Assembly (NCBI GenBank): GCA_038065455.1
Contig: JBBTQX010000002.1
Span: forward strand, 6,779 to 70,778
DNA: 64,000 nt
From: Patescibacteria group bacterium
GTDB lineage: Bacteria > Patescibacteriota > Minisyncoccia > UBA6257 > GWB1-50-10
Direction: 5' to 3'
The translations under genes were made by a program, and so were the position numbers. The notes beneath the pieces are model-generated. The model did no database searches. It was not told where the DNA came from and was given only the letters and a program-made list of their open reading frames with translations. Within the stretch, counting starts at the first letter, position 1, and the number at the start of each line of letters is the position of its first letter. This document shows, in pieces, positions 1-64,000 of the stretch.

Positions 1-146
1 TTCTCCTTCCTCTGTTCTAGGAAACGCACATGTACGCTGGTCGAAACTTTATTAAAATACCCTCCTGCCGATTGCAAAGCTGCAGACTCCGCCGCCGACA
101 TTTGAAATACCCTACGTCAGCCCGAACCGTGGAAAATAATAACATC

Positions 147-971
147 CTACTTCCCGATGTCAAACGAAGGGAAATTCGCCTCCTGGGGATAAAATACCTC
201 CCCTTCCGAAACCGCTTTTCCTTCGATGATTTCCCTGGCCAATCTCTCATAGGCCAAAGCACCGGGACTCTGGGGTGCGTAAAGCATAATGGGCTTTTGA
301 AAACTGGGCGCCTCGGCCAAGCTTACCGAGCGCGGAATCTCGACTTCGAAGACTTTGTAGGGGAAACGTTTGCGCACTTCTCGCGCGATTTCCCGCGAGA
401 GCCTTTCCCGCTTGTCATACATCGTAAGAAGCGCGCTCACGGATTTTATTTCGTGTCCCAGATTATTTTTCACCAAGTCCACGCTCTCCAGAAGCTGACT
501 CAAGCCTTCCAGGCTGTAATATTCGCACTGGACGGGCACGAGCACCTCGTCGGCGGAAGCCAAGCCGTTCACCGTCAAGAGATTCAAGCTCGGTCCCAGG
601 TCAATGAGAATAAATTCATAATTATTTCTAATTTTTTCTATGAAGTTTTTTAGATACCATTCCCGGTCCGGCAGATTCACGAGCTCCACGAGCGCCCCGG
701 CCAAATCCGGCGAGGCCGGAATCATCTGGAGATTCGAGAGATAGGTGTCCTTAATCGCCCGCTCCGGCGCCTGGCCGGCCAGAAGGATATGGTAAATGGT
801 TTCATCCGGCGCCCGCTGAATGCCGAGGCCGACCGTCGCGTTGTATTGCGGGTCGAAATCGATTAGAAGCGTCTTCCGCCCCGTCATCGCCAAATAAGCG
901 GAGAGATTCATCGCCGTGGTCGTCTTTCCAACGCCGCCTTTGGCATTGTAAATGCAAATTACTCTGGCCAT
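147..971 (-). CDS. parA: ParA/Soj-type chromosome partitioning ATPase
   Basis: Deviant Walker A KGGVGKTT. Start trimmed to the internal Met (MARVICIYNAKGG...) at 969-971, because the longer ORF would run into the tRNA. Confidence 0.8.
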   Translation of the reverse strand: MARVICIYNAKGGVGKTTTAMNLSAYLAMTGRKTLLIDFDPQYNATVGLGIQRAPDETIYHILLAGQAPERAIKDTYLSNLQMIPASPDLAGALVELVNLPDREWYLKNFIEKIRNNYEFILIDLGPSLNLLTVNGLASADEVLVPVQCEYYSLEGLSQLLESVDLVKNNLGHEIKSVSALLTMYDKRERLSREIAREVRKRFPYKVFEVEIPRSVSLAEAPSFQKPIMLYAPQSPGALAYERLAREIIEGKAVSEGEVFYPQEANFPSFDIGK

Positions 972-1014
972 TATGTTGATTTTAGTGTAAAAAAATCGTA
1001 TTATCAAATAAATT

Positions 1015-1101
1015 GCCTGGGTGGCGGAATTTGGTTTACGCGTAGCACTCAAAATGCTATGGCCTTCACTGGCCGTGTGGGTTCGAGTCCCACCTCAGGC
1101 A
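1015..1101 (+). tRNA. tRNA-Leu (anticodon CAA), type II with long variable arm
   Basis: Hand-folded cloverleaf: acceptor GCCTGGG/CTCAGGC, D-loop with GG, anticodon stem TAGCA/TGCTA, loop CTCAAAA, variable hairpin GGCC-ttcact-GGCC, T-arm GTGGG TTCGAGT CCCAC, discriminator A. The 3' CCA is not encoded. Confidence 0.8.
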
Positions 1102-1288
1102 CACATGAGAGGATATTTCAGAACCTCAAAGGTAAATAAATAATAATAAAAAATAATTGGCCTATATAATCGGCCTTTCATTGGGCGATGGCAACCTTTT
1201 TTCTTGTATTGTATCTGCCATGCTGATTGCCATATATCCGAGCATATCCCGCATGGTGCCAAATGTCCTTGCACATTACCGATTTCAC

Positions 1289-1317
1289 TTGACAGTAAGG
1301 TTATATTCTGCTATATT
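1289..1317 (+). promoter_or_regulatory. sigma70-like promoter (TTGACA, 17 nt spacer, TATATT) for the 66-aa ORF
   Basis: TTGACA at 1289-1294, 17-nt spacer, TATATT at 1312-1317; about 70 nt further down is an AGGAGG ribosome-binding site at 1384-1389. Confidence 0.45.
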
Positions 1318-1394
1318 TAAAACACTCTTAAAATGATTGGGAGTCCGGGCTACGAAGGTTTCGTGGCAAATTTGTATCTTGAAAGGAGGATCCT

Positions 1395-1595
1395 ATGGAT
1401 CCCAAACGACAGGGCGAGATCGCTCTCAAACTGGTGAAGCAACTCATGCGCAAGCGTGGCATCCAACTCTCGCAGGACAACATGCGCGAGTTCGGAAATG
1501 TCGCGAAGGCAATTGAGGTGCCTGTCGAGGAGCTGAAGCAGTTCGCCAAGCCCCTCATGCAGGAATTCCTCGACGAGTGCTTCTCCGCCAAGTAG
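1395..1595 (+). CDS. small hypothetical protein (66 aa, helical, lysine/glutamate-rich)
   Basis: ORF with a perfect AGGAGG ribosome-binding site 6 nt upstream, its own promoter and a terminator; no recognisable family. Confidence 0.5.
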   Translation: MDPKRQGEIALKLVKQLMRKRGIQLSQDNMREFGNVAKAIEVPVEELKQFAKPLMQEFLDECFSAK

Positions 1596-1707
1596 TAGTC
1601 GGGAAACTAGGGTGGAGCTTCTAGTTCCCTAAAAGGGTAATTGCACCTCGCCGTCACAAGCGGACAAGGGCAGAACAAGAACCTAACCCCATTTTCCGGC
1701 AATACAA

Positions 1708-1743
1708 CCCCACTATCCTTTAAAATAGTGGGACTTTTTTTAT
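1708..1743 (+). terminator. rho-independent terminator
   Basis: Hairpin CCCACTAT..ATAGTGGG followed by a T9 run. Confidence 0.6.
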
Positions 1744-1745
1744 TA

Positions 1746-2033
1746 TCAGTCGGGCTTCAACCATACATCATTCCCGGACCCATTATATTGCACCTTCTTT
1801 TTTAAGGATGGAAATCTTCCTGTTCTCGCCCCGATTATACCCGCGCCCAGCTTTCCGTTCGAGCGGATGACGCGGTGGCAAGGAATTTTCGGATTATAGT
1901 TGCCATTCAGGATATTCCCGACGGCCCGATAGGCCTTCGGCCGGCCCGCGAGCTTCGCGACGGCCTTATACGTCAGAACCTCGCCTTTCGGAATTTTTCC
2001 GACGATTCGAAGAACTTTTTCTTTGAATTCCAT
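1746..2033 (-). CDS. ogt: methylated-DNA-protein-cysteine methyltransferase (MGMT/Ogt DNA-binding/active-site domain only)
   Basis: PCHRVI active-site motif plus a helix-turn-helix region (TYKAVAKLAGRPKAYRAVGNIL). Confidence 0.7.
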   Translation of the reverse strand: MEFKEKVLRIVGKIPKGEVLTYKAVAKLAGRPKAYRAVGNILNGNYNPKIPCHRVIRSNGKLGAGIIGARTGRFPSLKKKVQYNGSGNDVWLKPD

Positions 2034-2254
2034 ATGTCGTCTATTTCAAATATTTTTTCTTTCGACATCGCGCCCCCGGCGAGCGCTATGTTTATCTTGG
2101 ATATCCCCAAAAATTCGGAAAGCGCGTCCGCAACCGCCTTGTTCGCCTTCCCTTCCTTAGGTGGCGCATTCACGCTCACCTTGTAGTGGGTTTCGTCGAG
2201 TTTTTCGACTTTTTCGTTTTTGGCGTTGGCTTTTACCGATACATATATTTTCAT
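1973..2254 (-). CDS. DUF167 (YggU) family protein
   Basis: KV.V.A.P.EGKANKAV...L...LGISK..I.L..G..S..K pattern. The C-terminal tail overlaps the ogt start by 61 nt in another frame. Confidence 0.55.
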   Translation of the reverse strand: MKIYVSVKANAKNEKVEKLDETHYKVSVNAPPKEGKANKAVADALSEFLGISKINIALAGGAMSKEKIFEIDDIWNSKKKFFESSEKFRKARF

Positions 2255-2296
2255 AAATTTAATTTTAAGTTTTAAATTTTAATTTAATGTTCAAAT

Positions 2297-3145
2297 TTAA
2301 GAAAAATAACTTTTTAAAATCTTAATGTTTCTTTTATCGGGACCGTTATTATCAAACCCGGGCACCTCCAAGAGCCACGCCTTGTCCCAAAGGCGCTTTT
2401 CCTTCGCGAGCGCTTTGAATCCCGGAAGGCCGACATAGCCTTCGCCGATATTTTCATGCCGGTCGTTGTGCGAATTCCAGAGGGTTTTGGAGTCATTTGC
2501 GTGAATGGCAACGACATTCTCCAAACCGATTTCCTTATCCACCCTGTCCGCGAATGCCTTAATATTTCCCGCGTCATATTTGACGATTCCCGATTCAAAA
2601 GCGTGGGCGGTATCCAAACAGATTTTTACGCGCTTCGAGCCGATTTTTTTGAAGATAAACGCGAGCTCTTCGATGGTTTTTCCGATTTTCTCTCCCCCGC
2701 CGGCGGTATTTTCCATCACGAGAAAACTTTTGCCCGGAACATTCGCCAAGACTTTTTTCATTCCGGATATCGCCTGATTCAGCGATTTTTCCTTATCCAT
2801 TCCAGTACTCGAGCCGATATGGAAGATAAGCCCGGCCGCCCCGATAAGTTCGGCGATTTTCAGATGATCCGACAGGTTTCTGATTGATTTCGAAACCAGC
2901 TCCGGATTCGGACTGCCGAGATTCACCAGATACGAGGCGTGGAGATAAGCCGGGCCGATGCCGGTTCTTTTTCCCTCCTCTTTGAATTTATTTATTTCAT
3001 CCTCATTCGGCAGCTTTGTCTGCCAGGTGCGAGGCGAGGCGCCGAAAATCTGAATGCAATCCGCGCCGATTTCTTTGGCGCGCCCGAAGGCCGTCCAAAG
3101 CCCGCCGGCGGTAGAAACATGCGCTCCGATTTTAGGCTTAGTCAT
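2297..3145 (-). CDS. nfo: endonuclease IV (AP endonuclease family 2)
   Basis: N-terminal IGAHVS..GG; TIM-barrel His/Asp/Glu metal ligands (HASYLVNL, HIGS, LVMENTAG, LDTAH). Confidence 0.8.
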   Translation of the reverse strand: MTKPKIGAHVSTAGGLWTAFGRAKEIGADCIQIFGASPRTWQTKLPNEDEINKFKEEGKRTGIGPAYLHASYLVNLGSPNPELVSKSIRNLSDHLKIAELIGAAGLIFHIGSSTGMDKEKSLNQAISGMKKVLANVPGKSFLVMENTAGGGEKIGKTIEELAFIFKKIGSKRVKICLDTAHAFESGIVKYDAGNIKAFADRVDKEIGLENVVAIHANDSKTLWNSHNDRHENIGEGYVGLPGFKALAKEKRLWDKAWLLEVPGFDNNGPDKRNIKILKSYFS

Positions 3146-3173
3146 TATTTAAATATAACATGGGCCCTAAAAT

Positions 3174-3258
3174 AAAAGGATCAGACGAATTAAAAAAGTG
3201 GGTAAGACTTGGCCTAGCGGCCCGGAGCGCACACTTTTTTGGTTCGGCTGATCCTTTT
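3174..3258 (-). terminator. nested inverted repeat / probable truB terminator
   Basis: AAAGGATCAG..CTGATCCTTT enclosing AAAAAAGTG..CACTTTTTT; T-runs on both strands; overlaps the truB stop codon. Confidence 0.4.
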
Positions 3259-4273
3259 AAGATATAGCACTTCCGGGAGGGACTTCCCTGTCTGGTTTCA
3301 ATAATACCGGCCCGCCGTCATTGGCCGCCAGGAGCATTCCTTGGCTCTCCAGACCCATCATCATTCGCGGCTCCAGATTCGCAACAACGATTATCTCGCG
3401 GCCAACCATCTCTTCCGGCAAGTAAACCTTCCCGACACCGGCTAGAATTTGTCGCGGTTCCGGTTCGCCTAAGTCCACTTTTAGCTTCAAAAGCTTTTCG
3501 GAACCTTCCACGCGTTCGGCCTCAAGCACTCTCGCGACCTTCATTTCTATCTTTTTAAATTCATCAAAATTTATGTTCATATTATTATATTTTTGTACCT
3601 CAGTGCTACAATTGATTGTAGCATCGGACTTTACGAGCTTCTCCAATTGAACGAGACTCAGGGATTCTTTTTCCGTAAAATCCCCCACTCTCGTCCTTTT
3701 GAGCGCCGCGAGATACGCGCCGGTTCCCAATTCTTTTCCGATATCGCGGGCCAAAGCCCTTACATAAACTCCTGGACCGGTCACGGCACGCAGTTCTAAA
3801 TAAGGCCACTCGTATTCCAAAATCTCAATCTCTTTTATCTCAGCTTCTCTTTCCAATAATACCGGCTTCTCGCCTTTTCTGGCAAATTTATAAGCTTCCT
3901 TACCACTCACCTTGATAGCGCTGTAAATGGGCGGAATCTGCTTGATTTTGCCGATGAATTTTTTTACCGCTTCTTTGATTTCCGAAAGAGCCGGCTTTCT
4001 GTCCGACACGGAGGTTTTCTCCCCCTCCTCGTCGTCCGTGGCGCTCGTCTCGCCCAATTTAATCTTGGCGAGATATTCTTTTTCTTTCTTCACTTCAATG
4101 CCCAATTTTTTCGTAGCTTCGCGGCCGACGCCCACGACAAGCACGCCTTCGGCCAAAGGATCGAGCGTTCCGGCATGGCCGACCTTCTCGCCTCCGGTAA
4201 TCCTCTTTATGCTCTGAACAATATCATTCGAGGTTGGGCCTTTCGGTTTATAGATAGCGAAGATTCCTTTCAT
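3257..4273 (-). CDS. truB: tRNA pseudouridine-55 synthase TruB fused to a C-terminal tRNA-binding (Myf/EMAP/CsaA-like OB) domain
   Basis: N-terminus KP.G.TS.D.V...K......KVGH.GTLDP.A.GVL; the C-terminal ~105 aa (KVARVLEAE..VEGSEKLLKLKVDLGE..) look like a tRNA_bind domain in place of the usual PUA domain. Confidence 0.7.
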   Translation of the reverse strand: MKGIFAIYKPKGPTSNDIVQSIKRITGGEKVGHAGTLDPLAEGVLVVGVGREATKKLGIEVKKEKEYLAKIKLGETSATDDEEGEKTSVSDRKPALSEIKEAVKKFIGKIKQIPPIYSAIKVSGKEAYKFARKGEKPVLLEREAEIKEIEILEYEWPYLELRAVTGPGVYVRALARDIGKELGTGAYLAALKRTRVGDFTEKESLSLVQLEKLVKSDATINCSTEVQKYNNMNINFDEFKKIEMKVARVLEAERVEGSEKLLKLKVDLGEPEPRQILAGVGKVYLPEEMVGREIIVVANLEPRMMMGLESQGMLLAANDGGPVLLKPDREVPPGSAIS

Positions 4274-5383
4274 TCAGAACTCACTTTGTAGGTCTTCGAG
4301 CAATTTCTTCGCCTTGCTAGATATATGTTTGGGCAGTTTCAAATTAAAAGTTATATAAAGATCGCCGCGCGAAGACGAACCGAGCTTCGGCATACCGCGA
4401 TGAGATACTTTCATTTTTTCCTGAAGCGAAAAACCGCCGGGAATCTTGACCGAAAACACTTCTCCGCTGATATCCGCAATCGGAATGTCTTTTTCGAGCA
4501 ATGCCTCCGCTATGCCGATATCCTTCGTAAGATATAGATCTTCTTTTTTCCTCGTAAAAGCCGAATGAGACTTAATTCTCACTATCACATAAAGGTCGCC
4601 CACTCCGCCCTGGCGCTCGCCCGCTTCGCCGGCACCATGAAGTTTGATAATCTGGCCATCCTCCACGCCCGGAGCAATATTCACGTTCGCTTCCCGATTA
4701 CCTGAAATTCGCCCTTTTCCTTTGCACTTCGGACACGGCGCTTTGGGTAATTGGCCCGAACCGGAACATTCGGAACAAATTCTCACTTGAGCGAATTGGC
4801 CGAAAAAAGTCTTGCGCTCCACGTTTATCTCACCCCGTCCGCCGCACACATTGCAGGTCTCGAAACCCTTGTTTTTATCATGGCCCAAGCCCTGACAATC
4901 GCCGCAGACGAGATAGGTTTTGAAATTAATCCGGCGATTGACGCCCCGAAAAGCTTCCTCGAGCATCAAATCCTGAACCGTTTCGATGTCCGAACCTTGG
5001 GCATAGGTCTTCCGCCTCTGGCCGGATGCGCCGCCGAACTGCTCAAAAATAGTCTCGAAAATATCGTTCAGGTCGCCGTTGCCGCCGCCGAATCCCCCAA
5101 AACCTCCGGAGAATCCGCCGAAATCGGAAGCGGAAAATCCGCCCGCGAAAGGATTGCCGCCGCCCTGGCCGCCTTCAAACACCTGGCCGAAGCGATCATA
5201 TTGCGCGCGCTTATCCTTATTGGAAAGGATTTGATAAGCCTCGTTCACTTCTTTGAACTTGCCCTCGTTGCCACCCTGCTTATCCGGATGATGCTGATGG
5301 GCCAGTTTGCGATAAGCCTTCTTTATATCCTCTTCCGTGGCCGTCTTTCCGACGCCGAGAATTTTGTAGTAATCTTTCGCCAT
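4274..5383 (-). CDS. dnaJ: molecular chaperone DnaJ
   Basis: J-domain with HPD; four CxxCxGxG zinc-finger repeats. Confidence 0.9.
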
Positions 5384-6427
5384 TTAGGATAGGAGTGTAA
5401 ACTCGCGGCTCCGCGTTTCCAAATTGAAATAAGCGAATCCGAAAACAACGAGTATTTTGAAAATAATAAATGCCAATAGAGCGACAAACCAATATAAAAG
5501 AAAGAAAGCACTTTTTACCGTGAAGAAGAAAATAAACGAAACGGCCAACGGTAAAATCCAAGATGAACTGTTGAAAGAATTAAAATATTTCGCAACGATA
5601 TCATAAGCGAAATCGGCCGTTCCCTGAACGGGATTGAGATCCACAAACTGTTTTTTGAGGACTTCCAATAGCTGATCCGTGGCCTGATCGATGAATTTAT
5701 TCTGATCCTTCTGAGGCAAGGAACGAAAATCGGTCTCCGGACTTCCGGCGCTCACGCCCGGAATTTCCAATTTAGTCCGGCTTAATTTTTCGGCAGCTAG
5801 GCTCCGCAAAAGGTTTCGAACAGTTCCGTTCAAAGAAATACCCGGCACAATGACCCGCGCGACGGGTTCGCTTGCAGTAATGGTTCCCGACACTAGCCGC
5901 CGACCCATCGCTTCGGTGAATTTCCCCCATTCGAAATAATTGAGATAGAGAACGACCGAAAGGAATATCAAAAAGCCTGTTACGATTTTCGGCAGAAACA
6001 CTCTGGTGGTTTCAAAAAAATGGAGCTTAATGCCATTCAAAACGAAGTTCCGGCCGTGCTTCATCGCTTCGACAATGAAAACAAAAGCCACGAATGCTCC
6101 AATAAGAAGCGGAACGGACGTCTCCGGATAAACCTTATCCGGAAAAACGGCGAGCGCGGCGGCCACTTCCAAAAATGCGATAAGCGAAAGTTTTCCCAGG
6201 CCTTTTATGAAAAAAACCTGGAGAATAACCACTATCAAAAAGAAAGCGAAAGCGAGAACGGTCGGCCAGAAATAAACGTTATCCAAGCCGGAGATAAGGC
6301 GCAAAAAACCGGAGAAGGTCGCGAAGCTTCCCACGATTCCCAAAAAACCTAGAAGCAGTATCTTCCAAACACTGCGGTCTACTTCCGCTTCATGGGACTC
6401 ACTGGTTATTTGAAGGCTGGGTGTCAT
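5384..6427 (-). CDS. hypothetical polytopic membrane protein inserted between dnaK and dnaJ
   Basis: Multiple hydrophobic helices. Start set at the internal Met (MTPSL); it still overlaps the dnaK 3' end by ~29 nt. Confidence 0.4.
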   Translation of the reverse strand: MTPSLQITSESHEAEVDRSVWKILLLGFLGIVGSFATFSGFLRLISGLDNVYFWPTVLAFAFFLIVVILQVFFIKGLGKLSLIAFLEVAAALAVFPDKVYPETSVPLLIGAFVAFVFIVEAMKHGRNFVLNGIKLHFFETTRVFLPKIVTGFLIFLSVVLYLNYFEWGKFTEAMGRRLVSGTITASEPVARVIVPGISLNGTVRNLLRSLAAEKLSRTKLEIPGVSAGSPETDFRSLPQKDQNKFIDQATDQLLEVLKKQFVDLNPVQGTADFAYDIVAKYFNSFNSSSWILPLAVSFIFFFTVKSAFFLLYWFVALLAFIIFKILVVFGFAYFNLETRSREFTLLS

Positions 6428-8282
6428 CTTTTTTATTATAGAGGGCTTCCCCGATCTTTTGAAGCGAGGTGGAAAGTTCATTCGCCGCCGCCGTTATTGC
6501 TGCGGCATCGCTTCCTTCTTGAATTTCTTTTATTTTGGCGATTTTTGCATTCACGTCTTCTTTCACGTCTGCCGGGACTTTGTCCCCCGCGTCCTTCAGG
6601 CCCTTCTCCGCCGCGTAGACAAGCGACTCCGCCTGGTTCTTCGCATCGATGAGTTCGCGCTTCTTCTGGTCTTCCGTCGCATGTTCGGCCGCTTCTTTCT
6701 TGAGCTTTTCAATTTCGTCTTTATTCAAGCTCGTCGAAGCTTCGATTTTCACCGACTGAGCCTTGTTTGTCGCTTTATCTTTCGCGGAAACGGTAAGGAT
6801 GCCGTTCGCGTCGATATCAAAAGTTACTTCGATCTGGGGAACGCCGCGCGCCGATGGCGGTATGCCATCCAAAATGAATCTGGCCAATGTCTTGTTGTCG
6901 GCCATCATCGGACGTTCTCCCTGTCCGATGTGGATTTCAACCGAGGTCTGATTGTCCGCGGCCGTCGAAAAAACTTGAGTCTTCGCGGTTGGCATTGTGG
7001 TGTTCTTCTGAATCATCGGAGTGGCGACCGCACCCATTGTCTCAATACTTAAAGTGAGAGGTGTCACATCAAGGAGTAAAACTTCACCTTCGGTTTTACG
7101 TCCTTCTTTTTTAGCTAAAAGTATCTCGCCTTGAATTCCAGCCCCAATCGCCACCACTTCATCGGGATTGATACCTTGATGGGGATCCTTGCCGAAGAGC
7201 TTCTTCACGGCCTCCTGAATGGCCGGCATTCTGGTCTGTCCACCGACCAAAATAATTTCATTTATATCTGAAAATTTCAGACCAGCGCCCTTCGGAGTCG
7301 GCGAAGTGACCGCGTCTTTCACGAGATCAATGGAGTGATTGATCATATCGCCGACCAGAGATTCGAGCTTCGCCCGCGTGAGCTTCATCACTAGATGCTT
7401 TGGCCCCGAAGAATCGGAAGTGACGTAGGGCAGATTTATTTCGCTCTCGGCCGCCGTCGAAAGCTCGTGCTTCGCGCGCTCGGCCGCTTCCCGCAAACGC
7501 TGGAGTGCCAGAGTGTCCTTCGAAATATCGATGCCTTCCTGTTTTTTATATTCGCCCACGAGATATTCTATGATAACCTTGTCGAAATCGTCTCCGCCCA
7601 AATGAGTGTCGCCGCCGGTCGCCTTCACTTCCACCGTCTGTTCTTTAGTCTCCGAATCGTAACTCATTTCAAGCACGGATACGTCGAAAGTGCCGCCGCC
7701 GAAATCGTATACGACGATCTTCTGATTCTTTTCTTTCCCGAATCCATAGGCAAAAGCCGCCGCAGTCGGCTCATTGATAATGCGGTCCACTTTCAATCCA
7801 GCGATTTCCCCCGCATTCTTGGTCGCCTGCCTTTGGCTGTCGTCGAAGTAAGCCGGCACCGTAATAACCGCCTCATCAACCGTTTCTCCGAGTTTCGCCT
7901 CCGCATCTGCTTTTATTTTCTGCAAAACCATCGCGGATATTTCTTCCGGCTTATACCACCGGTCCGCCATTTTTATCTCCACGCCGCCCGTCGCCGATTC
8001 CTTTATCTCGTACGAAAGCCACTTGCGGTCGCGCTGGACCTCTAGATCCGAAAACTTCCGCCCGATCAAGCGCTTCACCGAATAAATGGTATTCTGCGGA
8101 TTCACTACGCCCTGCCGCTTACCCAGAAGACCTGTCAGACGCTCGCCTGATTTGTTGACTGCGACAATCGAGGGAGTGGTGCGCGCTCCTTCGCTGTTCT
8201 CCAATATTTTCCCTTCGCCGCCTTCCATCACCGCAACCGCCGAATTCGTCGTCCCCAAATCTATTCCCAAAATTTTTGCCAT
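6399..8282 (-). CDS. dnaK: molecular chaperone DnaK (Hsp70)
   Basis: IGIDLGTTNS, DLGGGTFD and the C-terminal substrate-binding domain; full length. Confidence 0.95.
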   Translation of the reverse strand: MAKILGIDLGTTNSAVAVMEGGEGKILENSEGARTTPSIVAVNKSGERLTGLLGKRQGVVNPQNTIYSVKRLIGRKFSDLEVQRDRKWLSYEIKESATGGVEIKMADRWYKPEEISAMVLQKIKADAEAKLGETVDEAVITVPAYFDDSQRQATKNAGEIAGLKVDRIINEPTAAAFAYGFGKEKNQKIVVYDFGGGTFDVSVLEMSYDSETKEQTVEVKATGGDTHLGGDDFDKVIIEYLVGEYKKQEGIDISKDTLALQRLREAAERAKHELSTAAESEINLPYVTSDSSGPKHLVMKLTRAKLESLVGDMINHSIDLVKDAVTSPTPKGAGLKFSDINEIILVGGQTRMPAIQEAVKKLFGKDPHQGINPDEVVAIGAGIQGEILLAKKEGRKTEGEVLLLDVTPLTLSIETMGAVATPMIQKNTTMPTAKTQVFSTAADNQTSVEIHIGQGERPMMADNKTLARFILDGIPPSARGVPQIEVTFDIDANGILTVSAKDKATNKAQSVKIEASTSLNKDEIEKLKKEAAEHATEDQKKRELIDAKNQAESLVYAAEKGLKDAGDKVPADVKEDVNAKIAKIKEIQEGSDAAAITAAANELSTSLQKIGEALYNKKDDTQPSNNQ

Positions 8283-8328
8283 ATTATTGTATTTTTGTTT
8301 ATTTTTATATTTAACCTTGACCTTTTGA

Positions 8329-8389
8329 CCGGGCAGTAGAAATTCGATCAGTTCTTCTGCCGTGTTGCAATCGAATTTTCACTGCCCGG
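8329..8389. repeat. E-family inverted-repeat element, short copy E1 (61 bp)
   Basis: CCGGGCAGTAGAAATTCGAT .. ATCGAATTTTCACTGCCCGG, near-perfect 22-bp arms; flanked by a TTGA direct repeat; the right arm encodes the last three codons and the stop of grpE. Confidence 0.6.
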
Positions 8390-8864
8390 TTGACAATTTC
8401 ACCCTGACGGGTTTTATGACTTTATTGTGCAACTTGTATCCTCCCGATACCTCTTCCGCTATCGTTCCCGGCGGCTCCGCGGCATTCACTTCGCCTATCG
8501 CTTCCGCCAGATTAGTATCGAAAGGGTCGCCGCGCTGAATTTTGATTCTTTCGAGGCCGTGTTTTTTCAAAATATCCTCGAGCTGACTCCTGATCAGCTC
8601 CACTCCTTTCTTCGCCGGATCGCCGTCCTTCAAGACCGAGAGGCTCAATTCGAAGCTATCCAAAGCGGGAATAAGGTCGGCTATGAGCATTTCATTCGAG
8701 AACTTGGCAAAGTTTTCCAGACGCCCCGCTTCTTCTTTTTTGTAATTAATCAGGTCGGCTTTCGCCCGCTTCCACCCGTTCAGATACTCCTCTTTTTCCC
8801 TTTCCAGTTTCGCAATCGGGTCTTCCGGAATATTATTATTATTTAAATCTTGTTCTTCGGACAT
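8379..8864 (-). CDS. grpE: nucleotide exchange factor GrpE
   Basis: Position between hrcA and dnaK, size, and GrpE-like C-terminal beta domain. Confidence 0.8.
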   Translation of the reverse strand: MSEEQDLNNNNIPEDPIAKLEREKEEYLNGWKRAKADLINYKKEEAGRLENFAKFSNEMLIADLIPALDSFELSLSVLKDGDPAKKGVELIRSQLEDILKKHGLERIKIQRGDPFDTNLAEAIGEVNAAEPPGTIAEEVSGGYKLHNKVIKPVRVKLSTGQ

Positions 8865-9009
8865 ACCAGGTTAGTAGAAACTCGATTGCAAATTAACGAT
8901 TTGCTGAATCGAATCATGATTAATATATTTAATTTGACCTTTCATATTATATTTTTCCATATCCATTGTTAATTTGACGGCAAATCTAATCGAGTTTTCA
9001 CTACCTGGC
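8865..9009. repeat. E-family inverted-repeat element E2 (~145 bp, MITE-like)
   Basis: ACCAGGTTAGTAGAAACTCGATTGCAAAT .. AATCTAATCGAGTTTTCACTACCTGG, with an AT-rich interior. It fills the whole grpE-hrcA spacer and abuts the grpE ATG and the hrcA stop. Confidence 0.6.
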
Positions 9010-9015
9010 ATGTTT

Positions 9016-9717
9016 TTAATTTTCCATTGATTTTTCGAGCGACTTTAAGAATCTTATCGGCTTCGTGTAATCCATCCGTTTCGGACCGATGGTAATCATC
9101 AGGAAATCTTCCGGCCCGCGATTGAAATAAGTGGCGAAAACGGAAATATGGGGACTCCGCGTGACCGGGCTCTGGCCCACGAAAACGCGCGGCCAATCTT
9201 TTTCCTTCTCCCACCAGGATTTATTTTCCAATATCCTTTCCGGCAATTTCTCGAAATCCCGCACCACCTCCACCAAATCTTTCTTGGCCACGGTATCGAG
9301 CTGTTCTAAAAGTTCCTCCAGTCCGCTGCCGAAAAATTCGCCTTCGTGAGGCAGGAATCCCACACCCATAAGACCGAGTTCTTCGGCCACCTCTTCCACG
9401 AAAGATTTTCTCCCGCCTCTCATAAAATCCGCGGTCAATTCTTTTAGGACATTCGAATCCTTTTCTTTTTTCGGCTCCTCAGTCAAAAATTGTTCGGCCA
9501 AGAAGCGATAGGCTTTGTCGGTCGGAATCCGCCCGCCCGAAGGATGTTTGCGGGAAAAGTAGCCGTCTTCGGCCAACTCGGAAAGCTCCAGTCGAATCAT
9601 GGCCGGCCGGATGCCAAAATCGTAGTTCTCAAAAAGATGGTCGGAGGTGACCGGCTGGCCCGTTTTCACGAAGTCCCGCACCGCCGCTTCCAATATATCT
9701 CTGCTCCTTTCCGTCAT
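9016..9717 (-). CDS. hrcA: heat-inducible transcription repressor HrcA (short form)
   Basis: N-terminal winged-helix region (ILEAAVRDFVKTGQPVTS) and position first in the hrcA-grpE-dnaK operon. Confidence 0.75.
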   Translation of the reverse strand: MTERSRDILEAAVRDFVKTGQPVTSDHLFENYDFGIRPAMIRLELSELAEDGYFSRKHPSGGRIPTDKAYRFLAEQFLTEEPKKEKDSNVLKELTADFMRGGRKSFVEEVAEELGLMGVGFLPHEGEFFGSGLEELLEQLDTVAKKDLVEVVRDFEKLPERILENKSWWEKEKDWPRVFVGQSPVTRSPHISVFATYFNRGPEDFLMITIGPKRMDYTKPIRFLKSLEKSMEN

Positions 9718-9718
9718 A

Positions 9719-9757
9719 GTGGGAATTATATATTAGCACTCAAATGTGTCAAGCGCC
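9719..9757 (-). promoter_or_regulatory. degenerate CIRCE-like operator overlapping a -10 box, upstream of hrcA
   Basis: On the minus strand: TTGGCGCTT-N9-GAGTGCTAA, then TATATAATT, then ccact and ATG. The right half is perfect CIRCE, the left half 6/9. The TATAAT lies ~10 nt from the ATG, hinting at a leaderless mRNA. Confidence 0.4.
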
Positions 9758-9765
9758 AATTGATT

Positions 9766-9921
9766 GGGATACCGTGCCCCTATTCCCTTCAGCACCGGGT
9801 GTCGCGGTTCTCCCGCGGAACCGCGCACCACTAAGCTCTCGGCGAAAAATCCACCCTTCTGGGTGGAGCCGAGCTTTTTCGCCTCCGAGATTTGCTTCAG
9901 GGAACACGGGCACGGTATCCC
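9766..9921. ncRNA. 156-nt GC-rich highly structured element closed by a perfect 14-bp inverted repeat (candidate ncRNA/riboregulator, or MITE)
   Basis: GGGATACCGTGCCC..GGGCACGGTATCCC closing helix, extended by TTCCCTTCAGCA/TGCTTCAGGGAA. Internal hairpins CGCGGTTC-tcccgcg-GAACCGCG and CTCGGC[..CACCC-ttct-GGGTGG..]GCCGAG; alternative pairing GGCGAAAAA/TTTTTCGCC; U-runs after the hairpins. Confidence 0.4.
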
Positions 9922-10099
9922 TTATTTCCAAAAAATTATTTATTTAACAAATATCCTTATTGCAACCTACATTTATCTAAATAAATATCAAATGAATAAG
10001 GGGTTATTATCCCAGAAAATGAAATTTTCTGATTAATTTTTAATGCTGCTGCGGTTTTTGCCCAATCTGAATCAAAGAGACAATGTATTATTTAATGTT

Positions 10100-10915
10100 C
10101 TACGGGCAGGTGGCGGTCGAGGTGGCGATAGCGCCAGTATTTGAAATACCCAAAAGGAAGCAGGTGCCGCCTGCCGATTTCAAAATGACGCCGTAAGCCG
10201 AATCGGAAAATCCGATATTCCCCGCCGCTTTAATGAGCGCATTGGTAGAAGGCGAAAAATTTACTCCCAAGCCGATCTGGCCATATTGGCCGCCGATTGA
10301 AACATTATTATTGAAATAGCCCGTGTACCACGGATTCACGGCTGTACCCAATGTAAGAGAACTAGAGGCGGCGGTGGGATAAACTGCCGAATCGAATTGG
10401 GCAGCCGAAACTCGAGCAATGGCTGTCTGAAGCGAACGAGTAAGTTGAGCGGAAGGAGTAGGCGAATTGTAAGTCATTGTGACGCCCAATTGAATGATGG
10501 CGAGCCCACCGGGATTTTCGTATTTGGTAGCCGTAAAACTATTGACGGTCACGTTGGAATTGGTAATGGCGACGGGCGTGCTTGATGGAATCACCGAACC
10601 CTCGCTCAAGTAAACCGCGGTACCGCTCGCGTAAATAAGGGTCGGGTCGAGCGTCGAGGAAGTCATCCTTAACTTGATAGTCGAGGTTGCGACGCCGCCT
10701 TCCATATCAATCAGGCTCGAATCGCGAACTAATTGCTGGACAGTGCCCGCGACGAAAGAAACTTGGTTGTTAACCTCATTCACGGAGTTTTGGCGAGTTT
10801 GGATCCTCGTAACCGAGAGCAAAATCGCCGTCAAAAACACCGCGCTCCCCGCGAAGATGGCGACATAAATAAGAAGTTCAATAAGTGAATAGCCTTTTTC
10901 TTCCTTGAAATTCAT
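10100..10915 (-). CDS. type IV pilin-like / pseudopilin (class III signal peptide)
   Basis: KGYSLIELLIYVAIFA prepilin cleavage/methylation motif after the internal Met; Ser/Thr-rich body. Confidence 0.65.
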   Translation of the reverse strand: MNFKEEKGYSLIELLIYVAIFAGSAVFLTAILLSVTRIQTRQNSVNEVNNQVSFVAGTVQQLVRDSSLIDMEGGVATSTIKLRMTSSTLDPTLIYASGTAVYLSEGSVIPSSTPVAITNSNVTVNSFTATKYENPGGLAIIQLGVTMTYNSPTPSAQLTRSLQTAIARVSAAQFDSAVYPTAASSSLTLGTAVNPWYTGYFNNNVSIGGQYGQIGLGVNFSPSTNALIKAAGNIGFSDSAYGVILKSAGGTCFLLGISNTGAIATSTATCP

Positions 10916-10947
10916 AGTTCTTTTCTCTTTATAGTATAATAACACAA

Positions 10948-12768
10948 ATGAAAGATAAGTTTTACGGTTTTATTCCATCTATTCTTCTTGTAATCATCGT
11001 TCTGGGAAGCGGACTATTAATGTTTGATGTTTCCCGGCAAGAATCGGCGACAATGGATGAATTGGCCCATATTCCGGCCGGCTATTCCTATGTAAAATAT
11101 CTGGATTATCGCCTGAATCCAGAGCATCCCCCGCTCTTGAAGGTACTCGCCGCCCTTCCGCTCCTCGGCATGGACCTCAAATTTCCGACGGACAGTCCCA
11201 AATGGGAAAAAGAAGTAAATTACCAATGGGATATAGGTTCTCTTTTCCTTTTCAATTCGGGCAATAATCCGGACGACATCGTAAAAAACGCCCGAATTTT
11301 TCCGATAATCATCACACTTCTTACCGTTATTCTTATTTACCTTTGGTCCCGAGAACTTTTGGGCAAATGGTGGGCGCTTCTGCCCGCCTTCCTTTTCGCC
11401 GTCTCCCCCTCCGTATTGGCCCACGGACACTATGTGACGACGGACATCGCTGCCGCTTTCGGCTTTCTCCTCGCTACTTATCTTTTCGTTAAATTCCTGA
11501 ACCGGCGAAGCGGTCTGAATATTATTTTGGCCGGCATCGGACTCGGCATCGCTTTGCTTCTGAAATTCTCCACAGTCCTTTTGATCCCTCTTTTCATCGC
11601 GCTCGCGTTCTTCTACTGGCTCGGCGAAAAAATCCGGGGATTCGAAACGAGTTTCTGGCGACACGCGAAAAATCTGATATTAATTTTTATTGTCGCGCTC
11701 GCCGCCATCTATGCCGCTTACTTCGTCTTTACTTTGAACTATCCGATCGAGAAACAGGTAAGCGATACGAAAAGTATCTTGGAAAATTTCCAGCCTCAAG
11801 CACTCGCCCAATTCAACGTGAAATTATCGGAAAGCCGGCTCATGCGCCCGCTCGGAGAATATTTCCTCGGTGTGATGATGGTGATCCAACGCTCGGCCGG
11901 CGGAAACACTTCTTATTTTTTGGGCGAGGTTTCGAAAATCGGCTGGCATTATTACTTCCCTGTCGTCTTCCTCCTTAAAGAATCTATTCCCGCCCTTATT
12001 CTGCTCTTCCTCTCGATGTTCTTCGGGCTGAAAAACATTATTGTAAAATTCAAAGGCGGGAAAATATTCCAAAAATTCGCCGAATATCTCGGTACCAATT
12101 TTGCCGAGTTCAGTCTATTCCTCCTTATTCTCCTATATTGGGCTTACAGCATAAATAGCACGCTGAATATCGGCTTCCGCCATCTTCTGCCATTGATAGC
12201 CCCGATGTATATTCTCGCCGCGAGCGGTCTAAAAAATTGGCTGAGTGCTGGGTCAAATAACGGCCCGAAACGCGCTATTCTTGCGATTGTACTCGTCTGG
12301 TGCGCGGCCGAAACTTTTGCAGCCTACCCCTATTTCCTCTCCTATTTCAACGAAATCGGCGGCGGAACGATGAACGGCTACAAATATGTTGTGGATTCCA
12401 ATTATGACTGGGGGCAAGACTTGAAACGCCTTGCAAAATTCGTGAAGAATCCGCCGGGCGGCGGAAGTATTGAGAAAATCGCCGTGGATTATTTCGGCGC
12501 CGGCGACCCGGCATATTATCTCGGCAAAGACACGGTGGAGGGTTGGTATTCCTCGAAAGGCGACCCGCGGGAAGAGAATATCGAATGGCTCGCGGTGTCG
12601 GCGGAATTTCTTCAGAACTCCGTCCAGCCGACCGACAGTACCATTACCCGGAAACCCGGCGAGGATTACGGCTGGCTGAAAGAATTGCGCCCGGCTCCCG
12701 CCGGACTCGGCAACACTCCCCAGCCGGATTACCGTGTCGGCACCTCCATCTTCATATATCACTTGTAG
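10948..12768 (+). CDS. GT39/ArnT/PMT-family membrane glycosyltransferase (phospholipid-carrier dependent)
   Basis: About 10 TM helices; N-terminal YV..LDYRLNPEHPPL.K motif; large C-terminal periplasmic domain. Confidence 0.6.
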   Translation: MKDKFYGFIPSILLVIIVLGSGLLMFDVSRQESATMDELAHIPAGYSYVKYLDYRLNPEHPPLLKVLAALPLLGMDLKFPTDSPKWEKEVNYQWDIGSLFLFNSGNNPDDIVKNARIFPIIITLLTVILIYLWSRELLGKWWALLPAFLFAVSPSVLAHGHYVTTDIAAAFGFLLATYLFVKFLNRRSGLNIILAGIGLGIALLLKFSTVLLIPLFIALAFFYWLGEKIRGFETSFWRHAKNLILIFIVALAAIYAAYFVFTLNYPIEKQVSDTKSILENFQPQALAQFNVKLSESRLMRPLGEYFLGVMMVIQRSAGGNTSYFLGEVSKIGWHYYFPVVFLLKESIPALILLFLSMFFGLKNIIVKFKGGKIFQKFAEYLGTNFAEFSLFLLILLYWAYSINSTLNIGFRHLLPLIAPMYILAASGLKNWLSAGSNNGPKRAILAIVLVWCAAETFAAYPYFLSYFNEIGGGTMNGYKYVVDSNYDWGQDLKRLAKFVKNPPGGGSIEKIAVDYFGAGDPAYYLGKDTVEGWYSSKGDPREENIEWLAVSAEFLQNSVQPTDSTITRKPGEDYGWLKELRPAPAGLGNTPQPDYRVGTSIFIYHL

Positions 12769-13541
12769 TAAATCCGATTTGGAACCCTTAAGTCAATGTA
12801 TCCCGCCGCACCGACATTAATCTCTTTCTTCAGGTTTTTAAGAACGGAATCTAGGTTCTCAGGTGAGAAATTCAAACTGAAATAGAAATTCGATCCTTTG
12901 GCCGTGCGCGCTGTCCATTCGCGGAGCGATAAATCCCCTATTTCGGCCGAGACGACTTTCAATCCGTTCCGATTCAGGACTTCAATGGATTGCTTCAAAT
13001 TAGCAAACCATTCGGGCCTCGAAAAAAGTCCTTGGCCGGGAAAGAAAAATCTTTTGTTGATGTCACTTATCTTCAGTATCAAAAAGCCGGAAACCGAGGG
13101 TACCTTGCTGAAAATCACGCCGTTCTCGTCGAGACCGAAACAGGAAAGATTATTCTCGTCGCAAACCACCCCCCAAAGCTGTCTTTCCCCGGCTGAGATT
13201 TTCACGGAATGCTTCCAGAAATCGGTCTCGACTTTCAAATCTTTCACAGCCGGAATGCGGTAGAGCGAATCGGGATATTTGCCGAACTCCCAAAAGAGAA
13301 TATTTTCGGGACCCACCATCGCCCGGAATTTTCCCTCAAGCATCCGAGTTTTGAGGGAATCGAATATTTCTTCCCGCGAAATGCCCGGAAGATTCGGCAC
13401 GTCGAAATTCTGCACCTTAAGCCAAGGCGAACGGAGAATAAAATAAAACAAGCCAATCAATACGATAAAAAAAAGAAAGAAACCGCCCAAAACAAAATAA
13501 AACCGAAAATGGTGCTTTTTTTTTGTTATCAGGTTTTCCAT
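12759..13541 (-). CDS. FtsQ/DivIB-like cell division protein (TM helix plus POTRA-like domain)
   Basis: N-terminal basic region, single TM helix, then an LKVQNFDVPNL..ISREEI POTRA-like start. Confidence 0.4.
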   Translation of the reverse strand: MENLITKKKHHFRFYFVLGGFFLFFIVLIGLFYFILRSPWLKVQNFDVPNLPGISREEIFDSLKTRMLEGKFRAMVGPENILFWEFGKYPDSLYRIPAVKDLKVETDFWKHSVKISAGERQLWGVVCDENNLSCFGLDENGVIFSKVPSVSGFLILKISDINKRFFFPGQGLFSRPEWFANLKQSIEVLNRNGLKVVSAEIGDLSLREWTARTAKGSNFYFSLNFSPENLDSVLKNLKKEINVGAAGYIDLRVPNRIYYK

Positions 13542-13548
13542 TTTATTA

Positions 13549-14151
13549 TTACTGATACACGCGCACTGGGAACGAATAAATATTCGTGGAAACGCTGTTA
13601 CCTACGCTCACATTCACCTTATAATCGCCTTCGTTCTTCCAGATATGGCTTACAATAATAGTCTTGCCGGTTTCCGTCGCACCCTGGTCTTTCAGGCCAT
13701 CGCCCCAATCAATTTTATAAACCTGGCCGCTGTTTACGGAAAATGACAGGGGTTCATTCATCTTTATCACTATCGTCGCCGGAGGCGGCGGAACATTGAA
13801 AGCGGAGCTGGTCGGCGCGGGAATAATTCCTGAAAGCGGGCTCGCCGGAATTTGCGTTTGGACGAACGCCGGAACGGAAGAGGCCACACCGGACAAATTC
13901 AAACCAGCCGATTGGATTTCTTCTCCTACGCTCGCGATGAAATTCCCCACTTGGTTTTTTACGAACGCCGTGGCGGTTTGTTTCGTCGAACTCGCGACGG
14001 ATTTGGCATAATCGCCGATTTTTTGGCCCGCCTCTTCCCTGATCGCCTTTCCACTATCGGCCTTCCACCAATTGTCATAAGCGTAAAAACCCCCGTAAAC
14101 CGCTCCGCCCAAAATCGCAACCCAAAGAATGAATTTCAAAAAAGTCTTCAT
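13549..14151 (-). CDS. hypothetical secreted/anchored protein with a C-terminal beta-sandwich-like domain
   Basis: N-terminal TM/signal region, Pro-rich linker, beta-rich C-terminus. Confidence 0.4.
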   Translation of the reverse strand: MKTFLKFILWVAILGGAVYGGFYAYDNWWKADSGKAIREEAGQKIGDYAKSVASSTKQTATAFVKNQVGNFIASVGEEIQSAGLNLSGVASSVPAFVQTQIPASPLSGIIPAPTSSAFNVPPPPATIVIKMNEPLSFSVNSGQVYKIDWGDGLKDQGATETGKTIIVSHIWKNEGDYKVNVSVGNSVSTNIYSFPVRVYQ

Positions 14152-14199
14152 TAGATTAATTCTACTAAATTGGTAGGAGTTAGAATAGCAGAACCTTCC

Positions 14200-14420
14200 T
14201 TCTAAAACACGCTATCAAATTCCCCGGCGTGGAATTTGCGCTCGCTCTCGGCCTCACTCTTCCGCTTCGCGGAAACCTTGCCCGTTCGGCCTGCGAGACG
14301 GTTTAAGGAGCAGGAAAATAGGACTGTTTGAATCCCGAAGCGAAGCGGAGGTTAAGTTCCGCATTTTCCGTCGGCGGATGATGAGGAATGAGCCTTGAAA
14401 TTATCCGAGCGGAGAGCTGT
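14200..14420. other. GC-rich, hairpin-dense 290-nt intergenic segment (possible ncRNA or leader)
   Basis: TTCCGC-TTC-GCGGAA, CCTGC..GCAGG and GCGGAggttaagTTCCGC hairpins, plus an unusually long spacer for this genome. Confidence 0.25.
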
Positions 14421-14443
14421 TGATGAGTGGAGAAGAAATTACC

Positions 14444-15709
14444 CTACCCAATCTCCTTCTTTCCGACGTAATCCTGAAGCGCTTTCGGAACCCTCACCTT
14501 CCCCTCTTTCGTCTGATAATTTTCCAAAATAGAAATAATGGTCCGGCCGATGGCGAAGGCCGTGCCGTTCAAGGCATGCGTGAACTCCTTCTTCCCTTCG
14601 GCTGTTTTATATTTGACGTTTATGCCCCGCGTCTGGAAATCGGCGGTATTGGAACATGAATGCGTTTCGCGATACTCGTTCTGGCCCGGAAGCCAAGTTT
14701 CAATATCAAATTGGCGCGCACCTACCCAATCCATATCACCGGTGCAAATCTCCACCACCCTATATGGCAATTCCAGCTTCTGCATCAACTTCTCTTGGAG
14801 CGAAACCAAAAATTGATGCTCTTTTTCGGAATCTTCCGGTTTTGAGAAAGAGAACATTTCTACCTTATCAAACTGATGGACCCGTAATATCCCTTTTGTG
14901 TCTTTGCCATATGAACCGGCCTCGCGCCGAAAACAGGTCGAAAAACCGACATAGCGGCGCGGCAAATCTTTTCCTTCGAAAACTTCGTTCATTTGGAGCG
15001 GGCCCAAAGTATGTTCGGCGCTTCCCACTAAATATAAATCATCCTTGGGCAAATAATATTTATCTTCTTTTTGTTCGCCCACAAGTTTTCCCATGCCGGC
15101 AAATACGTCCGATTTTATCATCACGGGCGGCACCACGGGAATGAATCCCTCTTCCAATAATATTTTGAACGCGAGTTGAACCAGACCGAATTCCATGAGC
15201 GCCGCTTCATTCATCAAATATCCGAAACGACTGCCGGAAACCTCGGCGGCCTTTTTCACGTCGATAAGACCGAGCTTTTCTCCCAAAGAAAGATAATCTT
15301 TGGACTTGAATCCGTCCTCGGCGGAGAATTTTGGTTTCTCGCCCCATTCCCGGATCACTTTATTCCCGTTTTCGTCTTTCCCGATCAAAACGTCTTCGAA
15401 GGGGATATTCGGAATCTTATTCAAAATTTCATCGCGTTTGGTCTCGAGAGTTCCGCGCTCCGCTTCAATGTCGCCGATGCGCTGTTTCAAAAGCTGGGCG
15501 CGGCTTATCAAATCCTCTTTCCGTTCCTTCGCCAATTCCTTCGAGAGTTCGTTCTGCTCCGCCTTGAGCTCGTCCAATGCTTTTACCTTCGTTCGCCACT
15601 CCTCATCCACCCGCAGGAATTTATCCACCAATTTCGGATCGGCTTTTTTCTTCTCTATCCCCCTTTTTACTTTGTCGGGATTCTCCCGAATGAGATTTAT
15701 ATCGAGCAT
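14444..15709 (-). CDS. serS: seryl-tRNA synthetase
   Basis: N-terminal coiled-coil arm; class II motifs; 421 aa. Confidence 0.9.
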   Translation of the reverse strand: MLDINLIRENPDKVKRGIEKKKADPKLVDKFLRVDEEWRTKVKALDELKAEQNELSKELAKERKEDLISRAQLLKQRIGDIEAERGTLETKRDEILNKIPNIPFEDVLIGKDENGNKVIREWGEKPKFSAEDGFKSKDYLSLGEKLGLIDVKKAAEVSGSRFGYLMNEAALMEFGLVQLAFKILLEEGFIPVVPPVMIKSDVFAGMGKLVGEQKEDKYYLPKDDLYLVGSAEHTLGPLQMNEVFEGKDLPRRYVGFSTCFRREAGSYGKDTKGILRVHQFDKVEMFSFSKPEDSEKEHQFLVSLQEKLMQKLELPYRVVEICTGDMDWVGARQFDIETWLPGQNEYRETHSCSNTADFQTRGINVKYKTAEGKKEFTHALNGTAFAIGRTIISILENYQTKEGKVRVPKALQDYVGKKEIG

Positions 15710-15710
15710 T

Positions 15711-17159
15711 TTATTTTTTATCTTCGCGCATCAAGGGAAAAACGACTGTTTCCCGAATCGGCTTATCCATTAATACCGAAAAGACCCGCTCGGACATTCC
15801 GAAACCGGCCGCGGGCGGCATGCCATATTCCATCGCTTCCAAGAAATCTTCGTCCAAATACTGGGCTTCTTTATCACCCTTCGCCCGCAAGGCCATCTGG
15901 GCCTCAAAACGCTCCCGCTGGTCCAAGGGGTCGTTCAGCTCCGAAAATCCTTTGCCGAGTTCCGTACCATAAGCCATTATCTGCAGGCGCTCAACACGCC
16001 GTGAATCCTCGGCGGAACGCTTAGCCAAAGGCTCTATTTCCACCGGCGGATTTACGAGGAATCCGGGCTCCACAAGCTTCGGTCGAACAGTCTTTTTGTA
16101 GATAAGATCGATGAGCCGGCCCCTTTGTGCCGAAGGCTCGTATTTCAAACCCAGTTCATCCGCCTTCTTTTTGAGTCCGCTATCGGAAACCTTGTTCAAA
16201 TCCAATCCGGCGTATTTTTTGAAAAGCTCGTAATAATCGTAGGTCTTCCAGGGCTTGCCCCAGTCGGCTTCGTATCCCTGGCTCTTAATTTTGAGAGTTC
16301 CGAAAGTTTTTTTGATGACCGTTTGAAACATTTTCGGAAGGAATTTCATCAAATCCCGATAATTGGCATAAGCCCAATAAAACTCCATATGCGTGTAATC
16401 CTGAAGATGTTCGGCATCGATGCCTTCGTTCCGGAAGATACGCCCGATTTCGAAGACTTTTTCGTAGCCGCCCACGAGCAATTTTTTGAGCGGAAGTTCC
16501 AGGGAAATGCGCAGATAAAAATCCCGATCCAGGGCATTGTGATGGGTTTTGAATGGTTCGGCTTCCGCTCCGCCCGGCAATCCCTCCAGAACCGGCGTCT
16601 CCACTTCGAGAAAATTTTCCTGTTTCAAAAAATCCCGCACCGCGCCCCAGAAAACGCTCTTTTTTACGAACATTTCCTTCACTTCGGGATTCAGAATCGT
16701 ATCGAGATACCGCTTCCGCAGGCGGGTTTCCGTATCCTCGAGACCATACCAGCTCTGGGGCAACGGCCGCAAGCTTTTGGCGATAATCCGGGCCTGTTTC
16801 GCCAGGATGGATCTTTCTCCCCGCTTCGTTTTAAAAAGCGTTCCCTTCGCTTCCGCGAAATCTCCGATATCGAGCGTTTCCTTTAATATATCAAAATTAT
16901 CCGTCTCTCCCTTCTTGAGGATGAGCTGAATCTGCCCGCTCTCGTCTTTCAAATCGGCGAAGATTATCCCGCCCTGGCCCCTCACGGCTCCCACCCGTCC
17001 GGCGAGCCATAAAACTTTCTTCGATTTCGCCAACTTCGGAAAAGCGGAAACCGCCTCCTTTACGGACGCAGTCCTTTTTACTTCGGCGGGATATGGATCG
17101 GCGTATTTTTTGTAACGCTCGAGCTTTGCCTTCCGTTCCCGGATTAAATCTTCCAGCAT
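15711..17159 (-). CDS. lysS: lysyl-tRNA synthetase (class II)
   Basis: OB anticodon-binding domain plus class II core (FRNEG, GGxxxG motifs). Confidence 0.9.
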   Translation of the reverse strand: MLEDLIRERKAKLERYKKYADPYPAEVKRTASVKEAVSAFPKLAKSKKVLWLAGRVGAVRGQGGIIFADLKDESGQIQLILKKGETDNFDILKETLDIGDFAEAKGTLFKTKRGERSILAKQARIIAKSLRPLPQSWYGLEDTETRLRKRYLDTILNPEVKEMFVKKSVFWGAVRDFLKQENFLEVETPVLEGLPGGAEAEPFKTHHNALDRDFYLRISLELPLKKLLVGGYEKVFEIGRIFRNEGIDAEHLQDYTHMEFYWAYANYRDLMKFLPKMFQTVIKKTFGTLKIKSQGYEADWGKPWKTYDYYELFKKYAGLDLNKVSDSGLKKKADELGLKYEPSAQRGRLIDLIYKKTVRPKLVEPGFLVNPPVEIEPLAKRSAEDSRRVERLQIMAYGTELGKGFSELNDPLDQRERFEAQMALRAKGDKEAQYLDEDFLEAMEYGMPPAAGFGMSERVFSVLMDKPIRETVVFPLMREDKK

Positions 17160-17171
17160 TTATCTGGTTGG

Positions 17172-17645
17172 TTAGTCAACGCTTAAAACGATATATTCAA
17201 CCGGCCCCTTGGGGGTTTGAATCTGTATTTTTTCGCCGGATTTCTTGCCCAAAAGTTCGTGTCCCAAAGGAGACTCGTTGGAGATGAGTCCGCCCGCCGG
17301 ATCGGCTTCATTCGATCCGACCATGGTGTAATTGACGGCCGAGCCGTTCTTATTGAGCGAGATTTTGGAACCAAGCCTGACCACGCCCGTGCTCGAAAGC
17401 CCGGTGGCGGACTGCTTCTCGAAAATAGCGGAATTTTTAATGAGATCGTCCAATTCGGCGATCTTTTTCTCCAAAATGCTCTGGTCTTCCCTAGCCGACT
17501 GGTATTCGGCATTCTCCGAAAGATCACCCAAATCCTTGGCGTGCTTCAAGCGCTCCATCACGGATTGACGGCCCTCTTTCTTCAGTTTATCCAGTTCGTC
17601 CACGAGCTCGTTATAACGCTCTTTGGTCAGATATTTTTTAGCCAT
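17172..17645 (-). CDS. greA: transcription elongation factor GreA
   Basis: N-terminal coiled coil with acidic tip (DLSENAEY) and C-terminal FKBP-like domain. Confidence 0.9.
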   Translation of the reverse strand: MAKKYLTKERYNELVDELDKLKKEGRQSVMERLKHAKDLGDLSENAEYQSAREDQSILEKKIAELDDLIKNSAIFEKQSATGLSSTGVVRLGSKISLNKNGSAVNYTMVGSNEADPAGGLISNESPLGHELLGKKSGEKIQIQTPKGPVEYIVLSVD

Positions 17646-19491
17646 TGATTCGGTTATTATAGTACCACAAGAAAACGTCCCTAGCCACCGGCACGACGTT
17701 CAAACTGCCTTCCCGCGCATTTTCCACGAGTATTAAAATGGCGATTTTGGGGTCGTCATAAGGAGCGAAGCCGACGAAAAACGCGTTGGTCTTCGTGTTG
17801 TTCGAAACCTGGGCCGAGCCGGTTTTGGCGGCGACCGGAATCGGCAAGTCATGCAGAAGATAGGAAGTGCCGTAATCCCGAATCACGCCTTCGCGCATCC
17901 CCTTCCTCACTTCCGCGAGCGCCGGACCGATCTCGGCCGAAAGGTCGCGGAGAATCGCCGCCTCGTTCTTCAAAATCGTCTCGCCTTTGATATTTTTTAT
18001 TTCATTCATCACGCGCGGCTTGTTCAGCTTGCCGCCATTTGCAACTGCATTTATGTAATTCAGAAGTTCGATGGGCGTCACCGAAAAATCGCCCTGGCCA
18101 ATCGAGACGTTGAAAGTATCTCCCAAGCGCCATGGCTCGCCTTTTACTCTTTCTTTCCATGCTGGATCCGGCAAGAAACCAGCATCCTCCCCCGTTAAAT
18201 CTATATTCGTCTTTTCGTCGAGACCGAAATTATGCCACCACTTTTTCAATCTTTCTATTCCCAAGCCTTTCTGGTCTCCGAAACCGCCGCCCACGGAATA
18301 GAAATAGACATTCGAGGAACGAGCCAGAGCCGAATATAAATCCACCCAACCCTGCGGCCGCCAATCCAAAAATCGGCTCGGATGCTCCGGGTTGTAGGGA
18401 TTCGGAACATCGAGATAGCCCGGCGAATAAATTTGATGTTTCGGATCCAAGATGCCTTCCGTAAGCGCCGCGGTTCCCACCAGGGGCTTAATGGTCGAAC
18501 CGGGATTGTAAATACCGGAAATCGCCCGATTAAAGAGCGGCTGATTGGCAGAGGTAAGATACTTTCCTATTTTATTCGAATCGAACGAAGGAATATTCAC
18601 AAGAGAAAGAACTTCGCCGTTCCGCGGGTCCATCGCTATCGCAAGGCCGGTATCCCGGCCCAAATCGCGAAGCGCTTGGCTCAAGCGGTCGTAGATATAT
18701 GTCTGGAGATCCCGATCAATAAAAGATGTAAGATTGTTGCCTGGAATCGGCTCCTGAACCGTTCTTTCTTTTTCGGTTCCGCCCACTGCGTTCGTGAGCG
18801 CAACCTTCTCACCGCTCGTTCCCCGAAGATATCCGTCGTAAAAAGCCTCGAGACCATTCCGCCCGACCTGGTCGTCGATATGCAACTCCGAATCTTTCTT
18901 CATATCACTCTTGTTTGCCAAACCAGTATAGCCGACTACGTGGGAAAATTTGAAAAGCGGCGTTTGAACGCGCCGGAACGACGGGTCTATCTCCAAGCCC
19001 GGAAGATTCGCGGCGGAGAGGGATACTAATTCATCGTGATCAAGATCGGGTTTCAAAAGAAATCGGTCGGTCAAATTCCAGTCCCGTTCCTCGAGAGCTC
19101 CAAGCACCTCGTTCTCATATAAACCCAAAGTATTCAAAACATCTCCAATTGCCATTCGCCTTTCCGCAGAAGTTTTCGGAAGAGATTTCGGAACGAGATA
19201 GGCATCGAAAGCGGGCTCGTTTTCGACCATAGCCTTTCCGAAACGGTCGTAGATAATCCCCCGCGGAGCGGGCTCCGTTTTTATATCGCTCATATTCGCC
19301 GTAGCGCGCCGGGAATAGGGTTCATGATTCAAGACCGCCAAGTTCACAAATTGGGCGAAGACGGCAAGAAAAACCAGCGCGACCAAGATGATGAAATTCC
19401 TGAAAACCCGGTCCGTGAGAGGAATTTCCAAAAGGTCTTCCTCGACCGTTCGGTCGGTCAGAATGTCTTCCAGATTAAGCTCGGGATTCAT
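17638..19491 (-). CDS. mrdA: penicillin-binding protein 2 / FtsI-type peptidoglycan transpeptidase
   Basis: SxxK (STIKP), SxN and KTG transpeptidase motifs; follows mreBCD. Confidence 0.85.
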   Translation of the reverse strand: MNPELNLEDILTDRTVEEDLLEIPLTDRVFRNFIILVALVFLAVFAQFVNLAVLNHEPYSRRATANMSDIKTEPAPRGIIYDRFGKAMVENEPAFDAYLVPKSLPKTSAERRMAIGDVLNTLGLYENEVLGALEERDWNLTDRFLLKPDLDHDELVSLSAANLPGLEIDPSFRRVQTPLFKFSHVVGYTGLANKSDMKKDSELHIDDQVGRNGLEAFYDGYLRGTSGEKVALTNAVGGTEKERTVQEPIPGNNLTSFIDRDLQTYIYDRLSQALRDLGRDTGLAIAMDPRNGEVLSLVNIPSFDSNKIGKYLTSANQPLFNRAISGIYNPGSTIKPLVGTAALTEGILDPKHQIYSPGYLDVPNPYNPEHPSRFLDWRPQGWVDLYSALARSSNVYFYSVGGGFGDQKGLGIERLKKWWHNFGLDEKTNIDLTGEDAGFLPDPAWKERVKGEPWRLGDTFNVSIGQGDFSVTPIELLNYINAVANGGKLNKPRVMNEIKNIKGETILKNEAAILRDLSAEIGPALAEVRKGMREGVIRDYGTSYLLHDLPIPVAAKTGSAQVSNNTKTNAFFVGFAPYDDPKIAILILVENAREGSLNVVPVARDVFLWYYNNRING

Positions 19492-19612
19492 CCCGTTAGA
19501 AACAGGATGCGCTTAACAAGCACATCCGTCTAGATTCAAACGACTTTATTATTGCAATGTTCCCCTGTATTGTTTCCATGATATTTCTGAATTTGCCCGT
19601 TTCTAACGGGAT
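19490..19612. mobile_element. G-family MITE copy A (TIR ATCCCGTTAGAAACA / GTTTCTAACGGGAT)
   Basis: 13-15 bp TIR shared with the GIY-YIG element; flanks GGGATTCAT|..|ATTCATG (direct repeat ATTCAT). The left flank supplies the pbp2 ATG; the right TIR supplies the mreD stop. Confidence 0.75.
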
Positions 19613-20097
19613 TCATGAAGATAACCGTATTTTCCAAAAAAATTCAAACAAAGCCAAAAAATCGAACCCAAAACCAGATTATAAACGACTTCGCCAAAAA
19701 CAAAACCGCCGGCAAAAACACTGCCGGCCGTAAATTTGAGCGCTCCGTAAAATATTACTGTTCCCAAGCCGACGGCCAAAAGAAAATCTTGGAAGGACCG
19801 GCCCGTGAAGAAGTTTCGCAGGAAGAAGATTGCAAGAATTATCAAAAGGAGTATGGCCCAAGGCAACATCCAAAAATCGGACAAAATCAAAGTTACCGCA
19901 AAAGCAAAAAACAGCAGAATATATAAAAAACCCGGCTTTATCCGTTTCTTGAAATAAGGTTCGAGAAGCAAGCCAGAGAAAAATATGAGCGCCAGATTGG
20001 GATTGATTCCGCCTAAACTCAAAATTCGGGTCATTCCCAAAAAAATCAAAAGTCCCAGGAAAAGGAGTACAAAAACGAAACGGAACAAATCTCCCAT
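19603..20097 (-). CDS. mreD: rod shape-determining protein MreD (probable)
   Basis: Small polytopic membrane protein between mreC and pbp2. Its last four codons and stop lie inside MITE A. Confidence 0.55.
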   Translation of the reverse strand: MGDLFRFVFVLLFLGLLIFLGMTRILSLGGINPNLALIFFSGLLLEPYFKKRIKPGFLYILLFFAFAVTLILSDFWMLPWAILLLIILAIFFLRNFFTGRSFQDFLLAVGLGTVIFYGALKFTAGSVFAGGFVFGEVVYNLVLGSIFWLCLNFFGKYGYLHESR

Positions 20098-20102
20098 CGG
20101 CC

Positions 20103-20798
20103 TTACGGAAAATCCGTGATTACCAGGACCTTTTTGAGATTTTCGAAGCTAATGGGCGGCTCCAGCTTCACTCGCGACCAAATGCCATTCTCCCCGTCGC
20201 TTCGGCCTATGACTTTTCCGATATTCAGATTAAGGGGAGAATCTTTGGCGAGATTGAAAACCGCGTCGTTCATCTTCACGACCGCGTCTTTGGGCACCAA
20301 ATCCAGATAAGGCGCGGGGCCGCCCACGAGAAGCGCTTTTATTCTATCCGGCCCGAAAGCCGCCGCACTCCGCCAATTCGGGTCGAAAATCGTTGCCGCT
20401 TCGCTCTGGGTTTTTTTCACTTCTTTTATCCTCCCGATTAGGATTCCTTCGGCAGCCAAGACCGGCATGCCGATTTTCAAGCCGTCATCGGCGCCGGCAT
20501 TTATCACGATTGAGCCGTAATTATTGAAGGGGTAATCTGAAAAAACTCCGGCAATTTTGTAGCGGTATTCGCCGCTCAAAGGCGTTTCCTCTTTCGCGCC
20601 CGCGGAAATCTGGGCCAAAAGACCGTTCTGAATTTTCAGATTCTGCCAATTCTCATAGTTGAATTCGGGATCGGCGGCGCCAAAAACGACAACGCGGATA
20701 TTCCGGAAAAAACCGACGAGGGGCTGTCTGAAAAGAAAAATGGCTCCGACGAGCCCGGCAAAAACCATTCCCAATACCAGGATGCGGAACGACTTCAT
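20103..20798 (-). CDS. mreC: rod shape-determining protein MreC
   Basis: N-terminal TM helix, coiled coil, beta domains; operon position. Confidence 0.7.
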   Translation of the reverse strand: MKSFRILVLGMVFAGLVGAIFLFRQPLVGFFRNIRVVVFGAADPEFNYENWQNLKIQNGLLAQISAGAKEETPLSGEYRYKIAGVFSDYPFNNYGSIVINAGADDGLKIGMPVLAAEGILIGRIKEVKKTQSEAATIFDPNWRSAAAFGPDRIKALLVGGPAPYLDLVPKDAVVKMNDAVFNLAKDSPLNLNIGKVIGRSDGENGIWSRVKLEPPISFENLKKVLVITDFP

Positions 20799-21823
20799 AG
20801 ATTGATTATCTTTGAGTTCGAAAAATTATCCAAAAGATTCCGATAAGCGCCGATGTTTTCGCTCATAAGCCCCGTGCCGCGCGAAACGCAGAGAATGGGT
20901 TCGTCCGCCAGATGCACTTCGACGCCGATTTCTTTTTTTATGACTTGGTCTATGCCCCGAAGCAGGCTTCCGCCTCCGCAAAGATAAATGCCGTTCTTGA
21001 AAACGTCTCCAGTCAGTTCCGGCGGCGTCTCGTCAATCAGCTCCTTCAGCGACTCCACCATCATCTTTACCGGCTTCGCCAGCCAATAGCGCACTTGGGT
21101 GTCTTTAATAGCCGCTTCCCGTGGCAGGCCACTCGCCGCGTCCCGTCCGCGAATCATAATTTCCAAATGCTCGGTTTGGGGTATCGCCGCTCCAACCGCT
21201 ATTTTTATTTCTTCGGCCGTCGGTTCGCCGATATGTAATTTCATTTCTTCCTTCACCCCTTTCAATATTTCTTGATTCAAATAATCTCCGGCCACTTTGA
21301 GCCTGCGCGAAATAACGATGCCGTTCATCGAGATGATGGCGATGCCCGTCGTACCCGCCCCAATGTCCACGATAAGATGGGCCGTCGGTTGATTAATATC
21401 CAATTGATTCCCCAGGGCCGCGGCGACCGGCTGTTCCACCAAGTGCACCCGACTTACCCCGACTTCCTTCAAGAGGTCTTCCACCGACTTTCTTTCCACC
21501 TCCGTCAGGTTGGTCGGCACGCTTACGATGGTCTCGGTGAACCAGGACCAGGGCAATTTCTTGTTTTTCAAAATGTGCTGAATCATTTCTTTGGCCATGT
21601 CGAAATCGCCGATGACGCCGTTCACCATCGGCCGCAAAGCCGTCACGTGGGTCGGCGTACGCGAGAGCATCCGCTTGGCTTCGGTGCCCACGGCCACCAC
21701 CCGATTCGTGCGGTTGTTGAATGCCACAATCGACGGTTCGCTCAGAATTATTCCCGTGCCTTTCAAATAGACGCGGGTCGCGTCCGTTCCCAAATCTATG
21801 CCGATGATTTTTTTGAAGATCAT
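20795..21823 (-). CDS. mreB: rod shape-determining protein MreB (actin homolog)
   Basis: IGIDLGT, DIGAGTT and actin-fold phosphate loops. Confidence 0.9.
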   Translation of the reverse strand: MIFKKIIGIDLGTDATRVYLKGTGIILSEPSIVAFNNRTNRVVAVGTEAKRMLSRTPTHVTALRPMVNGVIGDFDMAKEMIQHILKNKKLPWSWFTETIVSVPTNLTEVERKSVEDLLKEVGVSRVHLVEQPVAAALGNQLDINQPTAHLIVDIGAGTTGIAIISMNGIVISRRLKVAGDYLNQEILKGVKEEMKLHIGEPTAEEIKIAVGAAIPQTEHLEIMIRGRDAASGLPREAAIKDTQVRYWLAKPVKMMVESLKELIDETPPELTGDVFKNGIYLCGGGSLLRGIDQVIKKEIGVEVHLADEPILCVSRGTGLMSENIGAYRNLLDNFSNSKIINL

Positions 21824-21826
21824 AAA

Positions 21827-23080
21827 TTAGCTTTTTATTTCTCTGATAAAATCTTGAACTTTTACCAATTTTGTTTCTTTACTGTTTCTTTTCTTTACTT
21901 CAATTTTATCCTGAACCATTGTCTTCTCGCTCACGACGACTCTCCACGGCAAGCCGATAAGGTCGGCATCGAAGAATTTTTCGCCGGCCGAAAGTCCGGC
22001 CCGATCGTCGAAAAGCGGCTCTACACCCTCTTTCACGAGCTGATTATAAACTAGGGCGCCGAACTTTTGAAGCTCGGTGGTACTTTCGCCGATTTGGAGA
22101 AGATGGGCCGGAAACGGGGCGGCTTCTTCGGGCCATAATATCCCCTTTTCGTCGTGATGAACCTCGACAATCGCGCCCATCAACCTATCCACGCCGATGC
22201 CATAACAGCCCATCACGACGGGCAAAACTTCACCCTTCTTATTCTTGAAGGTCAGCCCGACGGGCTCCGAAAACTTGGTGCCCAGTTTGAAAATATTCCC
22301 CACCTCGATGCCTTTCACTTTTTCGAGCACGCCCGCTCCGCATTTTGGACAGCTTTCTTCCGCTTTCAACTCCGCGATTTCCTTGTTACGCGCGAAACCG
22401 CAAAGCCGGCAAAGCAGTATCTCATCCTCGCCCGCCTCGCTTTCCACCATGAATTCATGGGAAATATTCTTCGTAAAATCTCCGCCGGAAGCCTCCGTCA
22501 CGTATGCCTTCAATCCGAGCCGGCTGAAAACCTTCAAGTAGGCTTTTCTGGCCTCATCGTAATATTCTTCGAGCGAAGTTTCGTTCTCGTGGAAGCTATA
22601 AAGGTCTTTCATTATGAATTGCCGCCCGCGGATGAGGCCGGATTTGGCGCGAGGCTCGTCGCGGAATTTCATCTGGATTTGGTAGACGGAAAGAGGCAAA
22701 TCGGCGTAGGAACTAATGATGGGCTTCGCGAGCGGAGTCACGATTTCCTCATGCGTGGGACCGAGGCCGAATTCGTGGCCGGCGCGGTCTTTGAACTGGT
22801 ACATTACCTTGGACATTCCCTCCCACCGGCCCGTCACGTCCCACGCCGATCGCGGATGGAGCGCGGGCATCAGTATCTCGCTCGCCCCGAGCGCGTTCAT
22901 TTCTTCGCGGATGACATTCTGGATTTTTTCGATTACCCGCCAGCCGAGCGGAAGAAATGAATAGGCGCCGGCCATCAATTTTTGGACAAAATTCGCCCGA
23001 ATCAGGAATTGGGCGTTCGCGGACGTTTCATCCTTGGGAAAATCTTTTTGGGTCTTGAAAAATAGATGCGATTGTCTCAC
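21827..23080 (-). CDS. proS: prolyl-tRNA synthetase (short form without editing insertion)
   Basis: QLFIRA/AGxY..LPLG N-terminus, class II motifs, C-terminal anticodon-binding domain. Confidence 0.8.
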   Translation of the reverse strand: MRQSHLFFKTQKDFPKDETSANAQFLIRANFVQKLMAGAYSFLPLGWRVIEKIQNVIREEMNALGASEILMPALHPRSAWDVTGRWEGMSKVMYQFKDRAGHEFGLGPTHEEIVTPLAKPIISSYADLPLSVYQIQMKFRDEPRAKSGLIRGRQFIMKDLYSFHENETSLEEYYDEARKAYLKVFSRLGLKAYVTEASGGDFTKNISHEFMVESEAGEDEILLCRLCGFARNKEIAELKAEESCPKCGAGVLEKVKGIEVGNIFKLGTKFSEPVGLTFKNKKGEVLPVVMGCYGIGVDRLMGAIVEVHHDEKGILWPEEAAPFPAHLLQIGESTTELQKFGALVYNQLVKEGVEPLFDDRAGLSAGEKFFDADLIGLPWRVVVSEKTMVQDKIEVKKRNSKETKLVKVQDFIREIKS

Positions 23081-23106
23081 ACAAAAATCTTACCAAGGAA
23101 AATGAA

Positions 23107-24075
23107 CTACTTCAACAGCGAGCCTTCAATGACGATTTCCAAAAGCTTCGGGAAGGAGATATTCAAAACTTTGGCGGCCTTTGGAAGCAGGCTGTTTTCG
23201 GTCATTCCCGGAATAGTATTGGTCTCGAGCATATAAAGCTTTCCTTTCGGGTCCAGGATAAAATCGCTTCGGGAAAAGCTCCGACAGCCCAATATCTTGT
23301 GGGCGAGAAGCGCCGTCCGCTTCACCATCTGCGTATGCGAATCCGGCAGATTAGCCGGTGTCATTTCCAAAGTCGCCGGATCGTATTTCGTCTTGTAATC
23401 GAAAAATTGGGCGCCGGCCGACACGATTTCGGTCGGCGGCAGGGCAAAAGCGGAACGGGGCATACCCGAATCCACGACGCCGCAAGTCAGCTCCCGGCCG
23501 GGAATGAATTCCTGAATAATGATTTCTTTGGATTCCTTGAAAGAAAGCTCCAGCGCTTGTTTCAAATCCTTCGCGTCTTTCTCGATTCTCACGCCCAGGC
23601 TAGAACCGCTCGCATTGGGCTTTATCACCCAAGGCTTTCCAAAAAGCGAAATGATTTTTTTCGCGACGCCATCCCGATCCTTGAACCATTCGTGTTTCGA
23701 TAAGTGGATGGTAGGCGGAACCGAAATTCCGGCGTCCCGGAAAAGGCGGAGCGAGAGCCATTTATTCATCCCGAGCGCGCTTGCCATCGCGTCCGAACCC
23801 GTATAGGGCATTCCCACGGAGTCCAGAATGGTCTGCACCGTGCCGTCCTCGCCGTAAGGGCCGTGCATCGCGATAAAAGCCAAATCGAAAAGCTTATTCA
23901 GTTCTTCGGGTTCCACGGGCCACTCCCCGCTCCGGCTTATCGTGAATTCTTTGGCTTCATATTTTTCCGGGTCGAGATTCAAAACAATATTCTTGCCGGT
24001 CGCGAGAGACACATCGTGTTCCGGCGAAGGCCCTCCGGTTAATACGGCAATTTTCTTTTTATTGTGTTTAGTCAT
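23107..24075 (-). CDS. ddl: D-alanine--D-alanine ligase
   Basis: IAVLTGG..E..VSL, HG..GEDG and ATP-grasp motifs. Confidence 0.85.
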   Translation of the reverse strand: MTKHNKKKIAVLTGGPSPEHDVSLATGKNIVLNLDPEKYEAKEFTISRSGEWPVEPEELNKLFDLAFIAMHGPYGEDGTVQTILDSVGMPYTGSDAMASALGMNKWLSLRLFRDAGISVPPTIHLSKHEWFKDRDGVAKKIISLFGKPWVIKPNASGSSLGVRIEKDAKDLKQALELSFKESKEIIIQEFIPGRELTCGVVDSGMPRSAFALPPTEIVSAGAQFFDYKTKYDPATLEMTPANLPDSHTQMVKRTALLAHKILGCRSFSRSDFILDPKGKLYMLETNTIPGMTENSLLPKAAKVLNISFPKLLEIVIEGSLLK

Positions 24076-24085
24076 GCCAGATAAT

Positions 24086-25111
24086 TTAAAAAAACCTTAC
24101 AACATCCTTTACGGTAATAAAAACCATAAGAAGGATCAATGCCGCGAAACCGGCGCCGTTCACCCATATCTGAAACTGCTTGGAGATGGGCCGGCGGATA
24201 ATCTTCTCGATTATGAGAAAGAGGAAGCGCCCGCCGTCCAAAGCCGGAAAAGGCAGAAGATTCAAAACGGCCAGATTAACCGAGATGAGCGCCAAAAGCT
24301 GGATAAGATAAATGAAACCCAAAGAGGTGGCTTGGGCCGCGATAAAGACGATTCCCACTGGCCCCGCGACATTCTCTATGGCCCGGGGCGCGGTGAAGAG
24401 CTGACCGAAAAACATAACCAGTCCCTCAATGACCATTTTGGATGTCTCCCAAACTCCGGTAAAGCCCGAAACAAAAGCGCTTGAAATCGGCTGGGCGACA
24501 AAACCCGTCTCCGTGATATTCACGCCGAGCGGACCCTGGCCTTCCGGCGGATTCAGCCGAGGCGCGATCTCGATATTCATTTTTTTGCTTCCCCGCTCGA
24601 TTCCGAGAATAATATTGGGAGCGCCTTTTACGGCTCCGGTAAAGTCCTGAGAAGATATCGGGTCGGCGAAATTCATATCCCCCGCTTTCAAATTCGATAC
24701 GACATCGCCTGCCAAAAGCCTCGCGGCCGAGGCCGGCGAACCCGGCGCCACTTCCAATATCATCAGATGTTGCGGCGCTCCAACCGCGAAAACAACGCTC
24801 AAGAGAAGCCAGCCAAGCAGAAGATTCATAAAAATCCCCGCTAGGATTACCGGGATCTTTTTTCGGGCCGGTTCGTCATTAAAACCACCCTTCTCCGAAC
24901 CATCCTCATTTTGAAGCCGCACGAAACCGCCGAAAGGCAGGAGATTCACGCTATAATCGGTTTCCCCAAATCTTTTTTTGAACAATCTCGGCGGAAAACC
25001 GATGCCGAATTCCTCCACCTTCATTCCCAGAAGCTTCGCGGTGATGAAATGGCCGAACTCGTGGATGAGAATAAGCGCCGCCAGGCCCAATATCACGACA
25101 ACAAAGGTCAT
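24086..25111 (-). CDS. rseP: RseP-like site-2 protease (M50 zinc metalloprotease)
   Basis: HEFGHF HExxH motif in TM1, PDZ-like region, LDGG motif. Confidence 0.8.
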   Translation of the reverse strand: MTFVVVILGLAALILIHEFGHFITAKLLGMKVEEFGIGFPPRLFKKRFGETDYSVNLLPFGGFVRLQNEDGSEKGGFNDEPARKKIPVILAGIFMNLLLGWLLLSVVFAVGAPQHLMILEVAPGSPASAARLLAGDVVSNLKAGDMNFADPISSQDFTGAVKGAPNIILGIERGSKKMNIEIAPRLNPPEGQGPLGVNITETGFVAQPISSAFVSGFTGVWETSKMVIEGLVMFFGQLFTAPRAIENVAGPVGIVFIAAQATSLGFIYLIQLLALISVNLAVLNLLPFPALDGGRFLFLIIEKIIRRPISKQFQIWVNGAGFAALILLMVFITVKDVVRFF

Positions 25112-25659
25112 TCGTTTATTTCTCTGATTTTATTTTCCAGGACTTTTTCCATATTTCCGTTCAACTCGTCCACTTCCTTCTGGATTTGTTCTTTCGTTTT
25201 AAACTTCCCATCCTCATCCAATTCCTTTCCGTCAAAAGCAGTTTGAACTTTTCTGTTGGTTTCATCTCGCAAATGGCGCATTTGGATTTTATGTTCTTCC
25301 ATCACTTTCTTGATGTGCTTTACGAGTTCATCTCGCCGTTCCTGACTCAATTCAGGCAAAAATATCCGGATAATCTGGCCGTCGATATTAGCCGAGAGAT
25401 TCAAAGTGGAAAGCTCGATTGCCTTGGCGACCGAAGGCACGGCGGCCTTGTCCCAAACCTGGATGACGATTTCCCGCGGCGGCTGAACGCTGATTGTTCC
25501 CAATTGCTTTATGGACGTCATTTGGTCGTAATAATTGGTCTTCAAATCTTCGACAATCGCCGCGTTCGGCCGCGTCGTGCGGACGGCGGCTAGAGCTTTT
25601 TTCAAGCTATCCAGAATCATTTGTCCCTTCGCCTCCAATTCGTTTAAAATTATTTCCAT
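25108..25659 (-). CDS. frr: ribosome recycling factor
   Basis: Characteristic RRF three-helix bundle sequence and size. Confidence 0.85.
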   Translation of the reverse strand: MEIILNELEAKGQMILDSLKKALAAVRTTRPNAAIVEDLKTNYYDQMTSIKQLGTISVQPPREIVIQVWDKAAVPSVAKAIELSTLNLSANIDGQIIRIFLPELSQERRDELVKHIKKVMEEHKIQMRHLRDETNRKVQTAFDGKELDEDGKFKTKEQIQKEVDELNGNMEKVLENKIREINE

Positions 25660-25660
25660 T

Positions 25661-26425
25661 TTATTTGTTTATTCTTTCTTCAATAGCCTTTTTCTGGAGA
25701 TTCATATTCAAATTATACCTTTTTACCGACATTTCTCTATCCAGAAGCCAAACCAGTATTTCCGCGTTCTTCTTCAGATTCGCCCGGCGCAATTCCAATA
25801 TCCTGTTTTCTAGTATTTTTTCGAGATTTTCTTCTTCCTTATCCGGCAAATCATCCAGAATTTCGAAAGCCAAACCCGGCCGGCCGAAAGACTGCCGGGT
25901 GATTTGTTCGGCTTTCTCTCCCCCGACTCCCCGCTCGTCTTTCAATATCCGGACGATTTCCGATTTCGGGAAGCGCGGAAAATAAATCTTAGTCAGGCGT
26001 GAAAGAAGCGGCGGCAAAAGAACATTCTCGTCGTGGGAAACGAATACAAGCAGTCCGTGGGTCGGCGGCTCTTCCACAACCTTCAAAAGCGCTCCCTGGG
26101 CCTCCGGCGTCAAATCCTCGGCATTATCTATGATCGCGAGCCGATAGTGCGATTTAAGAGGTTTCTGCCAAAGAAATCTTTTTGCCTCCAGAACCTTATC
26201 TATTCCCAAACTGTTTTTTTCCTCGTCCTTCACGACGAAGAGCGCGTCCAAAAGCGTCTCGGGCGTTATTTCGAATTTGCCCGTCTCGAGCGCATAAGCC
26301 AGAAGCTTCGCGAAAGAATATTTGCCGATTCCCCGGTCGCCGTAGAAAAGATACGGTTGGCCGAGCTTATCTTCCTTTATGAGTTTTTCGAAAGACTTTA
26401 TTTTTTCGTCGTATCCGAAAAGCAT
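25661..26425 (-). CDS. holB: DNA polymerase III delta-prime subunit-like AAA+ protein
   Basis: Degenerate Walker A (GDRGIGK), SRC-like motif, small clamp-loader size. Confidence 0.5.
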   Translation of the reverse strand: MLFGYDEKIKSFEKLIKEDKLGQPYLFYGDRGIGKYSFAKLLAYALETGKFEITPETLLDALFVVKDEEKNSLGIDKVLEAKRFLWQKPLKSHYRLAIIDNAEDLTPEAQGALLKVVEEPPTHGLLVFVSHDENVLLPPLLSRLTKIYFPRFPKSEIVRILKDERGVGGEKAEQITRQSFGRPGLAFEILDDLPDKEEENLEKILENRILELRRANLKKNAEILVWLLDREMSVKRYNLNMNLQKKAIEERINK

Positions 26426-26429
26426 ACGG

Positions 26430-27437
26430 TTAACGTTTATTCAAAAGAGTTCTCTTATAAACGTCCAAGTGATTCAAAATTATGGCCGTCCCCTTCGCCA
26501 CGCAAAGAATCGGGTCTTCGGCCGTGTAGGCCGACACGCCGAGCGAGCGCTTGATGAATTCTTCAAGGTCGCGTACCTGCGAACTCCCGCCCGAAAGAAT
26601 GATGCCTTTTTCCATTATATCGGCGGCGAGCTCCGGCGGCGTCACATTGAAAACAGACTGCACCGCGCCCATTATTTCCACCAAATGCGGATTGATAGCT
26701 TCGGCGATTTCGTTGGAATTGATAATGAGGTCTTTAGGCAAACCGGAGGCCAAGTCGCGCCCGCGGATTTTCATTTCTGTTTTTGTTCGATTTGGCAGCG
26801 CCGTGCCTATCGTTATTTTTATCGTCTCCGCCGTCGTTTCGCCGATCGCGAGACCATATTTTTTCTTGATGTATTCGGAGATAGATTGGTCGAAGCGATT
26901 GCCGGCGACGCGCAAACTTGCCCAAGTCACGATGCCGCCAAGGGAAATTACGGCCACCTCGGTCGTTCCTCCGCCGATATTCACCACCATATTACCTTCG
27001 GCCGAATGGATGGGAATGCCAGCACCCAAGGCCGCCAAAATCGGCTCTTTGACCAGATAAACCTCCTTCGCGCCTGATTCCTTAGCCGCGTTCATCACGG
27101 CCCGGTATTCGGTGGAGGTAATGCCGGCCGGCACCGAAATGACCACCTCCGGCCGAAAAATGTTGAAAGCGCCTATGCTTTTCGATATAAAATAGCGAAG
27201 CATCGCTTGGGTGATATAATAATCGGCGATGACGCCGTCCTTCAAAGGCTTATAGGTGACGATATTATCGGGCGTGCGCCCCACCATTTCTTTCGCCTCC
27301 GCCCCCACGGCCAAGACTCCGTTGTCGGGCTTCCGCAAAGCGACGACCGTCGGTTCGTTGATGACGATGCCCCGGTTCGGCAAAAAGACCAAAGTATTGG
27401 TCGTCCCCAAATCGATTCCTATTTTTCGGATAAACAT
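26430..27437 (-). CDS. second MreB/Mbl-like actin homolog
   Basis: IGIDLGTTNT, NIGGGTTE; paralog of the mreB at 20795-21823. Confidence 0.8.
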   Translation of the reverse strand: MFIRKIGIDLGTTNTLVFLPNRGIVINEPTVVALRKPDNGVLAVGAEAKEMVGRTPDNIVTYKPLKDGVIADYYITQAMLRYFISKSIGAFNIFRPEVVISVPAGITSTEYRAVMNAAKESGAKEVYLVKEPILAALGAGIPIHSAEGNMVVNIGGGTTEVAVISLGGIVTWASLRVAGNRFDQSISEYIKKKYGLAIGETTAETIKITIGTALPNRTKTEMKIRGRDLASGLPKDLIINSNEIAEAINPHLVEIMGAVQSVFNVTPPELAADIMEKGIILSGGSSQVRDLEEFIKRSLGVSAYTAEDPILCVAKGTAIILNHLDVYKRTLLNKR

Positions 27438-27447
27438 GATTAAAAAA

Positions 27448-28749
27448 TTAATTTGAAACTCTTTTGATGTCGGCTCCGAGGAAGCTCAAGCGCTCCACGA
27501 TCTTTTCGTACCCCCGGTCTATTTCATGCACGCCCAATATTTCCGATTCCCCTTCCGCAATCAAAGCCGCGAGCACATGGGCGATGCCCGCCCGCAAGTC
27601 CGGCACCGTGAGCGTCGCGCTATGAAGTTTCGTCGGCCCCTTCACGATTGCGCTATGCGGACAATTCTTTTCTTTGAAACGGCAAGGAACTTCGCTCAAA
27701 CATTCATTTACCACTCTAATGTCCGCGCCCATTAAATTCAAGTCTTCAATATAGCCGAAGCGAGCTTCATAGACGGTTTCGTGGATGATTGATTCGCCCT
27801 GCGCCTGCGTGAGCATAGTCAGAAACGGCTGTTGCCAGTCCGTCATAAAACCCGGATGGGTGTCGGTTTCCAACTTGATGCCGGTCAATGGCCGCGCCCG
27901 GAAGAAAAGAATGCCCTCACTCGTCACTTCATACTCTCCGCCGATTCGCCTTAAATTATTCAAAAATGTGATGAGGTCGCCCTGGTCGGCTCCCTTCACC
28001 AATATCTTCCCGTTCGTCGCGACCGCAAGGCACGCGAAAGAAACGGCCTCATTCCTGTCCGGCAATACCTTATGCCGCGCGCCATACAGTTTTGGAACGC
28101 CGTAAATCGTGACGGTGCGGTTTGTGCCAATCTCGATGATTGCCCCCATTTTCTGGAGCATCTTTATCAAGTCCGTGATTTCCGGCTCGACGGCAGAATT
28201 GATAATGGTTGTCTTCCCCTCGGCCAAAACCGAAGCGAATATTATCTGCTCCGTCGCACCGACGCTGGGATATTTTAAGGCAATAGTCGCTCCCTTGAGC
28301 CTTCCCGTGATTCTCGCCTTATATGAATCGGGGCTAGCTTCTATCTCTGCTCCAAGCGCCTTCAGGGATTCCAAATGCATATCCACGGGCCGCGGGCCGA
28401 TCTTATCTCCGCCCACGATCGGCACCTCCGCCTCCCCCGCCCGATTCAGAAGCGGCCCCAAAGCCAGAATCGATACTCGATTTTTTTGATTCAGGGAAAT
28501 CGCCTTGGTGTTTTTTATCTCCGGCGTCCTTATGACCAGATTGGAATCGATGGATTTTATTTCGCTTCCCAGCGCCACGCAAAGCTCTTTTACGATTTCC
28601 GCATCCCCGATTCGGGGGAAATTCTCGAACACGCACTCCTCATCGGTTAAAAGCGAGACGATGAGCATTTTCGTCGCCGCGTTCTTCGCCCCGGCCAGTT
28701 TTATTTCGCCCGTGAGCGGCCGCCCACCCCGGATTATGAATTTATCCAC
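27448..28749 (-). CDS. murA: UDP-N-acetylglucosamine 1-carboxyvinyltransferase
   Basis: EPSP-synthase fold motifs (K..GAKNA); 433 aa; apparent GTG start. Confidence 0.85.
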   Translation of the reverse strand: MDKFIIRGGRPLTGEIKLAGAKNAATKMLIVSLLTDEECVFENFPRIGDAEIVKELCVALGSEIKSIDSNLVIRTPEIKNTKAISLNQKNRVSILALGPLLNRAGEAEVPIVGGDKIGPRPVDMHLESLKALGAEIEASPDSYKARITGRLKGATIALKYPSVGATEQIIFASVLAEGKTTIINSAVEPEITDLIKMLQKMGAIIEIGTNRTVTIYGVPKLYGARHKVLPDRNEAVSFACLAVATNGKILVKGADQGDLITFLNNLRRIGGEYEVTSEGILFFRARPLTGIKLETDTHPGFMTDWQQPFLTMLTQAQGESIIHETVYEARFGYIEDLNLMGADIRVVNECLSEVPCRFKEKNCPHSAIVKGPTKLHSATLTVPDLRAGIAHVLAALIAEGESEILGVHEIDRGYEKIVERLSFLGADIKRVSN

Positions 28750-28757
28750 GCATCCAT

Positions 28758-28831
28758 TATACCCGGTATTACAATGTTTAGAAAAGTTGCTGGTTCATTT
28801 TTTTTTGATTAGGTTTGTAATACCGGGTATA
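28758..28831. repeat. long hairpin (17-bp perfect stem TATACCCGGTATTACAA / TTGTAATACCGGGTATA, 40-nt loop) in the murA 5' region
   Basis: Perfect inverted repeat 9 nt upstream of the murA start and 15 nt from the GIY-YIG element. Confidence 0.5.
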
Positions 28832-28846
28832 TTATTAAAGGTATGT

Positions 28847-29128
28847 ATCCCGTTAGAGACATTTCTATGTATTACAATTACGTTTTAAGAAGCAAAAAAG
28901 ATGGGAAATGGTATACTGGCTACACGAATGATCTACGGAAGCGCTTTAGCCAGCACAATAGCGATAAATTCCCTCAATGGACCAAAAATCGGGGTCCTTT
29001 TGAAATCATATACTATGAAGCCTGCAAAGATCTGCAAGATGCAAGGTCGAGGGAATATTATCTAAAAACAGGAATGGGTAAACGTTATATCAAAAATAGG
29101 CTAAAGCGCTTCCTGTCTCTAACGGGAT
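28847..29128 (+). mobile_element. G-family coding element: 282-bp unit with perfect 15-bp TIRs enclosing only a GIY-YIG nuclease ORF
   Basis: ATCCCGTTAGAGACA at 28847-28861 and TGTCTCTAACGGGAT at 29114-29128; AT-rich (~37% GC); flanks ATGTAT / ATGAAC; the TIRs encode the ORF's N- and C-termini. Confidence 0.7.
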
Positions 29129-29130
29129 GA
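28867..29130 (+). CDS. GIY-YIG nuclease family protein (YhbQ/YazA UPF0213-like, ~87-95 aa)
   Basis: YYNYVLRS..DGKWYTGYTNDLRKRFSQHN ... RGPFEIIYYE...AR.REYYLK. GIY-YIG motifs with the catalytic Arg and Glu in place. An alternative ATG at 28843 lies inside the left TIR. Confidence 0.7.
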   Translation: MYYNYVLRSKKDGKWYTGYTNDLRKRFSQHNSDKFPQWTKNRGPFEIIYYEACKDLQDARSREYYLKTGMGKRYIKNRLKRFLSLTG

Positions 29131-30371
29131 ACCTCAAAACCCGGCGAACTCTCTTTTACTTCTTCATTCTCATATTCGTCCTTGCGGGCGCTTATCTCCT
29201 CGCAACCGCCCAGGGGCTGGTCCTGGATTTCAAAAATCTGAAGATTACCGGCACTGGCGGGCTCTTTTTGAAGTACGTTCCGCCCGACGCGACTGTGGAA
29301 TTGAACGGCAAAAAAACCGATGTTTCGCCCGGCCTCGTTTCGAGCGGAATTTTCATCTCTAAATTAATTCCCGACGAATACCGGGTAAAGATTTCAAAAC
29401 CGGGCTTCTCTGCCTGGGAAAAGACACTCGCGGTTAAGAACGGCGCGGTGGCTTCGGCGAGCCAAATCAGGCTCTGGCCCGAAGTCTGGGATTTGAATGT
29501 CATTACGACGAGCTCCGTCCGGGATTTCCGGCTCACGGGTGCGGGTCTAGTACTCCAAGGAAAAAACGGAACTCTTCGGCTGGACGGATTTTCTTTGGGA
29601 AACAGGAGTGTCGCTTTGAGCGGGCCGGACTCGTCCCTCATCGTTACGACCGATGAAAAAGAAAATTTTGTAACCAATCTCGAAGATTTGTCACCCGCGC
29701 TCGATATCGTCCGGCTCTTTAATTCGCTGAAACAAAGCCAGTTGAATCTTCCCGGCACGATCATTCCTAAAAATTACTTCCTTCATCCCTTTAACGCCAA
29801 AATTCTCATCACGACCGGAAACGCGCTTTACTCGCTCGATATCAAAAGATTGAGACTTGAAAAACTGACCGATATGGCAGGAATTAAGAAGGCGGAATTA
29901 AGGGGAAACGAAATGTTTCTTTTCGATATGAAAGACAATATAACGACATTCAATCTTTTTCTCCAAACTGCCAGAATTTATGAATCGACCTCCACCGAAG
30001 CCATCGGAATAGGAGCGAGCCTGGCCGGCTTGCCGGCCCCCGACGGGAAAAAGATTTTTTTGCTTTCAAAAAACGACACGCTTTCTTTGAAAGTTTTGGA
30101 AAATTATTATGCCGACGGCGAAGTGAGAAAGGGCGATATGTGGCCCGTTTTTTCCGACCGGGGCAAAATAACGGATTTCAAATGGTTGAATGGCAATTCT
30201 AATTATGCGCTGGTACTTGCCGAAAAAAACTTGTTCATCGTTGAAACCGACCGGCGCACCCCGCAGAATATCCGACTCATATCCCAAGGAGTGGAAAAAT
30301 TCGCGACGGAGGGAAACGATCTCTATATCCTCAAAACCGACGGCACGCTTCTGAGGGCGAGTTTGAAGTAG
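29127..30371 (+). CDS. PEGA-domain envelope protein (hypothetical)
   Basis: N-terminal TM helix; PEGA-like segment (VPPDATVELNGKKTD...YRVKISKPGFSAWEKTLAVKNG). Its ATG is formed by the element's flank. Confidence 0.45.
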   Translation: MNLKTRRTLFYFFILIFVLAGAYLLATAQGLVLDFKNLKITGTGGLFLKYVPPDATVELNGKKTDVSPGLVSSGIFISKLIPDEYRVKISKPGFSAWEKTLAVKNGAVASASQIRLWPEVWDLNVITTSSVRDFRLTGAGLVLQGKNGTLRLDGFSLGNRSVALSGPDSSLIVTTDEKENFVTNLEDLSPALDIVRLFNSLKQSQLNLPGTIIPKNYFLHPFNAKILITTGNALYSLDIKRLRLEKLTDMAGIKKAELRGNEMFLFDMKDNITTFNLFLQTARIYESTSTEAIGIGASLAGLPAPDGKKIFLLSKNDTLSLKVLENYYADGEVRKGDMWPVFSDRGKITDFKWLNGNSNYALVLAEKNLFIVETDRRTPQNIRLISQGVEKFATEGNDLYILKTDGTLLRASLK

Positions 30372-30381
30372 AAGACGAATT

Positions 30382-30750
30382 TTAAAAAATATCAGAGACT
30401 CTAGTCAGTGCAAGCCGATTCATGACTTCATCGTCATAGTTATCCATATGGACACAGATGCAAAGTAAGACGATAACGGCGCCTTTTACTGCGAACCACA
30501 TTCGGGGATACTGATTGGGTCTTAAATTATCATTAGGAACAACGAGTTCTACTTTCCATAAGGTCCAGATATCATTCTGCGTTACCCTGTGTAATTTTGC
30601 CGGGGCTATTATTTGCTTCGGATTCTCCGGATTGAATTGAAATTCGCACAACCTCTTGAATGAATCTAAACCGTCTTTAAGATGACGAAATCGCCGCTCA
30701 AGGGCGGCGATTTCTTTTTCTATGCCGTCATGATACAGAAATTCAATCAT
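30382..30750 (-). CDS. hypothetical 122-aa protein with a C-terminal hydrophobic helix; candidate toxin partner (PanT-like) of the upstream antitoxin
   Basis: 4-nt ATGA overlap with the upstream gene; AT-rich; hydrophobic stretch MWFAVKGAVIVLLCICV; no recognisable family. Confidence 0.35.
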   Translation of the reverse strand: MIEFLYHDGIEKEIAALERRFRHLKDGLDSFKRLCEFQFNPENPKQIIAPAKLHRVTQNDIWTLWKVELVVPNDNLRPNQYPRMWFAVKGAVIVLLCICVHMDNYDDEVMNRLALTRVSDIF

Positions 30751-31238
30751 AGGTCGCTGAAATCCGTACCGCGATAGAACGCGAGTTCATATGAAATATC
30801 CTCTCCCGGCTTCGTCCCAACATATGGGGCCTCAGCATGGGAAAGTTCGCCAAGCTGTTTTCCATTCAATTGGCCGTATTTTATGGCAACGCGATCAAGC
30901 ATTCTTCTTTCTTCGATATCTAATATTAATTCATCCGGTTCCGCCAAAGAACTGTAAACCTCAATTGGATTATATCCATTTCCCAATTCGACGGCTTTGG
31001 CAAGAAGTATTTTTTTCTCGGACATTTCCGATATAATTTTCTCAAAAGAGACTGGTACTGGCCCCATAGGAAGGGCTTTATATGTATCCCCAGTTATAGG
31101 TTTCTGATTCTTTTCGAAGAAATCAAAATCAGCAAAATAAAGGAGTTTTGCTAGTTTTTTCTTCCCTTGGATTTCACCTCCTAATTTCTTACAGAGATAT
31201 AGTATAACTTGCTGATATTTCTTCTTTTGGAGGGTCAT
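30747..31238 (-). CDS. Panacea/DUF4065 (SocA-like) antitoxin-domain protein
   Basis: KKLAKLLYFADFDFF...PITGDTYKALPMGPVPV matches the DUF4065 signature (KLqKLLYfaD...GPV). Confidence 0.55.
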   Translation of the reverse strand: MTLQKKKYQQVILYLCKKLGGEIQGKKKLAKLLYFADFDFFEKNQKPITGDTYKALPMGPVPVSFEKIISEMSEKKILLAKAVELGNGYNPIEVYSSLAEPDELILDIEERRMLDRVAIKYGQLNGKQLGELSHAEAPYVGTKPGEDISYELAFYRGTDFSDL

Positions 31239-31353
31239 TTTACTTAACAGTATTATACCACAATAAAACTCAAAACAACAAGAAAATGGCTATCTGAATA
31301 GTAAAATGAAGACTTAACTTAAATGTTTCAATGCTCCTTCTCAATGCAACAGT

Positions 31354-31382
31354 GGAAAAAAAATCCCCGAAGGGATTTTTTT
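31354..31382. terminator. bidirectional intrinsic terminator after rpsI
   Basis: A7-ATCCC-cgaa-GGGAT-T7. Confidence 0.55.
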
Positions 31383-31833
31383 AACGCTTGCGCCACTGTT
31401 GCGGCCGTCTCGCTTTCCGCAGGCCGTATTTCTTGCGCTCCACCTTCCGGGGGTCGCGTTTCATAAAGCCGAGGGATTTCAATTTGGAACGCCAGGTGGG
31501 ATTCAAAGCGACGAGGGCGCGAGACAAGCCGAGCCGGATGGCTTCTGCCTGGGAACTCAAGCCACCTCCTCCAACCAATGCCGTCGCGTGGTATTCCTTG
31601 AGCGAAAGCTCGCCGAAGGGAGCGAGGACGGTCTTCTGCAATTTCGCGGTCGGAAAATATTCGGAAAAGGGCAAATCATTCACGATAATCTCCGGAGTCT
31701 TGCTCGCCGCTTTGCGGCCGGAAAAAAGCCGGACGCGGGCGACCGCGGTCTTCCGGCGGCCGATAGCCTCGATATATTTATCCTTTTCCTTTTCAATTTT
31801 CTTCGCCGGATGGGCGGTTGTTTTCGAAGGCAT
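31381..31833 (-). CDS. rpsI: 30S ribosomal protein S9 (basic N-terminal extension)
   Basis: GRRKTAVARV...GGG..SQAEAIRLGLSRAL...RRPQ.SKR. Start set at the internal Met (MPSK), which abuts the rplM stop. Confidence 0.85.
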   Translation of the reverse strand: MPSKTTAHPAKKIEKEKDKYIEAIGRRKTAVARVRLFSGRKAASKTPEIIVNDLPFSEYFPTAKLQKTVLAPFGELSLKEYHATALVGGGGLSSQAEAIRLGLSRALVALNPTWRSKLKSLGFMKRDPRKVERKKYGLRKARRPQQWRKR

Positions 31834-31834
31834 T

Positions 31835-32176
31835 TTATTTTTCGATAATGAGATTTTTAAGCCGTTTCGCATTCAGGCGGTTTTTGGGCAACATCAGGCG
31901 CACGGCGTGCCGGAGAACCCAGGCCGGATTCTTTTTGAAAACATCGGCGAATTTCCGCTCCTTGAGATGTCCCAGGGGGCCGGTGTGCTTATAATAAATC
32001 TTCTGATTGGTCTTCTTGCCGGAAACGGCGATTTGCGAAGCGTTCGTGACCAGTACCCGGTCGGTATTCATAAGCCGCGGATTATAATTCGGGCTCTTCT
32101 TACCTTGGAGCAAAAAAGCTATCTCCGAGGAGAGCCGGCCTAATTTTTTGTTTTTCGCGTCGATTTGATGGTCCAT
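31835..32176 (-). CDS. rplM: 50S ribosomal protein L13
   Basis: Conserved L13 core (LGRL.S.IA..L.GK). Confidence 0.85.
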   Translation of the reverse strand: MDHQIDAKNKKLGRLSSEIAFLLQGKKSPNYNPRLMNTDRVLVTNASQIAVSGKKTNQKIYYKHTGPLGHLKERKFADVFKKNPAWVLRHAVRLMLPKNRLNAKRLKNLIIEK

Positions 32177-32177
32177 A

Positions 32178-32531
32178 TTATTTTACGAATTCGATGACGG
32201 CCATTTTGGAGCCGTCGTGCTTCCTCGGAGTAACCGTTTTTACCACCCGGGTGTATCCCCCTTTCCGCTCTTTATAGCGCGGGGCGATTTCGTGGTAAAC
32301 CTTGTAGGCTGCCGCTTTCGGCAATTTCTCCAAAAGCAGTTTCATTCCGGCCAGATTTTGCTGTTTGCCGTAGGTGATATAGCGCTCCACGATGCCCTTC
32401 AATTCCTTGGCGCGCGCCTCGGTCGTCGTAATCTTTTCGTGGCTCACAAGGTTATTGGCCAGAATCCTCAAAAAAGACCTGCGAGGGCCTTTTTTCAAAC
32501 CGAATTTTCTCCCCTTGTGCATGTGCCGCAT
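32178..32531 (-). CDS. rplQ: 50S ribosomal protein L17
   Basis: MRH..KGRK.G conserved L17 N-terminus. Confidence 0.9.
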   Translation of the reverse strand: MRHMHKGRKFGLKKGPRRSFLRILANNLVSHEKITTTEARAKELKGIVERYITYGKQQNLAGMKLLLEKLPKAAAYKVYHEIAPRYKERKGGYTRVVKTVTPRKHDGSKMAVIEFVK

Positions 32532-33278
32532 TTATTTTTCTTTCTTTTTCTTTTCGGGTTTGCCGGAAATCAATTCCGCCGGAACTACTTCGATGGCCAG
32601 AACTTTGTCGAAATGGTCTTTCAAAATATTGCTCGCCTTGTGGAGCGCCTCCGAAGGGCTAATGGAGCCGTCGGTCTCTATTTCCAATTTCAAGCGGTTA
32701 TAATCGGTGCGGTCGCCCACGCGCATATCTTCCGAGTGGAAGGATACCCGGACAACCGGGGAAAAGATGGCATCAAGCACGATCGTGCCGACCGAAAGCC
32801 TCTCCATCCGGCGGGATTCGCTCATCACGTAGCCCAAGCCCTTTTCGACGGTGATTTCCATATCCAAATCGGCGGACTTTTTCGAAAGAGTCGCGAGATG
32901 CAAATCCTTGTTGATTACCCGCACGAGCGTGGAAGATTCGATATCCTCCGCCTTCACTTCCTTCTCGCCTTTCACGTGAAGTTTTAAAGTCTGCGGCTCA
33001 TCGGCGGTAAAATGAAAGCGGACTTTCTTCAGGTTCAACGTGAACTCCACGATATCCTCCACCATGCCGGGCAAAGTCGAAAATTCATGGTCTATATTCT
33101 TAATCTTAATCTGAGTAATAGCCGAACCCGGAAGCGAGGAAAGGAGCGCGCGCCGAAAAGCATTCCCCAAAGTGACGCCATAACCGGTAAAAAGACCTTC
33201 AATGTAAAAAACACCGATATTGTCCTTTTCGGAAATTTTCTTGACCTCGACCGCTTCGCTGATATGTGTATATTTCAT
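32532..33278 (-). CDS. rpoA: DNA-directed RNA polymerase alpha subunit, N-terminal domain only (248 aa; no alpha-CTD)
   Basis: Alpha-NTD motifs (EPLERGYG-like GVTLGNAFRRALLSS); the ORF ends against rplQ, leaving no room for a C-terminal domain. Confidence 0.8.
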   Translation of the reverse strand: MKYTHISEAVEVKKISEKDNIGVFYIEGLFTGYGVTLGNAFRRALLSSLPGSAITQIKIKNIDHEFSTLPGMVEDIVEFTLNLKKVRFHFTADEPQTLKLHVKGEKEVKAEDIESSTLVRVINKDLHLATLSKKSADLDMEITVEKGLGYVMSESRRMERLSVGTIVLDAIFSPVVRVSFHSEDMRVGDRTDYNRLKLEIETDGSISPSEALHKASNILKDHFDKVLAIEVVPAELISGKPEKKKKEK

Positions 33279-33296
33279 TTTTTTGTTTTATAAAAT

Positions 33297-33896
33297 TTAA
33301 CGCGAATAGAATTGGCCGACCACGTTTATATCGAAAGGTAGTTGCACTCCGGTAACGGGCGGTTTTGCCACGCACTCGCCTTTCAATTCCTCCGCTTTGA
33401 GCTTAAGCCACTCAGGCGGGGTGTATTGCTTCAACCGGAGTTGAATATCATCGAAAATCTTCGCCGAGCGGGATTCGGGCCGCACAGCAATAATGTCTTT
33501 AACCCTAACATAATAGGAAGGAATTGTCACTTTTCGGCCATTCACGTGGATATGGCCGTGGGAGACGAGCTGGCGGGCGATTCTCGGAGACTTCGCGAAT
33601 CCCAAAAGAAAAACCACGTGGTCGAGGCGGCTTTCGAGCTTGGTCATAATGCCGTCTTTGTCGGAATTCCGGAACATTCTCATCATCTGATGATTATTCA
33701 GCCCGTAAAGAATTTGGATTTTCTGTTTTTCCTGGAGCTGCTTTCCGAATTCGGAAACGGAGTGGCGCGCCTGGCCGTGCTGGCCCGGGCGGTAAGGATG
33801 GCGTACCATCGCGCACTTCGGCGAATTACAGCGGTCTCCCTTGAGGAAGAGTTTGATGCCCAGCGATCTTTCTTTTTTCTCTTTGATTCTTTTCAT
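33297..33896 (-). CDS. rpsD: 30S ribosomal protein S4
   Basis: Zn-ribbon CNSPKC, S4 domain. Start at the internal Met (MKRIKEKK), whose ATG is the flank of MITE B. Confidence 0.85.
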   Translation of the reverse strand: MKRIKEKKERSLGIKLFLKGDRCNSPKCAMVRHPYRPGQHGQARHSVSEFGKQLQEKQKIQILYGLNNHQMMRMFRNSDKDGIMTKLESRLDHVVFLLGFAKSPRIARQLVSHGHIHVNGRKVTIPSYYVRVKDIIAVRPESRSAKIFDDIQLRLKQYTPPEWLKLKAEELKGECVAKPPVTGVQLPFDINVVGQFYSR

Positions 33897-34018
33897 CCCG
33901 TTTAGAGACAGGATACGCTTAAGAAGCATATCCGTGAAGCATTAGCCGATTCGACTTTATTGGATTCTATTGATTGTTTGATAATCATGTTATTCATAAG
34001 TTTGATGTCTCTAACGGG
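33897..34018. mobile_element. G-family MITE copy B (122 bp)
   Basis: CCCGTTTAGAGACA..TGTCTCTAACGGG; flanks TTCAT|..|ATTCAT; subterminal hairpin GGATACGC-ttaagaa-GCATATCC. Confidence 0.75.
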
Positions 34019-34030
34019 ATTCATATTTTT

Positions 34031-34175
34031 ACCAGGCAGTGAAAATGCGATTGCAAATCGTGATTGAATCGACGATTCTCGCTATTTCCAATGACCTTTT
34101 ATTTATATTCATATGTTTTGATATTATGATGGTTTTCGATTTGAATTCAATCTAATCGCATTTCTACTGCCTGGT
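34031..34175. repeat. E-family inverted-repeat element E3 (145 bp)
   Basis: ACCAGGCAGTGAAAATGCGATTGCAAATCG .. AATCTAATCGCATTTCTACTGCCTGGT; interior homologous to E2 (GATTGCAAAT, TGAATCGA, TTGACCTTT, CATAT); ends on the rpsK stop codon. Confidence 0.6.
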
Positions 34176-34624
34176 TAAACCCTTCTGGTCTTGGCCGGAC
34201 GCGGTCCGTTGTGCGGAATCGGCGTCACATCCTTGATGGACAGTATATTCAAGCCCTTGCCGGCGAAAGAACGGATGGCGGAATCGCGGCCGCTACCCAC
34301 GCCGCGCACGAAAATCTCCACGGTATTCGGGCCGGTCTTTTCCAATTTCTGGGCAATGGCTTCGGCGACTTTGGAAGACGCGAAAGGAGTCGCCTTCTTG
34401 GGTCCGGAAAATCCCAAAGAGCCAGCGGACATCCATGTAATCACGGCACCCTTATCGTCGGTTACGGTAATAATGGTGTTATTATAGGTGGCTTGAATAT
34501 AGATACGGCCGTTTTCCCAGTGCTGTTTGGATGTGGACGAAGATTGCTTAGCCGGCGCCTTTTCGGCCGTCCCCGCTTCCTTCACCGCTTCGTCTTTGGT
34601 TTTTATGACTTTTTTCTTTCCCAT
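34175..34624 (-). CDS. rpsK: 30S ribosomal protein S11 (N-terminal lysine/alanine-rich extension)
   Basis: Conserved S11 core (A.I.ATFNNTI.T.TD..G....W.S.G..GF.G.KK.TPFAA). Confidence 0.85.
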   Translation of the reverse strand: MGKKKVIKTKDEAVKEAGTAEKAPAKQSSSTSKQHWENGRIYIQATYNNTIITVTDDKGAVITWMSAGSLGFSGPKKATPFASSKVAEAIAQKLEKTGPNTVEIFVRGVGSGRDSAIRSFAGKGLNILSIKDVTPIPHNGPRPAKTRRV

Positions 34625-34685
34625 TTGCCGATTATATATGAATTTTCGAGTCTACAGACGATGAAAATTCATCCATAGAATCGAG

Positions 34686-34786
34686 CACCCCGCCATCATC
34701 CCCGACTTGGAGCAGGATATTTTCTTTCATTATGATTTTCGTTATTTTATTGTTTTTCATATTTTTAGTGTAATGATGGCGGGGTA
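34686..34786. repeat. inverted repeat CACCCCGCCATCAT / ATGATGGCGGGGT bounding an AT-rich ~75-nt core in the rpsM-rpsK spacer
   Basis: 13/14-bp inverted repeat; the adjacent hairpin ATGAATTTTC/GAAAATTCAT at 34638-34673 may be a degenerate E-family remnant. Confidence 0.4.
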
Positions 34787-34795
34787 AGTGTTCCC

Positions 34796-35179
34796 TTATT
34801 TCAAATCGACTTTCCGCTTGCCACTACCGGCCGTCTTCCTGACGTTGCCGCGCACCGTCCGGGAATTCGTTTTCGTCCGCTGGCCGCGCACCGGAAGCTT
34901 TCGCAAATGACGCACGCCGCGATAGGCTTTAATATCTTTCAAGCGAGCGATGTTCTGTTTTATCACTTGCCGCAACTCTCCCTCAATCTTGTAGTTCTTC
35001 TCTATCATTGATTGGATGCGGTTCACCTCGTCCGGCGCCAAATCCTTCGCTCGTTTTTGGAGGTCGATTTTCGCGCCGACCAAAACCTTGGCGGCCAAGG
35101 TCGGGCCAATGCCGTAGATGTAGCCCAAGGCCACGTAGATTTTTTTGTTATCGGGTATGTTTACTCCGGCGATTCTCAT
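34796..35179 (-). CDS. rpsM: 30S ribosomal protein S13
   Basis: MRIAGVNIP...K.....L..IYGIG conserved S13 N-terminus. Confidence 0.9.
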   Translation of the reverse strand: MRIAGVNIPDNKKIYVALGYIYGIGPTLAAKVLVGAKIDLQKRAKDLAPDEVNRIQSMIEKNYKIEGELRQVIKQNIARLKDIKAYRGVRHLRKLPVRGQRTKTNSRTVRGNVRKTAGSGKRKVDLK

Positions 35180-35181
35180 AA

Positions 35182-35298
35182 TTATCCTTGTCTTTGTTTA
35201 TGCCTCGGGTTCTTGGCACATATGACGTAAACCCGCCCTTTTCGACGGACGGTCTTGCAAACGCTGCAGATTTTTTTTACCGATGCTCTGACTTTCAT
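35182..35298 (-). CDS. rpmJ: 50S ribosomal protein L36
   Basis: Hand translation [38 protein letters not shown], with the CxxC..C..H zinc ribbon. The ATG is supplied by the MITE C flank. Confidence 0.85.
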
Positions 35299-35418
35299 CC
35301 CGTTAGAGACAGGATACGCTTAAAAAGCGCATCCGTGATATGTCGCTTGGTTTGATTATTCCGACCTGTTGGTTATTCATATTGATACATTATTCAAAAT
35401 TTGTTTGTCTCTAACGGG
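35299..35418. mobile_element. G-family MITE copy C (120 bp)
   Basis: CCCGTTAGAGACA..TGTCTCTAACGGG; flanks TTCAT|..|ATTCAT; hairpin GGATACGC-ttaaaaa-GCGCATCC; interior homologous to copy B (GTTATTCATA). Confidence 0.75.
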
Positions 35419-35430
35419 ATTCATAAAACT

Positions 35431-35664
35431 TTACAATCTTCGCACGATTCGTCCCCGTTTGTCCAGGATGTTCGCCATCTCCACCATAACCCTGTCTCCG
35501 GGGATAACCCGGATGCGGTTGATTTTAAGCTTGCCGGCGGGATGCGCTAAAATGTCTTTTTCTTCCCCGTTTTCAAGTTTGACCTTCACGCGGAAAAGCA
35601 AACCCGGCAGTGCCTCCACCGCTATTCCCTCAATCCTGACTAAAGGCGTATTTTCCATTAACAA
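35431..35664 (-). CDS. infA: translation initiation factor IF-1
   Basis: S1-like OB fold (G.V.E.LPN..F.V.LENG......GK.R...IRI..GD.V). Confidence 0.85.
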   Translation of the reverse strand: MLMENTPLVRIEGIAVEALPGLLFRVKVKLENGEEKDILAHPAGKLKINRIRVIPGDRVMVEMANILDKRGRIVRRL

Positions 35665-35673
35665 ACAGAGTGA

Positions 35674-35702
35674 ATTTTAGACAAATACAGATTTTTTGTC
35701 AA
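35674..35702 (-). promoter_or_regulatory. near-consensus sigma70 promoter for the infA r-protein operon
   Basis: On the minus strand: TTGACA, 17-nt spacer, TAAAAT, about 8 nt upstream of the infA ATG region. Confidence 0.5.
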
Positions 35703-35817
35703 TTTTTTAATCTATAAATCGTCTTTAATATCAGTTGTGGATAACTATTGACGCTTATTCATGTAAGTCGTTATAATGATAATACAGAATAACTTCTGTC
35801 CTGCCCGTGGATATGGG

Positions 35818-36528
35818 TTAACTTTCCGCAAGACCTGATTCTCTTGAGTCAGGTTTTTGCTTTTTAACCGCAATATACTTTTTTATGTCTTGAGCATTGA
35901 TTTTATTATCAACTAGCTCTCCTAACGACGCATCAATATGCCCTCCTTTTATTAAAATTATCTTTTTCTTTTGTTTCTTTAAGAAACGGATAAGAGCGGC
36001 GAAATCGGCATCGGACGATAATAGACAGAACGTATCATATGAATTGATGAGTCTTACGGAATCAACTGAAACCTCCACGTCAAAATTGCACTTCGGAATC
36101 AATATAAAATTCCCTCCCTTATCAACATTTATCTTCCGCATTGTCTCGCTTTTTTCTTCGGAATCCAGATAATGCTTGATTTGCTGTATTGGTTTAGTGA
36201 AAACCCTAGACTTACCGAAAATATGTTCCGCGGCCCGTTTGAATCTTAAAGACCCTGGATTAACAGGGTCGTGTCCATAATAAAAACGATCATCGCTGGA
36301 AAACGCGCTCAAGAAATCTTTTAATTTTTGCAGACCAATCGTTAACAACTCATTATCTGCCATTTTCACTCCGCTCTCATCAAAATCATCTTCATCAAAC
36401 CAATGATTGACGTTCGCAAAATCAATGAATGAGATAATGTTCGGATACCTGTCCGGTAAGATATCAAGATTTTTTCTTATTTGATCTTTTTTAAGTTCTT
36501 CCAAATCCATTTTAATTTTCTCCTTCAA
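35818..36528 (-). CDS. NYN/LabA-like (PIN-fold) nuclease domain protein
   Basis: IDFANV..., CNFDVEVSVD, LLSSDADFAALIRFL acidic-residue pattern of NYN domains; AT-rich; overlaps the 3' end of the R-M gene by 17 nt. Confidence 0.5.
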   Translation of the reverse strand: MKEKIKMDLEELKKDQIRKNLDILPDRYPNIISFIDFANVNHWFDEDDFDESGVKMADNELLTIGLQKLKDFLSAFSSDDRFYYGHDPVNPGSLRFKRAAEHIFGKSRVFTKPIQQIKHYLDSEEKSETMRKINVDKGGNFILIPKCNFDVEVSVDSVRLINSYDTFCLLSSDADFAALIRFLKKQKKKIILIKGGHIDASLGELVDNKINAQDIKKYIAVKKQKPDSRESGLAES

Positions 36529-39364
36529 CTGTTTTTATTTCTTCCTCCGTTAAGCCGTAGAGCTTATATACCTCCTCATCAATTTTCTTGTCGGTTCTTC
36601 CTATTTCGGATTTCAGTCGTTCCCATTCGTTGGAATTTTCCTCGACGTCGTGAAATTCTTTATTAAGAAGGATTATCTTATCAACATAAGAAATTATTAA
36701 TTTCTGCGATGCCTCGTCTGCAATATAAATTGGTAGATCTAATAGTGGCTCCTTATCTATTTGTAGTTGATCACCCTGTAATTTCCCCTTATTTCTTAAC
36801 CAGAAATGCATGATGTTTGAATTGAGTAATCCAAGAACATATTTGAGATTCACTTTATCCAATTTTAAAATTATAAAAGCTCTTGTAACATAACAAGGAA
36901 AATCAACATATGAAAAGGATGGTTTTATGGTTTTCCTTATTGAAAAAATACAGTGGCCCTCAAAAAATCTTTCTTCGCGTGCCCTATGAAGACCATAGGG
37001 AGCATACACAGAAGTTAAAATTTTAGAAAATTTATCTAGGTGTTTTTTGAGATTAGGAAACTGTTCAATATGTTCCCGGAAATAACTGTCCGCATAAATT
37101 ATACGGAGGCTTGTGTTTTTAATAGATAAGTATCTATTTATTTCTTTTGTTGTATAGTACGGTCTTAAATATTGATCTTCAGGTTTTGTTGGTGAAAGTT
37201 CTTTAATTTCGTCCTCAGATAAAATAAATATGCCATCGCCTTTCTTTATTGTTTTATCTGACAAACCCTGTAGGTGCTTTTCAGTGATAAAATCTTGCAA
37301 AACATCAATGCCATTACCGACATCTTTTTCGTTAATGTGGTAATTCTGTTTTGATTTTATCTTTTCTAGGAGAATGTCTTTATTGCTCTCGGTAAAAATT
37401 AAAAAGTGGCCCAGTAATTTTTCTGGTTTAATCTCAATTTCGGTTTTTTCACCAAAAATTCTGGAAATAAGTTCGTTTTCCGCTATATTCCTATCGGGAA
37501 TCCTTAAATAACTTACCTTGTATTTTTCATCTGGTTTTCCTTTTTTAAAGGTAAAAATCATTGTTTGAATCCCAGCTTGTTCAAAAACCTTATAGTCACC
37601 AAAATCTAGGAAGGATTTTAGTTCGCCATCTTTTAAAATTTTATCTCTAAAAATATCTGCGCCGGCATTGCTTACCCAATTATTCGGAGCGATAAAACTC
37701 AAAATTCCCCCGTCTTTAAGTAAATCTATTGAAATGCACGCAAACATTGTCCAAATATCCATTTTACCCTGATAATATGGGCTATCGTGCAGACCATTAA
37801 AAGCTTCTTTATTCACAAACTCCTTGATATACGGCGGGTTTCCGATAATCACATCAAACCCGCCTTGTTTGAAAACCTCCGGAAATTCCTCTTCCCAGTT
37901 AAACGGCTTCTTATTGCGAAAATTTGCACCAAAATGCTTTTTAAGTTCCGAGTCGGTGCCCGAAATGAGCGAGTTTCCATTCTTTATATTTTTATCGAGC
38001 GATGGCAGCTTCTGCCTTTCATTTAAAGCGCCTACAAGAAGATTTAATCTGGCGATTTCAACCGCTTGCTCGTCCAGATCAACCCCATAGATATTCTCTA
38101 AAAGTATTTGGATTTTTGTGAAAACATTCCCTGGTGCGCCCATTTTCTTGTATTTTTCATTGATAAGTTCCAACGCCTGAACAAGAAACGAACCGGAACC
38201 ACAGGCCGGGTCCAGTACCTTTATCTTCTTCAAATCCTCTATAGTGTTGCACTTTTCCAAAACCGGCCCCAAGGCGTTTTTCACGATATACTCAACGATA
38301 AAATGGGGCGTGTAATAAATCCCCTGCTCCTTGCGCTTCTTAGCATCCTTATGAACTTCTACGCCCTTCTTTGATTGAGAAAGTTTATAGCCGAGATAGT
38401 TTTCATAAACTGTTCCTAGAACATCAGCGGGCATCGCCTTGAAATCATATTCATAATAGCCCGGTTTGCCGTAGAGAATCTGAATAACTTTCTCCGTGGC
38501 GTCGCCATATTCCTCCCATTCTTCAAACGGGTGTTCGGAAAAAAGATTGGAATTGTAGGTTTTATCCAATTCCCTGAATTTATCCACCATGTGCTTGTAA
38601 AGCGGCACCTCGTTTTGGTCTTTGCGATTTTTCCATTCACGAAGCAATGGGATAAGCGTTGGCGGTTCAATTCCTCTATCCTCGGCAACACGTAAAAAGA
38701 TAAGTCTGTCCAAAAGCTTTTGAACGCCTTCATCTAAAAATTGGGGGGCAATTTTAGAATTCCAAGCCTTCAACGATTTAGTAAGAATCTCCCGACATTC
38801 GTTCAGGTCGTTGAATAACAGCGAAGTTACCGGAATTTTCTGGAATTTCTTTCCGAATTTTTCTGCCTCTGTATCGATAAGATTTTTCTCGAATGATTCT
38901 CTTGATAAGAGCGAAAGTTGGTCAAAACATTCAATATATCTATCGTAGGAAATTTCAAAGAGAAGTTTGGCGGCCAATGTCGCTTTCGCATCCTGCGTGT
39001 TGAAAACTTTTATACTCTCAAAGTCGGTAAGCACTGCCCAAGTTACGCCCTTATTCCAAGAATATCTTATTGCTTGTTTGGCATATTCTTCGCGATGCAA
39101 ATCCACCTTAAGTGATTTGGCCTCTAAATAGAATTTCGCCCGGCCATTTAAATAAAATCCGTAATCAACTCTATCCGAGGATGATAAATTTTCTTCCGCT
39201 GAAACCTCATTTTTGTTATGGACATCCCACCCAAGCGCTTCAAAAATCGGCAGAATAAAATCTTTTTTTGTTTCCTCTTCCGTATAACTCTTTATCTTGC
39301 CGGCCGATTTAGCAATTTCATACTTATCAATAAGCAACCTTATCTTCTCTTTCGGGTCATTCAT
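36512..39364 (-). CDS. type IIG/IIL single-chain restriction endonuclease / N6-adenine DNA methyltransferase (Eco57I/MmeI-like)
   Basis: N-terminal Mrr/HsdR-N-like nuclease region; methyltransferase motif I DPACGSGSFL and motif IV GNPPYI; long C-terminal target-recognition region; ~35% GC versus ~50% around it. Confidence 0.7.
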   Translation of the reverse strand: MNDPKEKIRLLIDKYEIAKSAGKIKSYTEEETKKDFILPIFEALGWDVHNKNEVSAEENLSSSDRVDYGFYLNGRAKFYLEAKSLKVDLHREEYAKQAIRYSWNKGVTWAVLTDFESIKVFNTQDAKATLAAKLLFEISYDRYIECFDQLSLLSRESFEKNLIDTEAEKFGKKFQKIPVTSLLFNDLNECREILTKSLKAWNSKIAPQFLDEGVQKLLDRLIFLRVAEDRGIEPPTLIPLLREWKNRKDQNEVPLYKHMVDKFRELDKTYNSNLFSEHPFEEWEEYGDATEKVIQILYGKPGYYEYDFKAMPADVLGTVYENYLGYKLSQSKKGVEVHKDAKKRKEQGIYYTPHFIVEYIVKNALGPVLEKCNTIEDLKKIKVLDPACGSGSFLVQALELINEKYKKMGAPGNVFTKIQILLENIYGVDLDEQAVEIARLNLLVGALNERQKLPSLDKNIKNGNSLISGTDSELKKHFGANFRNKKPFNWEEEFPEVFKQGGFDVIIGNPPYIKEFVNKEAFNGLHDSPYYQGKMDIWTMFACISIDLLKDGGILSFIAPNNWVSNAGADIFRDKILKDGELKSFLDFGDYKVFEQAGIQTMIFTFKKGKPDEKYKVSYLRIPDRNIAENELISRIFGEKTEIEIKPEKLLGHFLIFTESNKDILLEKIKSKQNYHINEKDVGNGIDVLQDFITEKHLQGLSDKTIKKGDGIFILSEDEIKELSPTKPEDQYLRPYYTTKEINRYLSIKNTSLRIIYADSYFREHIEQFPNLKKHLDKFSKILTSVYAPYGLHRAREERFFEGHCIFSIRKTIKPSFSYVDFPCYVTRAFIILKLDKVNLKYVLGLLNSNIMHFWLRNKGKLQGDQLQIDKEPLLDLPIYIADEASQKLIISYVDKIILLNKEFHDVEENSNEWERLKSEIGRTDKKIDEEVYKLYGLTEEEIKTVEGEN

Positions 39365-39370
39365 CTTATT

Positions 39371-41107
39371 TTATTCCGCCAGAATCTTTACCTTGTTCAA
39401 ATAATTGGGAACGGATTTTACCCAGAAAGGCCAGAAAGAAATGTTGGCTTTTTGGAGGCCCGGCAGAGCGAAAATTTGTGTTTTGAGCGTTTCGCCGTCG
39501 AGGCCGAGAATCTGATTTTTGAAACTTTCCAAATTTATCTTCGGTTCGTAGGTAAGGACGCCGTTCACCGAAAAAGTCATCTTGCCGGCGGCGAAATCCG
39601 CGGTACTCGTCGAATAGTCCATCGAGAAATTCCTGACCGTAATCTCCTCGGTCGATGTACTCAAAAAATCCACCAGAGCATCTCGGAGCATTCCCTCGTT
39701 GAAACCCAGTTGGCGCAACTCCCCTGCCACGAGGACGCTGAAATTGCCGTCCTGGTCGACTTGGCTCGAAACATTCTCGCTCGTCACTTTGAATTCCGAA
39801 CCGTTATCCATTATTTTCAAATTCTGCGAATCCAAAATCATCGTTTTGCTTTTAAGCGTATTCAAAAGCGCTTCTTCTATTTTCGCCTTCGCGCCGCTCA
39901 CATCGCTTTCGGAAGGAACGATCTGATTGCCTTCCGCTCCGCCCGTCATCGAGGATATTGATTCGGCATAGAATCCTTTATAGAGCGCCGGCGTCGCCTT
40001 GAAGCCCGGTATCTTCCATCCTCCACTCGGGGGCAAGTTGTAATCCGAACCCGCCTTATCCGCCACGACTTTCACCTCGACGGATGACGGCGTTCCATTC
40101 GCGGTTTTCATTCCCGGTACCACGGCCCTATTCACCAATCTGAAAATTTTTCCTTCCGGAGATTCAAAACGGGTAGTCGCTACGAGCGTCTGGGACTTGG
40201 TGCTATAGACGTTATAAACGGTAAGCGTTCCGCCAGCCTTGGTACTCAAGGTGGAGCTGCCGGTTGCGGGAAAATTCATACTTAGATTCCCGGGCGCCAC
40301 CGAAAGCTGGCCGGGCAGACTCGCCGCGTTGCCGCTCACGGAAGGAGTATTCACCTCTTTATCCGCCGTTACCCGAATGGAAAACGGAACAGTAGTTTTT
40401 TGTATGAAAATGTTGATTATTGCTCTGGGCAGAATGTCCGCCACCGCGAAATATCCCGCCGCCAAAACGACGGCCGTGCTGACGAGCATTATCGCCCAGA
40501 ATTTTTTTCCGCGCTTCGCTTTCTTTTCGACATTCCTTTCAATCCTTTCGAAATTCTTTTCGATTCTTTCTTCCACTATCGGAGCCGGAATGTATTTCAC
40601 CAATTCCTCTTCCGACGCGACGGGCTCCGTAATCGGAATTTTGGTTTCTTCGATTGCCGGGGCTTTTTTCTTTCTCGCGACTCTCGGCTTTTTCACCCCG
40701 GACTTCCTCGCCGGTTTTCGTCCCTCGATTTTTTCCTTCCCTCCGCGTTCCGCGTTCGGGACTTCGCTTTGCCTGACCAATTCTATTTCGGCCGCACCGA
40801 CATCATCCAATCCCGGCAAAATATCCACCACAGATCTTTCCCTGGTTTTGAAAACCGGATTTATGGCCGGAATAGTCGCCAAGGACGCCAATTCCAGAAT
40901 ACGCTCGTCCACCGATTCTATCGCCAATTCCTTGCCGGCCGTTTCACACTCGCGCTCCAGTATTTGGAAATTATGGACCGAGGAACCCAGAACGGAGTTT
41001 TTGGGAATATTGAGAATGATTTTTTCCGCCTCGACGGCAGTCAGCTGGCCGACTACTTTGTTCAAGTCGTCGTCTTTGTCCAAAAATATCTTTTTTTCCG
41101 ATGCCAT
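39371..41107 (-). CDS. hypothetical bitopic membrane protein (cytoplasmic N-domain, one TM helix, large Ser/Thr-rich ectodomain)
   Basis: ORF with a Lys/Arg-rich linker, TM helix FWAIMLVSTAVVLAAGYFAV and a beta-rich C-terminus; no family recognised. Confidence 0.35.
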   Translation of the reverse strand: MASEKKIFLDKDDDLNKVVGQLTAVEAEKIILNIPKNSVLGSSVHNFQILERECETAGKELAIESVDERILELASLATIPAINPVFKTRERSVVDILPGLDDVGAAEIELVRQSEVPNAERGGKEKIEGRKPARKSGVKKPRVARKKKAPAIEETKIPITEPVASEEELVKYIPAPIVEERIEKNFERIERNVEKKAKRGKKFWAIMLVSTAVVLAAGYFAVADILPRAIINIFIQKTTVPFSIRVTADKEVNTPSVSGNAASLPGQLSVAPGNLSMNFPATGSSTLSTKAGGTLTVYNVYSTKSQTLVATTRFESPEGKIFRLVNRAVVPGMKTANGTPSSVEVKVVADKAGSDYNLPPSGGWKIPGFKATPALYKGFYAESISSMTGGAEGNQIVPSESDVSGAKAKIEEALLNTLKSKTMILDSQNLKIMDNGSEFKVTSENVSSQVDQDGNFSVLVAGELRQLGFNEGMLRDALVDFLSTSTEEITVRNFSMDYSTSTADFAAGKMTFSVNGVLTYEPKINLESFKNQILGLDGETLKTQIFALPGLQKANISFWPFWVKSVPNYLNKVKILAE

Positions 41108-41123
41108 TGGCTTTTATTTTAAC

Positions 41124-42248
41124 CTAGAAATTGGGAATCAGCCACTTCACCCGACGCTTTAAAAGCCGGTTTAGATACTCGAATTTCGGAAGATCATATT
41201 CGAAAACCAAAAGAGCTAGGGCATTCTGTTCGATGAGCGGTTCGAAGCCCAAAGCGGCATTTTTTTTCTTTATAATATACTCTTTACGCTCCAATTCCTC
41301 ATCGACCCGGATAGCCGCCCCGGGGAAATTCTTGATCCGGCCGGAAAAATAGATTTTAGGCCGGCTGATTTTTGTTTTTTTCTTGAGCGGCTCCAAAAGA
41401 CCGGCGAGCTCCCGAACGCTTTCGTTCACTCTTCCTTCCAGCCATTTTTTTACCTTGACCGAAACATTGTTTTCGAAATAAAGGCGGATTATCGCTCTGG
41501 CCGAGGCTTCGTCTATGCCCAGTTCGGCGGCTACTCCGCCGGTAAAAGTCCCCGTCCCCCAGCCATAACCGACTTCAAAGGCTTTTTCGTTTCCGTGGAC
41601 TTTGAAAACCGAGGTGGCGGTCTCGCCGATCTGAACCGAAAAGCTCCCGGATTCGGGAAGGAAGTCCCCCAAAACGCTCGCGCTTTCGAAGACGAATATC
41701 TTGCCCCAGTCTTTGAAGCGTTCCAGAGAAGGCAAAGTTTCGCGCGGAACGAATGTGCCTCGGATTTTCAAATTCAATTCTTTTCCTTCAAAGCCGACCG
41801 GGTTATACATTTTGTGAGTTCCAATGGAAACATCGCGTACCTGGACATAAGCCATAATCAAATCCGAGTCGCTCGTCTTCATTTTTTTGGCCGCCATCGC
41901 CCGATAGCGATTCAGAAAATCCCAAAATCCTTTGTGGACCAGTTGGTCCATTTCGCTTTCGGTTATCGCTTCATTGGGTTTCGGGCGCTTCAAAACCACG
42001 GTATTTTCCGCGGTCGTGGCTCTTTCGCTTCCGAGTGAAAAAATTATGTAGTCCGTCTTCTTGGTAGGCCGCCTCACGCCATCCAAATCCTTCACCGCGT
42101 ACCCTTCGCAAATCGTGATTTCTTTCTTCTTCAGATTCCGATAGGCTCGCGTAACCTCATACGCGCCGTTCCATTCCTCCACCAGAAGGAAATATTCCCG
42201 GCTGCCGTTCCAAAAATTCTGAACGAAATTCCACGTTTTCCAGACCAT
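41124..42248 (-). CDS. hypothetical protein (374 aa)
   Basis: Tightly linked upstream of the 578-aa membrane protein. A weak Gly-rich patch (GYGWGTGTFTGG) is the only feature. Confidence 0.35.
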   Translation of the reverse strand: MVWKTWNFVQNFWNGSREYFLLVEEWNGAYEVTRAYRNLKKKEITICEGYAVKDLDGVRRPTKKTDYIIFSLGSERATTAENTVVLKRPKPNEAITESEMDQLVHKGFWDFLNRYRAMAAKKMKTSDSDLIMAYVQVRDVSIGTHKMYNPVGFEGKELNLKIRGTFVPRETLPSLERFKDWGKIFVFESASVLGDFLPESGSFSVQIGETATSVFKVHGNEKAFEVGYGWGTGTFTGGVAAELGIDEASARAIIRLYFENNVSVKVKKWLEGRVNESVRELAGLLEPLKKKTKISRPKIYFSGRIKNFPGAAIRVDEELERKEYIIKKKNAALGFEPLIEQNALALLVFEYDLPKFEYLNRLLKRRVKWLIPNF

Positions 42249-42276
42249 TACTAATTAGTATAGCTCAATTCTTTTC

Positions 42277-44010
42277 CTACTCCACTGTGGCGCGGATGCG
42301 CCGGATGCCGGCCGCCACCGCCTCTTCTTTGATGATTTTGAACTTCCCTACCTCCCCCGTGCGCGCCACATGCGGCCCGCCGCAGAATTCGATGGAAAAT
42401 GATTTTTCAAATTGGGGACTTTCCGCTGTCGCACCCTTCGGGCCGACCGAATAGATTGATACAATATCGGGATACTTCTGGCCGAATTCGTGCTCGGCGC
42501 CGAGCTTCTCCGCCTCTTCGCGGGCGATTTCGCTGTGCACGACCGGCAAGTCTTCCGCAATCTTTTCGTTCACTATCCGCTCCGTTTCTTTTTTCTGCTC
42601 GTCCGTCATTTTCGCATTATGTATAAAATCCATCCGCAGACGCTCGCTTGTGATGTTGCTTCCCCGCTGTTTCACCTCCGGCCCCAGCACGATTTGGAGC
42701 GCTTTGAGAAGAAGATGGTGGGCTGTATGCAAACGTATAGTTTTTTCCGAATGGTCGGCAAGGCCGCCCTTGAACTGCCCAGCCGAAGACGTCCGAGATA
42801 ATTCTTGATGGGCTGATTTTCTGCGTTCGAAATCTGCCTTATCGATTGAAACTCCCTTCTCTTTCGCCAACTCCTCAATCATCTCAATCGGCAAGCCGTG
42901 CGTCTGGTACAGGTCGAAAACGATTTCTCCGGTCAACTCCGCTTTTTCGAATTCCCGTGCTCCTTTTTTCAACGCTTCGGAAAAAGCTTCTTTTTCCTTA
43001 TTAAACTCATCAAGCACTAGCTCCCGGTTTAATTCCGGATAGAACCCCTCGTAATTTTCGAATACTTCGCCGAATAGATGTTCGGCTAACTCTTCGTTTT
43101 TGGAAAGATGGAGATGAACCATTACCCGCCTCATCAAGCGCCGGAGGACATATCCGGCTTCTTTATTGGACGGCTTCACGCCATCGGAAATCAAAAATGC
43201 GATGCCGCGGATATGGTCGCTTAAAATACGGCGCGTCCGAACTTCCATTTCTTCCGGCAAAAGGGCTATTATCGGCGCAAATAAATCTGTTTCGAATATA
43301 GTCGCCTTCTTCTGCGACACCATAGTAAGTCTCTCCAAACCCATGCCCGTATCCACGCCCGGCGTTTCGAGCGGGGTAAGTTTTTGATTTTTCGCGTAGA
43401 ACTGATTGAAAACGATATTCCAAACCTCGACGGCTTTCCCAGCAGCGTTTTTCACGTAAATTTCCGTTGTCGGACCGCACGGGCCTTCGTTCCCCGTCGG
43501 ACCCCAGAAAACGTCCACGCCCTCGCGGATTATTTTTTTCTCCGGCATCCCGATATCTTTCCAGATATCGTAGGATTCTTGGTCGAACGGCACGCCGTTT
43601 TTCCGCCAATCTCCTGCCGGCACCTTGACCGGATCAAAAATCGTCACATAATCGATATCCAATCCCATTTCTTTCACGATGAAATCGTGGCCGAATCGAA
43701 TGGCTTCTTTTTTGAAATATCCGCCGAAGGAAAAATTGCCGAGCATTTCGAAGAATGTCAGATGACTTTCATCCCCCACTTCGTCTATATCCGAAGTGCG
43801 GAAGCATTTTTGAACCGAGGCGGTATTCTTCGAATTGAAATCCTTCATCGGGTCGGAATCGTTCGTGTAGTAGGGCTTGAACTGCTGCATGCCCGCAGTC
43901 GTAAGGAGCACCGACGGATCGTCGGGAATCAAAGATGAGGACGGCACGACCGCGTGCCCGTTCTTCTCAAAAAACTCCAGGAATTTTCTGCGTATCTCCG
44001 AAGAGGTCAT
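42277..44010 (-). CDS. alaS: alanyl-tRNA synthetase (catalytic plus editing domains; C-terminal C-Ala domain absent)
   Basis: N-terminus FLEFF...GH..V.SS.LIP..D..LL.T.AGM; editing HxxxH (HTAHHLL); 577 aa. Confidence 0.85.
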   Translation of the reverse strand: MTSSEIRRKFLEFFEKNGHAVVPSSSLIPDDPSVLLTTAGMQQFKPYYTNDSDPMKDFNSKNTASVQKCFRTSDIDEVGDESHLTFFEMLGNFSFGGYFKKEAIRFGHDFIVKEMGLDIDYVTIFDPVKVPAGDWRKNGVPFDQESYDIWKDIGMPEKKIIREGVDVFWGPTGNEGPCGPTTEIYVKNAAGKAVEVWNIVFNQFYAKNQKLTPLETPGVDTGMGLERLTMVSQKKATIFETDLFAPIIALLPEEMEVRTRRILSDHIRGIAFLISDGVKPSNKEAGYVLRRLMRRVMVHLHLSKNEELAEHLFGEVFENYEGFYPELNRELVLDEFNKEKEAFSEALKKGAREFEKAELTGEIVFDLYQTHGLPIEMIEELAKEKGVSIDKADFERRKSAHQELSRTSSAGQFKGGLADHSEKTIRLHTAHHLLLKALQIVLGPEVKQRGSNITSERLRMDFIHNAKMTDEQKKETERIVNEKIAEDLPVVHSEIAREEAEKLGAEHEFGQKYPDIVSIYSVGPKGATAESPQFEKSFSIEFCGGPHVARTGEVGKFKIIKEEAVAAGIRRIRATVE

Positions 44011-44027
44011 CTATACAATCTAGAGAA

Positions 44028-44450
44028 TTACCTCAAACTCATCAAGACGGCGCCGGCCGTGAGAAGCGCCGCGCCAAGGCCGGATTTCCAAGTCAGGTTT
44101 TCCCCTAAAAAGAGAATAGCGAGAACGAGCACAAAAACCACGCTTAGCCTATCCAAAGCCGCGACACCAGAGGCCGGGCCGTTCTTCAGGGCGAAGAAGT
44201 AGAAGAGCCACGAAAGCGCCCCGGCAACGCCGGAAAGAGCGATAAAAACCAGGGCTTTGTTATCTATGGATCTAAACGATTCCCAACTTCCGAGGCCAAA
44301 AGAAACGGCCAAAAGGAAAACTGCCATTATAACGGCGCGGACGGTCGTAGCAAGCGTCGAGTCGATGTTCGATATCCCGATTTTGCCGAAGACGGCGACG
44401 AGCGCCGCCGAAACAGCCGATAACAAAGCGAAAAATATCCAACTAGGCAT
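44028..44450 (-). CDS. EamA/DMT-superfamily small membrane transporter (single EamA domain)
   Basis: Four TM helices with EamA-like spacing. Confidence 0.5.
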   Translation of the reverse strand: MPSWIFFALLSAVSAALVAVFGKIGISNIDSTLATTVRAVIMAVFLLAVSFGLGSWESFRSIDNKALVFIALSGVAGALSWLFYFFALKNGPASGVAALDRLSVVFVLVLAILFLGENLTWKSGLGAALLTAGAVLMSLR

Positions 44451-44868
44451 TGATTTTATTATACCTCAAAGAAAATGTGAGGCCGAGAGCGAAAAGAATA
44501 ATTGAATCGAAAGCCGAGAAGAGGCAATAAAAACAAAGCGAATGGATTATGAAAAGCTGGACATATAAGAACCAAAGCGAGGCAATAAATCCGAAAATCG
44601 TCAAAAGCCCGGCCAAGAAGAACAATTTTTCGTCTCTCTTTATAAACGAAATAAGAGAAAGAATGAATATGCCGAGATAATAAACCACGCCGAGGAGCGA
44701 CACCGGCACCGAGCCTAGTGTGGCATAGGAGCTTTGGAGCACCAAATCGCAGGTATTTATAAGCAGACAAACTACCGACACATCCTGATAATGCGTTATC
44801 GTAAGATATGTAGCATCAATCAATCCAAGAAAGCTCAATACCAAAAAAATTATCGCTATTTTTTTCAT
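44443..44868 (-). CDS. vitamin K epoxide reductase (VKOR)-family thiol oxidoreductase
   Basis: Loop Cys pair (CLLINTC) and TM CxxC (CFYC). Confidence 0.55.
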   Translation of the reverse strand: MKKIAIIFLVLSFLGLIDATYLTITHYQDVSVVCLLINTCDLVLQSSYATLGSVPVSLLGVVYYLGIFILSLISFIKRDEKLFFLAGLLTIFGFIASLWFLYVQLFIIHSLCFYCLFSAFDSIILFALGLTFSLRYNKINA

Positions 44869-44884
44869 TTTAAATTAGTCTATG

Positions 44885-44917
44885 GGTGGTATAATTGACT
44901 ATACCACCTGGTTTTTT
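44885..44917. repeat. P-family palindromic unit, variant copy (GGTGGTATA-attgac-TATACCACC plus T6)
   Basis: 9-bp perfect stem followed by a T-run; overlaps the doxX 3' end, and its loop supplies the doxX stop codon. Confidence 0.5.
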
Positions 44918-45357
44918 ACTCTGGATACTTTGCCATCCAAGCCGAAATAATTTCCGGCGTCCATTATGAAGAATAAAATAAGTAGCGCGGCGTAGATAAC
45001 ATGGTCGTCCACGATAAATCCGTTCGCCACGACCGGAAAAGCGTTGCCGGCAAAATAATACAAAACCATTAAAAGCGCCCCGGGGATGGCGCTCCACCGC
45101 ACGAAGAGCCCCAATATAAGGGAAATGCCCAAAAGCAAAAGTGCCCATTCGTTTATGAAATTCACAACCCCGATGACACTCGGCCCGGCAAACCAGGCAT
45201 ATAATCCGGAAAATGTCTTGGCATTAGCCAGGAATCCCGCCGCGCTCCAACTCGCGTCCAATATCTTCACGAGTCCGGCATAAAAGAAAATCCAGCCCAG
45301 CGCTATTCTCCCGACAGCCAGCCAAACCTTCGTATTTTTATTTAAAATATTTTCCAT
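44899..45357 (-). CDS. DoxX-family membrane protein
   Basis: DoxX-like N-terminus (WLAVGRIALGWIFFYAGLVKI). Start at the internal Met, because the longer ORF would collide with the upstream gene. Confidence 0.55.
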   Translation of the reverse strand: MENILNKNTKVWLAVGRIALGWIFFYAGLVKILDASWSAAGFLANAKTFSGLYAWFAGPSVIGVVNFINEWALLLLGISLILGLFVRWSAIPGALLMVLYYFAGNAFPVVANGFIVDDHVIYAALLILFFIMDAGNYFGLDGKVSRVKNQVV

Positions 45358-45364
45358 ACTTCGA

Positions 45365-47134
45365 TTATACCACCTCGGCGTTATAGCAGCTTTCACAATA
45401 TACGATTTCCTTGCGGTCGGGGGAATATGAGGTTTCGAATTCATTCGGGCACTTCCCTTCTCTATGCTGGTGCTTCACGGTGTTTTGATAAATTCCGTTC
45501 TCCGATTTTTGACTGGAGCATTGGCATTGGCGATGCCAAAGCGAAAATGGATTGCGTAATCCAAAACGCGCCCCGGCTCGACAATGAAAACAATTATGCG
45601 GTATTGGAATACGCATTTTTCTGTAGAACATTAATTCCGACGGCACAATCCGATAATTTCTTGCGCATAATGAACAACGCAGAGTTTCATTTAAGATAGT
45701 ATCCGACACATCGGAAATGCTCTCCGGCAACTTATCCAGGGAAATAGTTTCTTTGCCGGTAGTAACTTGAAAATGTTCTTGCCAACAGATTTTTTCTTCT
45801 TCCGCCTGTTTTTGAGTTATCGGAAAAAAATCCTGCGCTACCGTTTCATTGTAGGCAAAGTACGATAGTTCAGTCGGAAAGAATTCTCCATGTTTGTATG
45901 TTCTTCCTTTCGAATCGATGTATGGTATTTCATCCATTTGTTTCTTTATTTTTGAAATCAATTCTTCATATTCTTCTTTGGAATATTGCTTATTCAAAAC
46001 GCAATATTGGGCTTTCTTCAGGCCGCAACAGCCAAAAATGTCTTTTGACGAGTGGCATCCATCGACATAGGAAACTTCCGTATTTTTCCAGGAAAATATC
46101 GAGAAGCGGCTTCTATACGAGTGGTCGGGAGTAATTCCTTCATAGCATTGATCAAGCTCGCCTCCTACACTTAGGTCATAGCTCGCTTTAGGGGTATCGG
46201 AATTTTCAACCCATCGGCAATCTTCCGGACGCTGAACATTGAAACAGTCTCTGGAATTCTTGCCGTTTATGAGGGCATCACCCGTGCAATTAACACAATT
46301 TCTTAAACTTGAGAATTTCCTGGGGTAGAGAGGAAAAATAGATAAAAGCTCTTTCATTGCTCTTTCTGCGCCTGCGTGGGTATCAAGCCGATATTCGGCG
46401 AGAATGCGATTGTATTCCTCTTTTGTATATTCTTTATTCTTGAAACAATAACGCTTATGCCTGATGCCGACAGATAGGAAACAATCGGAACAATCCCTGC
46501 AATCCCAGCAAAAATTGCAATCGGAAAGCGCGACGGAATAATAAACATTCCGACATCGATAACATTTCTCCGTATAAACAGTTTCATAAATCGCTTCGCA
46601 TTCTCCCATTGAATTAAGGCTATCCACAATTTCTTTTCCATCGAGGAGATAAACGCTATAAAGACATTCTTCAAGTTTCCAGGCAATAAAAACCATATAG
46701 CAGTTCTTGCTACGCGCGAAATCCTGGGTATATTCGCAATTCAAGCTTCCGATTCCGTTGTCATTCACCATCGCGAGCGCTGGCACGCGTCTTTGCAGTT
46801 CCGCGAATTGTTCGAAGAATGATTTGGAAAAATCATATTCTTGCGCATAAGACTTCGGATCCCATCCGTCGGACCACCAGCATTTCTGACAATACACGCT
46901 TTTCATTGGTCCATCCGGAGAATAGAGGGAAATTATGTTTTTATTGCATAAGTCGCATTTTCTGGAGTAAAGCGATAAATCATTCCGCCAGGAAAGCCGG
47001 CGCTGTTTTCGGCATTCCGGGCACCAAGTCGGCGGCGGAACCTTCATTTTCTCATAAAACAAGAAATCGTCCGGTTCGATTGTGAACGGGTTTTTGCAGT
47101 TCTGACAGTTTTTGGTTTCTATTTTATTACTCAT
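45365..47134 (-). CDS. large cysteine-rich protein with duplicated zinc-ribbon-like modules (unknown function)
   Basis: The N- and C-termini repeat the pattern C..C...F.I.P.[DE].FY.KM..P.P..C..CR...R...RN...L..R.C.C; the middle is packed with C..C..C repeats. Confidence 0.5.
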   Translation of the reverse strand: MSNKIETKNCQNCKNPFTIEPDDFLFYEKMKVPPPTWCPECRKQRRLSWRNDLSLYSRKCDLCNKNIISLYSPDGPMKSVYCQKCWWSDGWDPKSYAQEYDFSKSFFEQFAELQRRVPALAMVNDNGIGSLNCEYTQDFARSKNCYMVFIAWKLEECLYSVYLLDGKEIVDSLNSMGECEAIYETVYTEKCYRCRNVYYSVALSDCNFCWDCRDCSDCFLSVGIRHKRYCFKNKEYTKEEYNRILAEYRLDTHAGAERAMKELLSIFPLYPRKFSSLRNCVNCTGDALINGKNSRDCFNVQRPEDCRWVENSDTPKASYDLSVGGELDQCYEGITPDHSYRSRFSIFSWKNTEVSYVDGCHSSKDIFGCCGLKKAQYCVLNKQYSKEEYEELISKIKKQMDEIPYIDSKGRTYKHGEFFPTELSYFAYNETVAQDFFPITQKQAEEEKICWQEHFQVTTGKETISLDKLPESISDVSDTILNETLRCSLCARNYRIVPSELMFYRKMRIPIPHNCFHCRAGARFGLRNPFSLWHRQCQCSSQKSENGIYQNTVKHQHREGKCPNEFETSYSPDRKEIVYCESCYNAEVV

Positions 47135-47142
47135 TTTATTTC

Positions 47143-47172
47143 CTAGGTGGTGTCTTTAAAGACACCACCTAG
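47143..47172. repeat. P-family palindromic unit (CTAGGTGGTGTCTTT|AAAGACACCACCTAG)
   Basis: 30-bp perfect palindrome with a T-run on the plus strand; intergenic between the Cys-rich gene and eno. Confidence 0.6.
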
Positions 47173-47190
47173 TTTTTGTCTTATTTTATA

Positions 47191-48390
47191 TCAACCGTAT
47201 AGTCTTTCTAGCTCCTTGTATTTGGAATTGCGGCTCTCGACGGGCGCGCCGATCTTCACGCCATAGGCGCCGCCGGCCTTGGCGAAGTGGATTATGAAAG
47301 CGTCCTCCACTTCCCCCGAACGGTGGGAAACGATGGTTTTCACGCCGTTCAAGCGGGCAATCTTCATGGCTTCGCAGGTTTCGGTCACAGTGCCGATTTG
47401 ATTCGGCTTCACTATCAATCCGCTGATTAGCCCTTCGCGGACTGCCTTCTCAATCGCGATGGGATTGGTTGTCGTGAGGTCATCCCCCACCACAAGCGCT
47501 CCCGCGGAACGGGAAGTTAATTTCTTGAAGCCTTCTTCGTCGGTTTCGGCGAACGGGTCTTCGATAGACATAAGAAGCGGGAAGGATTTCAGATAGAATT
47601 CGTAAACCTCCGCCATCTCATTGGTCGAAAGATTCCGTCCGTCGAATCGGTAGCGGCCGTTCTCAAAAAATCCGCTCGCGGCGGCATCAATAGCCAGAGA
47701 AAAATCGGGCGCCAACTTCCCCTCTTCTATCGCTTTTCCGAGAACTCTCAAAGGCCCGGCATTATCGGGAAAATCCAGAGAATATCCCCCTTCGTCCCCC
47801 AGCACCAATTTTCTTAGGCCGAATTCTTCTTTGATTTTCCCTCCCAATTTTTCATAGAAATCTTTCAATTCCGCGATGCTCCTCCCGAAGGAATCGTGGG
47901 TTTTCGCCACAACCATATATTCCTGGATATCCAGATTGTTCTTCGCGTGCGTCCCGCCATTTATGAGATTAGAAAATATTAGCGGATTTTCCCCAAAAAT
48001 CTCTCCGCCGAAGAATTCCTCGTTCAAAACTTCCCACAATTCCTTGTTCTTCGACTTGGCAACCAGACGCGCGAAAGAAACCGAGATGCCTAATATCAGG
48101 TTCCCGCCCAATATTTCTTTCCGCGGCGTGCCGTCCAAAGTGATGAGGAACGCATCCAGTTCGCCGATAGATTCGAAGTTCCGCCTTAAAATCTCCGGCT
48201 TTATCTTTTTTCCTGCGACTCGTATCGCCTCCGCGGGCTCCAGAACATCCGCCTCGTTCTTTCCCCGGCTCTTACCGGAGGGAATCTGCGCCGAAGCGGT
48301 ATCGCCATATTCTCCCGTCAAAAACACCTCGATGGTCGGCTTCCCCCTGAAATCCGTTATTTCCTTTACTTCAATGTCTTTTATCCTCAT
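47191..48390 (-). CDS. eno: enolase (phosphopyruvate hydratase)
   Basis: SHRSGE(V)ED, GDDL and KPNQIGT motifs. Confidence 0.85.
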   Translation of the reverse strand: MRIKDIEVKEITDFRGKPTIEVFLTGEYGDTASAQIPSGKSRGKNEADVLEPAEAIRVAGKKIKPEILRRNFESIGELDAFLITLDGTPRKEILGGNLILGISVSFARLVAKSKNKELWEVLNEEFFGGEIFGENPLIFSNLINGGTHAKNNLDIQEYMVVAKTHDSFGRSIAELKDFYEKLGGKIKEEFGLRKLVLGDEGGYSLDFPDNAGPLRVLGKAIEEGKLAPDFSLAIDAAASGFFENGRYRFDGRNLSTNEMAEVYEFYLKSFPLLMSIEDPFAETDEEGFKKLTSRSAGALVVGDDLTTTNPIAIEKAVREGLISGLIVKPNQIGTVTETCEAMKIARLNGVKTIVSHRSGEVEDAFIIHFAKAGGAYGVKIGAPVESRNSKYKELERLYG

Positions 48391-49385
48391 GCGATGAAAT
48401 TCTTCGGGTCTGCGCTGTTATTAATAAAACCCGAGATGTTCTGGAGTGTTACGGTCAATATCCTCATTAAAGCTTCGACGGTATTGAAAGCGTTGTGCGG
48501 AGTGATTAAAACGTTCGGCATTTTTATGAGCGCGTGATTTTCGAGAATTATTTTCATCGCTTCTCCGCTCGGCTCCGGCCCTTTTTCATATTTCGTTCCG
48601 CTCTCTTCTTCGAGTACATCCAATCCCGCGCCAGCCAGTATTCCATCTTGGAGCGCTTTCACGAGCGCATTCGTCTCCACGATCGGCCCGCGGGCGGTAT
48701 TCACCAAATACGCTCCTCTTTTTATCAAACTAATGTTATTTATATTAATGAGATGGCGGGTTTCCGGAGTCAAAGGACAATGGATAGTGAGTACATCGGA
48801 CTGCTTGAGCAATTCCTCGAGCGGAAGATATATGAAACCCAGTTCCTTTGCAGCCGCCGCATTTTCTATTACATCATAGGCGATGATTTTCATCCCGAAG
48901 CCGTTCGCGATTCTCGCCGATTCCAACCCGATCCGGCCCGTACCGATAATGCCGATTGTCCGGCCCTTGAGATCGATACCTCGAAGACCTTCAAGCGAAA
49001 AAGAGCCGCTTTCCTTGATGCGGTCTACCGCCAGATAGATTTTCCGGGTTAAATTCAGAAGGAGTCCGAAGGCCAGTTCCGCCACCGTGTTGTTGCCATA
49101 GCCCGGCACGTAACCCACTTTTATTCCTTTCGCTTTGCACGCCTCAAGGTCGATATGGTCGAAGCCGGTGGAATTTGTCGTCACCATCTTCAAATTTGGG
49201 AAATGTTCCAACACCTTCGCCGTTATCTTCGAATTGACGAAAATGGCGAGAATGTCGAAATCGTTCCGTTCCGGCAGTTCTTCCTCCGTAATCGCCTTAT
49301 TCGAGAAATACAATTCGTGGCCGGGCAGGCTCTCTCGCGCCGTTTTTTCCTCCCACCCCTCCGCCTCGAAAAATCCTATTTTCAT
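48387..49385 (-). CDS. D-isomer-specific 2-hydroxyacid dehydrogenase family protein
   Basis: GxGxxG NAD fold (GIIGTGRIGL); catalytic Arg/Glu/His positions. Confidence 0.65.
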   Translation of the reverse strand: MKIGFFEAEGWEEKTARESLPGHELYFSNKAITEEELPERNDFDILAIFVNSKITAKVLEHFPNLKMVTTNSTGFDHIDLEACKAKGIKVGYVPGYGNNTVAELAFGLLLNLTRKIYLAVDRIKESGSFSLEGLRGIDLKGRTIGIIGTGRIGLESARIANGFGMKIIAYDVIENAAAAKELGFIYLPLEELLKQSDVLTIHCPLTPETRHLININNISLIKRGAYLVNTARGPIVETNALVKALQDGILAGAGLDVLEEESGTKYEKGPEPSGEAMKIILENHALIKMPNVLITPHNAFNTVEALMRILTVTLQNISGFINNSADPKNFIA

Positions 49386-49420
49386 ATGGCTTCATTATAA
49401 CGGAATGGGCCGATTTATAA

Positions 49421-49453
49421 AAACAAAAAAACCGCGGTATATAATACCGCGGC
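49421..49453 (-). terminator. intrinsic terminator (CCGCGGTAT-ata-ATACCGCGG plus U-run on the minus strand)
   Basis: 9-bp stem, preceded on the plus strand by A12. Confidence 0.55.
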
Positions 49454-49708
49454 TTATAATGACTGTAATCCGGAAAAGGCAAATTCGTCGAAATCTTCGA
49501 TTGGTTCCGAGATCAAATCATCCTTGGAGATATCGCAACCGAGTTTTTCACTTGAAATTATCCCTTTTCCCGATTTGAATATCGTTCCGATAATTTCTCT
49601 GCCTTTGATTTCCTCTATTTTTACCACAAATATCGAGGTTCCTTCTATCTTCGCATGGGAACCGTAGAATTTGCCGATCTCGAACTTTTTCGAGTCACCG
49701 TTTTTCAT
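49454..49708 (-). CDS. small hypothetical protein (84 aa)
   Basis: ORF bracketed by two terminators. Confidence 0.35.
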   Translation of the reverse strand: MKNGDSKKFEIGKFYGSHAKIEGTSIFVVKIEEIKGREIIGTIFKSGKGIISSEKLGCDISKDDLISEPIEDFDEFAFSGLQSL

Positions 49709-49754
49709 AGGGTTCTTTTCCTTTCTTTTTTGATTGGTGATATAAAACTACTGA

Positions 49755-49784
49755 ATAAAAAATAACACCGGAACGAGTCCGGTG
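49755..49784 (-). terminator. intrinsic terminator after the PspC-domain gene
   Basis: CACCGGA-acgag-TCCGGTG, with a T-run on the minus strand. Confidence 0.5.
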
Positions 49785-49813
49785 TCAAACCCAGGCGTGT
49801 TTTAGAGACGAAA

Positions 49814-50254
49814 TTAACTTTCCTTCGTTACTAGATAAATACCGAAGATTATTGCGATTACCGGCCAGATGAACATTCCCATATGAAAGAATGGGAAGAA
49901 TTGCTGAATCATGAAAAAGATGCCGGCAACGACAATAATCGCCCCGATAATGACGCGGAAGCCGCCGTGCTTCTTGTCTTTCTTGATTTCTTCCGCCACC
50001 ACCTTTGCTTCTTTTTTGACCTTCTTGGCAAAATCTTTCACCTCTTCTTTCGGGCTCGTTTCCGCTCCCGCTTCAAGCGGAGTTATAACGGAGAGTACCA
50101 AATATACGAAAAGACCCACGCCGCCGGGCATTGTAAGGAGAACGAAGATGATCCTCACGACCGTCGAATCGATATTGAAATATTTTCCCAATCCGCCGCA
50201 CAAGCCGAATATCATCCTATCGCTCCGCGAACGATAAAGTTTTTTATGTTCCAT
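49814..50254 (-). CDS. PspC-domain membrane protein
   Basis: LYRSRSDRMIFGLCGGLGKYFNIDSTVVRIIFVLL PspC signature. Confidence 0.75.
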   Translation of the reverse strand: MEHKKLYRSRSDRMIFGLCGGLGKYFNIDSTVVRIIFVLLTMPGGVGLFVYLVLSVITPLEAGAETSPKEEVKDFAKKVKKEAKVVAEEIKKDKKHGGFRVIIGAIIVVAGIFFMIQQFFPFFHMGMFIWPVIAIIFGIYLVTKES

Positions 50255-50269
50255 AATCTAAAATATAAT

Positions 50270-52684
50270 CTATTTCCGGCTTAATTTCAAAATCGTCTTG
50301 ATGACGGAATCCGGATTCAAAGAAATGCTCTTTATCCCCTCCTTTACCAAGAATTCCGCGAAATCGGGATAATCGGAGGGCGCCTGGCCGCAAATGCCAA
50401 TGTATTTTTTCTTCGCGTTGCACTTGTGGATTATTTCCGCGATGAGTTTTTTGACCGAAGGGTTATTCTCGTTCGCGATATGGGTCACGATACCAGAGTC
50501 CCTATCCAAACCGAGCGTGAGCTGAGTCAGATCGTTGGAACCGATGGACATCCCGTCGAAAATTTCCAAAAATTCGTCCGCCAAGAGTATATTGGAAGGA
50601 ATTTCGCACATCACATAAATCTTGAGATTTTTGTCTTTTTTCCTGTTCAAGCCGTACTTCGCCATTATCTCCACTACTTTTCTTCCCTCTTCGGGCGTCC
50701 GGCAGAAAGGTATCATCGCTACTACATTTTGAAGCCCCATCGTCTCACGCACTTTCTTCAGAGCTTTCACTTCCAAACTGAAAGCATCCTTGAACTTCGG
50801 GTCATAGTAGCGAGAAGCGCCGCGCCAGCCAAGCATCGGGTTTTCTTCGTTCGGCTCGTAACGCTCGCCGCCCAAAAGCTTGGAATATTCGTTTGTTTTG
50901 AAATCCGAAAAGCGGATAATCACTTCGTTCGGCCAGAAGGCCGCGCCGATTTTCGCGATGCCCTCCGCGAGCTCGTCCACGTAGAAGTCTGTCTTCCGGC
51001 GGTAACCGAGCGTGATGGCGTCTATTTTCTCTACCAATTTTTTGGTTGCGGGATTCTTCTTCGCTTCGGAAACCAATTTCGGATAGTCGATGAGCGCGTT
51101 CGGATGGATTTTGATATGCGAAGCGATAATGAATTCGAGCCGTCCCAAGCCGACGCCCTGCGCCGGCAAGAAATGATTCTTGAAAGCCTCATCCGGCGAA
51201 GCGACATTCACCATCACTTTCACTTTAGACTTCGGAAGCTTGTCCAAATGACGCTCCGTGACGCCAAAAGGCAGAATGCCCGCATATACCTTCCCCTCCT
51301 CGCCCGAGGCGCAATCCACCGTCACCTTCTGGCCGGTCTTCAAAACTTTCGTCGCCTTGCCCGCGCCTACGATGCACGGAATGCCAAGCTCGCGCGAAAC
51401 GATTGCGGCGTGGGATGTCCGGCCGCCCTTGTCCGTAACGATGGCCGAGGCGATTTTCATAATCGGCTCCCAATCCGGATCGGTAATCTCGGTCACCAGC
51501 ACCTCCCCTTTTTTGAAATCTTTTATTTTCTTAGCATCTTTGATGACGCGCACCGGACCCGCACCGATTTTCGCCCCGACAGCGATGCCATTTATAAGAA
51601 CTTTAGATTGTTTCTGAAGATGGTATTCCTTATATATTTTCTTGTCCGTCAGAGCCTGAACGGTTTCCGGTCTGGCCTGGACAATGAAAAGCTTCTTCGT
51701 CCGTCCGTCCTTCGCCCACTCTATATCCATCGGCTGATAGTGTTTATGGAGTTTCGAAAAATACTTCTCTATCTCCAAAGACCATTTCGCGAGCGTAAGC
51801 ACCTCGTCCTCCGAAATGCAGAACTTCGCCTGCTGGGACTCCGTTACCGAAACTCTCTTCGTTCCCTCTTTTCCGTATATGAGCTTCACATTCTTCTTCC
51901 CCAAATTCTGCTCGATAATGGCGCGATGGCCGGTTTCAAGCGTCGGTTTGAAAACCATGAATTCGTCCGGCGTCACCTGACCTTGAACGATCATCTCTCC
52001 TAAGCCCCAGGAGCCGGTGATAATAATGGCGTTATCGAAGCCGCTCTCGGTATCAATCGTGAAAGCCACGCCCGAGGAGGCCAGGTCGGAGTGCACCATC
52101 TTCTGCACGCCGACCGAAAGCGCAATATCCGTATTGGCGAAACCCTTATCCACGCGGTATGAAATAGCGCGGTCGGTAAAAAGCGAAGCGATGCATTTTT
52201 TAGCCGAAAGAAGAACCGCTTCCACTCCCACTACATTCAGATAAGTTTCCTGCTGGCCGGCGAAAGATGCGCCCGGCAAATCCTCTGCAGTCGCGGACGA
52301 ACGCACAGCCGTGTCGGTATTTTTGCCGTACATCTTCTCCAGTTTCCGATAGGCTTCGCGGATAGCCCTCGTGAGCTCTTTCGGTAATTCGGCTTCAATT
52401 ATTATTTTGCGAATTTCTTTTCCGCTTTTCTGCAGTTCCCGAATATCCTTTGTATTCGTCCTCTTCATTATCTCCCGGATTTTCTTGTCCAAACCGGTCT
52501 TTTTCAAAAAGAAGCGGTAGGCAAAGGCGGTGAGCGCGAAACCGTTCGGGATATTTACGCCGAGCGGAACGAGGTGCGAATACATCTCCCCCAGTGCGGC
52601 GTTCTTCCCGCCCACGAGTGGGACATCCTTGATACCAAGTTCCTTGAACCACAAAACGAACGATTTTTTCTTAGATTGAGCCAT
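50270..52684 (-). CDS. ppsA: phosphoenolpyruvate synthase (pyruvate, water dikinase)
   Basis: ATP-grasp N-domain, phospho-His domain (GGRTSHAAIVSRELGIP), PEP-utilising TIM barrel; 804 aa. Confidence 0.85.
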   Translation of the reverse strand: MAQSKKKSFVLWFKELGIKDVPLVGGKNAALGEMYSHLVPLGVNIPNGFALTAFAYRFFLKKTGLDKKIREIMKRTNTKDIRELQKSGKEIRKIIIEAELPKELTRAIREAYRKLEKMYGKNTDTAVRSSATAEDLPGASFAGQQETYLNVVGVEAVLLSAKKCIASLFTDRAISYRVDKGFANTDIALSVGVQKMVHSDLASSGVAFTIDTESGFDNAIIITGSWGLGEMIVQGQVTPDEFMVFKPTLETGHRAIIEQNLGKKNVKLIYGKEGTKRVSVTESQQAKFCISEDEVLTLAKWSLEIEKYFSKLHKHYQPMDIEWAKDGRTKKLFIVQARPETVQALTDKKIYKEYHLQKQSKVLINGIAVGAKIGAGPVRVIKDAKKIKDFKKGEVLVTEITDPDWEPIMKIASAIVTDKGGRTSHAAIVSRELGIPCIVGAGKATKVLKTGQKVTVDCASGEEGKVYAGILPFGVTERHLDKLPKSKVKVMVNVASPDEAFKNHFLPAQGVGLGRLEFIIASHIKIHPNALIDYPKLVSEAKKNPATKKLVEKIDAITLGYRRKTDFYVDELAEGIAKIGAAFWPNEVIIRFSDFKTNEYSKLLGGERYEPNEENPMLGWRGASRYYDPKFKDAFSLEVKALKKVRETMGLQNVVAMIPFCRTPEEGRKVVEIMAKYGLNRKKDKNLKIYVMCEIPSNILLADEFLEIFDGMSIGSNDLTQLTLGLDRDSGIVTHIANENNPSVKKLIAEIIHKCNAKKKYIGICGQAPSDYPDFAEFLVKEGIKSISLNPDSVIKTILKLSRK

Positions 52685-52728
52685 ATTTCGTATTTCAGAC
52701 TACCTCGCTATTATAACACTACCGATAT

Positions 52729-54006
52729 TTACCCTTTAATTGCGATAATTAAATCCGACACATTGGAACCGGTGTCGCCGGTCAGGAGATAGTCCCCAAC
52801 TTCTTTGAAAAACGCGTAGGAATCGTTGTTCTTCAAAAATTCCTCCGGCTTCAGACCGAGTTTCGCGGCCTTTTCACTGGTTATTTTATCACAAAGCGCG
52901 CCCGCGAAATCGGTGTTGTCCCGCCCATCCGAGGCAAAAGAAAGTATCAGTTCGCCGTCGCCTACCTCTCCCAAAGCACCCATCGCCACCTCCTGGTTCC
53001 GACCGCCTTCACCCGCGCCTTTCACACAAACAGTCGTCTCTCCGCCATAAAGAACGGCGGTTTTTCGGTTCTCCTTATGGAGATTGGCGGCAATTTCCTT
53101 TCCCTTATCCCTCGCTTCTCCCTCCAGGATATTGGTATGGATATCGGCATCGAAACCCAACTCCTTCGCCTTTTCGGACATAGCCGAAAGAGCGGTGATG
53201 TTGTCCATAAAAACGATATTCGCCATCTTCTCGAAGAATTTGTTTCCTTTGGGCGTTTCGAGCGGCTCTATTTTCAAGCCGATTGATTTTTCAATGCCGT
53301 ATTTTTCCAAAACGAGGCGCGCATCCTCCACTGTCGTCGTATCTTTCACCGTCGGCCCGGAAGCGACGAATTCGATGCTTCCCCGCACATCCGAAAAAAT
53401 GAGCGCGACCGAGGTGGCCGGATAGGCGTAGGCCGCGAGATGCCCGCCGCGCGCGAGCGATAAGTGCTTCCGAACCGTATTGGTTTCCTCAATATTGGCG
53501 CCCGCGCGAAAAAGCGCCTGCAGAATATCCTTTTCATCCTGACAGACCAACTCTTTGGGCTGGCATAAAAGCGTCGAGCCGCCGCCGGATATCACAAACA
53601 AAACAAAATCCTTTTCGGCCAAAGAAGAAAGTAGTTTGATTATCTCCGCCGTCGCATCGATATTCCTAGGCTCGGGAAAAGGATGGGCGCCGGCGAATGT
53701 CTTTATTTTATTTAAGCTTCCTTCGTGCACATCGAGTACGATGCCGCCGTTCAATTTTTCGCCCAAAATCTCCTCAAGCGCTCGGCCGGCCTCAAGCGCG
53801 CACTTCCCCACCCCCACCACGAAAATGCGTTCAAAATGCGAAAGGTCAAATTCCCTGCCTTTTACGGAAAGAGTGTTTTCCCCGAGAATAATTTCTTTTT
53901 TTATATATTTTTCCGTATCAATCGCATCGAGTCCCGCCTCCGCTATTTCCAAAGCGGCTTTCCGCAAATCCGTCTCCGCCAATTCCTTGAAATTCCGGAT
54001 CTTCAT
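52729..54006 (-). CDS. glycerate 2-kinase (MOFRL family)
   Basis: DUF4147/MOFRL-like architecture (VVGVGKCA, ISGGGS). Confidence 0.5.
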   Translation of the reverse strand: MKIRNFKELAETDLRKAALEIAEAGLDAIDTEKYIKKEIILGENTLSVKGREFDLSHFERIFVVGVGKCALEAGRALEEILGEKLNGGIVLDVHEGSLNKIKTFAGAHPFPEPRNIDATAEIIKLLSSLAEKDFVLFVISGGGSTLLCQPKELVCQDEKDILQALFRAGANIEETNTVRKHLSLARGGHLAAYAYPATSVALIFSDVRGSIEFVASGPTVKDTTTVEDARLVLEKYGIEKSIGLKIEPLETPKGNKFFEKMANIVFMDNITALSAMSEKAKELGFDADIHTNILEGEARDKGKEIAANLHKENRKTAVLYGGETTVCVKGAGEGGRNQEVAMGALGEVGDGELILSFASDGRDNTDFAGALCDKITSEKAAKLGLKPEEFLKNNDSYAFFKEVGDYLLTGDTGSNVSDLIIAIKG

Positions 54007-54024
54007 TTATCTAACATTTTAGCA

Positions 54025-56193
54025 CTAAAGAACCCTTCGTTTCAGCAGAACGGCATTCACCGAAACAATTACGGTGCTTAATGACATTAAAACAGCCGAA
54101 ACAGCCGGTTGAAGCAGAATTCCGTAGGAAACGAGAACGCCCGCCGCGAGCGGCATCGCGATAATGTTGTATCCGGTCGCCCACCACAAATTCTGAATCA
54201 TTTTTGCGTATGTCAGGCGCGAAAGCTTTATTATCTTCGGAATATCCCTCGGATCGTTCCTGACCAATATGATTCCGGCCGATTCCACCGCTACATTCGT
54301 TCCGGCGCCGATGGCGATTCCCAAATCCGCCTGGGTCAAAGCCGGCGCATCGTTTATGCCATCGCCCACCATCGCGACTTTAAGGCCCTTGGATTGGAGT
54401 AATTTAACCTTCTCCGATTTTTCTCCCGGCAGAACCCGAGCGAAATATTCGTCGATTTCCAGTTCGTCCGCCACCCACTTCGCCACTTCTTCGGAATCGC
54501 CGGTAACCATCGCTGTTTTTATGCCCATCGCTTTCAATCCGGCAATCGCTTCGCGCGATTCGTTTCGAATGATATCTCCCAAAACGATGAATCCAATTAT
54601 ATTTTCATCCGCTATAGCATAAATAATCGTCTTCCCCTGCCCAGCAGATAACCCGATTTCTTTTGGAGTTTGGAATTTGGAATTTGGAATTTCCGAAAGT
54701 ATCGCCTCTCCTCCGGCAAGAATCCTTTTCCCTTGCACCGAGGCGCTTACGCCTTTTCCCGAAATTCTTTTGAAATCCTCAATCGGCAGAAGCGGAATAT
54801 TTTTATCTTTCGCATACCGGACAATAGCCTTGGAAACGAAGTGCTCCGAATGGCTGTCTACCGAAGCGGCCAACTGAATCACATCGCTCTCTTTCTGATT
54901 CGGCGCGGCAACGACTTTTTCCACACCGTATTCGCCGGTCGTGAGCGTTCCCGTTTTATCGAAAAGGATTATGTCGATATTCCGGGCGGACTCCAACGCC
55001 ATTCGCTGTTTCACCAAAAATCCGTTTTTGGCGGCAAGCGTCGTCGAGATGGAAGCGATGAGCGGCACCGCAAGACCCAAAGCGTGCGGACAAGCGATGA
55101 CCAGAACCGCCACCAATCTCTCGATTGCGAATGAAGCTCCGCTCCCGCCCGAAAGCCACGCGGCGAAAGTTATAACGCCGACGGTTATAGCGATAAGCGT
55201 GAGATAGAAAGCGGCCCTATCCGAAAGAACCTGGAGGCGGGATTTCGAAGATTGGGCCTCCTGCACCAATTTCATCACGCCGGCCAGAAAAGTGTGTTCG
55301 CCGATTTTGGTCACTTGAATCTTCAATGAACCGTCGGCATTCAAGGTGCCGGCAATAACTTCGCTCCCCTCGCTCTTCAAAATCGGCTTTGACTCTCCGG
55401 TCACGGCGGATTCATTGACCTCCGATTTGCCTTCCACCACTTTTCCGTCGGCGGGAATCTTCGCTCCGGGCCGCACAAAAACCACGTCCCCGACCTTCAA
55501 TTCGGCCAGAGGGATGGATATGCTATTGCCGCCGCGCAACACTTCTGCCATATCGGGCAAGAGCTTCGACAATTCTTTCAAGGCTCCCTGAGCGCTCTGG
55601 ACCGACTTCATCTCGATATAATGGCCCAAGAGCATTATCGTTATCAGAGTCGCAAGCTCCCAAAACAGCGTGTGTTCGCTTCCGGAAATAACCGACCCAA
55701 CACTGAAAAAATAAGCGGCAGAAACCGCGATAGCGATAAGCGTCATCATTCCGGGCAAGCGCGCCCGAAGCTCGTGCCAAGCACCCATTAGAAAAACCCA
55801 GCCGCTGTAGAAAAACACTATTGAGCCCAAAATCAGCGCTAGATACCGGGAACCGACGAATGCCGGGAATTGCCAACTGAAAAGTGCTTCCGGCAAATCC
55901 GAATAAGCCAATATCGGAATCGTAAGAATCAGGCTTATCCAAAATTTACCGAGAAAACTCGATGTTTTGTGTCCGGCATGTCCCGATGGCTTTGCCATCG
56001 AGGATCCTCGATTGTTATACAATCGGGACTTGTTGAATTCTTTTTTCTTTTTCTCCGGCACCAGATTCATTCCGCATTCCGGGCAATGGCCCGGCTTGTC
56101 GCTCTTCACTTCCGGATGCATCGGACAGATGTAGGTTTTTTGCTGTTCTCCTTGATTTTCGTGATTCATATTTTTTATTTTTATACTCCGCAA
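54025..56193 (-). CDS. P1B-type heavy-metal (copper) translocating ATPase
   Basis: N-terminal CPMHPE..CPECGM metal-binding module; CPH in TM6; DKTGT; GDGINDAP. Confidence 0.8.
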   Translation of the reverse strand: MRSIKIKNMNHENQGEQQKTYICPMHPEVKSDKPGHCPECGMNLVPEKKKKEFNKSRLYNNRGSSMAKPSGHAGHKTSSFLGKFWISLILTIPILAYSDLPEALFSWQFPAFVGSRYLALILGSIVFFYSGWVFLMGAWHELRARLPGMMTLIAIAVSAAYFFSVGSVISGSEHTLFWELATLITIMLLGHYIEMKSVQSAQGALKELSKLLPDMAEVLRGGNSISIPLAELKVGDVVFVRPGAKIPADGKVVEGKSEVNESAVTGESKPILKSEGSEVIAGTLNADGSLKIQVTKIGEHTFLAGVMKLVQEAQSSKSRLQVLSDRAAFYLTLIAITVGVITFAAWLSGGSGASFAIERLVAVLVIACPHALGLAVPLIASISTTLAAKNGFLVKQRMALESARNIDIILFDKTGTLTTGEYGVEKVVAAPNQKESDVIQLAASVDSHSEHFVSKAIVRYAKDKNIPLLPIEDFKRISGKGVSASVQGKRILAGGEAILSEIPNSKFQTPKEIGLSAGQGKTIIYAIADENIIGFIVLGDIIRNESREAIAGLKAMGIKTAMVTGDSEEVAKWVADELEIDEYFARVLPGEKSEKVKLLQSKGLKVAMVGDGINDAPALTQADLGIAIGAGTNVAVESAGIILVRNDPRDIPKIIKLSRLTYAKMIQNLWWATGYNIIAMPLAAGVLVSYGILLQPAVSAVLMSLSTVIVSVNAVLLKRRVL

Positions 56194-56933
56194 GACGAGC
56201 CTTTATTCTCGGTCGGCTTTAATTTCGCGACTATCGCCTGATATCCCGAAGCGCTTGAATAGTTGGCCGAAAGAATCTCTTTGGCGGATATTCCGTCAGC
56301 TGACGAACCAATACTCTTTCCTTGTTGGGCCAAATATGCCTCAATGTTCGCATACATATCCGGAAACCAGGAAGTGTTGGCTTTTAGCGCCTCGTCATAC
56401 ATTTCCGCTTCATCCGCGCCTTGGCTTGCCATCAATTCAAGAAGCCCCAGCATCGCCATTCCGTGATTGCAATCCGGAAAATAAACCGAGTTGCCGCAAC
56501 AAGGACGAAAGATGTTTTTGGACACTCTTTCGACAAGCGCCTGCTGTTCCGGAGTCAATTCGATGAAATTATGCATCGAATAGTGATTCATCGCATTGCC
56601 GACGGAAATAGTCCAGCCGCCGGTCGAAGCGAATTTGTCCGCGCCGCCGTAGCTTGAATCCATCATCGGCCCTTTTTCCAAAATCGGATTTTTATTGGAT
56701 AAGCCGAGCGCCCAAAGAAGATTGAGGGTCGTGCTGGCCGATTCGAATTTTTTTTCGTCTATCACGCCCGCCTGAACCATTTTTATTTTAAGGCTCCCCA
56801 AATCGAGACTTCTATTTCCGGTCCGATTGGAATCGGCCGGAACACCCGCCCGATAAACTAGAGCCAAAGCGACAATCAAAACGGAAAACAAAACGCTGAT
56901 CAGAATCAAATAATTCCCATTTTTATTTATCAT
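56181..56933 (-). CDS. hypothetical secreted protein (Cys-containing)
   Basis: Signal/TM N-terminus; PCCGNS..PDCNHG motif; neighbours a copper ATPase. Confidence 0.35.
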   Translation of the reverse strand: MINKNGNYLILISVLFSVLIVALALVYRAGVPADSNRTGNRSLDLGSLKIKMVQAGVIDEKKFESASTTLNLLWALGLSNKNPILEKGPMMDSSYGGADKFASTGGWTISVGNAMNHYSMHNFIELTPEQQALVERVSKNIFRPCCGNSVYFPDCNHGMAMLGLLELMASQGADEAEMYDEALKANTSWFPDMYANIEAYLAQQGKSIGSSADGISAKEILSANYSSASGYQAIVAKLKPTENKGSSCGV

Positions 56934-56951
56934 AGTGATTTTTAAGAGCGG

Positions 56952-57329
56952 TTAATTCTGAGGCAAGGGGCACACCGTCTTGTCGGATAATTCCTGAAAA
57001 GACATTTCTCCCGCTATCCGACTGCCATCCTGGAATATCCAGGTCGGATATCCATTAATGCCCTTTGCGGTGCATTTTGCCGTTTCCTGAGTACATTCTA
57101 CATACGGCACATATTGGAACGCGCTCCCGAAAAGTTTCTTCTGATTCTGGCAATGAGGGCACCAATAGGCGCCGTACATCACGACATCTTTGGATGCCAA
57201 ACATTTGGCGAATGTATCTATCGCCGCATTGGCTTTGGTCGGGCCGTTCGTTAAAACCATCGTGAGAATCACGGCTACCAATACCAGAACTAAAACTCCC
57301 ACCGAAATTAATGTGTTTTTTGTATTCAT
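56952..57329 (-). CDS. membrane-anchored thioredoxin-fold protein (DsbA/TlpA-like)
   Basis: WCPHC CxxC motif after a TM anchor. Confidence 0.6.
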   Translation of the reverse strand: MNTKNTLISVGVLVLVLVAVILTMVLTNGPTKANAAIDTFAKCLASKDVVMYGAYWCPHCQNQKKLFGSAFQYVPYVECTQETAKCTAKGINGYPTWIFQDGSRIAGEMSFQELSDKTVCPLPQN

Positions 57330-57342
57330 AATTCCAATTAAA

Positions 57343-57840
57343 TCATTCTTTACAGCAATCGACCAGTTTATTCACGATATCCTCGTGAGTCCAAGGCCCG
57401 TCGCCCTCCGGATTTTTTTTCAAATCTTCCATATTTATCAACTTCAAACGCAAGCCCCAGAAGAGCGAGTATAATTTGTAGGATTTGTCGAACATCTCCT
57501 TCGCCTCCTTCCGCTGGCCCGCGCCCTCCAGTTTCGTACCCACTTCCATCAGCCGCATTGAGGTCGCAAGCAGATGTTTCGAGATACACCAAGTTTCTCC
57601 TTCATGCTTATCAATCAACTTCCCTAAAAGTTCTTTTCGCATCTCCCGCGTTTCCCGAAGCAAATCGAAATAATCGTCCTTCTTCGTCTTCTCGGCCGTG
57701 AAGAAAAAATGCTCCTCCAGACTTATGAGATTCATCACGGCAATCGACAAATCCTCATCGAGCGACAAATCGAAATTGCCGCTTTTTTTCAGCTCCGCCA
57801 CTTTCTTCATCAGTTCTTCGAAATTTAATTTCTTGTCCAT
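57343..57840 (-). CDS. hypothetical cytoplasmic protein (165 aa)
   Basis: ORF in an operon with ccdA; helical, charged. Confidence 0.35.
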   Translation of the reverse strand: MDKKLNFEELMKKVAELKKSGNFDLSLDEDLSIAVMNLISLEEHFFFTAEKTKKDDYFDLLRETREMRKELLGKLIDKHEGETWCISKHLLATSMRLMEVGTKLEGAGQRKEAKEMFDKSYKLYSLFWGLRLKLINMEDLKKNPEGDGPWTHEDIVNKLVDCCKE

Positions 57841-57844
57841 ATGT

Positions 57845-58627
57845 CTATATTAAAAAGGTTAATATGCCTAAAATAATGACAATGACCGCGCCCCACAAAT
57901 GAAACTTCCTTATATTATTTTTGCGCCATTCCTGAATTTTGTCCAAGACCGCCCGATTACTCGCTCCGAGGAGTATCAAAACCAGTGGCAGAACGAAAAT
58001 CAGATTGTAGAAGACGAGATAACCGAGGCCGCTCCAATATGTGCTGGTGTCGTGCAGAAGCCCCAAAATCAAAAGATAAGGGCCGCCGGTGCAGGGAAAT
58101 TCGCAGATTCCCACGAGCGCTCCCAGAATAAACGCCGTCGGAACGGAAGCTTTTTCCATCAAACCGGCGATTGTTCTGTGGCTCAAAGTCGGAATCGCAA
58201 GCCTAATCGGAAAAGACGGGAAAAACTCGTTGATAATTCCGATGAAACCCAGAAGAATCAGAAGCGTCGCACCGACCTTCGCCATAAAGTGTGGCACGCT
58301 GAAGACGTGAAGCGCCTGAAGAATTCCTAAACCAATCAGAAGATAGGCCAAAAATATCCCGAAGATATAGACTCCGCCGATTTTAAGGATACTCGAACGC
58401 ATTTTTCCCAGACTGAAGAGGAAAGCAATCGTGAGAAGCAGGACGGAAAAAGCGCAGGGATTAATACTGTCCACTGCCGCCGCGACGACGACGAGCGGCG
58501 CAAGGAATTTTCCTCCTCCGCTCCACTGCCACAGAAACGGGGCGATACCGGGAGAAAGCTTCAGAAAAACCACGAGTGCCCCGAAAGCCGCGATTGCCAA
58601 AATTATTCCCAAAAATTTCTTGTTCAT
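57845..58627 (-). CDS. ccdA: cytochrome c biogenesis CcdA / DsbD-beta family thiol-disulfide transporter
   Basis: Two conserved Cys in TM helices (NPCAF, ICEFPC). Confidence 0.65.
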   Translation of the reverse strand: MNKKFLGIILAIAAFGALVVFLKLSPGIAPFLWQWSGGGKFLAPLVVVAAAVDSINPCAFSVLLLTIAFLFSLGKMRSSILKIGGVYIFGIFLAYLLIGLGILQALHVFSVPHFMAKVGATLLILLGFIGIINEFFPSFPIRLAIPTLSHRTIAGLMEKASVPTAFILGALVGICEFPCTGGPYLLILGLLHDTSTYWSGLGYLVFYNLIFVLPLVLILLGASNRAVLDKIQEWRKNNIRKFHLWGAVIVIILGILTFLI

Positions 58628-58631
58628 AATT

Positions 58632-59135
58632 TTAAGGCCTTACAACCGCTTTTATTTCGAACTCTTTTGCATTACCACCGGATTCGAGCCGGACCAGCCG
58701 GTCAACCGGGCCCACGCCCGCCGGACCGTGCGCCGCCGGATCGAAAACCGCTCTCACTACCGCTTTTTCGCCCGCTTTCAGTTCGCGGCCCAATCCGGGC
58801 ACAAAGCCGTGCCCCGGCATTCCGAACGGGCCGGACTCTTCGCCACCCAAGATGAAATATGCGTTCGTGCACATGCAAGAAGTGAAAAGTTTTTCGAATA
58901 CGATTGTCGAGGACGAATTATTCGTTATTTCGAAATCGTGAGAAACTTTTCCGGCCGCCATGCTGATTTCGCCGAAATCGAAATTCGTTTCGGGCGCGCT
59001 AATATCGACAATCGAGCTCAATGACGCGGCCTTATCCGATACCTTTTCTTTCTGGGAATTGGGATACGAAACGGCGATAAGAGTTATAACCGCCAAAATT
59101 CCCACTCCCAACCAAATGCTTATTTTCTTGTTCAT
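58632..59135 (-). CDS. DUF1573-domain protein
   Basis: FDFGEI.....SH.F.ITN.G...L.I..V.TSCMCT signature. Confidence 0.6.
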   Translation of the reverse strand: MNKKISIWLGVGILAVITLIAVSYPNSQKEKVSDKAASLSSIVDISAPETNFDFGEISMAAGKVSHDFEITNNSSSTIVFEKLFTSCMCTNAYFILGGEESGPFGMPGHGFVPGLGRELKAGEKAVVRAVFDPAAHGPAGVGPVDRLVRLESGGNAKEFEIKAVVRP

Positions 59136-59212
59136 AGATTTGATTTAATGCGACAAAAAATCCCTTTTGGGGATTGGAGGCGCGAAATCCGATTACTCGA
59201 CAGTAATTCGAA

Positions 59213-59629
59213 TCAAGCGCCTATCGCGAAAGCGGGAGAACGTTCCAAGCCGGCGAACCACGAAATCATTTTCGGTCCGGAATCAGCGACCTTGTCCTCA
59301 TAATTTTTTCTGAAATAAGCTTGGCTTAGTATTTTATTCTTTCCGATCTCCGAAAAAATCAAAGCCAGGGAAAAGGCCAAAAGAAGAGCGGAGAGAAGAA
59401 ACAACGGCGAAACATCCAAAAAGCCCGACTGGCCCAAATTCTGGATATTCTTGAAATGGAAAGCCGCGAAAGCGAAGACGCCGTCTTTCACGGGACAGGG
59501 CGTGCCCTGGGTGGCATCGGCGAAACAATTATTTCCCATCGCGCCGTGCATCTCGTTCAAGCCGACAAAGCCGAAAACACTGATTGAAAGCAGCGCTATT
59601 AAAACTATATTGGCGAAAACGGTTTTCAT
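59213..59629 (-). CDS. hypothetical membrane protein
   Basis: Two TM helices; preceded by a GGGAG ribosome-binding site and a ~290-nt leader. Confidence 0.35.
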   Translation of the reverse strand: MKTVFANIVLIALLSISVFGFVGLNEMHGAMGNNCFADATQGTPCPVKDGVFAFAAFHFKNIQNLGQSGFLDVSPLFLLSALLLAFSLALIFSEIGKNKILSQAYFRKNYEDKVADSGPKMISWFAGLERSPAFAIGA

Positions 59630-59923
59630 TCGGTTAAATCATATCAATTTCTCCCATAAAAGCAAACCCTGCTCCTAGATTAATCCCGGCGTTTGCCAAA
59701 ATGGGTATTGTCTAGTTCCGAGGTTTAAGAAAAAATTAATTCTCTGTCGCGTCGGAAAATTTGACACCCCTGGTAAGGATTATTTGATCCGGAATCTAGC
59801 GTGAGCAGGATCACTGTTAATTATACCCCTATCCAAATGTCCGCAAATCAGCCTCTGTGCACAAAAGTTTGACAGAAACGATGAATAATGACGGCCAGCC
59901 GGAATACTAAGGTTTCTCCTTGA

Positions 59924-60517
59924 TTATTCGAGGATCCCGTTCAAATCCACATCGTAAAGCATCCGTTCGCCGATATATTGGTAATTGATTATTTCTTCAG
60001 GTTTGAACCAAATGGCAATTTCTCTTTCGGATTCTTTAGGGTCATCGGTACAATGAATGAGATTCCTGACACATCTATCATCTTCATTCGATAAATCATA
60101 AGAATCAATCGTCAAGTCACCTCGTATAGTTCCAACATCCGATGTCAGCGGCTCCGTACCGCCGACTATCTTCTTCACTATTCCTACGGCTTTATTTCCT
60201 TCCCATATCATCGGAACTATCGGCCCGCATGTGATAAACGAAACATTACCTCTGACTATATCCATACCATATTCGCGAGCTGTTTTTTCTATCGGTTTGC
60301 CGGCTTCCGTTCTTTGTTTTATGCGCAACTCGCCTTTAGCCTGGAGCCAAATTTCATCTTTTTTATAATGCTCGTTCCCTTGTTCTTTTGTGCCTAATGA
60401 AAATTTGGCGGCTATGAGCTTCAAACCAGTGCGTTCAATTCTATGAATCAGTTCACCCACCAATCCTCTCTGAATGCCGTCCGGTTTGATAATTACAAGC
60501 GTTCGTTCTTTTTTCAT
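59924..60517 (-). CDS. ndk: nucleoside diphosphate kinase (with ~50-aa insertion)
   Basis: ERTLVIIKPDGIQRGLVGE, NLIHCTD active-site region. Confidence 0.7.
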   Translation of the reverse strand: MKKERTLVIIKPDGIQRGLVGELIHRIERTGLKLIAAKFSLGTKEQGNEHYKKDEIWLQAKGELRIKQRTEAGKPIEKTAREYGMDIVRGNVSFITCGPIVPMIWEGNKAVGIVKKIVGGTEPLTSDVGTIRGDLTIDSYDLSNEDDRCVRNLIHCTDDPKESEREIAIWFKPEEIINYQYIGERMLYDVDLNGILE

Positions 60518-60518
60518 A

Positions 60519-61916
60519 TTATTTCTTTTTATCTATTTTAATGCGGAGTTCTTTTAGTTGTTCCTCCGAAACGTCCGACGGACCGTCCATCATCAAATCT
60601 CTGCCGTCGCCGGTCTTCGGGAATGCGATGACTTCCCGGATATTCGGCTCGTTTTCCAATATCATCGCAAAGCGGTCCAATCCCCAGGCAATGCCGCCGT
60701 GCGGCGGCGCGCCGAAACCCAATGCCTCGAGCATATGCCCGAAATTGCTTTTTATCCTCGCCGATTCGAATCCCATTATTTCGAAAACTTTCTCGAGCGC
60801 CTCGGGCGTATGATTCCGAATGCTTCCCCCGCCAATCTCCCAGCCATTCAGCACGATATCATACTGCGTAGTCAAAATTTCCGGAATATTTTTCTTATCC
60901 ATCAAATCCTTCATAAATTCCGGCTTCGGCGCGGAGAAAGGATTATGAGTAAAGGTCCAGTCGCCGTTATCGGTCTTCTCAAAAAACGGAAAGTCTATCA
61001 CCCAGCAAAAAGCCAGCAAATTCAAATTATTTTTATCATCCCGCAAATCCGGCCGGTCCGTACCATACTTCTCCTTCGCCTCCTTGTAGGATAGGCACGG
61101 AAAAGGAATTTCCTGGATTTTCTTCTCGGGATAAAGCTTCCCTATGAGCTCAATCAGAAGCTTTTCATTCAATTCCATCACATCCTCGCGCTCCACGAAG
61201 CTCATCTCCAAGTCCAATTGGGTGAACTCCGGCTGGCGGTCGCCACGCGTATCCTCGTCGCGGAAACAGCGGGCAATCTGGAAATACCGCTCAAGGCCTG
61301 CCACCATCAAAAGCTGCTTGTATTGCTGGGGCGACTGGGGCAAAGCGTAAAATTTGCCTTCATAAAGCCGAGACGGCACCAAATAGTCCCGCGCGCCTTC
61401 CGGCGTAGATTTGGTCAAAATCGGCGTCTCCACTTCTATAAATTCTTCCCCATCCAAATAGTCGCGAATGAATTTTATTATCCTGTGGCGATGGCGGATA
61501 TTTTTCTGGAGACGGGAACGACGCAAATCCAGATAGCGGTATTTCATCCGCACCTCCTCATTTATGTCAAGACCGTCGCTCGTAACATCGAAGGGCGGAG
61601 TCTTCGCCTCCGAAATTATCTCCAGGCTTTCCGCCGGCACCTCATGGTAGCCGCTCGGAATCTTCGGGTTTTCCATGCCCGCGGGGCGCTTTCCCACCTT
61701 GCCTTTTATTTTTACCACCCACTCCGAACGCAAAGTTTCCGCCTTCGCGTGAAGCTCTTTGTCTTTCGGAATAAAAACTACTTGGGCAATACCACTCCGA
61801 TCTCTCAAATCGATGAAGATAAGTTTGCCGTGGTCGCGCCGGACATCCACCCAACCTGTGAGTTCCACCTCCTGGCCTTCTTTCGAAGCGATGTCTTTGG
61901 CTAAAGTCCTCATCAT
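60519..61916 (-). CDS. aspS: aspartyl-tRNA synthetase (short, GAD-less type)
   Basis: OB anticodon domain; QSPQQYKQLLMVAGLERYFQIARCFRDED motif 2; 465 aa. Confidence 0.85.
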   Translation of the reverse strand: MMRTLAKDIASKEGQEVELTGWVDVRRDHGKLIFIDLRDRSGIAQVVFIPKDKELHAKAETLRSEWVVKIKGKVGKRPAGMENPKIPSGYHEVPAESLEIISEAKTPPFDVTSDGLDINEEVRMKYRYLDLRRSRLQKNIRHRHRIIKFIRDYLDGEEFIEVETPILTKSTPEGARDYLVPSRLYEGKFYALPQSPQQYKQLLMVAGLERYFQIARCFRDEDTRGDRQPEFTQLDLEMSFVEREDVMELNEKLLIELIGKLYPEKKIQEIPFPCLSYKEAKEKYGTDRPDLRDDKNNLNLLAFCWVIDFPFFEKTDNGDWTFTHNPFSAPKPEFMKDLMDKKNIPEILTTQYDIVLNGWEIGGGSIRNHTPEALEKVFEIMGFESARIKSNFGHMLEALGFGAPPHGGIAWGLDRFAMILENEPNIREVIAFPKTGDGRDLMMDGPSDVSEEQLKELRIKIDKKK

Positions 61917-61923
61917 TACGGAA

Positions 61924-62811
61924 TTATTTTATCACAAAAAACCTTAATATGTCATCCGTGGCCTCGAATTTCACCAAGCCGTCCCGATCGGTGCGAAATA
62001 TCTTCGCGCCGACATCCGCTAACCGATTCAAAGCTTCTTTTGTCGGATGGCCGTAGGAATTCTTCCCTACTTCTATAACCGCGACTTTCGGCCTGATCGA
62101 ATCCAAGAAATTCGCCGAAGACGAGAATTTCGAGCCGTGATGCCCGACTTTCAAAATATCCACCTTGTCCGCCATATCCGCCATTATTTTATTTTCCGTT
62201 TCCTCACCCATATCGCCGGTGAAAAGTGCGCGAGTGTTTTTGCTTTCTAGCTCGAGTACCAGTGCGGTCTCATTCAAACTGTCTCCGGAAGCAATGGTGT
62301 TCTTCGGAGGCCAAAGCACTTTCATTCTACTTGCACCGTACCGGATGACATCCCCCGCCGCAAGCGTTATAAGCGGGATATTCTTGTCTTTTATCGTTTT
62401 TATAAGCTCTTTCGCCGCCGAAGTGTCTTTCGGCACGCCGTTCCAAACAAACGCGCCGATGCGATAGCGTTTCAATACTTCCATTAGACCGCCGAAATGG
62501 TCCAATTCGGCATGACTCAAAGCGACGATGTCTATATAATGATCGCGCGAAGGCAATATCTTGTCCAAATTCTCGAGCACCAACGAGTCCGGCGGCCCGC
62601 CGTCAATGAGAATCTTCGCCCCGCCCGGAAATTTGACGAGTTCGCTGTCCCCTTGGCCCACCGACAGGAAATAAAGAGATAATCTGTCTTTTTCCGAAGC
62701 GTCGGCTCCGATTTGCCGGAAAACAAGAATATCCAGAATAAAAAACAAAGTCAGCCAGAAAACGACTTTCCCGAAATTATTCCCGATGAATTTACGAATG
62801 AATTCCTTCAT
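61924..62811 (-). CDS. comEC: ComEC/Rec2 C-terminal metallo-beta-lactamase domain protein (separate ORF)
   Basis: HAELDHFGG metallo-beta-lactamase motif, with one N-terminal TM helix. Confidence 0.65.
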   Translation of the reverse strand: MKEFIRKFIGNNFGKVVFWLTLFFILDILVFRQIGADASEKDRLSLYFLSVGQGDSELVKFPGGAKILIDGGPPDSLVLENLDKILPSRDHYIDIVALSHAELDHFGGLMEVLKRYRIGAFVWNGVPKDTSAAKELIKTIKDKNIPLITLAAGDVIRYGASRMKVLWPPKNTIASGDSLNETALVLELESKNTRALFTGDMGEETENKIMADMADKVDILKVGHHGSKFSSSANFLDSIRPKVAVIEVGKNSYGHPTKEALNRLADVGAKIFRTDRDGLVKFEATDDILRFFVIK

Positions 62812-62829
62812 TTTTCCATCTTCGTGCCC

Positions 62830-64000
62830 TTATCCCCAGGGTGGTGTCTTTAAAGACACCACCCTGTTTTTCGACGTTTTCAAAATGAAAGTTGCGATTG
62901 CCAGATAATAAGCAACAATAAAAATCCAACCCAAAGACACGCTTAGAGATAGATTGAAGTTGCCGAAGAATTCTATCAGTCCCGTCTCGACTTTCAATAG
63001 CGGCCAAACGAACCAGCCGGCGATGAGCGCGAGATAATGCGAGATGCCGGAGAGAACGGCGACGGCGAAGCCGAGCATCATCGTATACGGAATAAGCTCC
63101 AGAACCAGAACATTCGAGATGAGCGAAATAGGCGAAAAATTCCCGAAGTTCTGGATTAATATCGGAAGAACCATAAGCTGAGCGGAGCCGGTCATCAGGA
63201 GATTCTCCCGCCAGGAAAAAGTTTCTTTTTTCCCGCCGACCGGCAAATTGAAAAGCTCTTCGAGCGCCGGCTTCAAATATACGATGCCGATGAGCGCGAG
63301 GAATGAAAGTTCAAAACCGGCATCGAATACCAACACCTTGGGATTTATAAGCACCATCAAGAGTCCCGCTAAAGTTATGGCATTCCGCGGATTGAAGATG
63401 CGGCCGCTCTCGGTCGCAACGACGACGAGCGCGCCCATAATCGCCGCTCGCACGACCGATGCCTCCGCTCCGGTCATAAGCACGAAGGCGACAAGGAAAA
63501 TGAAGGCGACAATAAAAGCAGTCCTTCTTTTCAAGAATGAAGTGAGTAAAGCCATTGCCGCCACGATGACGATCGAGACGTTGTAGCCCGAAAGCGCGAC
63601 CAGGTGCGTCGTGCCGCTTATCTGCATCGCCACTTTGAACTCGGGAGAAAAATCGCTCCGCTCACCCAAGGTCAGGCCGGAAAGAAAAGCCGCTTCCTCG
63701 ACCGGCAATATCTCTCCGAAATTATCCACAGTGGAATTCTTGAGATTGAATAAAAAAGATTTGAAGGGCGCGCCCTTATCTTCCGCGATTAGCTTAACTT
63801 CGGGATATGAAACAATTCCGCTTATTCCCTCCTTCGCCAGATATTGGGCATAGCCTGCCTGCGCAGGCAGGCCTCCCAATTCCGGTTTTTTGACCGCGCC
63901 ATTTACCGAAATCAAGTCGCCATAATGGAATTCGGGATAGCGCGGAGCATTTACGAGAATTTTCACCTTGGCGCCGGAAAATTCCGTTTGGACGTAAAGA
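62830..64000 (-). CDS. comEC: ComEC/Rec2 competence protein, N-terminal OB/DUF4131 plus transmembrane competence domain (runs off the window)
   Basis: Polytopic membrane region with ComEC-like motifs; stops 19 nt before the metallo-beta-lactamase-domain ORF. Confidence 0.6.
   Translation of the reverse strand, partial: LYVQTEFSGAKVKILVNAPRYPEFHYGDLISVNGAVKKPELGGLPAQAGYAQYLAKEGISGIVSYPEVKLIAEDKGAPFKSFLFNLKNSTVDNFGEILPVEEAAFLSGLTLGERSDFSPEFKVAMQISGTTHLVALSGYNVSIVIVAAMALLTSFLKRRTAFIVAFIFLVAFVLMTGAEASVVRAAIMGALVVVATESGRIFNPRNAITLAGLLMVLINPKVLVFDAGFELSFLALIGIVYLKPALEELFNLPVGGKKETFSWRENLLMTGSAQLMVLPILIQNFGNFSPISLISNVLVLELIPYTMMLGFAVAVLSGISHYLALIAGWFVWPLLKVETGLIEFFGNFNLSLSVSLGWIFIVAYYLAIATFILKTSKNRVVSLKTPPWG
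62837..62866. repeat. P-family palindromic unit (CAGGGTGGTGTCTTT|AAAGACACCACCCTG) inside the 3' end of the comEC transmembrane ORF
   Basis: The 24-bp core is identical to the 47143 copy; outer pairs covary (CTA/TAG versus CAG/CTG). It encodes the last ~10 codons (..SLKTPPWG) and sits just before the stop. Confidence 0.6.

Follow-up and report, generated by a model that had tools for sequence, protein, structure and literature searches.

The 64,000-nucleotide stretch of Patescibacteria DNA that was analysed here (the window) contains a 280-bp unit that very probably belongs to a family of mobile elements, in which a GIY-YIG nuclease is the sole gene and which is accompanied by short non-coding derivatives. 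The mobility of this element family is demonstrated in silico, by precise empty sites in related genomes.

The GIY-YIG unit in the window

The positions of the unit and of the related features are given in Table 1. We observed that two 15-bp sequences, ATCCCGTTAGAGACA and TGTCTCTAACGGGAT, are exact reverse complements of each other and bracket an ORF whose product starts with MYPVRD and ends with RFLSLTG. An earlier note on this DNA, made from the sequence alone, had described a perfect 15-bp terminal inverted repeat around a lone GIY-YIG ORF of ~90 aa, and both repeats as well as a 95-aa ORF were indeed present. It had also called the unit AT-rich relative to its neighbours, and the GC content was found to be 0.37 for the unit (vs 0.50-0.54 for the neighbours). 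The unit is wedged between murA and a PEGA-like gene whose ATG it was said to create; this holds, as the last A of the element together with TG rebuilds the ATG, which overlaps the TGA of the GIY ORF to form ATGA. The only ORF in the unit encodes the GIY-YIG domain, in agreement with the earlier statement that no transposase of a known family is present.

Table 1. Positions in the window of the GIY-YIG unit, its parts and neighbours, and the short copies
Feature	Position	Strand	Evidence or remark
GIY element proper (TCCCG...CGGGA), 280 bp, inserted DNA	28848..29127	+	empty sites in L088/L089 and 4-bp flank identity
GIY-YIG ORF, 95 aa	28843..29130	+	PF01541 E=5.5e-16; ATG and TGA lie outside the element, in target/duplication
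P1 5' arm, left terminal inverted repeat, including 1 flank base	28847..28861	+	ATCCCGTTAGAGACA; covariation
P1 3' arm, right terminal inverted repeat	29114..29128	+	TGTCTCTAACGGGAT, encodes ..SLTG; covariation
P2 5' strand, GGAAGCGCTTT, codons R-K-R-F	28937..28947	+	fold of the window copy; alignment columns 100-110
P2 3' strand, AAAGCGCTTCC, codons L-K-R-F-L	29103..29113	+	alignment columns 266-276; 1 nt from P1 3' arm
Target duplication, left copy, TGTA (TGAA with one change)	28844..28847	+	
Target duplication, right copy, TGAA	29128..29131	+	its TGA is the GIY stop
Host PEGA-like gene, 414 aa, start codon is the target	29127..30371	+	
murA, upstream of the GIY unit	27448-28749	-	
Short copy without ORF (122 bp), inserted at the start of rpmJ (L36)	35298..35419	-	empty site in L087; fold (P1 and stacked hairpin)
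Flanks of the rpmJ short copy, TTCA	35294-35297 and 35420-35423		given on +
Short copy without ORF (124 bp), inserted at the start of rpsD (S4)	33896..34019	-	empty sites in L087 and L088; fold
Short copy without ORF (121 bp), at the start of a gene for a PBP2-like protein of 617 aa	19491..19611	-	fold

When the window was searched for the 13-mer core of the repeat with up to 2 mismatches, 8 occurrences were found, and these formed four inward-facing pairs. Shuffling gave an expectation of 0.94 on average, and 8 occurrences were reached in 0 of 100 shuffles. Beyond the window, the paired arms recur in other genomes and metagenomes, with the same architecture in hundreds of assemblies. Among the findings that the earlier note had named as speaking against a mobile unit were that the 13-mer might be a single-orientation regulatory motif, and that the copies might be an assembly artefact. 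Both are contradicted, the former by the constant pairing of the motif and the latter by the recurrence of the element in many independent assemblies.

The GIY-YIG protein

The ORF product scored 59.1 bits against PF01541 (cut-off 22.6), and the residues Y11, Y13, Y24, T25, G26, R32 and E59, which fall in the catalytic-motif columns, were invariant in 36 homologues. A sequence/profile search of the PDB returned the UPF0213 protein BH0048 (1zg2) as the best match with E=2.8e-11, followed by EF2693 (1ywl) and then SLX1. With Foldseek, 1zg2, Slx1 (6sei, 6seh, 4xlg) and 1ywl were all placed above I-TevI. In the AlphaFold model (pLDDT 83.7), a beta-beta-alpha-beta-alpha core is followed at the C-terminus by a long helix rich in basic residues (77-94), and the protein consists of a single domain, with no separate one for DNA binding. 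By sequence and by predicted structure, the protein is assigned to the Slx1/UPF0213 branch of the GIY-YIG superfamily, which it resembles more closely than the UvrC/I-TevI lineage. The likeness to the UPF0213 proteins YhbQ and YazA that had been proposed earlier is thus borne out, UPF0213 being the top match by sequence and by fold; to yazA of B. subtilis, the identity is ~41% over residues 6-75.

The codon-position entropy was 1.41 at third positions, as against 0.73 and 0.59 at the other two. As the variation at third positions is about double that at the first and second, the protein is under purifying selection. In a search of a representative library, the number of hits was 15,646 with a threshold of E<=1e-3 and 2,985 with E<=1e-10, and 22 clusters passed E<=1e-30.

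Empty sites in related genomes

We compared the insertion sites in the window with those of relatives. In L087, a genome with 93-95% DNA identity and the same L36 protein, both short copies of the ribosomal operon were absent, and a single ATGAA was present at each site. Between infA and rpmJ, L087 reads GATTGTAAAGTTTT ATGAA AGTCAGAGC with no insert, while the window has the same flanks, with ATGAA, the insert TCCCGTTAGAGACA...TGTCTCTAACGGG and a further ATGAA between them. The rpsK-rpsD junction was empty in L087 and also in L088.

The GIY unit itself could be compared in L088 and L089, where the PEGA protein is 81% identical. The gap between murA and the PEGA gene is 23 bp in these two and contains no GIY gene; the junction reads ...TTATTAAAGCT joined directly to ATGGAACTCAAAACCC. 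In the window it reads ...TTATTAAAGGT ATGTA, then the unit (TCCCG..GIY..CGGG), then ATGAACCTCAAAACCC. As the junction is empty in L088/L089, the difference corresponds to a precise addition of 284 bp at the PEGA start codon, made up of the GIY gene and the repeats. The earlier note had pointed to the murA loci as the place to look for empty sites, and had held that relatives with the gene but without the repeats would speak against a mobile unit; the relatives were found to lack the gene itself. These precise empty sites indicate that the GIY unit is a real insertion.

Target site, duplication and orientation

For the analysis of flanks, the element was defined as TCCCG...CGGGA, and 81 distinct, oriented short copies were used; a metagenome scan for short units had given at least 120 stretches. 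The 4-nt flanks were identical in 53 of the 81 short copies (TGAA 29, TGGA 8, TTCA 6, TGAG 3, and a few others). Since the 5-nt flanks were identical in only 1 of the 81, the duplication is of 4 bp. Among the GIY units with T...A ends, 27 of 48 had identical 4-nt flanks, and 24 of these were TGAA; the GIY copy of the window has TGTA on the left vs TGAA on the right. The 5-mer TTCAT/ATGAA, which the earlier note had implied as the flanking duplication, was therefore replaced by the 4-bp TGAA on the strength of these counts. Elements with C...G ends carry 4 extra inverted bases, and their flanks are mostly inverted (TTTA...TAAA), with no clear direct duplication.

In 42 of 47 GIY elements, an ORF of 60 aa or more starts at the ATG of the junction. 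Gene starts are plausible for only about 36 of the 239 ATGAA sites in the window; the insertions, however, lie at gene starts in all four cases. Judged from these junctions, the target is usually the A/TGAA of a start codon (the slash marks the point of insertion), with TGAA as the consensus duplication. The GIY ORF begins at the host gene's own ATG, with whatever ribosome-binding site precedes it, and has no stop codon of its own; it terminates on the TGA of the downstream duplication. The host ATG is rebuilt from the terminal A of the element and TG, which leaves an ATGA stop/start overlap, and the host ORF upstream often stops at the TGA of ATGAAT or at the TAG inside CCGTTAG. Each insertion creates new A/TGAA sites at its ends, which accounts for the tandem junctions ...CTCTAACGGGATGAATCCCGTTAGAG... 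in L010 and L065.

With respect to orientation, the clear cases among the short copies were 44 forward and 9 reverse relative to the host ATG. In GIY units with ATG flanks, the ORF was always co-oriented with the gene at the 3' junction.

Two conserved helices, P1 and P2

The two arms of the terminal repeat, which is 14-15 bp long, pair to form a helix, P1. In 70 distinct elements, 96% of the cells were paired; 5 pairs had changed on both sides, giving 64 double-change cells. This covariation was reached by 0 of 500 shuffles, and slid controls fell to 31-43% paired. The variants included GAGCCA/TGGCTC (PVRA with FLALTG), GAGGCA/TGCCTC, GAGAAA/TTTCTC and GAGTTA/TAACTC.

A further helix, P2, was found independently by RNAalifold on 69 full elements; it is stacked on the 3' end, and the stack of P1 and P2 amounts to 25 bp. 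Here GGAARCGYTTN (R-K-R-F) pairs with NAARCGYTTCC (L-K-R-F-L), 155 nt apart, and covariation is strong at synonymous third positions. The pair counts by alignment columns were AU 34 and GC 33 for 104:272, CG 51 and UA 13 for 107:269, UA 63 and CG 5 for 108:268, and UA 30, CG 26 and GC 6 for 110:266. Homogenisation of a direct repeat, or gene conversion between the two KRF sites, was considered as the origin of P2 and was rejected: the 5' AAACGC goes with the 3' AAGCGT, which is the rule of an inverted repeat. The alignments thus indicate that P1 and P2 are maintained by selection through compensatory changes, synonymous positions included. Within P1 and P2, there were 24 G.U pairs vs 8 A.C pairs. 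In GIY units, folding is more stable for the sense strand than for its complement, by a mean of 4.8 kcal/mol (p=3e-6), a difference that is possibly compositional; the short copies showed no such asymmetry.

In the short copies, we found P1 together with a hairpin that is flush with the 3' arm. This hairpin is P2 with its loop deleted. Its stems vary by genome (GGATGCGCTT, GTTGTC, GTCGTC, GTTGCG), while the base TACGG...CCT is kept.

Short ORF-less copies

Three ORF-less copies of ~120 bp with the same termini had been reported for the window, and units of 121, 124 and 122 bp were located. All three are on the minus strand, directly upstream of the ATG of a host gene. The arms of the copy at the PBP2-like gene carry a compensated change from G:C to A:T. 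As the three copies of the window are only ~76% alike, they give no sign of recent activity in this genome. In L140, which comes from a different metagenome, we found a short copy 89% identical to the rpmJ copy of the window, at an unrelated locus. Short copies also adjoin GIY copies in other genomes (L017, L022, L025 with three, L037, L038, L055, L065 and L077).

The short copies and the GIY unit have more than their ends in common. A stretch of 28 nt, extending past the 15-bp repeat, is common to the short copies and the 3' end of the GIY gene, and both internal end-regions of the GIY unit were also found in the short copies. The relation of an autonomous element to its MITEs, suggested in the earlier note, is thus supported by shared ends, internal end-regions and helices. 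The short copies are indeed short, ORF-less and multi-copy, with terminal repeats, a duplication, and ends in common with a coding element, as is the case for MITEs. On balance, we regard the ~120-bp copies as internally deleted, non-autonomous derivatives of a 280-bp element of autonomous type, whose only protein is a GIY-YIG nuclease of ~87-95 aa.

Other roles for the short copies were also evaluated. They are not translated N-terminal extensions of host proteins of the Rickettsia RPE type, as two of the three have in-frame stops and the third is out of frame. Promoter or terminator signals in the short copies did not rise above chance. A scan of the whole window with Rfam gathering thresholds for known RNA families and ribozymes, group I introns included, matched only a tRNA.

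Size and spread of the family

At least 3343 relatives of the ORF were found among 90%-identity clusters, most of them 94-95 aa long, with a MNPVRD start and a FLSLTG end. In contigs from one genome per species, at least 463 stretches encode a relative, mostly in Patescibacteria. The best 80 of these (at least 463) relatives showed 63-77% amino acid identity, and their bin labels outside Patescibacteria were Omnitrophota, Planctomycetota, Nitrospirota, Elusimicrobiota, Desulfobacteraceae and a Woesearchaeota archaeon; the assignment to phyla rests on these bin labels and should be read with caution. Such similarity (63-77%) between members of different phyla points to horizontal transfer. Translation of the 5' end gives NPVRD in part of the elements and IPLE(T) in the rest, and as the same DNA is read here in different frames, its conservation is at the level of nucleic acid and not of protein. 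In L004, an identical protein occurred in two contexts on low-coverage contigs, where a chimeric join is possible.

Among adjacent arm pairs in 1.49 Mb of fetched loci, the spacing was ~100-150 bp (142 pairs) or ~250-300 bp (88 pairs), with a few below 100 bp and none above these two classes. No unit above 400 bp bounded by these arms was seen in this 1.49 Mb of related loci, a sample that is element-centred, as the loci were fetched through the element itself. The viral contigs of IMG/VR gave no relative. GenBank phages and PLSDB plasmids gave only GIY-YIG genes of ~35-41% identity, which lacked the C-terminal/repeat part.

Many further representatives end in ..YLTG, and this subfamily gave 2,301 hits. 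It has its own perfect repeat, TTTACCCCGTGAGATA / TATCTCACGGGGTAAA, around units of 277-278 bp. As this divergent subfamily has a repeat of its own, the repeat-bounded architecture is not confined to one lineage. P2 was not recovered in the ..YLTG subfamily, for which the search covered 7 sequences only.

How the units may move

We favour, with some reserve, the reading that the GIY-YIG nuclease itself drives the mobility of the units. Its ORF is conserved, occupies the whole length of the unit and is the only one there; every subfamily comes with a repeat of its own, and in the 1.49 Mb of fetched loci no other coding unit shares these ends. We propose that the ends of the element are recognised by its nuclease, probably in the form of a folded single strand, in the manner of the structure-specific Slx1-type enzymes. 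The nuclease would make breaks at the ends of the element and a 4-nt staggered break at TGAA, and the joining and gap filling would be carried out by the nuclease itself in some way, or by the host ligase and polymerase. Recognition of the folded P1/P2 junction, and not of a long double-stranded sequence, would fit with the structure specificity of Slx1-type enzymes. Through the overlapping ATGA, the host gene would be translated by termination-reinitiation, which would make the insertions nearly harmless. The stop/start overlap and the forward bias of the GIY copies argue that host translation is coupled to the element, and such a role at the RNA level could coexist with a role of P1 at the DNA level. 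In its fullest form, this proposal takes the ~90-aa Slx1-type protein as an undescribed class of transposase that acts on folded P1/P2 ends by cut-and-paste and leaves a TGAA duplication at start codons. This we put forward tentatively, at less than even confidence. The enzymes of the GIY-YIG superfamily act by hydrolysis of DNA, and neither strand transfer nor ligation is known from them. Those that have been characterised (I-TevI, Eco29kI, Hpy188I) leave short 3' overhangs, the fill-in of which would give no duplication.

These features of GIY-YIG chemistry speak against the favoured reading, as does the lack of a separate DNA-binding domain in the protein. There are two other readings in which the units are still mobile. 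The GIY-YIG gene might be cargo, with all the units moved in trans by an unlinked conventional transposase, e.g. a DDE enzyme with 4-bp duplications, and the nuclease would then serve another purpose, selfish or for the host. DDE transposition is classically recognised by terminal repeats, a duplication of fixed length (4 bp here) and the use of both orientations, which GIY-YIG chemistry does not obviously yield, and an unlinked helper gene could have escaped a sample of element-centred loci. We nevertheless consider this quite unlikely: the arms bound no unit above 400 bp in those 1.49 Mb, repeat and GIY gene go together in different phyla and also in the second subfamily, whose repeat is another one, and a passenger gene would hardly be expected to fill the unit and to borrow both its start and its stop codon from the target. 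The homing-like system that the earlier note had offered as an alternative also fits poorly, and we rate it as rather unlikely. Here the nuclease would cut only empty TGAA/start-codon sites, and host repair would copy the element in through microhomology or strand annealing; P1 and P2 would act in the mRNA, where they would ensure translation of both the nuclease and the host gene downstream, and would not serve DNA recognition. GIY-YIG nucleases are the classic homing enzymes, and several of our observations lean this way, namely the excess of G.U over A.C pairs, the better folding of the sense strand of GIY units, the predominance of forward short copies with strict co-orientation of GIY ORFs and the 3' gene where the flanks are ATG, and the ATGA overlap, which suits translational coupling. 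However, the target loci are many and unrelated, with only ~5 nt in common, short copies in reverse orientation exist, terminal repeats and a duplication of fixed length are foreign to homing, and the protein has none of the DNA-binding domains with which homing enzymes recognise long sites.

That the units are not mobile at all, and represent either an artefact of assembly or a conserved host gene whose RNA carries a regulatory hairpin, we find hardly credible. An inverted repeat could act as an mRNA stem, and the identical protein in two contexts in L004 may be chimeric. Against this stand the precise empty sites at three loci, the same architecture in hundreds of independent assemblies from many phyla, the target duplications, and a composition unlike that of the neighbours.

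Comparison with known systems

The stand-alone Slx1-like/UPF0213 proteins (YhbQ, YazA, BH0048, EF2693) share the fold and the motifs of the ORF product and are likewise minimal single-domain nucleases; yazA adjoins a tRNA methyltransferase gene. Unlike these proteins, the element family has a conserved basic C-terminal helix that ends in ..RFLSLTG and is encoded by the terminal repeat, and it has inverted repeats, target duplication, a variable location and ORF-less derivatives. A 2006 survey of the GIY-YIG superfamily treated the prokaryotic Slx1-like proteins as vertically inherited repair enzymes and did not mention repeats (PMC1564403). In a study of the Hainich groundwater, a GIY-YIG protein was listed among the genes transferred from Patescibacteria, with no further analysis (PMC12455944).

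The family resembles pairs of insertion sequences and MITEs (IS5- and IS630-type) in its terminal repeats, fixed duplication, preferred target, use of both orientations and short derivatives. By the usual definition of an insertion sequence, it has the terminal repeats with a fixed duplication and the precise empty sites, and it does not have a transposase of a known class. Unlike insertion sequences, it encodes no DDE, DEDD, HUH, serine, tyrosine or Cas1 enzyme, its sole ORF being that of the GIY-YIG protein of ~90 aa, and the target provides this ORF with its start and stop codons. The smallest known autonomous insertion sequence is of ~700 bp, and the 280-bp unit lies far below this. With IS200/IS605 elements and the REP/RAYT systems (REPtrons), it shares folded ends, here with covarying helices and a subterminal hairpin, an enzyme gene that is flanked by inverted copies of the cognate repeat, and insertion beside a short specific sequence. 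Those systems, however, use HUH (Y1) tyrosine enzymes, lack both a duplication and true terminal repeats, and always insert in one orientation relative to the target, whereas the element has no HUH domain, makes a 4-bp duplication and is found in both orientations.

Like the free-standing GIY-YIG homing genes (T4 Seg; the mobE/gene 60 cassette), the unit is a small selfish nuclease gene between conserved genes, and like the gene 60 cassette it brings along features by which the host gene that it interrupts can still be translated. Homing genes lack terminal repeats and a duplication, use one long cognate site and carry extra DNA-binding domains, whereas the element is present at many loci with a target of ~5 nt. 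Its many unrelated loci, its repeats with duplication and its single-domain protein thus set it apart from free-standing homing endonucleases. Penelope-like retroelements are mobile elements whose target is likewise cut by a GIY-YIG nuclease on the favoured reading, but these are eukaryotic and move through RNA by means of a reverse transcriptase, which the element lacks.

The earlier note knew of no insertion sequence family with such an architecture, and none was found in our full-text literature search, which returned no description of such a GIY-YIG element. Transposon classes are defined by their enzyme, and by enzyme type the family appears to be undescribed and to lie outside all known classes.

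Significance

If the favoured reading is correct, GIY-YIG would be added to the DDE, DEDD, HUH, serine, tyrosine and Cas1 types of transposon, and at 280 bp the element would be by far the smallest autonomous transposon known. The covarying P1/P2 fold offers a concrete substrate for biochemistry, and a tiny structure-guided nuclease could be of interest to developers of tools. A part of the large UPF0213/Slx1-like group, whose members have long passed for housekeeping proteins of DNA repair, would then consist of selfish DNA. For genome-reduced bacteria, this would explain why many such proteins are found on short contigs only, and why Patescibacteria have several genes annotated as 'GIY-YIG nuclease family protein'. 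The comparison also suggests horizontal transfer across phyla. The element would represent a low-cost form of parasitism, in which it inserts at a start codon, uses the translation signals of the host and hands back an overlapping start codon; with the ribosome-binding site, start codon and stop codon all borrowed, the insertions would be translationally silent.

Other inverted-repeat elements and a gene cassette in the window

Between murA and the GIY unit (the element that carries the GIY-YIG ORF), we observed a distinct 70-bp inverted-repeat element, present as a single copy within the window. It was missing in L088, L089 and L090, where GCATCCATTATA joins TTATTAAAG directly. A third inverted-repeat family was also seen. 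Its 34-kb copy lies immediately upstream of the rpsD short copy (an ORF-less derivative of the GIY unit) and is not present in L087, a genome 93-95% identical in DNA. The copy at 8.3 kb spans only ~65 bp, and each of its arms has changes that compensate those in the other.

A two-gene cassette that resembles a toxin-antitoxin pair is located between the PEGA gene and rpsI. As rpsI directly follows the PEGA gene in L088, without the cassette, the latter looks like another insertion. Two identical palindromes, each followed by a T-run, also have weaker relatives in the window, and are probably shared intrinsic terminators.

Additional features of the window
Feature	Position	Strand	Description
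70-bp inverted-repeat element	28762-28831		ends TATACCCGGTATTACAA / TTGTAATACCGGGTATA
Third inverted-repeat family	34031-34179		ends ~21 bp (ACCAGGCAGTAGAAATGCGAT)
Third inverted-repeat family	8324-8390		ends ~21 bp (ACCAGGCAGTAGAAATGCGAT)
Two-gene cassette	30382-31238	minus	122-aa ORF + 163-aa SocA_Panacea-domain protein
Palindrome	47146-47169		GGTGGTGTCTTTAAAGACACCACC, 24 bp, perfect
Palindrome	62840-62863		GGTGGTGTCTTTAAAGACACCACC, 24 bp, perfect
Weaker relative of palindrome	37484
Weaker relative of palindrome	44875

Variants and contexts of the GIY elements on other contigs

The variant elements with C...G ends (L007, L037, L046, L081, L084 and others) have an inverted repeat that is 4 nt longer, TTYACCCCG...CGGGGTRAA, and no direct duplication was visible at these elements. 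The downstream gene starts 3-30 nt past the element end, and a Shine-Dalgarno-like GGAGG is often found just upstream of the 5' end.

When the Hainich contig L004 (1-2520) was compared with window 27653-29130, the two were 99.9% identical as far as the GIY ORF's final nucleotide, beyond which L004 carries recR and rplU in place of the PEGA gene. Either this is a second, identical GIY copy upstream of recR, or two loci were joined at the repeat by low-coverage assembly.

Units of the second, divergent subfamily (protein ending ..YLTG) were flanked by tyrosine recombinase ORFs in L227 (1-1464) and L228 (427-2000), one ORF with the N-terminal SAM-like domain and the other with the catalytic domain. 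It looks as if the recombinase gene has been split in two by the element. Besides two GIY units, L227 has a 60-bp mini unit, all three lying within 1.5 kb.

At L065 (3994-4410), a short copy comes immediately after a GIY unit, with one TGAA common to both. This contig was assigned to a Woesearchaeota archaeon bin; should that assignment be correct, the GIY element family is also found in DPANN archaea.

Follow-up and report, generated by a model that had tools for sequence, protein, structure and literature searches.

A mobile Panacea-domain cassette of Patescibacteria: a probable type II toxin-antitoxin pair with a predicted RelE-fold toxin

The locus

The window analysed here is a stretch of 64,000 nucleotides from a Patescibacteria group bacterium, and all coordinates without a locus label are counted from its first letter. 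On its minus strand lie two open reading frames, for proteins of 163 and 122 amino acids, exactly where the original prediction had placed them, and the stop codon of the first overlaps the start codon of the second in a 4-nt ATGA (Table 1). We refer to these genes as panA (antitoxin) and panT (toxin). The cassette is AT-rich, as had been noticed (40.4% GC; the whole window has 47.7% and its flanks 48.0%).

Upstream of the cassette are the genes of two ribosomal proteins, rplM (L13, 120 bits) and rpsI (S9, 124 bits), and its boundary on this side is the rpsI terminator (the hairpin ATCCCTTCGGGGAT followed by T8), which stands between rpsI and panA. On the other side the cassette is convergent to a gene for a protein of 414 amino acids, whose stop codon is 10 nt away from that of panT. 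The location proposed initially, beyond the rpsI terminator and convergent to this gene, is therefore right, but the label "PEGA" attached to the latter is only marginal: residues 46-110 score 20.1 bits for a cut-off of 20.8, and the rest of the protein has no Pfam match. A search of Rfam with positions 30,200 to 31,500 gave nothing above the gathering scores.

Two minor features of the neighbourhood can be mentioned. Just upstream of the 414-aa gene, an ORF of 95 codons encodes a GIY-YIG nuclease domain (59 bits) and lies in a patch of low GC content (0.39). In the S9 ORF, about 37 residues precede the Pfam S9 match (residues 38-163), so that either the protein has an N-terminal extension or its true start is the internal methionine at residue 14.

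Table 1. Features of the cassette and of its surroundings, and loci of interest elsewhere (positions in the window, unless preceded by a locus label, L).
Feature	Position	Strand	Description and basis
GIY-YIG ORF, 95 aa	28843..29130	+	nuclease domain
Gene for 414-aa protein	29127..30371	+	marginal PEGA match
panT, 122 aa	30382..30750	-	toxin, predicted RelE/YafQ-like fold; AF2, Foldseek and hhalign
Conserved 11-bp inverted repeat	30687..30714		in toxin codons 13-22; terminator scan
ATGA overlap, panA stop / toxin start	30747..30750	-	ORF coordinates
panA, 163 aa	30747..31238	-	stand-alone Panacea-domain antitoxin; ORF call and PF13274
Putative sigma-70-type promoter of the cassette	31252..31281	-	read from sequence; inferred
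rpsI intrinsic terminator	31356..31376	-	ATCCC-TTCG-GGGAT then T8; read from sequence
S9 ORF	31384..31872	-	Pfam S9 match
Broken-toxin loci	L011:3001-3366; L037:3001-3366; L041:3001-3366; L054:2711-3070; L055:3001-3365		full-length PanA beside a broken toxin
Distant relatives in defence-island-like neighbourhoods	L061:1-1229; L059:1-861

A stand-alone Panacea protein as the candidate antitoxin

The domain identity of the 163-aa protein can be considered settled. The motif KLAKLLYFAD...PMGPVP, for which it had been assigned to the SocA/PanA antitoxins, is present, and the protein passes the threshold of the DUF4065 profile (PF13274, SocA_Panacea) easily, with 70.1 bits for a cut-off of 25.7 (E = 3.8e-19) over residues 29-139. 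The identical protein in NCBI is named "Panacea domain-containing protein", and the profile is matched by all 48 PanA orthologues. There is no HTH and no other N-terminal domain in PanA. Its C-terminal tail (residues 140-163) is conserved, and I148, Y150, E151, L152, Y155, R156, T158 and F160 are invariant in the alignment of the 48 orthologues. Since PanA lacks any additional domain, it probably neutralises its toxin by binding it directly. Ernits et al. 2023 (PMC10440598) demonstrated this mode of action for other antitoxins that consist of a Panacea domain alone.

A Panacea domain is also found in the antitoxin of SocAB, the type VI system of Caulobacter crescentus, and one could imagine that PanA is likewise a ClpXP adaptor, delivering an unstable toxin that blocks the replication clamp. 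We consider this scenario very improbable. It is true that the NCBIfam equivalog SocA_antitoxin matches PanA below its threshold (31 bits, E = 1.8e-7), and that the most distant member of the toxin family (P0201) weakly matches SocB_toxin (15.1 bits, E = 0.0086). However, these scores are far under the respective cut-offs of 190 and 210 bits; the P0201 match is limited to N-terminal helices (residues 7-79), for a SocB model of 228 positions; and the toxin of the window, which is unrelated to SocB in length and sequence, does not match SocB_toxin. In addition, Kurata et al. 2022 (PMC8832971) describe stable complexes between the tested PanA proteins and their toxins, as in type II systems. We have dropped the SocB lead; the ORF beside the Panacea gene of Sinorhizobium is not SocB either.

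A small and distinct family of partners

The 122-aa protein has an identical counterpart in NCBI, from a Patescibacteria genome, which is called "hypothetical protein". No curated model of Pfam, NCBIfam, PADLOC or PHROGs matches the toxin of the window, no curated model of PHROGs or NCBIfam matches any of the 47 family members at its threshold, and the family consensus sequences have no match in Pfam. The thresholds of the curated RelE/ParE families (YafQ_toxin PF15738, ParE_toxin PF05016 and others) are not reached; the best such match among the 47 members, to YafQ_toxin in one of them (E = 0.033), is below threshold. Likewise, searches of the PDB sequences with phmmer and two profiles found no RelE relative of the toxin. 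Weak matches of the toxin to the TATA-binding protein and to Blr reflect composition only and were rejected.

The family comprises 581 clusters at 90% identity. Among the 120 relatives listed, nearly all are 122 amino acids long and 70-78% identical, and those that are named belong to Parcubacteria-type candidate phyla. When 1.84 billion cluster representatives were searched exhaustively with HMMER, only 81 relatives of the toxin were retrieved; the family is small and distinct.

The predicted fold, and the question of a membrane helix

The original prediction recognised no toxin fold in the 122-aa protein and saw in it a probable transmembrane segment, MWFAVKGAVIVLLCICV. Neither statement is supported. 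From an alignment of 47 sequences extending down to about 20% identity, AF2 produces a globular beta-alpha-alpha-beta4-alpha model of high confidence (pLDDT 97.1, pTM 0.90), composed of beta1 (residues 3-6), alpha1 (8-20), alpha2 (24-38), beta2 (53-58), beta3 (63-68), beta4 (83-89), beta5 (92-99) and alpha3 (107-121). Its N-terminal strand, two helices and antiparallel sheet are those of the RelE/ParE superfamily fold. When this model is compared with the PDB by Foldseek, the best 24 of the 50 matches listed are all RelE-superfamily RNases, including HP0892, HP0894, YafQ, the HigB of Streptococcus pneumoniae, the HigB1 of Mycobacterium tuberculosis and the HigB2 of Vibrio cholerae, as well as the RelE of Thermus thermophilus, YoeB and the RelE-like domain of Cami1. 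Among them, HP0892 has an E-value of 0.017 (probability 0.98) and HigB (6af4) a probability of 0.99 with TM-scores of 0.62 and 0.65; these figures should be read in the light of the whole list, in which every E-value is at least 0.017 and the TM-scores lie between 0.4 and 0.65.

The stretch once taken for a transmembrane segment (residues 84-100) is, in this model, the beta4-beta5 hairpin, in which residues 83-99 make up two strands of the globular sheet. The hydrophobic stretch itself is genuine, since the 19-residue Kyte-Doolittle mean reaches 2.12 from residue 84 in the copy of the window, but its reading as a hydrophobic helix in a membrane does not hold. The hydropathy peak exceeds the classical threshold of 1.6 in only 3 of the 47 members (median 0.96), a polar turn, with insertions and deletions in the relatives, occupies the middle of the stretch, and we found among the members no conserved transmembrane helix of the kind that a membrane-disrupting PanT would have. 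A toxin that inserts into the membrane through MWFAVKGAVIVLLCICV is consequently, in our opinion, hardly credible, even if a class of membrane toxins has been validated among the PanTs (PMC8832971) and even if AF2 drew a helix at residues 90-103 when run on a shallow alignment (29 sequences, 70-78% identity). This last model had a pLDDT of 48; we regard its helix as spurious and have discarded it. The matches of the confident model are to soluble RNases, and our prediction for the partner is a soluble, RNase-like toxin of the RelE/YafQ type, not a membrane toxin. The case shows that a membrane helix may be wrongly inferred from a hydrophobic beta hairpin or from a shallow alignment.

Proteins of the RelE/ParE fold include gyrase poisons as well as RNases, and one may therefore ask whether the same cassette, with the same fold, encodes a ParE-type gyrase poison blocking DNA replication. 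ParE and RelE have a common fold, one member of the family weakly matches the Pfam model ParE-like_toxin (E = 0.074), and ParE-domain partners of Panacea have been reported by Kurata et al. We nevertheless find a gyrase poison unlikely: neither ParE nor MqsR structures occur among the 50 Foldseek matches listed, of which the first 24 are RNases, and the conserved His, Tyr, Arg and Lys of the family align with active-site positions of YafQ.

Candidate active site

This last alignment comes from a comparison of the toxin-family profile with a profile of the YafQ family that we built from a query sequence identical to PDB 4ml2_A. The hhalign result is weak (P = 0.0065, probability 5.8%, 86 collinear columns), and it is informative only with the YafQ family profile, the comparison with the single YafQ sequence being not significant. 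It pairs H50, W56-K57, R60, H87 and F91 of YafQ with H54, W65-K66, R77, H101 and Y105 of the toxin, whereas the catalytic H63 and D67 of YafQ have no conserved counterpart in the toxin family. P82 and R/K83 are present in 47 of the 47 members, and after these two invariant positions no polar residue is better conserved than H101 (46/47) and Y105 (43/47). We thus propose H54, K66, R77, R83, H101 and Y105 as candidate active-site residues, where H101 and Y105 could act as an acid-base pair and K66, R77 and R83 could stabilise the phosphate.

Both families are basic: the toxins have pI values with a median of 8.7-8.9, and YafQ has a pI of 9.4. The toxin of the window (pI 6.4) has the lowest value of 29 close relatives.

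Conserved pairing, mobility and decay of the toxin gene

That the two genes form a conserved cassette with the architecture of a toxin-antitoxin pair is well borne out by the related loci. A scan of one genome per species, with the alignment of close relatives as query (and consequently restricted to close relatives), produced 52 loci. An ORF of about 163 codons abuts the toxin gene wherever the contig permits, and in nearly all of the 52 a full-length Panacea ORF does so; the overlap is 4 nt in most of them and 8 nt in one sub-branch. The upstream neighbour of the toxin encodes a Panacea protein above the Pfam threshold in 48 of the 48 loci that could be scored. The same is observed in the distant relatives (20-36% identity), where a Panacea gene is directly upstream in 5 out of 5, the two genes overlapping by up to 20 nt or lying up to 100 nt apart; a sixth distant relative is located at the end of its contig, and the ORF that precedes it is truncated. 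This pairing is far beyond chance, and the divergence of PanA is correlated with that of the toxin (Mantel r 0.80, equalled in 0 of 2000 permutations).

By contrast with the pair, the flanks are not conserved: 45 loci fall into 34 groups of unrelated flanks, none of which shares the flanks of the window. The conserved operon thus goes no further than these two genes, which move as a unit. We detected no copy of the toxin on plasmids (tblastn) or in the viral contigs of IMG/VR.

In five loci a broken toxin gene lies beside a full-length PanA (Table 1). The breaks are all different (TAG at codon 68, TGA at codon 65, TAG at codon 85, TAA at codon 57, and one frameshift), and in the loci scanned we saw no broken antitoxin beside an intact toxin. 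If disruptions are proportional to gene length, all five would hit the toxin with a probability of about 0.015 by our own calculation. Decay of the toxin alone is the pattern that one expects when a cell cannot survive the loss of only its antitoxin.

This asymmetry (5 loci to 0) bears on a further hypothesis, according to which the pair is conserved and mobile without being a poison and its antidote: an inactive RelE-fold protein and a sensor partner serving phage defence alone, for instance, or a pair that does not inhibit growth. Of the PanTs that Kurata et al. tested, eight were non-toxic in E. coli, a sensory role for Panacea has been proposed by Ernits et al. (PMC10440598), and some relatives are located beside Cas1-Cas2-Csn2 and HEPN/nucleotidyltransferase genes. 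Such a pair would, however, hardly lose its toxin gene only, or conserve the candidate catalytic residues so strongly, and we think that there is little chance that this hypothesis is correct.

The neighbourhoods just mentioned are those of two distant relatives (L061 and L059), and they are defence-island-like.

Expression of the cassette

A putative promoter precedes panA. It consists of a -35 box TTGTTG (31281-31276) and a -10 box TATAAT (31257-31252), separated by a spacer of 18 nt that contains TG before the -10 box. A consensus promoter scan did not call it, because its -35 box matches the consensus at only three positions out of six. The distance between the -10 element and the ATG of panA is 13 nt and no Shine-Dalgarno sequence is visible, so that the panA mRNA probably has no leader or almost none. 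Many related loci have an element of the form TTG..N17-18..TAtTAT equally far from the panA ATG. This suggests that a promoter-like element travels with the cassette and that the antitoxin mRNA is leaderless or nearly leaderless in these relatives too. Examples are L007, L008, L010-L012, L015 and L031, where the promoter-like element precedes the panA ATG by about 10-14 nt and a Shine-Dalgarno sequence is lacking.

The toxin gene contains a second element of possible regulatory interest, the inverted repeat GAAATCGCCGC-N6-GCGGCGATTTC. The minimum free energy of its hairpin, computed over 48 nt, is -20.7 kcal/mol. Of 40 close loci, 30 have retained the hairpin, but the distant members of the family lack it. 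In 38 distinct sequences, standard pairs occupy 86.8% of the pair cells, compared with 31-48% in slid controls, and 13 cells are compensatory, a number attained by none of 500 shuffles. The entropy of synonymous codons is 0.55 in the stem region and 0.85 outside (p = 8.6e-5), and the codons of the loop vary freely. Departures to G.U and to A.C are equally common (26 and 28), and therefore do not indicate on which strand the repeat acts. On the plus strand it is followed by TTTTTCT, which gives it the appearance of a terminator, and it was indeed called by the terminator scan. It may stop convergent transcription, or mark the 3' end of a transcript for the antitoxin only. The kis-kid operon (parD) of plasmid R1 is a precedent for antitoxin-only transcripts.

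Comparison with known systems

Kurata et al. 2022 (PMC8832971) found MqsR-like, PemK and ParE domains among the partners of Panacea, and Dataset S1 of that article lists two clusters of predicted, untested PanA partners that resemble our toxin: T14 (HHpred HigB-2, 99.7%), which includes Candidatus Saccharimonas, and T28 (YoeB/ParE). As in the present cassette, the Panacea antitoxin comes first and a small toxin of the RelE/ParE superfamily second, in genes that overlap or are closely spaced (-4, -8, -11), and with Candidatus Saccharimonas T14 also has a representative of the candidate phyla radiation. A RelE-fold toxin with a Panacea antitoxin is consequently of a known kind, T14 and T28 being already listed, and the "novel toxin" announced by the original prediction is not novel in this sense. 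It does appear to be new as a sequence family, because no curated model matches it, and it may be distinct from T14, which was found through a strong HHpred match to HigB-2. As for the antitoxins, the T14 PanAs of Cryosericum and of two Saccharibacteria have an HTH N-terminal domain, unlike our PanA, whereas those of two Methanobrevibacter have no HTH, as here.

Among the best structural matches are DinJ-YafQ, HP0892 and HP0894 (2otr, 4lsy, 4ml0, 4q2u, 1z8m). The C-terminal H87-x3-F91 of YafQ corresponds to H101-x3-Y105 in the collinear profile alignment. The toxin described here differs by a beta3-beta4 loop of 14 residues and by an additional helix at its C-terminus (107-121); H63 and D67 of YafQ are not conserved in it, it fails the Pfam YafQ_toxin model, and its antitoxin, a Panacea protein, is unrelated to DinJ. 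The latter is a ribbon-helix-helix protein. The HigBA of S. pneumoniae (6af3/6af4) provides the highest TM-scores (6af4, 0.62-0.65, probability 0.99), and it has, like the V. cholerae HigB2 (8a0x), a chain of similar length (110-119 aa); but the sequence identity to HigB and HigB2 is only about 10%, and their antitoxins are different. In the Panacea-associated clusters of RelE fold, as listed, the antitoxin gene comes first. The classical higBA order is the reverse, with the toxin first.

Proposed mechanism and implications

Taking these data together, we think it likely that the locus is a type II PanA-PanT toxin-antitoxin cassette with a RelE-fold toxin, the latter probably an mRNase of the ribosomal A site. 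A short promoter would drive a bicistronic message, from which PanA, a stand-alone Panacea domain, would be translated first and the toxin by coupling, as the ATGA overlap implies. The toxin would be a soluble protein of RelE/ParE-superfamily fold, closest in shape to YafQ/HP0892 and to the HigB RNases, which would most likely bind the A site and cleave mRNA there unless PanA holds it by direct binding. The alternatives discussed above rank, by decreasing weight, as ParE-like poison, non-poison pair, SocAB-like system and membrane toxin.

This proposal gives a predicted fold and a testable mechanism to a family publicly named "hypothetical protein", and provides one more RelE-fold partner of Panacea, and a well-supported one. 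The host organisms cannot be grown alone, so that the five independent knock-outs of the toxin gene are useful natural evidence of its toxicity. The conserved hairpin may bear on the way in which the ratio of toxin to antitoxin is set.

A bolder idea, which we put forward as a speculation with the odds clearly against it, is that the family represents a RelE branch restricted to the candidate phyla radiation and to Panacea antitoxins (every copy examined is paired with Panacea), with a different target or chemistry, an output perhaps set by the internal hairpin, and a role as a phage-defence switch. If this were true, the hairpin could yield an antitoxin-only transcript, and ultra-small episymbiotic bacteria would possess a phage-defence switch of this type.

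Distribution of the family

The family is present in at least 52 species-level genomes, mostly titled Patescibacteria or Parcubacteria-type candidate phyla. All the relatives that we looked up (including 20 distant representatives) come from metagenomes or metagenome-assembled genomes and have no RefSeq accession. Three loci (L048, L049 and L050) carry the cassette in metagenome bins labelled "uncultured Gammaproteobacteria", the titles of the other loci being mostly those of Patescibacteria, Parcubacteria-type phyla or Saccharibacteria bins, with a few simply called "bacterium". These three bins may be mislabelled, or they may reflect a transfer of the cassette outside the candidate phyla radiation.
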